Source: an uncultured Candidatus Saccharibacteria bacterium
GTDB taxonomy: Bacteria > Patescibacteriota > Minisyncoccia > Minisyncoccales > PWPS01
DNA length: 34,566 bases
Direction of reading: 5' to 3'
NCBI GenBank assembly: GCA_964591185.1
Contig: CAZPZV010000003.1
Location: 9,164-43,729, forward strand
Made by a program: the position numbers and the translations under genes
Shown: piece after piece, positions 1 to 34,566 of the stretch
How positions within the stretch are numbered: position 1 is the stretch's first letter
Layout of the letters: each line of letters starts with the position of its first letter
The notes under the pieces: generated by a model
The model's input: only the letters and a program-made list of their open reading frames with translations
Told to the model about the DNA's origin: nothing
The model's database searches: none

Positions 1-235
1 GATTTCCCGCAGCAAAGAAGAAGACTATACCCGCCCAGCAGAAAAGAAGAGCAGCGATAACGGGAACGAATACCGTGGAAAGCCACTCGACAACCTCATT
101 AAAAATTTCCAATATATGGCAAGGCTGACAATCGTCCAGGTCATCTCCGGGGCCACAGACTCCACCAGCAAGATTAGCTGCAGAAGCCACTAAGGGAAAT
201 AAAAGCAAAAGCGTGATAATCGCTACTTTCTTCAT
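1..235 (-). CDS. Small secreted/membrane protein, T4SS-pilin-like (TrbC/VirB2-type); its 3' end is cut by the window edge
   Basis: My translation of the reverse strand from the ATG at 235 gives MKKVAIITLLLLFPLVASAANLAGGVCGPGDDLDDCQPCHILEIFNEVVEWLSTVFVPVIAALLFCWAGIVFFFAAGN... This has a signal peptide, a Cys pair and then a hydrophobic helix ending in AAGN, as in the small pilin-like proteins of Gram-positive and CPR genomes. It is absent from the ORF track because it is truncated. Confidence 0.45.
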   Translation of the reverse strand, partial: MKKVAIITLLLLFPLVASAANLAGGVCGPGDDLDDCQPCHILEIFNEVVEWLSTVFVPVIAALLFCWAGIVFFFAAGN

Positions 236-279
236 TGTTAACCATTATAGCTTATTTCGTATGAAATTAAAATAGTTGA

Positions 280-308
280 GCCCCGTACTTTGTCTGTACG
301 GGGCTTTT
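280..308. terminator. GC-rich hairpin between two minus-strand genes (intrinsic terminator or insulator)
   Basis: A 9-bp perfect stem GCCCCGTAC/GTACGGGGC (280-288 / 296-304) encloses a 7-nt loop. TTTT follows on the + strand. On the - strand, AAAA precedes the hairpin and a displaced T-rich run follows it. The hairpin starts 3 nt past the stop of the 311..487 gene. Confidence 0.5.
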
Positions 309-310
309 CG

Positions 311-487
311 CTACTTTGTGGACCAATTCTTTGGAACTTTAAATACAACAGTACACTCGGAGCAGGAGTATTCTACTGTTTCTGGTAACCCTCCAAGACT
401 GCCCTTTCTTTTAACATCGTAATCCTTGCTCCCACAGATGCGACAACAGAAGTTCTCGTATTTTGGCAGTTCCACTGTTTTAGACAT
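311..487 (-). CDS. Small zinc-ribbon protein (58 aa), function unknown
   Basis: Two CxxC pairs are present (CRIC and CSEC). I prefer the start at the second ATG (MSKTVELP...) because AGGAGGTGA lies 5 nt upstream of it. The track's first ATG at 505 lies inside that Shine-Dalgarno sequence. Confidence 0.6.
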   Translation of the reverse strand: MSKTVELPKYENFCCRICGSKDYDVKRKGSLGGLPETVEYSCSECTVVFKVPKNWSTK

Positions 488-531
488 AAGATCACCTCCT
501 TTCATCTTATATTAAAAAGAGCACTCTTTAG

Positions 532-605
532 TGCTCCCCCCAGGATTCGAACCCGGAGCCTCCTGGTCCGAAGCCAGGCGCTCTATCCGATTGAGCTAAG
601 GGAGC
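532..605 (-). tRNA. tRNA-Arg (anticodon UCG)
   Basis: I folded the cloverleaf by hand: acceptor GCTCCCT/GGGGAGC, D arm GCTC..GAGC, anticodon arm CCTGG-CTTCGGA-CCAGG, T arm CCGGG-TTCGAAT-CCTGG, discriminator A. The length is 74 nt and no CCA is encoded. Confidence 0.9.
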
Positions 606-615
606 TTTTCACTCT

Positions 616-644
616 ATTTTACCCTTAAAATTTGAATAAAACAA
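616..644 (-). promoter_or_regulatory. Putative sigma70-type promoter for tRNA-Arg (and possibly the downstream zinc-ribbon gene)
   Basis: Read on the minus strand it is TTGTTT-N17-TAAAAT, with the -10 box ending 10 nt before the tRNA 5' end. It overlaps the divergent cca promoter. Confidence 0.35.
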
Positions 645-660
645 GGATTAGAGTTAGAAT
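632..660 (+). promoter_or_regulatory. Putative promoter of cca (leaderless configuration)
   Basis: TTGAAT (632-637), a 17-nt spacer, then TAGAAT (655-660). The cca ATG at 667 begins 7 nt after the -10 box. Confidence 0.45.
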
Positions 661-666
661 AAGAGG

Positions 667-2109
667 ATGGAATTACCAAAAGAAATAGAAAAAATCATCA
701 AAAAGTTGGAAGAAGAAGGATTTCAAGGATACGCTGTCGGTGGTTGTGTGCGTGATATTGTCCGTGAAATGAAGCCGAAGGATTTTGACCTTACAACCAA
801 CGCTTCTCCGGAACAGATACAGAAGATTTTTAAGAAGAGCTATACTAACAATGACTTTGGAACGGTTACACTACTCATTGATTCAGAAGAGATAAGGACG
901 GTAGAGATTACTCCTTACCGTACAGAGAAAGGATACAAAGACAAGAGACATCCGGACGAGGTAAGGTGGGCGGAAAGCATAGAAGAGGATCTACAAAGAA
1001 GAGACTTTACTATGAATGCCATGGCCTTGCACTACTCTGGGGAGCTGATAGACCCTCACAAGGGAAGAGAGGATATAAAAAAGAAACTTGTGAGAGCGGT
1101 AGGTAATGCGGAAGAAAGAATATCCGAGGATGCGTTGCGCATGATGCGTGCGGTAAGATTTTCTTCCGTACTGGGTTTTTCCTTGGAAGAGAAAACAAAA
1201 AAAGCGATTGAAAAGAACGCACACTATTTACAAAACATATCCGAGGAGAGGATAAGGGATGAGTTTGTAAAGATAGTTATGTCGGACAAGGCAATGGAGG
1301 GAGTAGAGATGCTCAGAGAAACGGGGCTGTTAGGACAGTTTTTGCCGGAGATACTTGAAGGGTACAAAGTAGACCAGGCGAAGCATCATATATATGACTG
1401 TTACGAGCACTCTGTAAAGTCTTTGGAGTATGCGGCGAAAAAGAAGTTTAGTATGCAGGTGCGTATGGCAGCACTTTTACATGACGTAGGTAAACCGCGC
1501 GTAAAGATGGGTGAAGGAGAAGATGCTACTTTCCACAATCACGAAGTGGTGGGAGCAAAGATGACAGAAAAGATACTGAGAAGGTTGAAATTCAAGAAAG
1601 AAGATGTAAAAAAGATTACCAAACTGGTACGCTACCATCTTTTCTATTATAATGTCGGAGAAGTGTCGGAGTCTTCTGTGAGAAGATTGTTGCGAAAGGT
1701 AGGCAAAGAAGACATAGAAGCGCTTTTACAGGTGCGTATGGCTGACCGTATCGGATCGGGAGTTCCCAAGGCGGAGCCTTACCGCTTGCGACACCTGCGT
1801 TATCTTTTGGAAAAAGTGTCTCTTCATCCTATAGATGTAAGCATGTTAGCAGTGAAGGGTGACAAGGTGATGGAGATGACAGGAGCGTCTCCCGGTCCTT
1901 TTGTGGGGGACATTCTTTCCGTACTTTTGGCAGAAGTTATTTCCGATCCTCAAAAAAATACAGAAGAGTATCTTACAGAAAAAGTAAGAGAGCTAGAGAA
2001 GCTAAGCAGGGAAGAGTTGCGTGAAAAAGCAAAAGAAGCGAAAAAGGAAATAGAGAGTTTTGAAACAAAGAGAGACGAGATGACCAAAAAAAAGTACTGG
2101 GTTAGCTAG
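667..2109 (+). CDS. cca: CCA-adding tRNA nucleotidyltransferase (class II NTase head plus HD domain) with a K/E-rich C-terminal coiled-coil tail
   Basis: Contains GGCVRD, DFDLTT and RRDFTMNA head-domain motifs and an HD-domain stretch LLHDVGKP. The length is 480 aa. Confidence 0.9.
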   Translation: MELPKEIEKIIKKLEEEGFQGYAVGGCVRDIVREMKPKDFDLTTNASPEQIQKIFKKSYTNNDFGTVTLLIDSEEIRTVEITPYRTEKGYKDKRHPDEVRWAESIEEDLQRRDFTMNAMALHYSGELIDPHKGREDIKKKLVRAVGNAEERISEDALRMMRAVRFSSVLGFSLEEKTKKAIEKNAHYLQNISEERIRDEFVKIVMSDKAMEGVEMLRETGLLGQFLPEILEGYKVDQAKHHIYDCYEHSVKSLEYAAKKKFSMQVRMAALLHDVGKPRVKMGEGEDATFHNHEVVGAKMTEKILRRLKFKKEDVKKITKLVRYHLFYYNVGEVSESSVRRLLRKVGKEDIEALLQVRMADRIGSGVPKAEPYRLRHLRYLLEKVSLHPIDVSMLAVKGDKVMEMTGASPGPFVGDILSVLLAEVISDPQKNTEEYLTEKVRELEKLSREELREKAKEAKKEIESFETKRDEMTKKKYWVS

Positions 2110-2110
2110 A

Positions 2111-2182
2111 CGGGATATGGTGTTAATGGCAGCACGCGGCCTTCGGGAGGCCGTAGTCTCGGTTCAAATCCGGGTATCCCGA
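2111..2182 (+). tRNA. tRNA-Pro (anticodon CGG)
   Basis: Acceptor CGGGATA/TATCCCG with the C1:G72 pair typical of bacterial tRNA-Pro. Anticodon arm CGGCC-TTCGGGA-GGCCG, T arm CTCGG-TTCAAAT-CCGGG. The length is 72 nt, it starts 2 nt after the cca stop, and no CCA is encoded. Confidence 0.9.
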
Positions 2183-2188
2183 AAAGAG

Positions 2189-2262
2189 GGGCCGATAGCT
2201 CAGATGGCCAGAGCGCCGCATTCGCATTGCGGAGGTCGCGGGTTCAACTCCCGCTCGGTCCA
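2189..2262 (+). tRNA. tRNA-Ala (anticodon CGC)
   Basis: Acceptor GGGCCGA/TCGGTCC carries the G3:U70 alanine identity pair. Anticodon arm CCGCA-TTCGCAT-TGCGG, T arm GCGGG-TTCAACT-CCCGC. The length is 74 nt and no CCA is encoded. Confidence 0.9.
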
Positions 2263-2273
2263 CAAGTAATTTT

Positions 2274-2609
2274 CTAGTTGTTTTTAAATATATCAAAACC
2301 CACAGCTTTCTCTGCTAACATCTTTATTTTATCCTCACTAGCTTTTCCCTTTACATGAAGAGAAGGTATGAGAAGTATGGTGGGTAGTGTTTTTGAAGAG
2401 ATGATTTTTTTCTCTTCTTCAGTTATATCAACAAGCAAATCTTCAACTATTAAAATAACTGCATATTTCTCCTTTTTAAGTTCTTTTACTTTTTCTAGCG
2501 TGTCTTCTTTTCTTCTTGCAGCAAAGCAGTCAATATCGAAAGCCTTAAAAATAGAGACGAGATCGTACGGCCCTATCGCGGCTATTTTGTATGTGTTTTC
2601 GTTAGACAT
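2274..2609 (-). CDS. atpF: A/V-type ATPase subunit F
   Basis: A 111-aa protein whose N-terminus KIAAIGPYDLVSIFKAFDIDCF resembles subunit F. It is the last gene of the H-I-K-E-C-F block and overlaps the subunit C gene by 8 nt. Confidence 0.75.
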   Translation of the reverse strand: MSNENTYKIAAIGPYDLVSIFKAFDIDCFAARRKEDTLEKVKELKKEKYAVILIVEDLLVDITEEEKKIISSKTLPTILLIPSLHVKGKASEDKIKMLAEKAVGFDIFKNN

Positions 2610-3573
2610 AAAGTCTTCTTAATATTTTTCTTAAGTCATACTCGGACATGCCTGTTCTTTTTGCCACAAGTATAATCCTTACTATCTGCACGTTGTTTTT
2701 TACTCCTTGAAAGTACGAAAAAAGAGGAGCGATAGAAAAAGCATTGTAGCTACTTTCTTTTATAAACTGAGTAATGTGTTCGTCGCATCTTTTTTCTATC
2801 ATTCGAAGACTTCCCGTTTCCTTGTATTCATCAGCACACTCCTTGCAAGCACTCTCTCCCCCTATACAAGAAAATTTCTTTAAAAGCTCTTCTTTGTTTT
2901 CAGTGGCCTCTCTCTTAAAGCTTCCTCCAGAAATAAAGATGGGGTAAGGAGGTTCGTTTTCCTTTCCGTAAGAAAGAGCCCTTAGATTAGCTCTGACATT
3001 GAAAAGATCAATAATAAGAGAAATGTATTTTTTAACAAACTGGTCTGAATTATTTTCTGCAATCTCTTTTACTGCACGGAAATAGTTTATATTCATTGCT
3101 CTACCTATATCAGAAACTTCTTTGTAGTTTTTTGCCTCTTTTGCTGCGTGTAAAAGATGAACGTTTGTGTCTATCATCTTTCCTTCAGTGTATTTTTTTA
3201 CAAGAAGCTGTGGGGGATATTTTCCTGACTTAAAGCACATCTTTTCTATCTCTTCTTCAGGAATACTTTTCATTGTGCTCTTTATTATCGCACCAAGATT
3301 ATAAAAGTCGTACTTTAACCACAAGACATCTAAAAGATGTGGTTTGGGAGCGATAGAGATGAGTGTTTTTTTAGCATCTTCTACAACGCTTTCCAGAATA
3401 TAGGGAAGGTTTTGTGGAGTTTGTTTTGTTATGTAGTTATAAAAAAAGGTTTGATGAAGATTTTTGTAAGCCTCTTCAAAAGATTTTGCACTCAAAAGCA
3501 TCTCCAGCTCATTTTCGCTGAGAAGTTTGTTTTGTAGCGCTTTTGCTCGTGGTCCGGCGTATGTGTATGTCAT
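2602..3573 (-). CDS. atpC: A/V-type ATPase subunit C (eukaryotic d-like)
   Basis: Its size (about 323 aa) and position between E and F fit the AC39-type subunit. I prefer the ATG at 3573 (MTYTYAGPRAKAL...), which follows the subunit E stop by 1 nt. The track start at 3603 is a TTG lying 29 nt inside atpE. Confidence 0.75.
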   Translation of the reverse strand: MTYTYAGPRAKALQNKLLSENELEMLLSAKSFEEAYKNLHQTFFYNYITKQTPQNLPYILESVVEDAKKTLISIAPKPHLLDVLWLKYDFYNLGAIIKSTMKSIPEEEIEKMCFKSGKYPPQLLVKKYTEGKMIDTNVHLLHAAKEAKNYKEVSDIGRAMNINYFRAVKEIAENNSDQFVKKYISLIIDLFNVRANLRALSYGKENEPPYPIFISGGSFKREATENKEELLKKFSCIGGESACKECADEYKETGSLRMIEKRCDEHITQFIKESSYNAFSIAPLFSYFQGVKNNVQIVRIILVAKRTGMSEYDLRKILRRLYV

Positions 3574-3574
3574 G

Positions 3575-4141
3575 CTATGAAAAAAGTTTTTTGGAAACCT
3601 CAACTTCCAGATCTTCTTGTATTGCGGACATTAATGATTCAAATGATAAATCGTGATGCATTGAATCGTCGAAGAGTATAAAACCTCCGCAGATGTCATC
3701 AGTTTCCTTTACAGAAACGGGGAGTGCTATGTCTTTTATAATCCTCTCCGAGACTTCTTTTCTTTTTTTAGGAACAAGACACTCACCTTTAAACTCTCTG
3801 TCTATATTCTTTTCCAAGAAGCTTTTCATTAAAGAGTAATACTCATCATCTGTAATGTTTTTTAGCTGGTTTAGCGTTTCACAAAAAACTTTATCTACAA
3901 ACTCTCTTTTTATCTTTTCTTTTTCTTCACGGAAAAATCTGTTTAGCTTTGAGATGTTTTTCTCTTTTTCTTTTCTTTTCATCTCCCCTAAAGAAGAGTG
4001 ATGCTCTTCTTTAATTCTCTTTATTTTTTCTTCATAACTTTTCTTTAATGAACTTACTTCATCATCTCTTTCTCTTAAAATATCTTTTATTTTAAGCTGT
4101 GCATCGCTCTCTATTTTTTCTAACAGATCTTCTTTTGACAT
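3575..4141 (-). CDS. atpE: A/V-type ATPase subunit E (peripheral stalk)
   Basis: 188 aa, with a long K/E-rich N-terminal helix and a globular C-terminus. It occupies the expected position in the operon. Confidence 0.8.
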   Translation of the reverse strand: MSKEDLLEKIESDAQLKIKDILRERDDEVSSLKKSYEEKIKRIKEEHHSSLGEMKRKEKEKNISKLNRFFREEKEKIKREFVDKVFCETLNQLKNITDDEYYSLMKSFLEKNIDREFKGECLVPKKRKEVSERIIKDIALPVSVKETDDICGGFILFDDSMHHDLSFESLMSAIQEDLEVEVSKKLFS

Positions 4142-4145
4142 AGTT

Positions 4146-4628
<483 letters not shown>

Positions 4629-4683
4629 TTATATTTTTAATTTGTAATTAATATAATTCACGAACATATCGTGAATTTGTCAC

Positions 4684-6579
4684 TTACTCCTTTTTCAAAG
4701 AAGAGTTTAGTTCTTTTCTAAAAAAGGGTTTAAATTGACGGCTGTTACCACCGACAAACTTACCAAAAAATTCAACAAACTGCAAGCGTGCCGTATGAAT
4801 GAAAGCGGCAAGAATATTTACCGCTAAATTAAAGAAGTGACCAACAAGAAGAATTAGGGCGAAAAGAAGCCAACCAACGTAAGGAACACCATAGGCCATT
4901 CCGGCGATAAGGTTTACAGAAAAAGCCAGTGCACTTGTGGCAAGACCCAGAGCGAGAAGTCTTGAGTAAGAAAGGACATCGGAAAGATATCCGACAAAGT
5001 TGTACAGATTTAAAACTCCGCTAAATGCTCTAGAGAAAACACCTCCTTTGCTTTTTACTGCTCCAGCAACAACTATAGTTATGAGAGAGGCGTAAACAAA
5101 AATCTCTCCTATCTGATGCACGAAACCCCAAACAAATATGGAAGCAAAAAGCATCAGCCAAGGAATGTTTTCTACTGCTCCGGAAAAAAGTTCCCCGTTT
5201 TTGTAGTCTCTTATTATAGAGAGAATTAATCCGGTTATTATCTGTATTACCCCCAAAGAAAGAGCCATATAAAAAACGGGTAGAGGAGATTCTATAGGAT
5301 CAAAGTACTGTAATCTTTGCAGAAAAGCAGGAAGAAAAGAAGGGTCTATTCCAAAATATCCGCCAAATATTATTCCCGCGATCATTGAAGACGCTCCTCC
5401 TGCAGCAAGAAGCTTCATAAAAGAAGCCATGTCTTTGTTTACATTGTAAAAAAACAAAGCACTCAAGGTAAAAAGAAGGAGAAGAAATCCATATCCCACA
5501 TCAGAAAGACAGATTCCGAAAAAAACAAAAAAGAAACCAGCAAGAAAAGGAGTAGGGTCAAGATCTTTTTCACGAGGAAGACCGTAAAGTCTGGTTACCA
5601 CTTCAAAAGGCCTTAGAGCAGATTTGTTTTCTATTTCTACAGGAGGATCTTCTTCTGTTTCTATTTCTTCAAGAAAGAAAAGATCTGTTTTCGTGGATAT
5701 TTCTTCACGAAGAAGAGGAATCGCTTTCTGCAAACACCATCCTTCAAAGACGATGCTTTCCTTTGTTCCATAAGATGTATGGATTATGTTATATCTCTCT
5801 TTTTTCCATCTTATATAATCACTAATCACTCTTAATTTCGGGAGATAAAGAAGAAGAGATTTCGCTGTTTCGTGCAGTTCTTTTAATCGTGCAGCCAGAC
5901 TTTCTTCTTCTTTGCTTATTTTACTGTGCTCATTTGCGGGAGTATCTTCTTTTTTGGGGAGCTCAACCTCTGTTAGCTTAAATTTGCTTATTGCTTTTTT
6001 TACTTCCTGCTCATCTTTTTTCGCGAAAGTAAACATGAAATGATCTTCTGATGCTTCCGATATATTGTGGCAAGTATTTTTTACACTCTCTTGAAAATCT
6101 TCTACTGATCCTTTTAAAAACAAAGTTTTAGTTGTTTCCGTTTCTAGGGGAGAAGAAAGTTTTATGTCTAGATTAGTCCACGGTTCCAACACTCTCTTTT
6201 CTTCTTGCAGGTCTTCAATTCTTGCCTTTGTTTTGTTTATCTTTTCTATAACTCCATGAGTCTTGTTTAGTGATTTTTCATAATTAAACTCTTCTGCTAT
6301 TCCAGTCATCTCTTTTTCTGTGGTGATTGTTTTTTCATCTTCCAGCACTCCCTTTAAAAAGGATGATTTTTCATATGTGGAAAGAAAGGAAACAGCATGG
6401 TCAAGGCGACTTGAAATGTAGTTCAATTCAAAGTCTGTTTTTTCTCTTTTTTGAAGAACTTTTTCAGCAGAAATTTCGGAAAGTTCTACAACTCCCATTT
6501 TTTGCACAATCTCTGTTATCTCTTCTGCAGAGCTTTGGTGCAGTATGATTCTTATCTTTTTTATCTTAAGAACTGCCAT
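4684..6579 (-). CDS. atpI: A/V-type ATPase subunit I (a-subunit, stator/ion channel)
   Basis: 631 aa: a soluble N-terminal half followed by a polytopic C-terminal half that carries the conserved Arg in HTARLQFVEFFGKF. Confidence 0.9.
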   Translation of the reverse strand: MAVLKIKKIRIILHQSSAEEITEIVQKMGVVELSEISAEKVLQKREKTDFELNYISSRLDHAVSFLSTYEKSSFLKGVLEDEKTITTEKEMTGIAEEFNYEKSLNKTHGVIEKINKTKARIEDLQEEKRVLEPWTNLDIKLSSPLETETTKTLFLKGSVEDFQESVKNTCHNISEASEDHFMFTFAKKDEQEVKKAISKFKLTEVELPKKEDTPANEHSKISKEEESLAARLKELHETAKSLLLYLPKLRVISDYIRWKKERYNIIHTSYGTKESIVFEGWCLQKAIPLLREEISTKTDLFFLEEIETEEDPPVEIENKSALRPFEVVTRLYGLPREKDLDPTPFLAGFFFVFFGICLSDVGYGFLLLLFTLSALFFYNVNKDMASFMKLLAAGGASSMIAGIIFGGYFGIDPSFLPAFLQRLQYFDPIESPLPVFYMALSLGVIQIITGLILSIIRDYKNGELFSGAVENIPWLMLFASIFVWGFVHQIGEIFVYASLITIVVAGAVKSKGGVFSRAFSGVLNLYNFVGYLSDVLSYSRLLALGLATSALAFSVNLIAGMAYGVPYVGWLLFALILLVGHFFNLAVNILAAFIHTARLQFVEFFGKFVGGNSRQFKPFFRKELNSSLKKE

Positions 6580-6889
6580 GAAGTTTTTCTTTTGCTTTTT
6601 TTACAACAAGCTGAACAATCTCTTCTTCTTTATTCTCCATCTCTTTTTTAAGTTTATCAATATCTTTCTCTTCTTCTTTTCTTTTTTCTTCATGCAACTT
6701 CTCCATCTCTTTTCTGTGCTTCTCCATCTCGCTTTCTTTTTTTAGGGAGAGATCCTTTTTCAACTTTTCAACTTCTTTTTCATGCTTTATTATCTCTCTT
6801 TCTACAAAGTTTTGCGCCTCAGTTTTAGACTTCTCTATCTCTGCTGCTGCCGCTTCTTCCTTTTTTTGTATATCTTCAATTATAGACAT
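6566..6889 (-). CDS. A/V-type ATPase small coiled-coil stalk subunit (archaeal H / bacterial G-type)
   Basis: A 107-aa, almost purely K/E-rich helix. It is the first gene of the block, directly upstream of subunit I and overlapping it by 14 nt, as in archaeal atpHIKECF operons. Confidence 0.6.
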   Translation of the reverse strand: MSIIEDIQKKEEAAAAEIEKSKTEAQNFVEREIIKHEKEVEKLKKDLSLKKESEMEKHRKEMEKLHEEKRKEEEKDIDKLKKEMENKEEEIVQLVVKKAKEKLHGSS

Positions 6890-6929
6890 TTTTTGCTTTT
6901 TTTATTTTTTTAATTACAATTCGTAGTTG

Positions 6930-7625
6930 ATGACAGAGCATAAAAAAACAGTAGTTATTTCCGTTGGCGGTTCTTTAATATTTCCTGATGACAACATAGA
7001 TGCTTCTTTTTTGCTCTCCATTAAAGATTTCTTAATAAATCACAGCGACGTTTTTAACTTTTTTATAGTCTGTGGCGGAGGAAAGATATGCAGGAAGTAT
7101 CAACACTCTGCAAAAGAGGTGGCTGATACGAAAGAAGAAGACCTTGACCATCTGGGCATTCGGGTAACTCACTTGAATGCTTTTTTAATGACCACTATTT
7201 TAGGTGATCATTGTCGTAAAGAAGTTGCCACCAACTACAATAATCTTCCTTCTTTTGATAAAAAACCGATTATAGTCAGTGGTGGATGGAAGCCCGGCTT
7301 TAGCACAGATACAGGTGCTGTTATGGCGGCCAAGTTTTTTAAAACAAACAGGGTTGTTAATCTAAGTAATATAGATTTCGTCTATACCGCTGATCCGAAA
7401 AAAGAAAAACAAGCAAAACCGATAAAAAAGATAAGCTGGGAAAAGTACAGGAAGATGATACCAGGCGCCTGGACTCATGGACTAAACACCCCCTTTGATC
7501 CTATTGCTTCTAAAAAAGCAGAAGAAAACAATGTAGAGGTATCTATCATAAACGGAAAAAATCTCCCCGAACTTGAAAAATACTTAACGGACAAGCCTTT
7601 TAAAGGAACTCTTATCAAAAACTAA
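6930..7625 (+). CDS. pyrH: Uridylate (UMP) kinase, archaeal-type amino-acid-kinase family
   Basis: VVISVGGSLIF, IVCGGGKICRKY and DHLGIRVTHLNAFL match the short archaeal-type UMP kinase pattern rather than the roughly 240-aa bacterial PyrH. I prefer the ATG at 6930; the track start at 6927 is a TTG. Confidence 0.7.
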   Translation: MTEHKKTVVISVGGSLIFPDDNIDASFLLSIKDFLINHSDVFNFFIVCGGGKICRKYQHSAKEVADTKEEDLDHLGIRVTHLNAFLMTTILGDHCRKEVATNYNNLPSFDKKPIIVSGGWKPGFSTDTGAVMAAKFFKTNRVVNLSNIDFVYTADPKKEKQAKPIKKISWEKYRKMIPGAWTHGLNTPFDPIASKKAEENNVEVSIINGKNLPELEKYLTDKPFKGTLIKN

Positions 7626-8257
7626 ACTCTTTCTGCTCTTTCTTTTTCTATAATCATCGCCTTAACGCGCATTGTATTTACTACGGCGTCTCTTGACTGT
7701 TCTTCTAATCGTTGATTTATAAAATGAATTGATTTTTCAATCTCCGGTATTTTTATATGCTCCAAGGCGTTTGTTCTCCTCCTTGTTTTTTCTATCTCTT
7801 CGGCCAGATTCTCCAGTGTTTTTTCCAGCTCTGCCAGTTCTATAAGATCGGGAAGAATCTCTTCCATTTTTGATATAGCGTTGTCCAGCTCTCCGCTTGT
7901 TCCCATCATGCCGTAAGAAAAACCTTTTCTTTCCATTGAAAGAGAAAACTTAGGAATAGGAACAGACATTACTGCCTTTTTTTTCACATCTATATCCACC
8001 CTTGTTTTAGGGATAAGAAAAGCGATGTCATGCACCTTACGTGCAATTGAAGCCGAAGCTCCTACATAAGAAGTAAACGCTTGCGGAAGGTCTTTGTTTA
8101 TCTTTTCTCTTTTTTCACGCGTCTTGTAAACGACATCCATAAATGTTTGCACAAGTCCGTCCCGTTTATCTTTTAAAAGCCTGTATCCTTTCCGGGCAAC
8201 CTTTAACTCTTTTTTAAGATTTAAAAGATTTACTCTTGTAGGGCTTACTCTTTTCAT
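7622..8257 (-). CDS. atpD: A/V-type ATPase subunit D (central stalk)
   Basis: [35 protein letters not shown] is a classic subunit D N-terminus. An ATGA overlap links it to the subunit B stop. Confidence 0.9.
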
Positions 8258-9639
8258 TTTAGGTGTTTTTCTATTATTTCCGGCTTTATGCGCTTCAAGC
8301 TTTCCCTAGGAACAAGTTTTAAAAGCTCCCACCCTATATCCAAAGACTCTTCAATGCTTCTGTTTTCAAGGTCTCCTTGATTAAGAAACTTCTTTTCAAA
8401 TGCTTCGGTAAAAGCTATGTGGGCTTTGTCGCTCTCTGATAAAGAAGCTTCTCCTAGAACCACGGCAAGTTCTCTTGCCTCTTTTCCTATAGCGTAAGAC
8501 GCGGAGAGTTGGTCTTTTAGTCCTGCATGATCTTCTCTTGTTTTTCCTTCTCCTACTCCCGCAGCCCAGAGGCGTGAGAGAGATCCTTGAATGTCCACAG
8601 GAGGAAAGATACCTTTTGTGTAAAGCTCTTTGGAGACCATGAACTGTCCTTCGGTGATGTATCCTGTAAGGTCGGGAATGGGGTGCGTTTTATCATCATC
8701 AGGCATAGAGAGGATGGGTAGTTGGGTGATTGTTCCTTTTTTGTTTTTTATCTTTCCTGCTCTTTCATAAAGAGAAGAAAGGTCTGTGTACATGTATCCA
8801 GGATAACCTCTTCTTCCGGGAACCTCTTTTCTTGCAGAAGATATTTCTCGCAAAGCTTCACAGTAGTTTGTTATGTCGATAAGGATAACTAGCACGTGCA
8901 TATCTTTTTCAAAAGCAAGAAACTCTGCTGTGGTGAGAGCAAGTCTTGGAGTGGTGATTCTTTCAATTACCGGATCTGCAGCCGTGTTTAAAAAAAGCAC
9001 AGATCTCTCTAGTGCTCCTGTTTTTTCAAACTCCTTGCGGAAAAACTCTGCTTCGTCAAAAGTTACTCCCATGGTGGCAAAAACTATGGCAAAGTCTTCT
9101 TTTTCTCCTTCCCTGGAAAGAACTGTTGCCTGTCTTGCTATCTGTGCGGCTAGTTTTCCATGAGGAAGTCCGGAAGAAGAAAAGATAGGAAGTTTCTGGC
9201 CTCTAACCAGTGTATTCATTACATCAATAGAAGAAATTCCTGTTTGAATAAAGTCATTAGGATACTCTCTACTCCAAGGATTCATAGGACTTCCTTGTAT
9301 GTTTTCTCTTTTTTCGGGAACTATCTTTGGTCCTTTATCTAAAACATTACCTCCTCCGGAAAAAACTCTTCCAAGCATATTAGAAGAGAGGTTTATCTTT
9401 TCCACTTCTCCCTTGAATCTTACACGAGAATCTTTTATCTTTGATCCTGCCGTAGGATCAAACATCTGCACAACAGCCCTGTCTTCATGAGCATCAAGAA
9501 CTTTTCCCATTCTTGGCTTATCTTCTCCGGGGATTTTTACTTCTACCAACTCTTCGTAACTCACTCCGGAAACGCCGGAGACTATTATTAGCGGTCCGTT
9601 TATCTCTTCTATTGTTTTATACTCTTTGTAGCTTGTCAT
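8254..9639 (-). CDS. atpB: A/V-type ATPase subunit B (non-catalytic)
   Basis: 461 aa with typical B-subunit blocks ([18 protein letters not shown]). An ATGA overlap links it to subunit A. Confidence 0.95.
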
Positions 9640-11393
9640 ATTAGTAGCTGTTTAGTTTCTTCCTCCACTTCTTTGGAAAAATCTTCAAACTCTTTTTCCT
9701 CTTTCATTGTTTTTAAATCCGGCATTCTTTTAAATGACTTCATAGAGGTTAGTTTAGAGAAATCAAACTCTTCATGCCTCATTATGGGCTTTAACGTATT
9801 GTAAAACTTTATCATTGAAGAGAGTATACTGTATTGAATAGGAAGTGGAGTGTAGGCATCATCTTTATCAAACGCGTTTTGGAAAAGAAAATCTTCTCTT
9901 ATTACTTTAGCTGTTTCCAGTGTTAATTTTTCTTCATTAGAGAGAGCATCCATTCCCACAATTTTAACAATCTCCAGTAACCTTGCCTCTTCTTGCATAA
10001 TCTCCATTGCTTTTGCTCTTACTTCAGCAAAGTCTTGTGCTATGTTTTTTTCCCAATATACTTTTATCTGATCGATATAAAGAGAGTATGACTGCAACCA
10101 ATTTATTGCTGGAAAATGCTTTTTATAAGCAAGAGAAGCGTCTAATCCCCAGAAACATTTTGTTACTCTCAATGTAGCTTGAGAAACGGGCTCGGAAAGG
10201 TCTCCTCCCGGAGGAGATACAGCTCCTATAACCGTAAGAGCTCCTTCTCTTTCCTCGGAACTCATGCACACAACTCTTCCTGCTCTCTCATAAAACTCAG
10301 CTGTTCTTGATGCTAGATATGCGGGATATCCTTCTTCTCCGGGCATCTCTTCCATTCTTCCGGATATCTCTCTCATTGCTTCTGCCCAGCGAGAAGTGGA
10401 GTCTGCCATAAGAGCTACGGAGTAGCCCATGTCTCTGTAGTATTCGGCAACGGTTATTCCCGTATAGATGCTTGCCTCTCGTGCGGCAACAGGCATGTTG
10501 GAAGTGTTAGCGATAAGTACAGTTCTGCGTATCAGCGGATCTCCTGTGTTTGGATCTATTAACTCGGGAAACTCGTTTAATACTTCTGTCATCTCATTTC
10601 CTCTCTCTCCGCAACCAACATAAACAATCACTTGCGCGTCACAGTATTTGGCAAGGGATTGTTGAGTCACTGTTTTTCCTGATCCGAACGGGCCGGGAAT
10701 TGCCGCTACTCCTCCCTTGGCGACAGGGAAGAAGGTATCTATTAACCTTCCCCCGGTGATGAGAGGCTCCTCGGAAAATATCTTTTCTTTTTTCGGTCGA
10801 GGGTTTCTTATGGGCCACTTCTGCATTAGTGATAGTGATTTTTCTCCATCAGAAGTTTCTACAGAGGCAATCTCTTCATCTACAGTATAGTCTCCATCTT
10901 TGTTTTTAGTTAGTTTCCCGGAGACTTTCGCGGGCACCATTATCTTGTGATTTATAACACTTGTTTCTTGTGTTTCTCCTATTATATCTCCCGGAGAAAC
11001 GTTTTCTCCTTCTTTAATAACCGCTTTATACTTCCACTTTTTTTCTCTACTTAATCCGTTTGCTTCTATACCGCGAGTGATAAAGTAAGAGTTTGCTTTT
11101 TCTTCTATTGTTTTTAGTGGCCTTTGAATTCCGTCATAAATAGATTCCAAAAGACCTGGTCCCAGCTCAACAGACATAAACTCTCCTGTCTTTTCAACAA
11201 CATCACCAGGCTCTAATCCTCCCGTTTCTTCGTACACCTGAATAGAAGCGACATCTCCTTTTAATTTTATGATTTCGCCCAAGAGTCTATGCTTTGAAAC
11301 TTTTACTATTTCATACATTTTTGATCCGTTCATTCCTTTCGCTTCTACGAGCGGACCACTTACTCTTGTTATAATTCCTTGTTGGTTTTGCAT
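9636..11393 (-). CDS. atpA: A/V-type ATPase catalytic subunit A
   Basis: 585 aa with Walker [10 protein letters not shown], the non-homologous-region insert typical of A subunits, and [16 protein letters not shown]. Confidence 0.95.
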
Positions 11394-11421
11394 GGAAATT
11401 TTTACTTACTAGACAGCGAGC

Positions 11422-11450
11422 ATTATACACTATTTTTTCTACTTATCCAA
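11422..11450 (-). promoter_or_regulatory. Putative promoter of the atpA-B-D block
   Basis: The minus strand reads TTGGAT-N17-TATAAT, with the -10 box ending about 28 nt upstream of the atpA ATG. Confidence 0.45.
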
Positions 11451-11521
11451 ATTGCATACAAATGTGAAGCAAGTAATAGAAAAGAAGAGGGAGTCGTGAT
11501 ACCAGCCTTTTTCTGCGGGCT

Positions 11522-11550
11522 TTGACTAATTTAGATTATTATGGTATAGT
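11522..11550 (+). promoter_or_regulatory. Putative promoter of the orphan 167-aa gene
   Basis: TTGACT (11522-11527), N17, TATAGT (11545-11550). Confidence 0.5.
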
Positions 11551-11621
11551 TGAAATCAGAACACTATACAATCAATATCCATACAATACCCACAACAACC
11601 ACAGATACAGAGGAGGAAATT

Positions 11622-12125
11622 ATGTCCATGGTCATAGTGTATATGGGTCCGAGGTGCAGAAAATTTTACAAAGAAGAGTTGCAGGAACTAAGAATTGTAA
11701 CTGGTGCATACATGAAAGATGATTTGTTTAAAACAGGCGTTGGATTTGTTTTGCCAAACCAAAAAGGTTTTCTTTGGGGAAGGTATTTTATGCCTCTTCC
11801 CATTATCCGTTCATGGAGAACGGCTCAGTTGCTGAAAAATGTTCTATTCCTGAATGAAAAAACTCTTTGTTTCTGTTGGGAGCTTACTAAACCAGTTTTA
11901 TCGATTCGTGACAGTTTTTTTGTAAAAAAACTGGAAAATCAGATAGACGGTGATGTCATGCAAATTAGAAATAAATTAATGCAAGATGTTCCCACCGTGG
12001 AGATGGTTGTTTCTATGGCACGTAGAGCCAAATATTATGGGATAGATATTGATGCCCGGGATATATCCCGGGAGATAGAAAAAGGCAAGCTGCCTCCGGG
12101 CACGCTTGTCGAAGCTCTTTCATAG
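11622..12125 (+). CDS. Hypothetical protein (167 aa), no recognisable family
   Basis: I chose the start at the in-frame ATG 11622 because AGGAGG lies at 11611-11616. The track start at 11550 lies inside the predicted -10 box. The gene is followed by a strong intrinsic terminator. Confidence 0.55.
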   Translation: MSMVIVYMGPRCRKFYKEELQELRIVTGAYMKDDLFKTGVGFVLPNQKGFLWGRYFMPLPIIRSWRTAQLLKNVLFLNEKTLCFCWELTKPVLSIRDSFFVKKLENQIDGDVMQIRNKLMQDVPTVEMVVSMARRAKYYGIDIDARDISREIEKGKLPPGTLVEALS

Positions 12126-12130
12126 CATAG

Positions 12131-12166
12131 GCCCCCGTGTCTTTAAGAACGGGGGCTTTTCTTTTT
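12131..12166 (+). terminator. Intrinsic terminator
   Basis: An 8-bp GC stem GCCCCCGT/ACGGGGGC encloses a 10-nt loop and is followed by TTTTCTTTTT. Confidence 0.8.
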
Positions 12167-12179
12167 AAAGATTTTTTAT

Positions 12180-12208
12180 TTGACAACAGCCTCTTTTTTA
12201 TATATTAT
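12180..12208 (+). promoter_or_regulatory. Putative promoter of nusA-clpP
   Basis: TTGACA (12180-12185), N17, TATTAT (12203-12208), giving a leader of about 60 nt before nusA. Confidence 0.55.
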
Positions 12209-12272
12209 TCACGCAGAGGTTGTTTATTAGTCTTTGTCCGCTTGAAATCGGACATTATTTTTTCAAAAAACT

Positions 12273-13385
12273 ATGGATATTAAAGCGTTTACATCGGCAG
12301 TTTCCCAGATTGCTACGGAAAAGGATATACCGGAACACAAGGTGATCGATATAATCGAGCAAGCTGTGGCTACCGCATATAAAAAAGAGTACAGAGAAAA
12401 GGGAGAGGTAGTGAAAGCAAAGATTGAGCCTAAAACAGGAGATGTGGACTTCTATCTGGCAAAGACGGTCGTTGACGAAACAACGGCGATTTTTGAAGAA
12501 GAAACACACGAAGACTATGAAGAGGTAGGTGAAGACGGAAGGGTTCGTTACAATCCCAAGCGTCACATCACCCTTGAAGAGGCCAAGGAAATTAATCCAA
12601 AGATAAAAGTTGGAGAAGAATTGGAGACGGAGTTAGAGAGAAAAACGGAGTTCGGAAGAATAGCGGCACAAACGGCAAAGCAGGTTATCTTGCAAAAGGT
12701 GAAAGAAACAGAAAGAGAACTCATCTTTAATGAGTATAAAGAAAAAGAAGGAGAAGTGCTTTCCGGAATCATTCAACGGGCAGAAGGAAAAAATATGCTT
12801 ATTGATATTGGCAAGGTTCTGGGAGTGTTGCACAGAGACGACCAGGTTCCCGGAGAGGTTTACCGTCCCGGACAGCGTTGCAAGGTGTATGTGGTTAGCG
12901 TGGAAGATAGTTCCAAGGGTCCGGTAATTTCACTTTCGAGATCTTTCCCTAAGTTTGTTTCTCGTATGTTTGAACTTGAGGTGCCGGAGATTAATTCCGG
13001 AACGGTAGAGATAAAGTCTATTGCCAGAGAGGCGGGATCAAGAACAAAGATTGCTGTTCACTCTAATGATGACGATATCGATCCCGTGGGAACCGCTGTA
13101 GGGCAGAGAGGAACAAGAGTGGGTGCAATAATCTCTGAATTAGGAGGAGAGAGAATCGACATAGTGGAGTATTCTGAAGATAGTGCGGAGTTTATAAGAA
13201 ACGCGTTGTCACCTGCAAAGGTTCATGGTGTAGAGCTTAAAGACGAAGATAGTGCGGTAGTTACTGTTCCTGAAGAGCAGTTGTCGCTGGCCATAGGAAA
13301 AGATGGTCAGAACGTGCGTCTTGCAGCTAAGCTTACCGGGTGGAAGATAGACGTTGTTACTATAAATAAAGAGGATAACGAATAA
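12273..13385 (+). CDS. nusA: Transcription termination/antitermination factor NusA
   Basis: The N-terminal domain (AVSQIATEKDIPEHKVIDIIEQAV), the S1 domain and two KH domains (GQRGTRVGAI, GKDGQNVRLAAKLTGWKIDV) are present. The length is 370 aa. Confidence 0.95.
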   Translation: MDIKAFTSAVSQIATEKDIPEHKVIDIIEQAVATAYKKEYREKGEVVKAKIEPKTGDVDFYLAKTVVDETTAIFEEETHEDYEEVGEDGRVRYNPKRHITLEEAKEINPKIKVGEELETELERKTEFGRIAAQTAKQVILQKVKETERELIFNEYKEKEGEVLSGIIQRAEGKNMLIDIGKVLGVLHRDDQVPGEVYRPGQRCKVYVVSVEDSSKGPVISLSRSFPKFVSRMFELEVPEINSGTVEIKSIAREAGSRTKIAVHSNDDDIDPVGTAVGQRGTRVGAIISELGGERIDIVEYSEDSAEFIRNALSPAKVHGVELKDEDSAVVTVPEEQLSLAIGKDGQNVRLAAKLTGWKIDVVTINKEDNE

Positions 13386-13391
13386 AAAAAT

Positions 13392-13982
13392 ATGAACTTA
13401 ATTCCAACAGTTGTAGAAAAAACGCAGTACGGGGAAAGAGCTTACGACATCTATTCTCGCCTGCTAAAAGAGCGCATCATATTTCTTGGAGGCCCCATAA
13501 CGGATAATGTGGCCAACTCTATTATCGCTCAGATGCTCTTTCTTGCCAGTCAGAATTCTAAAAAAGATATTCAGCTTTACATCAACAGTCCCGGAGGCTC
13601 AGTTACCGCGGGAATGGCCATGTACGATACTATGCAGTACATAAAGTGCGATGTTTCCACAGTGTGTGTGGGAATGGCCGGGTCTATGGGAGCGGTTCTG
13701 CTTGCAGCGGGAAAACAAGGAAAGAGATTTGCCCTTCCCAACTCAGAGATACTTCTGCACCAAGTAATGGGAGGAGCTCAAGGACAGGCAACGGAGATTG
13801 AGATTACGGCAAAACAGATAATAAAGATCAGAGAAAAACTAAATGACATTCTTTCCCGTCACACCAAAAAACCTATAGCTAAAATCAGAAAAGACACTGA
13901 TCGTGACTTCTATCTTACATCTGAAGAAGCTAAAGAGTATGGCGTTATTGATGAGGTGATCTCCGGTAAAGTGAAAAAATAG
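13392..13982 (+). CDS. clpP: ATP-dependent Clp protease proteolytic subunit ClpP
   Basis: [21 protein letters not shown] is present, the catalytic Ser lies in GMAGSMGA and the catalytic His in LLHQ. The length is 196 aa. Confidence 0.95.
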
Positions 13983-13985
13983 CTT

Positions 13986-14014
13986 TTGACAAAGAAACTT
14001 AACTCTGGTATTCT
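13986..14014 (+). promoter_or_regulatory. Putative promoter of rny
   Basis: TTGACA (13986-13991), N17, TATTCT (14009-14014), giving a leader of about 130 nt. Confidence 0.5.
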
Positions 14015-14148
14015 GAAGACATTGTAAACTAGTGTCCTGGGTTTGAATTTTATGCTTATAAACATATTTGAAATAATGGAAAGGGTTGTTTTCTCCTGTT
14101 TTCGGTTTGTTGAAAAAGACGTGAACCTCAAGCCCCGGAAGATAAATC

Positions 14149-15678
14149 ATGGAACAAATAATCTTATTTATCGTATTTGCGGTAGCTCTAACAGCTGGTT
14201 TGGTTATCGGGTATTATGCCCGGCAATCAATCGCCAAAAGGGACTATAAGGCGCTTGAAACAAAGGTTCAGCGCAAGATAAGTGATGCCGAAGAAAAAAG
14301 TAAGACACTTATCGAAGAAGCCGAAACAAAAGCGAAGCAGATACTAAACGAAGCTAAAAAAGAAGCAGAAGAAAAAACAGAAGAACTCTTTAAAAGAGAA
14401 AAGTTTCTTTTGAAAAGAGAAAACTCTTTTGATGAAAAGATTTCTCAGCACGAGAAAAAAGAAAAGATCTTTAACAAGAAGCTAAACCGCTTAAGGGAGT
14501 TGAAAAAAGAAGTGGATCAGATGCGCCAGGAAGCGGAAGACAAGCTTCTTAGAGTTGCCGAAATTTCCAAGGAAAAAGCCAAAGAGGAGCTTTTTCAATC
14601 ACTGGAAAAAGAGTATGAAGCGGATGTTTTGGACAGAATAGGTAAGATGGAAAGAGAAGGAGAAGAAAGGTACACGAAAAGGGCCAACGAGATACTGGCC
14701 TCGGTGATACAAAAGTACTCTTCTTCTCAAGCACAAGACATTACTACTACCAATGTAACTATTCCCGATGATAACACTAAGGGAAGAATTATCGGTAAGG
14801 AAGGAAGGAATATAAGGACGCTGGAGAAGCTTACCGGCGTGGAGATTGTTGTTGACGACACTCCGGAAACAGTCCTTATCTCCAGTTTTGATCCGATAAG
14901 AAGACAGATAGCCAAGACCGCACTGGAAAAACTTATTTTTGACGGAAGAATACAACCGGCGAGAATAGAAAAGGTGGTCAAGGAAGCGGAAGAAGAGATT
15001 GTAAGTAAAGTGAAAAGAGCGGGAGAACAAGCGGTTTACGAAACAGGAATAGTCGATCTTGACCCTAAAGTGGTTAGTCTTTTAGGCAGACTCTACTTTC
15101 GTTCCAGTTACGGACAGAACGTCCTTATGCACTCCTTGGAAGTGAGTTATCTGGCAGAAGGGCTTGCTGCGGAACTGGGAGCAAACATGTTTGTTTGTAA
15201 AAAGGCGGGCCTTTTGCACGATATCGGAAAAGCTCTTGATCATCAGGTGGAAGGATCTCACGTAGATATCGGGATAAGAGTACTGGAGAAGTTCGGCGTG
15301 GAAGAGTCCGTAGTGACGGCAATGAAGTCACACCATGAAGAGTATCCTTACGAGAGCATCGAATCGGTAATTGTACAAACAGCTGACGCTATTTCCGGAG
15401 GCAGGCCGGGAGCAAGAAAAGACACATTGGAGAGCTATATAAAGCGCCTCAAGGAACTGGAAGATATGACCAACTCCTTTCCGGGAGTGGAGAGATCCTA
15501 TGCCGTGCAAGCCGGAAGAGAGGTGCGTGTCTTTGTTAATCCGGAAGAGATGGATGATCTGCAGGCAAAGAAGACTGCTCGTGATATCGCCAACAGGATA
15601 CAGGACGAACTCAAGTATCCCGGAGAGATAAAGGTGACACTGATAAGAGAAAGTAGGGTTATAGAGTACGCGAAATAA
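14149..15678 (+). CDS. rny: Ribonuclease Y
   Basis: An N-terminal TM helix and a K/E-rich coiled coil are followed by a KH domain (GRIIGKEGRNIRTLE) and an HD domain (LLHDIGKA). The length is 509 aa. Confidence 0.95.
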   Translation: MEQIILFIVFAVALTAGLVIGYYARQSIAKRDYKALETKVQRKISDAEEKSKTLIEEAETKAKQILNEAKKEAEEKTEELFKREKFLLKRENSFDEKISQHEKKEKIFNKKLNRLRELKKEVDQMRQEAEDKLLRVAEISKEKAKEELFQSLEKEYEADVLDRIGKMEREGEERYTKRANEILASVIQKYSSSQAQDITTTNVTIPDDNTKGRIIGKEGRNIRTLEKLTGVEIVVDDTPETVLISSFDPIRRQIAKTALEKLIFDGRIQPARIEKVVKEAEEEIVSKVKRAGEQAVYETGIVDLDPKVVSLLGRLYFRSSYGQNVLMHSLEVSYLAEGLAAELGANMFVCKKAGLLHDIGKALDHQVEGSHVDIGIRVLEKFGVEESVVTAMKSHHEEYPYESIESVIVQTADAISGGRPGARKDTLESYIKRLKELEDMTNSFPGVERSYAVQAGREVRVFVNPEEMDDLQAKKTARDIANRIQDELKYPGEIKVTLIRESRVIEYAK

Positions 15679-15706
15679 AAAGATCCCCCGCAAGGGGGAT
15701 TTTTAA
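15677..15706. terminator. Bidirectional intrinsic terminator shared by rny (+) and tRNA-Gly (-)
   Basis: The sequence is AAAAAGATCCCCC-GCAA-GGGGGATTTTTAA: a perfect GC stem flanked by an A-run and a T-run, so it reads as a hairpin plus U-tract on both strands. Confidence 0.8.
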
Positions 15707-15707
15707 T

Positions 15708-15782
15708 TGGAGCGGGAGACGGGGATCGAACCCGCACTCACTTGCTTGGAAGGCAAGGGTTTTGCCATTAAACTACTCCCGC
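15708..15782 (-). tRNA. tRNA-Gly (anticodon UCC), CCA encoded
   Basis: Acceptor GCGGGAG/CTCCCGC, anticodon arm CTTGC-CTTCCAA-GCAAG, T arm GCGGG-TTCGATC-CCCGT, discriminator T followed by an encoded CCA. The length is 75 nt. Confidence 0.9.
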
Positions 15783-15786
15783 AATT

Positions 15787-16455
15787 TTATGTTTGTCTTG
15801 TGACAGCTTCTATCCATCCCATTATTTTTCTGTGTAATTCTACCCCGAATTCTTTTTTTCCTTTTGTTCTAACATACAAATGCGCTGTTCCATAAGAAAG
15901 CTTTCCTTTTTTCTTGCTTGATTTTACTCTTTTATCGATTTGTATTTTATGAAAATTATTTAAAGAAATTCCAGTTATTTTAGACCAGTACTCTAAACAT
16001 TCTTTTTTATCGTTATCTGGGTATATATGAATAGATATGGTTAAATTTTCATCTTTTACGCCACAAACACTCTTAAACCATTTTATAGCTAACCTTATTA
16101 CATCCGGGTCTGAATTTATTAAGCGTATATGTTCATTGTTTTTCGTTCCATCTCCCCAATACAGACCAACTCCTATCATAAACAGATCTCTTTTAGTTAG
16201 CTTGCCAATTTCCTGAGATGCTATTCTTCTCATTTCATTTATATTCTCTATTCTTTTTTGATTCTTTTTCTGTGCGGATTTCAGCTTTCCTTCTCCTATT
16301 CTTTTTATCGTTTTTTTATTTGGCTTATATGGTATTTCTTTTAGCCAATAACTCAAAGTGCTTTTAGGCAAAAAAAGCTTTTCTGAGATCATATTATAAG
16401 AATAACCCCTTTTTCTATACCAAATAGCCTTTCTTTTTGTATGAGATAGTTGCAT
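15787..16455 (-). CDS. Free-standing HTH plus single-motif LAGLIDADG-type homing endonuclease-like protein
   Basis: The N-terminus is a resolvase-like HTH (RKRGYSYNMISEKLFLPKSTLSYWLKEI). It is followed by LFMIGVGLYWGDGTK, a LAGLIDADG-like motif. The ORF is visibly more AT-rich than its neighbours, and its stop lies 4 nt from the tRNA-Gly 5' end. Confidence 0.6.
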   Translation of the reverse strand: MQLSHTKRKAIWYRKRGYSYNMISEKLFLPKSTLSYWLKEIPYKPNKKTIKRIGEGKLKSAQKKNQKRIENINEMRRIASQEIGKLTKRDLFMIGVGLYWGDGTKNNEHIRLINSDPDVIRLAIKWFKSVCGVKDENLTISIHIYPDNDKKECLEYWSKITGISLNNFHKIQIDKRVKSSKKKGKLSYGTAHLYVRTKGKKEFGVELHRKIMGWIEAVTRQT

Positions 16456-16520
16456 TTTGAACCTGCTTACTATACGATATCATATATATTTTGAGGGTGC
16501 AATATTTTAAGTACGGACTT

Positions 16521-16549
16521 TTTATATCACAATGTTCTCTTAAAATCAA
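16521..16549 (-). promoter_or_regulatory. Putative own promoter of the LAGLIDADG-like gene
   Basis: The minus strand reads TTGATT-N17-TATAAA, located between the tRNA-Pro 3' end and the ORF. Confidence 0.4.
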
Positions 16550-16554
16550 CTTTG

Positions 16555-16627
16555 TCGGGGTACTCGGATTCGAACCGAGACTAAATCCTCCCAAAGGACT
16601 CGTGCTAGCCGTTAACACTATACCCCG
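16555..16627 (-). tRNA. tRNA-Pro (anticodon UGG)
   Basis: Acceptor CGGGGTA/TACCCCG (C1:G72), anticodon arm AGTCC-TTTGGGA-GGATT, T arm CTCGG-TTCGAAT-CCGAG. The length is 73 nt and no CCA is encoded. Confidence 0.9.
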
Positions 16628-16659
16628 CAACAAGGAGAATAATAGCATTTTATTCTCGT

Positions 16660-16688
16660 TTAGTAAAAAGCAGTTTTTGTGTTATAGT
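16660..16688 (+). promoter_or_regulatory. Putative promoter of the 5'-3' exonuclease gene (extended -10, leaderless configuration)
   Basis: TTAGTA-N17-TATAGT, with TGt immediately upstream of the -10 box. The ATG at 16696 begins 8 nt after the -10 box. Confidence 0.45.
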
Positions 16689-16695
16689 TTCTTTA

Positions 16696-17574
16696 ATGAA
16701 AAACAAACTGATTTTGATTGACTCTAACTCTGTGATTCACCGTGCCTATCACGCCCTTCCTCCCCTGACAGACAAAAAGGGAGAGAATGTGAACGCCGTT
16801 TACGGTTCTCTTTTGGTTTTTTTTCGTGTTCTTTCTGAATTTAATCCGAACTATATTGTTGCCGCTTTTGATCTTCCGGGAAAGACTTTTCGTCACCGTG
16901 TCTACCCTCAGTACAAAGCGCAAAGAGTGAAAGCTCCTGAAGATCTTTATATGCAGATAGACAGGATGAAAGAAGTGTTACGTTCTTTCGGGGTGTTTGT
17001 TGCGGAAAAGGAAGACTATGAAGCGGATGATGTTATCGGTACCATTGCTTCTTCTGTTCCCAAGGACACTGAAGTGATTGTGGTTAGCGGAGATCTTGAT
17101 GTACTGCAACTTGCCGAAAAGAATATACGGATATACTCTTTACGTAGAGGAGTAAAGGATATCTCTTTATACGGAGAAGAGGAGGTGAAAGAGAAGTATG
17201 AAGGGGTTTCTCCAAAACAGGTAGTGGAGATGAAAGCGTTAAAAGGTGATGCCTCGGATAATATTCCCGGAGTTAGTGGTATAGGAGAAAAGACGGCGAT
17301 TAGCTTAATAAAGCAGTTCGGGAGTTTAGAGAAACTATACTCCTCACTGGATTCACTTTCTTCTTCTTTGCGTGAAAAACTGGAAAAAGACAAAGAGAAC
17401 GCTTTCATGAGCAGGGATCTTTCTTTAATAAAAAAAGACGTTCCACTAAACTTCCGTTTGCAAGATTCTCTTTTCTGCTATAATGAAGAAAAGGTCTTCA
17501 CACAGCTTAATGATCTTAACTTTCAAAGTTTAAAAAATCGCATACCGCAGCGTGAAACAGGAAAGCTTTTGTAA
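16696..17574 (+). CDS. Stand-alone 5'-3' exonuclease / flap endonuclease (Pol I N-terminal domain type)
   Basis: LILIDSNSVIHRAYHAL, YKAQRVKAPEDL, EADDVIGT and GDASDNIPGVSGIGEKTA (H3TH) are present. At 292 aa it has no polymerase domain. Confidence 0.9.
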   Translation: MKNKLILIDSNSVIHRAYHALPPLTDKKGENVNAVYGSLLVFFRVLSEFNPNYIVAAFDLPGKTFRHRVYPQYKAQRVKAPEDLYMQIDRMKEVLRSFGVFVAEKEDYEADDVIGTIASSVPKDTEVIVVSGDLDVLQLAEKNIRIYSLRRGVKDISLYGEEEVKEKYEGVSPKQVVEMKALKGDASDNIPGVSGIGEKTAISLIKQFGSLEKLYSSLDSLSSSLREKLEKDKENAFMSRDLSLIKKDVPLNFRLQDSLFCYNEEKVFTQLNDLNFQSLKNRIPQRETGKLL

Positions 17575-17590
17575 AATAAAAAATATAAAT

Positions 17591-18184
17591 ATGGAAATAA
17601 CAAAAGAAGAAGTAGAAAAAATAATGTCGGCAGAAGGAGAGGTTCGTGGTACCACTTTTAAAACGGATGAAGCTTTTATACAAAGAGAAGTAGGAGAAGA
17701 TGGGCCGAAAAAGGTGGAAGAAGAGCTACAGAAAATGGGACACCCTTTAAAGTACGCAGATATGAGCGGCATGGACTTTTATCCCATAGGCATGCGCATC
17801 CTCTCTCTTATCGCTATCAAAAAAGCACTTAATTTCAGTGATGAAAAGATAAAGGAGATGGGATCCAACGCTCCCAGAGCGTCTCTGCTCATAAAGTTTT
17901 TTATGAAACACTTCCTTTCCCCGGAAAAGACTTTTGCCAGGTCGGGAGAGATGTGGGACAAACACTATACAGCAGGAAAACTGGAAGCGGTCAACGTGGA
18001 TATAGCGGGAAAGACGGTAGTCATGCGCCTTACCGGAGTTAAAATACACCCCATATTCTGCACTTATCTTGCAGGATACCTTGGAGGAGTGGGAAAGCTT
18101 GTGGTACAAAAAGAGGCGGAAACAAAAGAGCACAAGTGTCCCTTTAACGGGGATGACGTTCATGAATTTACTATAAAATGGTAG
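17591..18184 (+). CDS. Putative ligand-binding sensor protein, DUF2378-like (the family assignment is tentative)
   Basis: I prefer the ATG at 17591 (MEITKEEVEK...). The layout ...F.TDEAF....G..G...... then FYP, then W..HYT.G.LE, then FC.YL.GYLGG, and finally C-terminal KC.F.GDD.HEF.I.W resembles the myxobacterial DUF2378/TIGR02265 family as I recall it. An ATGGTAG overlap couples it translationally to the next gene. Confidence 0.5.
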   Translation: MEITKEEVEKIMSAEGEVRGTTFKTDEAFIQREVGEDGPKKVEEELQKMGHPLKYADMSGMDFYPIGMRILSLIAIKKALNFSDEKIKEMGSNAPRASLLIKFFMKHFLSPEKTFARSGEMWDKHYTAGKLEAVNVDIAGKTVVMRLTGVKIHPIFCTYLAGYLGGVGKLVVQKEAETKEHKCPFNGDDVHEFTIKW

Positions 18185-18699
18185 AAGAGAGGAAGATAAA
18201 AACGCTCATAGAAGACATCACCTTGTTGGAGAACTACAACAAGGAGCTTTTCTCTTTTACTCCTCTTCCTCTTTTTTTTACCAACCCCATGGGAACTGTT
18301 TTGGAAATGAATCCTGCTTTCACTTCGGTTACCGGATATGACAATTACGACATAGTCGGTGAAGGGGTTTCTCGAATATTTCCTTCGGAGGATGCTAAAA
18401 AGATAATAGAAAAAACACTAAAAGATAACTCCGTTGACAATTACGAATCGGTAATAACCTCCAAGGACGGTAAGAAGATACCGGTCAGTGTGTTCGCACG
18501 CAACAGGAAGATGCTTGATGAAGAGTCCAACGGAGTATTCTTTTCTTTCTTTGATCTTACAGAGATAAAAAGAAAAGAAAGAGAGCTAAAAGAAAAACTG
18601 GAAGAGATGGAAAAGTTCCGTAAGCTTGTGGTGGGAAGAGAATTAAAGATGATCGAGCTAAAAGAAAAGATAAGGAAACTTAAAAAGAGACATTTATGA
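18178..18699 (+). CDS. PAS-domain protein with a C-terminal coiled coil (no kinase domain)
   Basis: The PAS core is NPAFTSVTGYDNYDIVGEGVSRIF...GVFFSFFDLTEIK, followed by the helix ELKEKLEEMEKFRKLVVGRELKMIELKEKI. An ATGA overlap links it to the kinase gene. Confidence 0.8.
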   Translation: MVEERKIKTLIEDITLLENYNKELFSFTPLPLFFTNPMGTVLEMNPAFTSVTGYDNYDIVGEGVSRIFPSEDAKKIIEKTLKDNSVDNYESVITSKDGKKIPVSVFARNRKMLDEESNGVFFSFFDLTEIKRKERELKEKLEEMEKFRKLVVGRELKMIELKEKIRKLKKRHL

Positions 18700-20402
18700 G
18701 TGAAGAGTTTAACGAGGAAACAAGTAACGAGATAGAGGATCTTCGCCGGTACATAGAAGAGCTTACCGCTTTTTTCCCTTTTGCTTTTTGCATGGTCAAT
18801 CCTTTGGACTTTATGCTTGATGCCAACAACTCTTTTCAGGAACTTACGGGATACGAAAAAATGGAAGTGATTGGAGAAAGTGTTGACTTTCTTTTTGAAG
18901 AAAAGAAAGAGATAGAAAGCCTAAAAAAGGAAGTTCCTAAAAGCTCTTCCATAGTGGAAAGAGAGGTGACTCTCCTTACCAAAAAACAAAAAAAGATTCC
19001 TGTCCGTATTTCCTCTCTTGCGAGAAAGGATGATGAGGGAAACTTTTCCGGATACTTTCTTACTATTGTAGACATAACGGAGTCGAAAAGATTTACCGAA
19101 GAGCTGGAAAGAAAAGTGCAGGAAAGAACAAAAGAGCTGGAAGAGGCAAAAGAAAAACTGGAAGAGGCGGGGAAGATACTTGAGATAAAAGTACAAGCAC
19201 GCACCAGAGAACTTACAGAGCTAAACGAAAGACTAGAGGACGAGGTGGCGGAAAGAACAAAAGAACTGAAAGAGAGAGCCGAGCAACTGGAGATGCGCGC
19301 ACAAGAGATGGAAGACGCCAAATCAGCCCTTTTAAATATACTAGAGGACGTTGATCATTCTTATAAAGAGGCGGAAAAAGAAAGAAAGAAAACATCCGCC
19401 ATTATTGACAACTTTGTTGACGGACTGATTCTTTTCAGCCAAGAAAAAACCCTTTCTCTTATCAATCCCAAAGCAGAAGAGATATTTCAAGTAAAATCCA
19501 AGGACGTACGAAAGAGGGATATTAAAGAGCTCGGCCAACTGCCGGAGATGAAGCCGGTGATGGAGGTGATAAAGATAGGCACAAGAAATATTTTTCGTGA
19601 AGAAATGCAGCTGGGAGATTTGTTTTTTGAGGTGACCACTATTCCCATAAAACGTAAAAAGAAGAAGATGGGAACACTGGTTACTATTCATGACATAACC
19701 AGAGAAAAACGCATTGAAAAGATAAAGAGTGAGTTTGTTTCCGTGGCGGCGCACCAGCTACGCACTCCCCTCTCCGGAATTAAGTGGACACTGCTTACTA
19801 TAATGGAGGAAGTGGAAGATCTCCCTGAGGATCATATGGGTTTTGTGGAAAAAGCATATCAAGCAAACGAGCGCATGGTGAGGTTGGTAAATGACCTGCT
19901 TAACGTGTCACGCATAGAAGAGGGAAGGTATATGTATGATCCGGAAGAAGCTGATATCCTGGAGTTGATAGAACCTATAATAGAAACGACAAAAGAAAAA
20001 ACAAAAGAAAAAGGATTAAAGTTTGAGGTTGTAAAGCCGCAAAAAGAAATTCCCAAGATGAAAGTAGACAAAGAAAAGATCGGTATTATCGTGCAAAACT
20101 TTCTAGACAACGCTATCAAGTACAGTAAAAAAGGAAAGATAACCTTAAAAATAGAGCGCCTCAAAGAAAAGATAAAAGTATCTGTAAAGGACACGGGAGT
20201 GGGAATACCTAAAGAACATCAAGAAAGAATGTTTAGTAAGTTTTTCCGTGCAGCGAATGTACAACGCATGGAAACGGAAGGAAGCGGACTGGGACTCTTT
20301 ATTGCCAAGAACATTGTTGAGGCGCATGGCGGGGAGATAGGGTTTAGCTCAAAAGAAGGAAAAGGAAGTACCTTCTTTTTCACGCTTCCTGTAAAAAAGT
20401 AA
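18696..20402 (+). CDS. Cytoplasmic sensor histidine kinase (PAS, triple signalling-helix repeat, PAS, HisKA, HATPase_c)
   Basis: The H-box is SVAAHQLRTPLSG (His353). The N box is QNFLDNAIKYS and the G boxes are DTGVGIP and GSGLGLFIAKNIV. Two PAS-like modules are present and there is no TM segment. Confidence 0.9.
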   Translation: MSEEFNEETSNEIEDLRRYIEELTAFFPFAFCMVNPLDFMLDANNSFQELTGYEKMEVIGESVDFLFEEKKEIESLKKEVPKSSSIVEREVTLLTKKQKKIPVRISSLARKDDEGNFSGYFLTIVDITESKRFTEELERKVQERTKELEEAKEKLEEAGKILEIKVQARTRELTELNERLEDEVAERTKELKERAEQLEMRAQEMEDAKSALLNILEDVDHSYKEAEKERKKTSAIIDNFVDGLILFSQEKTLSLINPKAEEIFQVKSKDVRKRDIKELGQLPEMKPVMEVIKIGTRNIFREEMQLGDLFFEVTTIPIKRKKKKMGTLVTIHDITREKRIEKIKSEFVSVAAHQLRTPLSGIKWTLLTIMEEVEDLPEDHMGFVEKAYQANERMVRLVNDLLNVSRIEEGRYMYDPEEADILELIEPIIETTKEKTKEKGLKFEVVKPQKEIPKMKVDKEKIGIIVQNFLDNAIKYSKKGKITLKIERLKEKIKVSVKDTGVGIPKEHQERMFSKFFRAANVQRMETEGSGLGLFIAKNIVEAHGGEIGFSSKEGKGSTFFFTLPVKK

Positions 20403-20406
20403 TAAT

Positions 20407-20435
20407 TTGACATTATTATTTACACCAGCTAAACT
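20407..20435 (+). promoter_or_regulatory. Putative promoter of the two receiver genes
   Basis: TTGACA (20407-20412), N17, TAAACT (20430-20435). Confidence 0.45.
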
Positions 20436-20469
20436 TTAAAAAAGGTCGCAAATCTTTTTATATACGAAA

Positions 20470-20847
20470 ATGAAGAAAATCCTTATTATCGAAGACGAAG
20501 AAATCCTTTCTTCTTTGTTGCAGAAAAAACTTACCAATGAAGGGTATGAAGTTGATGTAGCAGAGGACGGAGAAGAAGGCATGAGAAAGGTAAGGGAGAT
20601 GCTTCCTGATCTTGTTCTTCTGGACATCATTATGCCCAAGAAAGGCGGATTTGAAGTAATGGAGGAGATGAGCGAAGACGAACAACTCTCTTCCATACCG
20701 ATTATTGTTGTTTCCAATTCCGGACAACCGGTGGAGATTGATCGTGCTCAAAAACTGGGAGCCAAAGACTGGCTTGTAAAAACAGAGTTCGATCCGCAGG
20801 AAGTTATCGAAAAGGTTGTTTCCCAGATTGGAAGGGTGGAAGAATAA
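20470..20847 (+). CDS. Single-domain response regulator (CheY-like receiver, no output domain)
   Basis: The acidic pocket IIEDEE, the phospho-acceptor in LVLLDIIMP, VVSNSG and the conserved Lys in WLVKTEF are all present. The length is 125 aa. Confidence 0.9.
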   Translation: MKKILIIEDEEILSSLLQKKLTNEGYEVDVAEDGEEGMRKVREMLPDLVLLDIIMPKKGGFEVMEEMSEDEQLSSIPIIVVSNSGQPVEIDRAQKLGAKDWLVKTEFDPQEVIEKVVSQIGRVEE

Positions 20848-20865
20848 AATTAAAAGCTATAAAAT

Positions 20866-21228
20866 ATGGCCAAAATATTAGTTGTTGAAGATGATAAATT
20901 TCTCCGTGAAATGATTACGCGAAAACTGGACAGGGAGGGATATGAAGTTATTGACGCCGTAGACGGAGAAAAAGGAGAAGAGAAAATAAAATCGGAAAAA
21001 CCGGATATGGTTCTTCTTGACCTTATCTTACCCGGGATAGACGGGTTTGAGGTTTTGGAAAGAGTAAAAGCGGATCCGACAACATCAGAGATTCCGGTAA
21101 TCATTCTCTCGAACTTAGGACAAAAGTCTGAGGTGGAAAGAGGATTGAAACTGGGAGCTGTGGACTTCCTTATCAAGGCGCACTTTACTCCTGCCGAGAT
21201 TGTGAGCAAGGTAAGAGAAACACTCTAG
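20866..21228 (+). CDS. Single-domain response regulator (CheY-like receiver, no output domain)
   Basis: VVEDD, MVLLDLILPGIDG, ILSNLG and FLIKAHF are present. The length is 120 aa and it is a paralogue of the preceding gene. Confidence 0.9.
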   Translation: MAKILVVEDDKFLREMITRKLDREGYEVIDAVDGEKGEEKIKSEKPDMVLLDLILPGIDGFEVLERVKADPTTSEIPVIILSNLGQKSEVERGLKLGAVDFLIKAHFTPAEIVSKVRETL

Positions 21229-21272
21229 TTTTCTTAATGAACAACGTTACTTTTCCGTAAGGAGGTTTTTCT

Positions 21273-22100
21273 ATGCCGGAGCTACCTGAAGTAGAAACAA
21301 CAGTTTCTTTGCTTAAAAAAGAGGTCCTTAAAAGGACTTTTGTTTCTGTGTGGGCGGAAAAAGAAGCTCCTGAAGGTCTACTCGGAAGGCGCATAGAAGA
21401 CATATACCGCTGCGGAAAGTGTATTATTTTTTTACTTGACGGTGATCTGGCTCTTTTCGTGCACTTAAGAATGACGGGGCACTTTCTTTTGGGAGAGTGG
21501 AAAATGAAAGAAGGAGAGTGGAAGAGCGAAGAAGAGATTATGCAAGACAAAAGGAACGGTTACTTGCGTTTTATACTTTCTCTTGATGACGGAAGACAGC
21601 TTGCACTTTCCGATGCAAGAAAGTTTGCCAAGCTTTACGCCGCCCCTCTCGCGGAAATAGAAAGCTATCTTCAGCGTATCGGTCCAGACATCCTCTCTTT
21701 AAACAAGAAAGAGTTTACGGAAATGCTATCTAAAAAGAAAGGAGAGATAAAAAGAGTTTTAATGGACCAGAGATTTGTTTCCGGAGTGGGCAACATCTAT
21801 GCCGCAGAAGCACTCTTTCTTTCCGGAGTGCATCCGCAAAAAAAAGCCGACTCTCTTTCAATAAAAAAGGCGGAAGATGTATATGAATCTTTGCACAAGG
21901 TTTTGCGGGACTCCATAAAACTACAAGGAGACAGCACCAGTGACTTTCGTCTTTTAAGCGGGGAAAGAGGAGGGTATCAAAACAAACACCTTGTTTATGA
22001 TCGCAAAGGAGAGAAGTGCTTTTCTTGCGGAAAGGAGATAAAAAGAGTAAGTTTAGGAGGAAGGGGCAGTTACTACTGTCCGTATTGCCAAAAAATATGA
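21273..22100 (+). CDS. mutM: Formamidopyrimidine-DNA glycosylase (Fpg/MutM)
   Basis: The N-terminus is MPELPEVET, an H2TH region is present, and the C-terminal zinc finger reads CFSCG...YYCPYCQ. AAGGAGG lies 7 nt upstream of the ATG. Confidence 0.9.
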   Translation: MPELPEVETTVSLLKKEVLKRTFVSVWAEKEAPEGLLGRRIEDIYRCGKCIIFLLDGDLALFVHLRMTGHFLLGEWKMKEGEWKSEEEIMQDKRNGYLRFILSLDDGRQLALSDARKFAKLYAAPLAEIESYLQRIGPDILSLNKKEFTEMLSKKKGEIKRVLMDQRFVSGVGNIYAAEALFLSGVHPQKKADSLSIKKAEDVYESLHKVLRDSIKLQGDSTSDFRLLSGERGGYQNKHLVYDRKGEKCFSCGKEIKRVSLGGRGSYYCPYCQKI

Positions 22101-22984
22101 TTATTCTTCTTCACGGAAAAGACACTTATCGTAAAAAAAAGAAACTGGAAGAGATTGTAGAGGAGTACAAAAAGAAGCATCCCAGTGGACTGAACATAAA
22201 GGTGTTTCATGATGATGTTACCTTTGAAGATATTTCCGATGAGAACAGGCAATCTTCCATGTTTGAGGAGAAAAGGCTCATTATCGTTTACGGAGCCCTT
22301 TCCAAAGTGCGTGACTCCTTTATTAAAAAAGCACAAGAGATACCACCGAACATAGTTGTTTTTTTTGAAGAAGAAGTGAGAAAAAACGACGCTTCCCTGA
22401 AACACTTTTCTTTAGTACAAGAGTTTTCTCCTCTTCCTCGAAGCAAAGTACTCGCTTTTTTGAAAAAAAATGCAAGAACGGAAATAGATGATTCCGCCGC
22501 ACAGCTTCTCGTTGATTTTGTGGGAAGTGATCTTTGGCGTTTGAGCATGGAGATGGAAAAGCTTTCCTCTTACTCTTCAAAGATAACCGAAGAAAGTGTG
22601 CGCTTGCTTGTACGTCCGCAAGTGGAAACGAACATATTCAAAACGCTAGACGCTTTGTCTGAGGGAAAAAAAGATGTTGCTCTCTCTCTTATTTACGAGC
22701 ACCTGCAAGAAGGGGATCACCCTCTCTACATAATCTCTATGATAGAGTATCAGTTGCGCAATCTTCTTCTTGTGCGTAGCGCTTTAGATGAAGGTGTTTC
22801 CGACATAGCAAAACATACGGGATTACATCCTTTTGTAGCAAGAAAAAGCATATCACAGGCGAAAGCGTTTTCTTGGGATAGGTTAAAGAGAATACACTTT
22901 CTGCTTTTTGACACTGACTTTAAAGCAAAAACGGGACAGATAGATCCCGTTAACGCCATACATGTACTCTTTTTAAATATCTAA
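22097..22984 (+). CDS. holA: DNA polymerase III delta subunit (HolA)
   Basis: MIILLHGKDTYRKKKKLEEI... and ~295 aa fit delta. I chose the ATG at 22097, which overlaps the mutM stop (ATGA). The track's upstream TTG extension lies inside mutM. Confidence 0.75.
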   Translation: MIILLHGKDTYRKKKKLEEIVEEYKKKHPSGLNIKVFHDDVTFEDISDENRQSSMFEEKRLIIVYGALSKVRDSFIKKAQEIPPNIVVFFEEEVRKNDASLKHFSLVQEFSPLPRSKVLAFLKKNARTEIDDSAAQLLVDFVGSDLWRLSMEMEKLSSYSSKITEESVRLLVRPQVETNIFKTLDALSEGKKDVALSLIYEHLQEGDHPLYIISMIEYQLRNLLLVRSALDEGVSDIAKHTGLHPFVARKSISQAKAFSWDRLKRIHFLLFDTDFKAKTGQIDPVNAIHVLFLNI

Positions 22985-23235
22985 GCGGATATTCTGGAAA
23001 GACGTGATTTTTTTCTTGCCGCAGTGTTCTCTTTAACAACCCCTCTCTTTGCCGCCTTGTCTATGGCGCGCATCGCTTGAGGAAGTAGTTTTGCCGCATC
23101 TTTCTTTTTTCCGGCAGTGCAAAGATCCTCAATCTTTTTACAAACATCTTTCATGGAACGCTTGTAGCGCAGATTGAGCACTCTGCGTTTTTCGCTTTGT
23201 TTTAGTGATTTTTTAGCTGCTTTTGTTATAGGCAT
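22981..23235 (-). CDS. rpsT: 30S ribosomal protein S20
   Basis: MPITKAAKKSLKQSEKRRVLNLRYKRSMKD... is a basic 84-aa protein of the S20 type. Confidence 0.9.
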   Translation of the reverse strand: MPITKAAKKSLKQSEKRRVLNLRYKRSMKDVCKKIEDLCTAGKKKDAAKLLPQAMRAIDKAAKRGVVKENTAARKKSRLSRISA

Positions 23236-23241
23236 GCTGTA

Positions 23242-23270
23242 TATTTACCATGATTTTCGGTTTTAGTCAA
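23242..23270 (-). promoter_or_regulatory. Putative promoter of rpsT (leaderless configuration)
   Basis: The minus strand reads TTGACT-N17-TAAATA, followed by 6 nt (tacagc) and then the rpsT ATG. Confidence 0.45.
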
Positions 23271-23276
23271 TGTTTC

Positions 23277-23305
23277 TTTTCAAAAAGGCTTGATTTTAGT
23301 ATAAT
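23277..23305 (+). promoter_or_regulatory. Putative promoter of ruvA and the Mur ligase gene (leaderless configuration, weak -35)
   Basis: A perfect TATAAT box at 23300-23305 is followed by 6 nt (agaagc) and the ruvA ATG at 23312. The -35 region is only T-rich (TTTTCA). Confidence 0.35.
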
Positions 23306-23311
23306 AGAAGC

Positions 23312-23842
23312 ATGATACACCATCTTAAAGGAGAAGTAACAGAAAAAGAAAAAGATTACGTTGTTGTTGATGTAAACGGGGTTGGTTACAAGGTTTTCGT
23401 TTCCCCGGACACGGACATATCGGGAAAGGTTACCCTTTTTTGTTACACGCACAGTACGGGAAAAGACACCTACCTTTACGGATTTAAAGACAGAGAGAAT
23501 CTTTCCTTTTTTAAAGATCTTTTAAAAATATCGGGAATCGGTCCCAAAGCGGCACTGCAGCTGGCTTCTATCGCTCCCATGGAAGAGTTTAAGCAAGCGG
23601 TGGAAAGAGAAGACAAGGAGGTGATAAAAAAGATAATGAAGATAGGCAAAAAGAAAGGAGAAAGAGTTGTTTTTGAGGTTGCCAGAAGGAGTGTGAAAGT
23701 GGAAAAAGATGATGCCTTTGAGGTGTTGAGAGGTCTTGGTTTTGAGAGCAAGGACATTGAGGCGGTTCTGGAGAATGTGTCGCAAGACAAAGGAAAAGAA
23801 GAAAGAGTAACGGAGGCGTTAAAGCTTCTTCACAAGAAATGA
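23312..23842 (+). CDS. ruvA: Holliday junction DNA helicase subunit RuvA
   Basis: MIHHLKGEVTEKEKDYVVVDVNGVGYKVFVS (OB domain) and the HhH region ISGIGPKAALQL are present. The length is 176 aa. Confidence 0.9.
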   Translation: MIHHLKGEVTEKEKDYVVVDVNGVGYKVFVSPDTDISGKVTLFCYTHSTGKDTYLYGFKDRENLSFFKDLLKISGIGPKAALQLASIAPMEEFKQAVEREDKEVIKKIMKIGKKKGERVVFEVARRSVKVEKDDAFEVLRGLGFESKDIEAVLENVSQDKGKEERVTEALKLLHKK

Positions 23843-25020
23843 GGAGTTTGTATCACTTTCTGCTCTCTTTTCTGGGAGCTCTCATCTACCGTTTTCCTTC
23901 GCGGAAGATAAGGGTTATTGGTATTACCGGAACCAACGGCAAGACCACCAGTGTACACATTCTTTCGGAACTGTTGCGCGGTGCGGGCTACTCTGTTGCT
24001 TCCACCTCCTCGGTGAGGTTCGAGATAAACGGAACAGAAAAGATTAATGCACTGAAGATGACCATGCCGGGAAGGTTTGTTATACAAAAGTTTCTCAGAG
24101 AGGCGGTAAAAAAAGGATGTCGCTACGCGGTAATAGAAGTTTCTTCGGAAGGAGTAAAGCAGCACCGTCACCGTTTTATTTGTTTTCACACCGCGGTGAT
24201 CACCAACCTTTCACCTGAACACATAGAGTCGCACGGAGGGTTTGAAAATTACAAAAAGGCAAAAGGAGAGTTTTTCAGGGCGGTAAAAGAAAGACACGTG
24301 GTGAACTTAGACGATGAATACGCTGATTACTTTCTTTCTTTTTCTGCAAAAGAAAAGGTGGGTTACTCCACAAAGGACAGTAGCGCTTTTCTTTTCGCGG
24401 AAAACGTGAAAAGTGGAAAAGAGGGAGTTTCCTTTGGAGAGTACTTTCTGCCCCTTAAAGGAGAGTTTAATGCTTACAACGCGCTTGCCGCCCTTAGTGT
24501 TGCTCTTCTTGAAGGCGTTTCTGTGGAGAGCGCCAGATCGACACTGTTTAACATGACCACTGTTCCCGGAAGGATGGAAGAAGTTGCTCCCCGTGTTTTT
24601 ATCGATTACGCTGTTACTCCCGACGCCTTGGAGTTTGTTTACGACACCCTGAGAAGAGACTTTGATCCCGAAGAGATGATCTGTGTTCTTGGTGCCTGCG
24701 GAGGAGGAAGAGACAAGTGGAAGCGTCCTCTTTTAGGAAAGATAGCTAAGGATAAGTGTGACAAGGTTATTGTTACCAACGAAGATCCTTACGACGAAAA
24801 CGAAGAGAGCATTATAAACGAAGTTGCCCCGCAAGGCGCATGGAAGATAACTGATCGCAAAGAGGCGATAGAAAAAGGTGTAGAAATGGCAAAAGAAAAA
24901 GACTTGGTTATTATCACCGGGAAAGGATCCGAAGTGTGGATGTGTGTTGCCGGAGAAAAGAAGATACCTTGGAGTGACAGGGATATAGCGAGAGAGGCCT
25001 TTGACAAGAAGCATTATTAA
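23839..25020 (+). CDS. Mur ligase family protein, MurE-like (UDP-MurNAc-tripeptide synthetase-like), lacking the N-terminal domain
   Basis: The P-loop is GITGTNGKTT. ITNLSPEHIESHGGFENYKKAK, DYAVTPDALE, GACGGGRDKWKRP and VTNEDPYDE parallel MurE signature blocks. At 393 aa it is shorter than a typical MurE. An ATGA overlap links it to ruvA. Confidence 0.75.
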   Translation: MRSLYHFLLSFLGALIYRFPSRKIRVIGITGTNGKTTSVHILSELLRGAGYSVASTSSVRFEINGTEKINALKMTMPGRFVIQKFLREAVKKGCRYAVIEVSSEGVKQHRHRFICFHTAVITNLSPEHIESHGGFENYKKAKGEFFRAVKERHVVNLDDEYADYFLSFSAKEKVGYSTKDSSAFLFAENVKSGKEGVSFGEYFLPLKGEFNAYNALAALSVALLEGVSVESARSTLFNMTTVPGRMEEVAPRVFIDYAVTPDALEFVYDTLRRDFDPEEMICVLGACGGGRDKWKRPLLGKIAKDKCDKVIVTNEDPYDENEESIINEVAPQGAWKITDRKEAIEKGVEMAKEKDLVIITGKGSEVWMCVAGEKKIPWSDRDIAREAFDKKHY

Positions 25021-25144
25021 GAATAAAATATCAAAAATATGAAACCATCAAAAGGATTAAAAAAACATATACGTAAACAAAAAGCCCTTATGAAAAAGGG
25101 TGTTGTTTCCGTAGAGGAGATAGACGGTATTTATAAAAAACATT

Positions 25145-26080
25145 ATGACCATAAAAGAGATTTACAATCTAGCGATAAAAAAGGGAATTGAAAACGATTT
25201 TCGGGGCAAGAAAGGAGTAGATCAGATGATGGAAAGAAGAAAGAAGAGCTACGAGAAGATGTCCAAGAAAAATAAAGAATATTTCGACAAAGAGGATTTA
25301 ACTAACCCCTACTCCGATACGCGTATACTCTACGGAGATGAGAAAAAGAAAGTAAAAAAGGCTTTGGTGGGAATAGATATCGATGGCGAAGAGCTTCTTT
25401 ACGCCAAACAAAGAGGAGACATAGACTTGGTTATCTCTCACCATCCGCGCGGGAAAGGATTGCTGGGATTGGATAGTGTTATGGATCTTCAGGTGGACCT
25501 TCTTCACTATTACGGAGTTCCAATAAATATAGCGGAAAAGCTTTTAAAAAAGAGAATAAGTGAGGTTTCCCGTGGTATTGCTCCGGGCAATCACTACCGT
25601 GCCGTGGATATGGCGCGTCTCTTAGATATTCCTTTTATGTGTGTACACACTCCGGCAGACAACATGGTGGCCAAGTTTATAGAAAAAGCAATAGAGAAAA
25701 AGAAACCTTATTTTGTAGAGGATCTTATGGGACACCTGCTTGAAGTTGAGGAGTACAAGATAGCTAAAAAGATGGGCGCGGGACCAAGGCTTTTTGTTGG
25801 AAGCGAGAGCAACCGTGCAGGAAAGGTGGTTGTTACCGAAGTGACTGGAGGAACGGAAGGTTCTCCGCAGATATACGAAAAACTGGCCCAGGCGGGAGCA
25901 GGAACGGTGGTAGGTATGCACATGTCTGAAAAGCACCGCGAGGAAGCGGAGAAGGCACACATAAACGTGGTCATCGCTGGACACATCTCTTCCGACTCTA
26001 TCGGTGTGAATCTTTTTCTTGATCTTCTTCAAGGAGTGGAGGTTGTTTCTTGTGGAGGCTTAATCAGGGTTTCGCGGTGA
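25145..26080 (+). CDS. NIF3/DUF34-family metal-binding protein (NIF3-like)
   Basis: LVISHHPRGKG, CVHTPADN and VIAGHISSDSIG resemble the NIF3 metal-ligand blocks. The length is 311 aa. Confidence 0.65.
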   Translation: MTIKEIYNLAIKKGIENDFRGKKGVDQMMERRKKSYEKMSKKNKEYFDKEDLTNPYSDTRILYGDEKKKVKKALVGIDIDGEELLYAKQRGDIDLVISHHPRGKGLLGLDSVMDLQVDLLHYYGVPINIAEKLLKKRISEVSRGIAPGNHYRAVDMARLLDIPFMCVHTPADNMVAKFIEKAIEKKKPYFVEDLMGHLLEVEEYKIAKKMGAGPRLFVGSESNRAGKVVVTEVTGGTEGSPQIYEKLAQAGAGTVVGMHMSEKHREEAEKAHINVVIAGHISSDSIGVNLFLDLLQGVEVVSCGGLIRVSR

Positions 26081-26925
26081 ATATACTACTAAAGATATTT
26101 TTAACGGAGGCGTTTCTTTTTAGTGCTACTATTCTCTTGGGAATAAGTGTTGCTTTGCGCTTAGACCATCTGGTCGCACACGCCTCCGATGGAGTGAGTA
26201 CACCGATGACAGTCGGTGTTATTCTTTTCTATGTTCTTGTTGCCACCTTGCTGGTGCTCTTTTTTTTGAAAAAAGGAGCGGGGCTCTTTCTTCGTTTCCT
26301 GCTTCTTTTCTCTGTCTTTGTCGGAGGATGGATAACACTGATACCTTTCTTGGGAGAGTACGCTCTACTCTTTTTGCTGCTACTCCTCTTTCTTTTAATT
26401 AAAAAACCGCTGGTTGTCGTTCACAACATATGTATCATCATCGCTATTGCCGGAGCGGGAGCGGTAGTCGGCATCTCTCTTACTCCTTTCATGGTCATTC
26501 TTTTAGCTGCTTTCCTTTCCGTGTACGATGTTATCGCTGTCTACAAAACAAAGCACATGGTAAAGATGGCCGAAGGAATGGTAAAGAGCAAGTCTATCTT
26601 AGGGATAGTCATACCTTTTCAAATAAAGGATCTTTTTCTTGATCTTAAAAAGACGGATGTTCAAGGAAGGTTTATGATACTTGGTGGAGGGGATATAATG
26701 ATACCTCTTCTTTTGTGTGTCGCCTTTCTCTCACAGGGAGTAGTTTACTCTTTAGTGATTTTTGCTTTTTCCTTGATGGGACTGGCTTTTAGTTTTATTC
26801 TTTTTATTTCTCCGGAAACAAAGCGACCCATTCCCGCTCTTCCGCCAATCGTTTTTATGCTCACTTTTGGCTATATAATACTAGAGGTCTTTAATCATGT
26901 AGCTTCTTTTTCTCCGGTAGCCTAA
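26077..26925 (+). CDS. Presenilin / signal-peptide-peptidase-like intramembrane aspartyl protease (A22 family, PSH-like)
   Basis: A polytopic membrane protein carrying the three signature motifs in order: SVYDVIAVY (YD), LGGGDIMIP (GxGD) and PIPALPP (PAL). I prefer the GTG start at 26077, which overlaps the upstream stop (GTGA). Confidence 0.75.
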   Translation: MNILLKIFLTEAFLFSATILLGISVALRLDHLVAHASDGVSTPMTVGVILFYVLVATLLVLFFLKKGAGLFLRFLLLFSVFVGGWITLIPFLGEYALLFLLLLLFLLIKKPLVVVHNICIIIAIAGAGAVVGISLTPFMVILLAAFLSVYDVIAVYKTKHMVKMAEGMVKSKSILGIVIPFQIKDLFLDLKKTDVQGRFMILGGGDIMIPLLLCVAFLSQGVVYSLVIFAFSLMGLAFSFILFISPETKRPIPALPPIVFMLTFGYIILEVFNHVASFSPVA

Positions 26926-28383
26926 ACTTCTCCAGTACTCTCTCGCTCCCACTCCGGAGATTACAGCGATACGTTTTTTACCTCTCTTTTTTGCCTCTTC
27001 TTCTGCCATCTTTACAAGCTCTTTTCCCATGCCCCGGTGTTGGGCGGCATCTTCGCTTTTCTTTTTTAAATAAAGTTGTTGTCCGTAGGTGTGTAGTTCC
27101 CTTATCATCCCTGCGTCCTTTATTATACACCTCTCCGAGAAGCGCAGGCGCAGCAGGGCGCAGATCTTTTCTTTTGTTTTTATGGTAAGAAAAACTTCTT
27201 CTCCTCTTGATGCAGTGTAAACAATCTTTTCTTTTCTTGTTGATGTTATCAGCTCATTTTTTACTTCGTTGCAACGGATGCAAGCACAATTCTCTTTTTG
27301 CAGCATCTCTCTGATGTTGGATATCTTTGATCCTCCGGCGATACTGTTTGAAGGTATGTCGCGGAAAAGTCTTTGGATGCGCACGTAAGGGGGAATCACT
27401 TCTCTTTTAATCTTTTTTAGTACCCTTAAAAGGTCTTTATCGGAAAGAGGAGTATACTCTCCTTTTTTGTATATCTTGTAAAGAGGGGCTTCCTTTATCA
27501 CCAGACAAGGGTATATCTTTAAAAAGTCAGGACGGTAAGCGGGATTACTGAAAAGGCGTTTAAACGTAAGATAGTCTTTTTTTAGACTGCTTCCGGGAAG
27601 GTTGAGCATCACCTGATGGCAGACTTTAAAGCCGGCATCCTTTAGTAGTCTTGTTGCCTTTTTGGTTTCTTTTTGTGTGTGTCCTCTTTTGCACTTTTGA
27701 AGAACATCGTCAAACAAACTTTGCACTCCCAGCTCAACCATAGTCACGCCCATGTTGCGCAACCTGATAATCTCTTCTTTATTGATGAAGTCGGGACGTG
27801 TTTCTATGGAAAGGCAAACAATGCGGTGGTCTGCTGTTTCGTTCTTTTTTTGAGCTTCCTTTAAAGAAGAACTCTTCTTTTTGTTACAGGCATCAAAGCA
27901 GTCTTTGATAAACTTTTCTTGGTACTCTTTAGGGTAGTAGGACCAGGTGCCTCCGACGATACGCAGTTCTATCTTGTTTGTGGGGTGTCCTGTTTCCCGC
28001 AGAGAGTTGATTCTTGCTTTCATCTGTCTTTTGGCGCTGTATTCGGTAAGTATGGCGCGCATAACCGCCGGCTCGTTTTTAAGATAGCTTTTGGGGGCGT
28101 CTTTTTGCAGGGGACAGAAAACACACTCTCCGGGACAAGGAAAGGGCTTGGTGAGAACGGATATGTTTACCACTCCGGAAAGAGATCTCACAGGGCGCGT
28201 TTTTAATGTGTTTATTACCCCCTCGTCTTTTCCTCCTTTTTTGTGGTAATATCGAAGTACGCTTACATTAGTAGGCATGGGTAAGCGGTGTTTTTTGGAA
28301 AGATCTCTTTTCGCTTTGGAAAGCTCTTCCGGCGAAAGATCTCTTTCCTCCAGTATTTTTATTATCTCTTTTTCTATTTTCAT
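26881..28383 (-). CDS. elp3: Elp3-type radical-SAM / GNAT acetyltransferase (tRNA U34 cm5-forming enzyme homologue)
   Basis: The radical-SAM cluster motif CPGECVFCP lies near the N-terminus, a TIM-barrel-like middle region follows, and the C-terminal GNAT motif is QHRGMGKELVKMAEEEAKKRG. I prefer the ATG at 28383 (MKIEKEII...); the track start at 28416 is a TTG. Confidence 0.85.
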   Translation of the reverse strand: MKIEKEIIKILEERDLSPEELSKAKRDLSKKHRLPMPTNVSVLRYYHKKGGKDEGVINTLKTRPVRSLSGVVNISVLTKPFPCPGECVFCPLQKDAPKSYLKNEPAVMRAILTEYSAKRQMKARINSLRETGHPTNKIELRIVGGTWSYYPKEYQEKFIKDCFDACNKKKSSSLKEAQKKNETADHRIVCLSIETRPDFINKEEIIRLRNMGVTMVELGVQSLFDDVLQKCKRGHTQKETKKATRLLKDAGFKVCHQVMLNLPGSSLKKDYLTFKRLFSNPAYRPDFLKIYPCLVIKEAPLYKIYKKGEYTPLSDKDLLRVLKKIKREVIPPYVRIQRLFRDIPSNSIAGGSKISNIREMLQKENCACIRCNEVKNELITSTRKEKIVYTASRGEEVFLTIKTKEKICALLRLRFSERCIIKDAGMIRELHTYGQQLYLKKKSEDAAQHRGMGKELVKMAEEEAKKRGKKRIAVISGVGAREYWRSLGYRRKRSYMIKDL

Positions 28384-29038
28384 GAGAAAACGCAAAGCGG
28401 ATAAAATAATTGCCAAGTTGCGCGAGGATTATAACTCTGTTGCCACTTCCTTTTCAAGGTCAAAGAACATTCTTTGGACGGAGTTAGAGTTTCTTTTCCG
28501 TTACGCGGAAAAAGGTGAAAAGGTGCTTGATGTGGGTTGCGGTAATGGACGCTTCTCTCGTTATCTGGAAGAGACAGAGTATCTTGGTTTGGATTTTTCC
28601 GAAAACCTCATTACGGAAGCAAAGAAGCTTTTCCCGCAAAAAAGATTTCTTCTTGGCAACGCTCTTTCTCTTCCTTTCGAGGATAGTAGCTTTGATAAGG
28701 TTTATGCCATTGCTCTTATTCATCATATTCCTTTAGAGGAGTACAGAGTGAAGGCGTTGCAAGAGATGTACAGGGTATTAAAACCCGGAGGCATGGTTTT
28801 TCTTACCGCTTGGAAGAGAAAAAGAAAGGGTTTGCGTTGGAGTCAAGTTTTGCGCTTCTTTTCTTTTTCCGATGTAAGTATAACCTTTAATGGGCGGGAA
28901 CGCTACTATCATCTGTTTAAAGAACAAGAGCTTTCAGAGATAGCGGAAAAGGCGGGATTTGTTGTTATGGAAGAAGGGGTGGTGAAAAGAAAAAAGTTTG
29001 GTAACTTCTATCTTATTGCCCGGAAAGAAGTTGTTTAA
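28382..29038 (+). CDS. Class I SAM-dependent methyltransferase, Trm9/ALKBH8-MT-like
   Basis: Motif I is VLDVGCGNG. The N-terminal YNSVATSFSRSKNILW, plus AIALIHHIP..R and RYYHLFKEQEL, resemble Trm9. I prefer the ATG at 28382 (MRKRKADK...), which places motif I about 50 residues in. Confidence 0.75.
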   Translation: MRKRKADKIIAKLREDYNSVATSFSRSKNILWTELEFLFRYAEKGEKVLDVGCGNGRFSRYLEETEYLGLDFSENLITEAKKLFPQKRFLLGNALSLPFEDSSFDKVYAIALIHHIPLEEYRVKALQEMYRVLKPGGMVFLTAWKRKRKGLRWSQVLRFFSFSDVSITFNGRERYYHLFKEQELSEIAEKAGFVVMEEGVVKRKKFGNFYLIARKEVV

Positions 29039-29054
29039 GGAGATTGTTTTGTGT

Positions 29055-29348
29055 ATGTGTGAAAAAGAGCTAAAAGAGTTCATAGAAAAAAGAAAATACT
29101 TTTTCTGGTGGGTGAAGGATCCGCAGAATTTAGGCAAAGAGTCCGTTGTGGAGGCTACTTTGAATTATGGTAACTGGGATGACGTGCAAGAGTTGATTTA
29201 TATAATGGGCATAGAGAAGGTGGCTCGCATATTTAGAGAAAGATCAAAAGAATCTTCGGTGGGACGTCAAAATTACGATAAAAAAACAAAAAATTATTTT
29301 AATTTATATTTCAATGAACATCTTTCCACGAAAAGAAATTCTCACTGA
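29055..29348 (+). CDS. Small helical protein, putative partner (antitoxin-like) of the downstream nucleotidyltransferase
   Basis: MCEKELKEFIEKRKYFFWWVKDPQNLGKESVVEATLNYGNWDDVQELIYIMG... AAGGAG lies at 29037-29042. An in-frame TTG at 29049 has better SD spacing (6 nt) and is an alternative start. The ORF overlaps the next gene by 35 nt. Confidence 0.5.
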   Translation: MCEKELKEFIEKRKYFFWWVKDPQNLGKESVVEATLNYGNWDDVQELIYIMGIEKVARIFRERSKESSVGRQNYDKKTKNYFNLYFNEHLSTKRNSH

Positions 29349-29940
29349 TCAACAAACAGAGCTGCTTTCTTTGGTGAAAAAGTTCAAAGAAGAATTTATT
29401 CTGGTGGGAGAAACGGCCATTGCTTTACATCTTGGCCACAGAAGATCCATAGATTTTGATTTATTTTCCCAAGAGGAGTTTGGAAACAAGAAAATCAGAA
29501 ATGCAATTATCGGGGAAGGGTGGAATATAGAAATGGTTTTTAGGGACGAAAAGGACTGCTTTACTCTTTTGATCAATGGGGTGCAAGTAACCTTTTTTTA
29601 CTACCCCTTTCAAATACATGCGAAAGAGGATTTTGGCGAAGCAAAGGTTCCCGATCTTCTTACTCTGGGGGCCATGAAAGCATATGCCTTGGGAAGAAGA
29701 GCCAAGTGGAAGGATTATGTGGATCTTTGTTTTATCTTTCAGAAACATGGTTCTGTAAAACCGGTTATAGATGAAGCTAAAAACATCTTCAAGAACGAGT
29801 TTAATGAAAACCTTTTTCGTAAGCAGCTAGCTTATTTCGAAGACATAAACTACGAAGAACAAGTTGACTTCCTTTCCGGATTCGAGGTGAGCAAAGAGGA
29901 AGTAAAAAAGAAATTGACCGATTTTGCCATAGATGCTTGA
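29314..29940 (+). CDS. Nucleotidyltransferase, AbiEii/DUF1814-like (type IV toxin / abortive-infection family)
   Basis: LVGETAIALHLGHRRSIDFDLFS and KAYALGRRAKWKDYVDLCFI match the AbiEii-type NTase signature blocks (GGTAL..HR.S.D.D.F and K..RD..D). The length is 208 aa. Confidence 0.65.
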   Translation: MNIFPRKEILTDQQTELLSLVKKFKEEFILVGETAIALHLGHRRSIDFDLFSQEEFGNKKIRNAIIGEGWNIEMVFRDEKDCFTLLINGVQVTFFYYPFQIHAKEDFGEAKVPDLLTLGAMKAYALGRRAKWKDYVDLCFIFQKHGSVKPVIDEAKNIFKNEFNENLFRKQLAYFEDINYEEQVDFLSGFEVSKEEVKKKLTDFAIDA

Positions 29941-29965
29941 CAAAAAATTGGCTAGGTATTAGCAT
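29937..29965 (+). promoter_or_regulatory. Putative promoter of the greA leader
   Basis: TTGACA (29937-29942, overlapping the upstream TGA stop), N17, TAGCAT (29960-29965). Confidence 0.4.
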
Positions 29966-30001
29966 TAAAACAACATGATAAAGCAGTTGAAACTTAAAAC
30001 A

Positions 30002-30053
30002 AACACACTTAGAGGGTACATGACTGTTGCCCCTAAATGTGTTGTTTTTATTT
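30002..30053 (+). terminator. Terminator-like hairpin T1 inside the greA leader
   Basis: Arms 30002-30016 and 30030-43 form about 14 bp with one mismatch and one bulged A, around a 13-nt loop. GTTTTTATTT follows. Confidence 0.5.
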
Positions 30054-30059
30054 CCGATT

Positions 30060-30141
30060 CCGGGGAGGGTTAGAAGAAACAACAGAAGAGTACAAATAAC
30101 TTCTAAACTCCCCGGCACCACTACCGGGGAGTTTCATTCTT
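30060..30141 (+). promoter_or_regulatory. Alternative-pairing (attenuator-like) element directly upstream of greA
   Basis: CCGGGGAG (30060-67), CTCCCCGG (30108-15) and CCGGGGAG (30124-31) are present. Elements 1 and 3 are identical and both complement element 2. The 2:3 hairpin is followed by TTTCATTCTT, and the greA ATG lies 3 nt later. Confidence 0.5.
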
Positions 30142-30143
30142 AT

Positions 30144-30611
30144 ATGCAAAACAAACAATATTATTTAACAGAACAAGGTCTGCAGAAGACAAGAAGAGAG
30201 TTGGAAAGATTAAAGAGAATGCGTCGCAGAAAGCTAAAGAAAGAGGTTCCTGAAGCAATACACTCGGAAGACCTTAATCCGGAGTATCTCAACTTCCGCA
30301 AAGAGCTTGGTTTTATCGAGAAAAAGATTGCTAAACTGGAAGAGGTTTTAAAGAATGTTGAAGTTATTAAAACTCCCGGAAACAGAAACAAGAAAGTTTG
30401 CCTTGGATCAAGGGTTACCGTGGAAGCCAACGGACAGGAAGACAAGTTTGATATAGTGGGAACTATGGAGGCCGACCCTTACCTCTCCAAGATATCCAAC
30501 GAGTCACTTGTAGGACAAGCGCTCTTGGGAGCAAAAGAAGGAGAAGAGATTACCGTTTCCAGCAAAGTAAAGGTGGTTTACAAAATCAAGAAGGTAGAGA
30601 ATCAAAAATGA
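30144..30611 (+). CDS. greA: Transcription elongation factor GreA
   Basis: MQNKQYYLTEQGLQKTRRELERLK... is a coiled-coil N-terminal domain, followed by the C-terminal domain ...ISNESLVGQALLGAKEGEEITV. At 155 aa this is the normal GreA size. The track's upstream extension covers the structured leader. Confidence 0.9.
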   Translation: MQNKQYYLTEQGLQKTRRELERLKRMRRRKLKKEVPEAIHSEDLNPEYLNFRKELGFIEKKIAKLEEVLKNVEVIKTPGNRNKKVCLGSRVTVEANGQEDKFDIVGTMEADPYLSKISNESLVGQALLGAKEGEEITVSSKVKVVYKIKKVENQK

Positions 30612-31237
30612 AAGACATATTCCGCTTACTGAAAAGGGTAAACAAACTAAAGGAGAACAGGAGAAGAGGGTGGATGCTTCACGATATTGCGAATGCGGAA
30701 ACCACGGCGGAGCACACTTTTCATCTCGCCTTGCTTGTTTGGCTTGCAGGTGAAAAGAAAAACGATATTGATACGGAAAGAGCCATGAAGATGGCTCTTG
30801 TGCATGACATGTGTGAAGCATATGCTCCGGACTTTACTTCTTACGATGCTGCCGGTTTGGATGAAAACAAGGAGTTGACAAAAAAGGATTTAAAAAATAT
30901 TCGTCCCAAAAAAGGAAGACCAACAACAGCTCAAAGAGAAAAACTTGGCAAACTTAAAAAAGAACTTGAACAAGAGGCGATGGAGAAGATTACCAAGGGA
31001 CTGGGAAAGAACCTAAAAGAAGAGATTCTTGATCTTTGGAATGACTACGAAGAGGGTATCTCTACGGAGAGCAGGTTCGTAAAACAAGCGGACAGAATGA
31101 TAAACCTGCTTCAAGGGCTTGATTATTACAAAAGATATGGGAAAATAGAGTACGAGCTTTGGGTTCGTCGCGCAAAAGAGGTTATTGACGACGAACACTT
31201 AGTCGCTTTATTAAAAGAGATAGAGAAGGATATCTGA
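30608..31237 (+). CDS. HD-domain phosphohydrolase, YfbR-like 5'-nucleotidase family
   Basis: RRGWMLHDIANAETTAEHTFHLALL, ALVHDMCEAYAPD and KQADRMINLLQ are present. An ATGA overlap links it to greA. Confidence 0.75.
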   Translation: MKDIFRLLKRVNKLKENRRRGWMLHDIANAETTAEHTFHLALLVWLAGEKKNDIDTERAMKMALVHDMCEAYAPDFTSYDAAGLDENKELTKKDLKNIRPKKGRPTTAQREKLGKLKKELEQEAMEKITKGLGKNLKEEILDLWNDYEEGISTESRFVKQADRMINLLQGLDYYKRYGKIEYELWVRRAKEVIDDEHLVALLKEIEKDI

Positions 31238-31244
31238 AAGTTTT

Positions 31245-31838
31245 GTGTTCAAGCCAAACAGACTAATACTCAAGTTAATATTCTCCGATTTTTTCCTGCA
31301 CGGTGGGTGGGGTATTATCCTACCTGTTTTTGCTGTCTTTATTGTTGATGACATATCCGGAGGTTCTTTGGAAACTGTTGGTGTGGCGGTGGCTGTCTAC
31401 TGGATTACGAAGTCTGTGGTACAGCCTTTCTTTGCTCATCATATGGATATGGTTATAGGAGAAGAGGATGACGTCTCTTATCTGCACAGGGGAATGATCA
31501 TTACCACACTGGTCCCCCTTTTCTATATTCTTGCCACAAGCATCTGGCATGTTTTTCTTTTGGAAGCTATACGTGGAATAGGGATGGCTATGGTTATACC
31601 TGCGTGGTTTGGCATGTTTACCAGACACATAGACAAGGATTGGGAGGCGTATACCTGGAGCTTGCAGAGTACGGCTATCGGATTTATCTACGGATTTGCC
31701 GCACTGCTTGGAGGTATTATGGCTGCCGCCGTTGGCTTTAAAGCTATCTTCTTTTTCGTTTTCCTCTTCAAATTTATCGGCACAATGGCCCTCTTTTCAG
31801 TAAAGAAAGAGGCGATTATCAAGAGAAATGTTGACTAA
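31245..31838 (+). CDS. Six-helix membrane protein resembling the N-terminal half of an MFS transporter
   Basis: It starts with GTG and has about six hydrophobic segments. LLEAIRGIGMAMVIPAWFGMF resembles MFS TM4-5. At 197 aa it is about half the usual MFS length. Confidence 0.5.
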   Translation: MFKPNRLILKLIFSDFFLHGGWGIILPVFAVFIVDDISGGSLETVGVAVAVYWITKSVVQPFFAHHMDMVIGEEDDVSYLHRGMIITTLVPLFYILATSIWHVFLLEAIRGIGMAMVIPAWFGMFTRHIDKDWEAYTWSLQSTAIGFIYGFAALLGGIMAAAVGFKAIFFFVFLFKFIGTMALFSVKKEAIIKRNVD

Positions 31839-31859
31839 ATCGTGAAAATCGTGTATATT
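31831..31859 (+). promoter_or_regulatory. Putative promoter of ssrA (tmRNA)
   Basis: TTGACT (31831-36, overlapping the upstream stop), N17, TATATT (31854-59). The -10 box ends 15 nt before the mature tmRNA 5' end. Confidence 0.5.
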
Positions 31860-31874
31860 AGGCCTCACGAACAA

Positions 31875-32228
31875 GGGGATGACTTGATTCGACGGGACCC
31901 TTTGATCTAAGCGGTGCAAGCGGAGAGCAGACTCCTTAAACATGCAAACATCAAATAAGTGCCAACTTATTCGAAAAAGAACCTGCATTAGCATACGCTT
32001 AATGCACATCTTCCCCGCTCACTCCTCATAAGCGGATGAAGGTGCCATAAAATGAGGATAGGGATTTAAAGTTTCGTTTCTTCTCTTTAAATCTCGAAAA
32101 AATAAAAAGATACAAAGCAAGAGCGTTTTTGTCTGGTTTTTCAGCGCTTGCTTTCATCTAAACCGGAACAAGCTTGTAGAACTGTTTGGATTAAGTTTCC
32201 GGACGGGAGCTCACCCTCCCCATCTCCA
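31875..32228 (+). ncRNA. ssrA: tmRNA (SsrA), about 354 nt
   Basis: The 5' end GGGGATGACTTGATTCGACGGG is the canonical tmRNA start. The 3' end CATCTCC-A pairs with it to form an acceptor stem containing G3:U70. The internal tag frame is GCC AAC TTA TTC GAA AAA GAA CCT GCA TTA GCA TAC GCT TAA (31961-32002), preceded by AAATAAGT as in known tmRNAs. Confidence 0.9.
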
Positions 32229-32247
32229 CAAAATTAAAAAGAGGATT

Positions 32248-32748
32248 TTGAAAAAGAAAAAAACACCAATAAATAACGATATAAGAGCAAAGGAAGTAAG
32301 GCTTGTTTCGGATGATAAAGAACACCATGGGGTGGTAAGCATAGAGGATGCCTTAAAGAAAGCGAAAGAAAAAGGATTGGACCTGGTACAGGTCACGGAT
32401 AATGTTGAACCCCCGGTTTGCAAGATAATCGATTACGGTAAATTTTCCTACAAGGAAAAAAAGAAAGGGAAGTCGAGCAAGCCACAGATGAAAGCCATAC
32501 GCCTTGGTTTTTCTATCTCTGAACACGACATGGAGGTGCGCGTACGTTCTGCGGAAAAGTTCCTCAAAGGAGGAAACTCGGTACGCATAGTGCTGCCCCT
32601 GCGTGGAAGAGAGAAAGCCCTTGGTGAAGTGGGAAAAGAGAAGATCAGCAAGTTCGTGGAAATGGTAAAAGAGAAAGAGGACATAAGAGTTGAGGGGGAG
32701 ATAAGTAGAGAGCCAAGAGGGCTTACGGTAACAATTTCCAAAAAATGA
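32248..32748 (+). CDS. infC: Translation initiation factor IF-3
   Basis: INNDIRAKEVRLVSDDKEHHGVVSIEDALKKAKEKGLDLVQV is the N-domain, and the C-domain follows. There is no ATG near the 5' end. The start is TTG 32248 or the in-frame ATT 32245. Confidence 0.9.
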   Translation: MKKKKTPINNDIRAKEVRLVSDDKEHHGVVSIEDALKKAKEKGLDLVQVTDNVEPPVCKIIDYGKFSYKEKKKGKSSKPQMKAIRLGFSISEHDMEVRVRSAEKFLKGGNSVRIVLPLRGREKALGEVGKEKISKFVEMVKEKEDIRVEGEISREPRGLTVTISKK

Positions 32749-32936
32749 AACCAAAAACGAAAAAATCAATAACCAAAAGATTTAGGATTACCAAGAACGG
32801 AAAGATTCTCCGTCGTCCTTCAGGTCACGGACACTACAACGCAAAGAAAACGGGCAAGCAAAGACGTCAGTCGCACCGCCTAGTCAAGGTTAGCGATAAC
32901 GAATTAAAAAAAATCAAAAGACTTTTAAAATACTAA
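32745..32936 (+). CDS. rpmI: 50S ribosomal protein L35
   Basis: MKPKTKKSITKRFRITKNGKILRR... An ATGA overlap links it to infC. Confidence 0.95.
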   Translation: MKPKTKKSITKRFRITKNGKILRRPSGHGHYNAKKTGKQRRQSHRLVKVSDNELKKIKRLLKY

Positions 32937-32939
32937 ACC

Positions 32940-33287
32940 ATGTCACGTGTAAAAAGAGGAACAGCAGCACATAAAAGAAGAAAGAACGTACTCCAAGAAG
33001 CGAAAGGCTTTCGTTGGGGAAGAAGTACCAAGTACAAGGCGGCCAAAGAGGCGCTCATGCATGCTTGGAGCTACATTTACCGTGACAGGAGAAACAAAAA
33101 GAGAGAGTTGCGCAGGCTTTGGAACACCAGAATCAACGCCGCTTGCAGAGAGAATGGAACAACTTACAGTAGACTGATGGGGGCGATGAAAAAGAAGAAC
33201 ATAGAGCTCGACAGAAAAGTGCTTTCTGAGATGGCTGTTTCACGCCCGGAAGTTTTCTCTAGTGTAGTCAAAGAGGCGCTAAAGTAG
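32940..33287 (+). CDS. rplT: 50S ribosomal protein L20
   Basis: MSRVKRGTAAHKRRKNVLQEAKGFRWGRS...RDRRNKKRELRRLW. Confidence 0.95.
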   Translation: MSRVKRGTAAHKRRKNVLQEAKGFRWGRSTKYKAAKEALMHAWSYIYRDRRNKKRELRRLWNTRINAACRENGTTYSRLMGAMKKKNIELDRKVLSEMAVSRPEVFSSVVKEALK

Positions 33288-33310
33288 TTTTTAATATATT
33301 GTATCTTGTA

Positions 33311-33339
33311 AAAGAAAGAGTTATCTCTTTCTTTTTTTT
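33311..33339 (+). terminator. Intrinsic terminator of the infC-rpmI-rplT operon
   Basis: AAAGAAAGAG-TTAT-CTCTTTCTTT forms a 10-bp stem that runs straight into a T-run. Confidence 0.75.
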
Positions 33340-33340
33340 A

Positions 33341-33369
33341 TCGACAAATAAGGTGAAAATTGTTATAAT
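33341..33369 (+). promoter_or_regulatory. Putative promoter of the Cys-rich protein gene
   Basis: TCGACA-N17-TATAAT. The spacer contains AAGGTGAAAAT, which is also found in the promoter-like element at 34515. Confidence 0.5.
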
Positions 33370-33411
33370 ATGCTTAGTTCTTTATTTAAATCATTAATCA
33401 GGGAGGTTCTA

Positions 33412-33801
33412 ATGAAAGTATTTGAAGAGTGTGGTTTTCGTCGGTCTTTTTGTCCGGAATGCTTTCCGGAGAACGAAGTTCATCCCGAAGAGTGTATGAG
33501 GATGTGCAGAGAGGATACCTTTTATCTGCAATGCCCCGACTGTAAGTCACGGTTGTGGTTTGACTACTACGGGTTCTCGGAGAACTCGTTCTTTTGCGAG
33601 GAGTGTGACAGGTCCGTCCATCGCACTGAAAGCATCCAGACAAAGAAGCTTTTGGAGGATATGCTCGATGACTGGAGAAAGATGGAGCGGACTTATGAAA
33701 GAGTGAGCAGTGATACTTTTTTAACCTCCCTTCGCAGAGACATCCTTCATCAGACAAGAAGGAAGATCTATCACCTGCGGGTGATGCTGGAGGGGAAGTA
33801 G
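33412..33801 (+). CDS. Cys-rich multi-zinc-ribbon protein (129 aa), function unknown
   Basis: I prefer the ATG at 33412 (MKVFEECGF...), which has GGGAGG 6 nt upstream. The track ATG at 33370 sits 1 nt after the -10 box. The protein contains CPEC, CPDC and CEEC pairs plus further Cys/His residues. Confidence 0.6.
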   Translation: MKVFEECGFRRSFCPECFPENEVHPEECMRMCREDTFYLQCPDCKSRLWFDYYGFSENSFFCEECDRSVHRTESIQTKKLLEDMLDDWRKMERTYERVSSDTFLTSLRRDILHQTRRKIYHLRVMLEGK

Positions 33802-33808
33802 AATTTTA

Positions 33809-33838
33809 AGGGCGGCGCTTTTATGGGCCGCTCTTTTT
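33809..33838 (+). terminator. Terminator-like hairpin overlapping the 3' end of the convergent smpB gene
   Basis: AGGGCGGC ... GCCGCTCT forms 7 of 8 possible pairs and is followed by TTTT. The 3' arm lies within the last smpB codons. Confidence 0.45.
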
Positions 33839-34267
33839 CATTTCTTGTCTCATTTTTCTCTCCGTGTCTCTTCGTTTTATCGTTTCCCTTTTATCCCACT
33901 TCTTTTTTCCTTTTGCTATACCTATCTCCAGCTTTATTAATCCTCTGGTGTCATACACACGCAAAGGAATGACGGTAACACCCTTCTCTTCCGCCTTTGT
34001 CGCCAGCTTGGCGATCTCTTTCTTGTTTAAAAGAAGCTTGCGGTCTCTTTTAGTGTTGTAATCAAAAGGAATGTTTCTTGGTTGATAGGGCGCTATATCA
34101 CAGTTAATCAGAAAAACCTCTCCATCTTTTACGGAGATGTAGGATCCTGCAAGTGATATCTTTCCTTGACGTACTGACTTTACCTCGTGCCCGTAGAGTT
34201 GCACTCCCGCTTCTATCTTTTCCAGGATGTGGTAATCAAAATATGCTTTTTTGTTTTTTGCTAGCAT
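33821..34267 (-). CDS. smpB: SsrA-binding protein SmpB
   Basis: NKKAYFDYHILEKIEAGVQLYGHEVKSVRQGKISLAGSY... followed by a basic C-terminal tail. The length is 148 aa. Confidence 0.95.
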   Translation of the reverse strand: MLAKNKKAYFDYHILEKIEAGVQLYGHEVKSVRQGKISLAGSYISVKDGEVFLINCDIAPYQPRNIPFDYNTKRDRKLLLNKKEIAKLATKAEEKGVTVIPLRVYDTRGLIKLEIGIAKGKKKWDKRETIKRRDTERKMRQEMKKSGP

Positions 34268-34514
34268 TGCCTAAAGATTAGCAGAAAAAGCTTCTTCTGC
34301 AAAACTTGAAACGAAAAATATTTTCGTATAGAGTATTAGTTAACATGGTTAAGAAATCTTCTTTTAAAGAAAAAAAGTGGGAGACAGTCATTGATTTCAC
34401 AAAAATGAAAAAGGGTGGGGTGAAATTGAAAGACGTTTTAAAATCACTTTCCAGAAAATAATTGGGGTGAGGTTTTTAGATAATGGGCTAGGCCTGTTTT
34501 TTTATTTCCTCAAA

Positions 34515-34543
34515 TAGACAACAAGGTGAAAATGAGATAGAAT
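34515..34543 (+). promoter_or_regulatory. Putative promoter at the window edge
   Basis: TAGACA-N17-TAGAAT, with AAGGTGAAAAT in the spacer. An ATG at 34552 (MREKV..., cut off by the window) begins 9 nt after the -10 box. Confidence 0.4.
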
Positions 34544-34566
34544 TAAGACTAATGCGTGAAAAAGTA

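What the first reader, a model, noticed from the sequence alone, without database searches (positions are those of the whole stretch)
26881..29038. Head-to-head Elp3 and Trm9-like methyltransferase genes with overlapping start codons: a candidate minimal mcm5U34 tRNA-modification module in a bacterium
- **Elp3:** the minus-strand ORF has the full Elp3 architecture, a radical-SAM CPGECVFCP motif plus a C-terminal GNAT motif QHRGMGKELV. Elp3 is universal in archaea and eukaryotes but only sporadic in bacteria; Dehalococcoides is the known example.
- **Partner gene:** the divergent gene is a class I SAM methyltransferase (VLDVGCGNG). Its N-terminal YNSVATSFSRSKNILW, AIALIHHIP..R and RYYHLFKEQEL stretches look to me like Trm9/ALKBH8-MT. 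That is the enzyme that methyl-esterifies the Elp3 product cm5U to mcm5U in eukaryotes.
- **Layout:** the most plausible ATGs (28383 on the minus strand, 28382 on the plus strand) share the palindrome CATG, so there is no intergenic DNA. Each gene's promoter and translation signals must therefore lie inside the other gene. With the alternative upstream starts (TTG 28416 and ATG 28277) the two genes would overlap in antisense by about 140 nt.
- **Possible substrates:** tRNAs with U34 that are Elongator substrates in yeast, Gly-UCC and Pro-UGG, are encoded in the same window.
Basis: partly seen in the sequence, partly recalled or inferred. Interest (0 to 1): 0.7.

Follow-up and report, generated by a model that had tools for sequence, protein, structure and literature searches.

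The report
Bacterial Elp3–Trm9 tRNA wobble-modification gene pair
A bacterium from the Patescibacteria group carries, back to back and sharing the four bases CATG as both start codons, the two enzymes that eukaryotes and archaea use to make the tRNA wobble base mcm5U; the same pair turns up in most bacteria that have Elp3, which predicts a tRNA modification not yet reported in bacteria.

Summary

- **Elp3.** The minus-strand gene (26881-28383) is a full Elp3. It scores 487 bits on TIGR01211 against a cut-off of 350, and its radical-SAM, acetyl-CoA and zinc sites are intact.
- **Methyltransferase.** The plus-strand gene (28382-29038) matches only generic methyltransferase models. Even so, Yarrowia Trm9 is its best solved-structure match by sequence and by fold. 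It aligns end to end with fungal Trm9/ALKBH8 and keeps most of the Trm9 residues shown by mutagenesis to matter.
- **Linkage.** This is the decisive evidence. 43 of 53 genomic loci with a full-length relative of the methyltransferase have Elp3 within 10 kb, almost always divergent. 71 of 80 metagenomic Elp3 loci have the methyltransferase within 4 kb. Dehalococcoides mccartyi, the structural model for bacterial Elp3, has the same pair 43 nt apart.
- **Start overlap.** The CATG overlap recurs in 33 of 118 divergent pairs, and 71 of 118 have 30 nt or less between starts.
- **Promoter.** A near-consensus promoter for Elp3 lies inside the methyltransferase's conserved N-terminal codons.
- **Trm112.** No Trm112 gene is linked, and two hydrophobic Trm112-contact positions are charged or polar in the bacterial family.
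- **Literature.** I found no paper describing a bacterial Trm9.
- **Not tested.** The chemistry (cm5U to mcm5U) is inferred, not shown.

The parts
26881..28383 (-). Elp3 gene (500 aa, from the ATG at 28383): radical-SAM plus GNAT tRNA U34 carboxymethyl-forming enzyme
   Evidence: TIGR01211 scores 487.5 bits against a cut-off of 350. Pfam finds Radical_SAM, Radical_SAM_C and GNAT domains. PDB matches are 6ia8 MinElp3 at E 1e-115 and 5l7j DmcElp3 at E 4e-106.
28382..29038 (+). Trm9-like class I SAM methyltransferase gene (218 aa)
   Evidence: Methyltransf_11 at E 1.8e-24. The best PDB match by sequence and by fold is YlTrm9 5cm2_Z. It aligns end to end with fungal Trm9/ALKBH8. It is linked to Elp3 in 43 of 53 and 71 of 80 loci.
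28381..28384 (.). Palindromic CATG that holds both start codons, which share 2 nt
   Evidence: Sequence read directly. The same in-frame arrangement occurs in 33 of 118 divergent pairs. It is the only possible Elp3 start in L005, L008 and L012.
28428..28457 (-). Predicted Elp3 promoter inside methyltransferase codons 16-26: -35 TTGAAA at 28457-28452, an 18-nt spacer, and -10 TATAAT at 28433-28428. The inferred transcription start is near 28421, giving a leader of about 38 nt that is antisense to methyltransferase codons 1-13.
   Evidence: It matches the consensus at 11 of 12 positions. An antisense TATAAT sits on the D-Y-N codons in 27 of 50 tight pairs and in 0 of 8 pairs more than 120 nt apart. 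-10-like hexamers peak at -54 to -49 in 31 of 71 tight loci. The transcription start is inferred, not measured.
28360..28365 (+). Candidate -10 element (TATTAT) for the methyltransferase, inside Elp3 codons 7-8, 22 nt before the ATG
   Evidence: Seen. -10-like hexamers are enriched at -30 to -7 upstream of the methyltransferase ATG across 71 tight loci. This is weak: there is no good -35.
28114..28137 (-). Elp3 radical-SAM cluster motif C83-x3-C87-x2-C90 (CPGECVFC)
   Evidence: The three cysteines are invariant in 25 aligned Elp3 proteins.
27025..27042 (-). Elp3 acetyl-CoA (GNAT motif A) loop QHRGMG, residues 448-453
   Evidence: Nearly invariant in alignment A2. The residues matching MinElp3 K150, K266 and Y517 are K137, K253 and Y483.
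27271..27288 (-). Elp3 CxCxxC zinc motif (C366, C368, C371)
   Evidence: Found. [quoted passage not shown]
28523..28549 (+). Methyltransferase SAM-binding motif I, VLDVGCGNG (residues 48-56)
   Evidence: D50 and G52 are invariant in alignment A1.
28901..28912 (+). Methyltransferase RYYH motif (R174, Y175, Y176, H177), matching ScTrm9 R241 and Y243
   Evidence: R is present in 40 of 41 relatives and Y176 in 27 of 41. Yeast R241A and Y243A mutants lose activity (PMC4678810).

Best explanation
The two genes form a two-step pathway that modifies the wobble uridine (U34) of tRNAs, of the kind known from eukaryotes and archaea.

**Step 1.** Elp3 uses a radical generated from SAM, plus acetyl-CoA, to place a carboxymethyl group on C5 of U34, giving cm5U. 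This step is known for the family and is inferred here from an intact active site.

**Step 2.** The neighbouring Trm9-type methyltransferase uses SAM to methyl-esterify that carboxyl group, giving mcm5U. This is inferred from Trm9 similarity, conserved catalytic residues and conserved linkage with Elp3.

**Inheritance.** The pair is inherited as a unit across Patescibacteria, Chloroflexota (including Dehalococcoides) and other phyla.

**Expression in this lineage.**
- The genes sit head to head with no intergenic DNA and share CATG as both start codons.
- Elp3 is probably transcribed from a promoter built from the methyltransferase's conserved D-Y-N...F-S codons.
- The methyltransferase is probably transcribed from a -10 element in the first ten or so Elp3 codons.
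- The two promoters would then face each other, and the two mRNA 5' ends would be complementary over about 50 nt. This part is inferred.

**Trm112.** The enzyme probably works without a Trm112 partner. This is a hint only.
For: **Elp3 identity and intact sites.**
- TIGR01211 scores 487.5 bits against a cut-off of 350.
- C83, C87 and C90 are present, along with K137, K253 and Y483, which match the MinElp3 residues K150, K266 and Y517 that are essential for acetyl-CoA hydrolysis. QHRGMG and the zinc CxCxxC are also present.

**Trm9 character of the methyltransferase.**
- 5cm2_Z is the best PDB match by sequence and by fold (model pLDDT 93, E 3e-18).
- Fungal Trm9/ALKBH8 rank ahead of UbiE-type methyltransferases.
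- Y17, D71, H114, H115, W144, R174, Y176 and N208 match ScTrm9 Y18, D72, H115, H116, W145, R241, Y243 and N271.

**Linkage.**
- 43 of 53 loci with a full-length relative of the methyltransferase have Elp3 within 10 kb, against 7 of 27 loci where only the SAM-binding (Rossmann-fold) part of the methyltransferase matched.
- 71 of 80 Elp3 loci have the methyltransferase within 4 kb, 70 of them divergent. Four of the nine without it lack upstream DNA.
- Elp3 and the methyltransferase are the only gene families conserved across 38 pair loci.
- D. mccartyi has the pair 43 nt apart.

**Layout.**

**Precedent.**
- Elp3 and Trm9 genes cluster in Sulfolobus, and Haloferax Trm9-Trm112 makes mcm5U (PMC6144793).
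- A crenarchaeal locus here (L025) also has the two genes adjacent.
Against: - No curated Trm9-specific model exists in the libraries I searched, and only generic methyltransferase families pass.
- With a profile built from the bacterial sequences alone, the uncharacterised PH0226 (1ve3, 95 bits) outscores the N-terminally truncated YlTrm9 (90 bits). Foldseek margins over other class I methyltransferases are small.
- In the window protein, the residue matching ScTrm9 R29 is Lys. The loop that carries ScTrm9 W168 is shortened, with no Trp. W168A is inactive in yeast.
- Eukaryotic and Haloferax Trm9 need Trm112. None was found here.
- No nucleoside or transcript data exist. The promoter motif on the D-Y-N codons could partly reflect AT-rich codon bias and shared ancestry.
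Confidence: 0.75

Rival explanations
1. The methyltransferase is coupled to Elp3 but does something other than the Trm9 reaction. It might methylate a different atom of an xm5U intermediate, another anticodon-loop nucleotide, or Elp3 itself.
For: - The residue matching R29 is Lys, and the W168 loop is missing in the window's subclade.
- Y176 is Cys in the Anaerolineales and Fermentibacteria members.
- The family is only about 30% identical to fungal Trm9.
- The profile search does not separate Trm9 from PH0226.
Against: - Eight of the ten ScTrm9 residues examined are kept (nine of ten in most relatives), including the H115/H116 pair, R241, Y243 and N271, which are proposed to hold the cm5U carboxylate and the uracil ring.
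- Most relatives do carry R29 and the PW loop.
- Archaeal members of the same family sit next to Elp3, and archaeal Trm9 has been shown to make mcm5U.
Confidence: 0.15
2. The start-codon overlap is an annotation illusion. One or both proteins really start downstream, leaving ordinary intergenic DNA for promoters and ribosome binding.
For: - A public gene call on the identical contig began the Elp3 fragment about 100 nt further in.
- Neither ATG has a Shine-Dalgarno sequence.
- The first 16-20 Elp3 residues are not covered by the tblastn alignments to relatives.
Against: - M1 and A6 of the methyltransferase are 90% or more conserved, and all relatives start at that Met.
- The CATG ATG is the only start in the open Elp3 frame in L005, L008 and L012.
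- The same geometry recurs in 33 pairs whose methyltransferases are only about 35-57% identical to the window's.
- The next Elp3 Met downstream is residue 35. Starting there would remove most of the stretch (residues 5-67) that matches the ELP3_N model, the region PMC6367351 links to tRNA binding.
- Shine-Dalgarno motifs are rare across the whole window, so their absence here says little.
Confidence: 0.1
3. The methyltransferase is an unrelated small-molecule or rRNA methyltransferase (UbiE/MenG-like) that happens to lie next to Elp3.
For: The top NCBIfam and Pfam names are UbiE/MenG, BioC and the like, all below their cut-offs. Some JGI records label relatives as UbiE.
Against: - Linkage holds in 43 of 53 and 71 of 80 loci across several phyla, while the flanking genes vary.
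- UbiE-type hits cover only the Rossmann half of the protein.
- The Trm9-specific N- and C-terminal motifs are present.
Confidence: 0.03

Closest known systems
Eukaryotic Elongator (Elp3) plus Trm9-Trm112 / ALKBH8-TRMT112 pathway for mcm5U34
   Same: - The two catalytic protein families are the same, and so is the predicted order of reactions: U34 to cm5U to mcm5U.
- The Elp3 radical-SAM and acetyl-CoA residues are conserved.
- The Trm9 residues Y18, D72, H115, H116, W145, R241, Y243 and N271 are conserved.
   Different: - No gene conserved next to the pair could stand in for Elp1, Elp2 or Elp4-6. The rest of the genome could not be checked.
- No Trm112 is linked.
- The hydrophobic Trm112-contact positions YlTrm9 V59 and F78 are K/R and D/E/S/K/N in the bacterial family.
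- In the window protein R29 is Lys and the W168 loop is shortened.
- The genes form a divergent pair in a bacterial chromosome.
Archaeal Elp3 and Trm9 (Haloferax volcanii HVO_1032 with Trm112; the Elp3-Trm9 gene cluster of Sulfolobus solfataricus)
   Same: - Elp3 stands alone and has an N-terminal extension. Its best PDB match is archaeal MinElp3.
- Physical clustering of the two genes was noted for Sulfolobus (PMC6144793 and PMC5372719).
- A crenarchaeal locus in my set (L025) has the two genes adjacent.
   Different: - HvoTrm9 needs Trm112 in vivo.
- In L025 the genes are on the same strand, not head to head.
- The review states that archaeal Trm9 orthologues are limited to Sulfolobales and Halobacteriales and does not mention bacteria.
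Dehalococcoides mccartyi Elp3 (DmcElp3; PDB 5l7j, 6ia6)
   Same: - It is a bacterial Elp3.
- I find that it too has a divergent Trm9-like methyltransferase, 43 nt upstream. That protein is 224 aa, is 34% identical to the window's (E 6e-26), and carries HH, W, PW, RYY and N.
   Different: - DmcElp3 lacks the N-terminal extension of about 65 residues that the window's Elp3 has. The alignment begins at window residue 65.
- In MinElp3 that extension drives tRNA binding and activity.
- The Dehalococcoides pair has a normal short intergenic region with its own TATAAT, not a start-codon overlap.
- A 2020 review treats Dehalococcoides as the only bacterial clade with Elp3 and says there is no evidence for xcm5U in bacteria (PMC7663514).
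Bacterial MnmE/MnmG (and MnmC) pathway for (c)mnm5U34
   Same: It targets the same nucleotide (C5 of U34) and presumably serves the same decoding role.
   Different: The enzymes and the chemistry are unrelated. Whether genomes that carry the Elp3-Trm9 pair lack MnmE/MnmG could not be tested with a 34-kb window.

Membership tests
Elp3 (TIGR01211; radical SAM/GNAT tRNA U34 modification enzyme) | Whole-protein score above the curated family cut-off | tested here: met
   487.5 bits against a cut-off of 350, covering model positions 7-522 of 522.
Elp3 (TIGR01211; radical SAM/GNAT tRNA U34 modification enzyme) | Radical-SAM Cx4Cx2C motif that binds the iron-sulfur cluster | tested here: met
   C83, C87 and C90 in CPGECVFC, invariant in 25 Elp3 sequences.
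Elp3 (TIGR01211; radical SAM/GNAT tRNA U34 modification enzyme) | C-terminal GNAT/KAT domain with an acetyl-CoA loop and the residues essential for acetyl-CoA hydrolysis (MinElp3 K150, K266, Y517) | tested here: met
   GNAT domains are found by Pfam. QHRGMG lies at 448-453. K137, K253 and Y483 align to MinElp3 K150, K266 and Y517.
Elp3 (TIGR01211; radical SAM/GNAT tRNA U34 modification enzyme) | Three-cysteine zinc motif in the linker, as in prokaryotic Elp3 | tested here: met
   C366, C368 and C371 (CACIRC). The feature is described in PMC6367351.
Elp3 (TIGR01211; radical SAM/GNAT tRNA U34 modification enzyme) | Forms cm5U34 on tRNA | not testable with these tools
   This needs an enzyme assay or nucleoside mass spectrometry.
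Trm9 / ALKBH8 methyltransferase domain (tRNA cm5U34 methyl esterase-forming methyltransferase) | Class I SAM methyltransferase fold with motif I and the acidic SAM-binding residue ScTrm9 D72 | tested here: met
   Methyltransf_11 at E 1.8e-24. D50, G52 and D71 are invariant. The AlphaFold2 model (pLDDT 93) has a Rossmann-type fold.
Trm9 / ALKBH8 methyltransferase domain (tRNA cm5U34 methyl esterase-forming methyltransferase) | Active-site residues shown by mutagenesis or modelling: Y18, H115, H116, W145, R241, Y243, N271 (ScTrm9 numbering) | tested here: met
   The window protein has Y17, H114, H115, W144, R174, Y176 and N208. These are conserved in 27-41 of 41 relatives and in the Dehalococcoides and archaeal members.
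Trm9 / ALKBH8 methyltransferase domain (tRNA cm5U34 methyl esterase-forming methyltransferase) | ScTrm9 R29 (proposed to hold the cm5U carboxylate) and W168 (proposed to stack on a neighbouring base) | tested here: inconclusive
   The window protein has K28 where 40 of 41 relatives have Arg. The PW loop is shortened in the window's subclade, and it is present, or has Phe in place of Trp, in the other aligned relatives.
Trm9 / ALKBH8 methyltransferase domain (tRNA cm5U34 methyl esterase-forming methyltransferase) | Closer to characterised Trm9 than to any other characterised methyltransferase | tested here: inconclusive
   Trm9 ranks first with the single sequence (65 bits against 59 for the next hit) and with Foldseek. 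Fungal Trm9/ALKBH8 rank ahead of UbiE. With the bacterial profile, the uncharacterised PH0226 scores 95 bits against 90 for truncated YlTrm9. No Trm9-specific curated model was in the libraries.
Trm9 / ALKBH8 methyltransferase domain (tRNA cm5U34 methyl esterase-forming methyltransferase) | Obligate partnership with Trm112 | tested here: inconclusive
   No Trm112-like ORF was found in the window or in the pair loci. The same search did find one in unrelated Poribacteria loci. Interface positions V59 and F78 are charged or polar in the bacterial family. The rest of the genome could not be searched.
Trm9 / ALKBH8 methyltransferase domain (tRNA cm5U34 methyl esterase-forming methyltransferase) | Works in the same pathway as Elp3 (co-occurrence or clustering) | tested here: met
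   43 of 53 and 71 of 80 loci are linked, and D. mccartyi has the pair.
Trm9 / ALKBH8 methyltransferase domain (tRNA cm5U34 methyl esterase-forming methyltransferase) | Converts cm5U to mcm5U using SAM | not testable with these tools
   This needs an in vitro methylation assay or nucleoside LC-MS.

The most novel reading that the evidence does not exclude
Bacteria of several phyla (Patescibacteria, Chloroflexota including Dehalococcoides, Fermentibacteria) make mcm5U34 with a self-contained two-gene module that needs no Trm112. In many of them the module is expressed from face-to-face promoters buried in each other's coding sequence around a shared CATG start. The Elp3 promoter would be written in the codons of the methyltransferase's catalytic N-terminal helix, so the two 5' mRNA ends pair in antisense and tie the expression of the two enzymes together.
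Probability: 0.3. Interest if true: 0.78.

Novelty: new variant of a known kind. Interest (0 to 1): 0.63.

Why it matters
**An open question becomes testable.** mcm5U is treated as a eukaryotic wobble modification, shown in archaea only since 2018. A 2020 review of the field still says that bacterial Elp3 is confined to Dehalococcoides and that there is no evidence for xcm5U derivatives in bacteria (PMC7663514).
- Nearly every bacterial Elp3 gene sampled here comes with a Trm9 orthologue, including the one in the cultivable, structurally studied D. mccartyi.
- That gives a concrete prediction: look for mcm5U in its tRNA.
- It also gives a simple two-gene system to reconstitute in E. coli.

**Trm112.** If the bacterial enzyme works without Trm112, it would be a soluble stand-alone Trm9. 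Structures of the enzyme with SAM or tRNA bound have been hard to get for the eukaryotic complex.

**Gene layout.** Divergent gene overlaps are very rare: 2 of 663 overlapping pairs in E. coli (PMC4161906). A conserved CATG start overlap with a promoter encoded by a conserved protein motif is therefore an unusual case. It would be useful for studying how coding and regulatory constraints share the same bases.

Tried and rejected
- **Curated families for the methyltransferase.** Pfam and NCBIfam gave only generic or sub-threshold hits, so they cannot decide Trm9 membership.
- **Bacterial-only profile against the PDB.** This did not separate Trm9 from PH0226. I rejected PH0226 as the better relative because in that alignment it lacks the Trp and the RYYH motif.
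- **Foldseek.** Trm9 ranks first, but class I methyltransferases are too alike for fold to be decisive.
- **Search for a linked Trm112.**
  - Clustering all ORFs of 40 aa or more in 38 pair loci gave no third conserved family. The other recurrent clusters are shadow ORFs inside Elp3.
  - A motif scan of the window was negative.
- **Leaderless transcription of both genes in the window.** Rejected, because no -10-like hexamer lies at -12 to -7 of either ATG.
- **Absence of a Shine-Dalgarno sequence as something special.** Rejected, because most genes in the window lack one.
- **Recent horizontal transfer.** There is no compositional signal: GC is 0.43 and 0.41 for the two genes against 0.40 for the window.
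- **RNA structure in the predicted Elp3 leader.** None (z = +0.9). No Rfam element lies in the region.
- **The tRNA genes in the window as evidence.** Rejected as uninformative.
- **Literature.** Searches for a bacterial Trm9 or for Elp3 in the CPR/Patescibacteria found nothing relevant. Glatt et al. 2016 could not be read.
- **Not done.** A gene tree of the Trm9-like family, and a genome-wide check for MnmE/MnmG.

Full report
**1. What is in the sequence.**

- Bases 28381-28384 read CATG. The plus-strand ATG is 28382-28384 and the minus-strand ATG is the complement of 28381-28383, so the two start codons share two bases.
- The alternative upstream starts (TTG 28416 and ATG 28277) exist and would give a 140-nt antisense overlap.
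- The window is bacterial. It encodes RuvA, DNA polymerase III delta, a Mur ligase, GreA and a conserved ORF I read as IF3, next to ORFs that look like ribosomal proteins L35 and L20. It also has a tmRNA.
- Its closest relatives are Patescibacteria metagenome bins.

**2. The minus-strand gene is a complete Elp3.**

- It scores 487.5 bits on TIGR01211, whose cut-off is 350. It has Radical_SAM, Radical_SAM_C and GNAT domains.
- Its best solved relatives are archaeal MinElp3 (E 1e-115) and DmcElp3 (E 4e-106).
- The iron-sulfur cysteines C83, C87 and C90 are present. So are the acetyl-CoA loop QHRGMG and the zinc motif C366/C368/C371.
- K137, K253 and Y483 match MinElp3 K150, K266 and Y517, whose mutation abolishes tRNA-induced acetyl-CoA hydrolysis (PMC6367351). 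These are conserved across 25 aligned Elp3 proteins.
- Unlike DmcElp3, this protein has an N-terminal extension of about 65 residues. In MinElp3 that region drives tRNA binding.

**3. The plus-strand gene is a Trm9-type methyltransferase, though curated models cannot show this.**

*Evidence for:*
- Pfam and NCBIfam give only generic or sub-threshold matches.
- The best PDB match by sequence is Yarrowia Trm9 from the Trm9-Trm112 complex: 5cm2_Z, E 6.7e-17, aligned over residues 32-208 including RYYH and the C-terminal Asn.
- A confident AlphaFold2 model (pLDDT 93) also finds 5cm2_Z first.
- In the 5.8-billion-protein search the family is made of Patescibacteria proteins. Some JGI records label them TRM9 or ALKBH8. 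Fungal Trm9/ALKBH8 rank ahead of UbiE-type enzymes: 97 bits at 93% coverage against about 63 bits at about 60% coverage.
- The family aligns end to end with the fungal proteins.
- The yeast mutagenesis study (PMC4678810) defines the functional residues. The window protein keeps Y17, D71, H114, H115, W144, R174, Y176 and N208, which match ScTrm9 Y18, D72, H115, H116, W145, R241, Y243 and N271.

*Two departures:*
- K28 stands where 40 of 41 relatives have the Arg that matches R29.
- The loop carrying W168 is shortened in the window's subclade.

*Honest caveat:* a profile built from the bacterial sequences alone scores the uncharacterised PH0226 (95 bits) slightly above the N-terminally truncated YlTrm9 (90 bits). 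In that alignment PH0226 lacks the Trp and the RYYH motif.

**4. Linkage is the decisive evidence.**

- I scanned 185,579 species genomes with the methyltransferase alignment and then located Elp3 by tblastn.
  - 43 of 53 loci with a full-length match have Elp3 within 10 kb. Forty of these are divergent and most are immediately adjacent.
  - Three of the ten exceptions have less than 1 kb of upstream DNA.
  - Only 7 of 27 loci where only the SAM-binding (Rossmann-fold) part matched have Elp3 nearby.
- In the reverse direction, 71 of the 80 best metagenomic Elp3 loci carry the methyltransferase within 4 kb, 70 of them divergent. Four of the nine without it lack upstream DNA.
- Across 38 pair loci, Elp3 and the methyltransferase are the only conserved gene families.
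- Hosts, by record title, include many Patescibacteria lineages, Anaerolineales and other Chloroflexota, Fermentibacteria and WWE3. A crenarchaeal contig has the genes on the same strand.
- I also recovered the D. mccartyi Elp3 locus. A 224-aa methyltransferase lies 43 nt upstream, divergent. It is 34% identical to the window's protein (E 6e-26) and carries the HH, W, PW, RYY and N residues.

**5. The start-codon overlap is conserved, not an accident.**

- Of 118 divergent pairs, 33 have an in-frame CATG, and 71 have 30 nt or less between starts.
- In L005, L008 and L012 the CATG ATG is the only start in the open Elp3 frame. In L007 the only candidate ATG directly abuts the methyltransferase ATG.
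- These pairs span methyltransferases only about 35-57% identical to the window's.
- Divergent overlaps are very rare in general: 2 of 663 overlapping pairs in E. coli (PMC4161906).
- Other divergent pairs in this window are 150-350 nt apart.

**6. Where the expression signals are.**

- A TTGAAA-18-TATAAT promoter matching the consensus at 11 of 12 positions lies on the minus strand at 28457-28428. That is inside methyltransferase codons 16-26 (D-Y-N...F-S-R), 50 nt upstream of the Elp3 ATG.
- The antisense TATAAT on the D-Y-N codons is exact in 27 of 50 tight pairs and in 0 of 8 pairs more than 120 nt apart.
- 22 of the 23 D-Y-N tripeptides in tight pairs give an exact antisense TATAAT, which requires GAT-TAT-AAN.
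- -10-like hexamers peak at -54 to -49 in 31 of 71 tight loci.
- Its TAA also closes the Elp3 frame.
- Upstream of the methyltransferase ATG, -10-like hexamers are enriched at -30 to -7, inside the first Elp3 codons. In the window this is TATTAT at 28360-28365.
- I infer face-to-face promoters and about 50 nt of complementary 5' ends.
- Codon bias and shared ancestry could inflate these counts. No transcript data exist.
- Shine-Dalgarno motifs are rare across the whole window, so their absence here is not special.

**7. Trm112.**

- Eukaryotic and Haloferax Trm9 need Trm112.
- No Trm112-like ORF is linked to the pair, while the same search found one in unrelated Poribacteria loci.
- The two central hydrophobic contact positions, YlTrm9 V59 and F78, are I/L/F in the fungal members. 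In the bacterial family they are K/R (34 of 38) and D/E/S/K/N (35 of 38).
- This hints at a stand-alone enzyme. The rest of the genome could not be searched.

**8. Comparison with what is known, and novelty.**

- Both enzyme families and the pathway are known. Elp3-Trm9 clustering was noted for Sulfolobus, and mcm5U was shown in Haloferax.
- Bacterial Elp3 is known from Dehalococcoides. A 2020 review confines it to that clade and says there is no evidence for xcm5U in bacteria. A 2026 paper says 'numerous bacteria'.
- I found no paper describing a bacterial Trm9, the Elp3-Trm9 pairing in bacteria, or the start overlap.
- I rate this a new variant of a known kind: a bacterial, probably Trm112-free, two-gene version with an unusual conserved head-to-head architecture.

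**9. Verdict.**

- My confidence that the module makes mcm5U34 is about 0.75.
- The chemistry, the transcription starts and Trm112 independence remain to be shown.
- D. mccartyi tRNA and co-expression in E. coli are the obvious tests.

Noticed in passing
L162 4283-6380 (Dehalococcoides mccartyi CP019867.1, 563164-574543): The structurally characterised bacterial Elp3 of D. mccartyi has a divergent Trm9-like methyltransferase 43 nt upstream. It is 224 aa and 34% identical to the window's protein. The intergenic region contains a TATAAT. QueH (another tRNA-modification enzyme) and a GNAT gene lie nearby.
   Followed up: partly
window 31875-32231 (+): Rfam finds a tmRNA here (115.7 bits against a gathering score of 47). 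The ARAGORN run did not report it.
   Followed up: no
window 26050-26925 (+): A presenilin/signal-peptide-peptidase-type intramembrane protease (PF06550, E 3e-13; YD, GxGD and PAL motifs are visible). Its 3' end overlaps the 3' end of Elp3 tail to tail by 45 nt. I recall this family as mainly archaeal, so its place beside Elp3 in a bacterium is curious.
   Followed up: no
window 29031-29940 (+): An AbiEii-like nucleotidyltransferase toxin gene (29314-29940, PF08843) is preceded by a small ORF with no family match. By a public gene call, that ORF starts about 8 nt before the methyltransferase stop. This may be a type IV toxin-antitoxin pair directly downstream of the module.
   Followed up: no
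window, all gene starts (e.g. 23312, 3575-4141): Shine-Dalgarno-like motifs are absent from most gene starts in the window. Several genes have a TATAAT- or TATAAA-like box ending 6-7 nt before the ATG, which suggests frequent leaderless or Shine-Dalgarno-independent initiation in this organism.
   Followed up: partly
L047 11473-11577, L052 11398-11508, L054 11401-11511, L057 7009-7125 (Poribacteria): Trm112/YcaR-like ORFs (E 3e-4 to 1e-3) lie about 1.4 kb downstream of a different class I methyltransferase that has no Elp3 nearby. This fits published suggestions that bacterial Trm112 partners with other methyltransferases.
   Followed up: no
window 28429-28431 and the same position in L002, L003, L005, L008, L012: The in-frame stop that closes the Elp3 reading frame upstream of the CATG is the TAA inside the antisense TATAAT box, always 49 nt past the methyltransferase start. 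One hexamer therefore serves as codons for the methyltransferase, as the -10 box for Elp3, and as the boundary of the Elp3 frame.
   Followed up: partly
L013 423-2643 (Gracilibacteria); L025 480-2250 (Crenarchaeota): These loci show other arrangements of the same pair. In L013 both genes are on one strand, Elp3 then the methyltransferase, 14 nt apart. In L025 the order is methyltransferase then Elp3, 65 nt apart. So the linkage survives rearrangement.
   Followed up: no
PDB 1ve3 (PH0226, Pyrococcus horikoshii) and 3sm3 (Methanosarcina mazei): These uncharacterised archaeal structural-genomics methyltransferases score as high as Trm9 against the bacterial family profile. In the printed alignment PH0226 lacks the Trp and RYYH residues. 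What they do is unknown.
   Followed up: no
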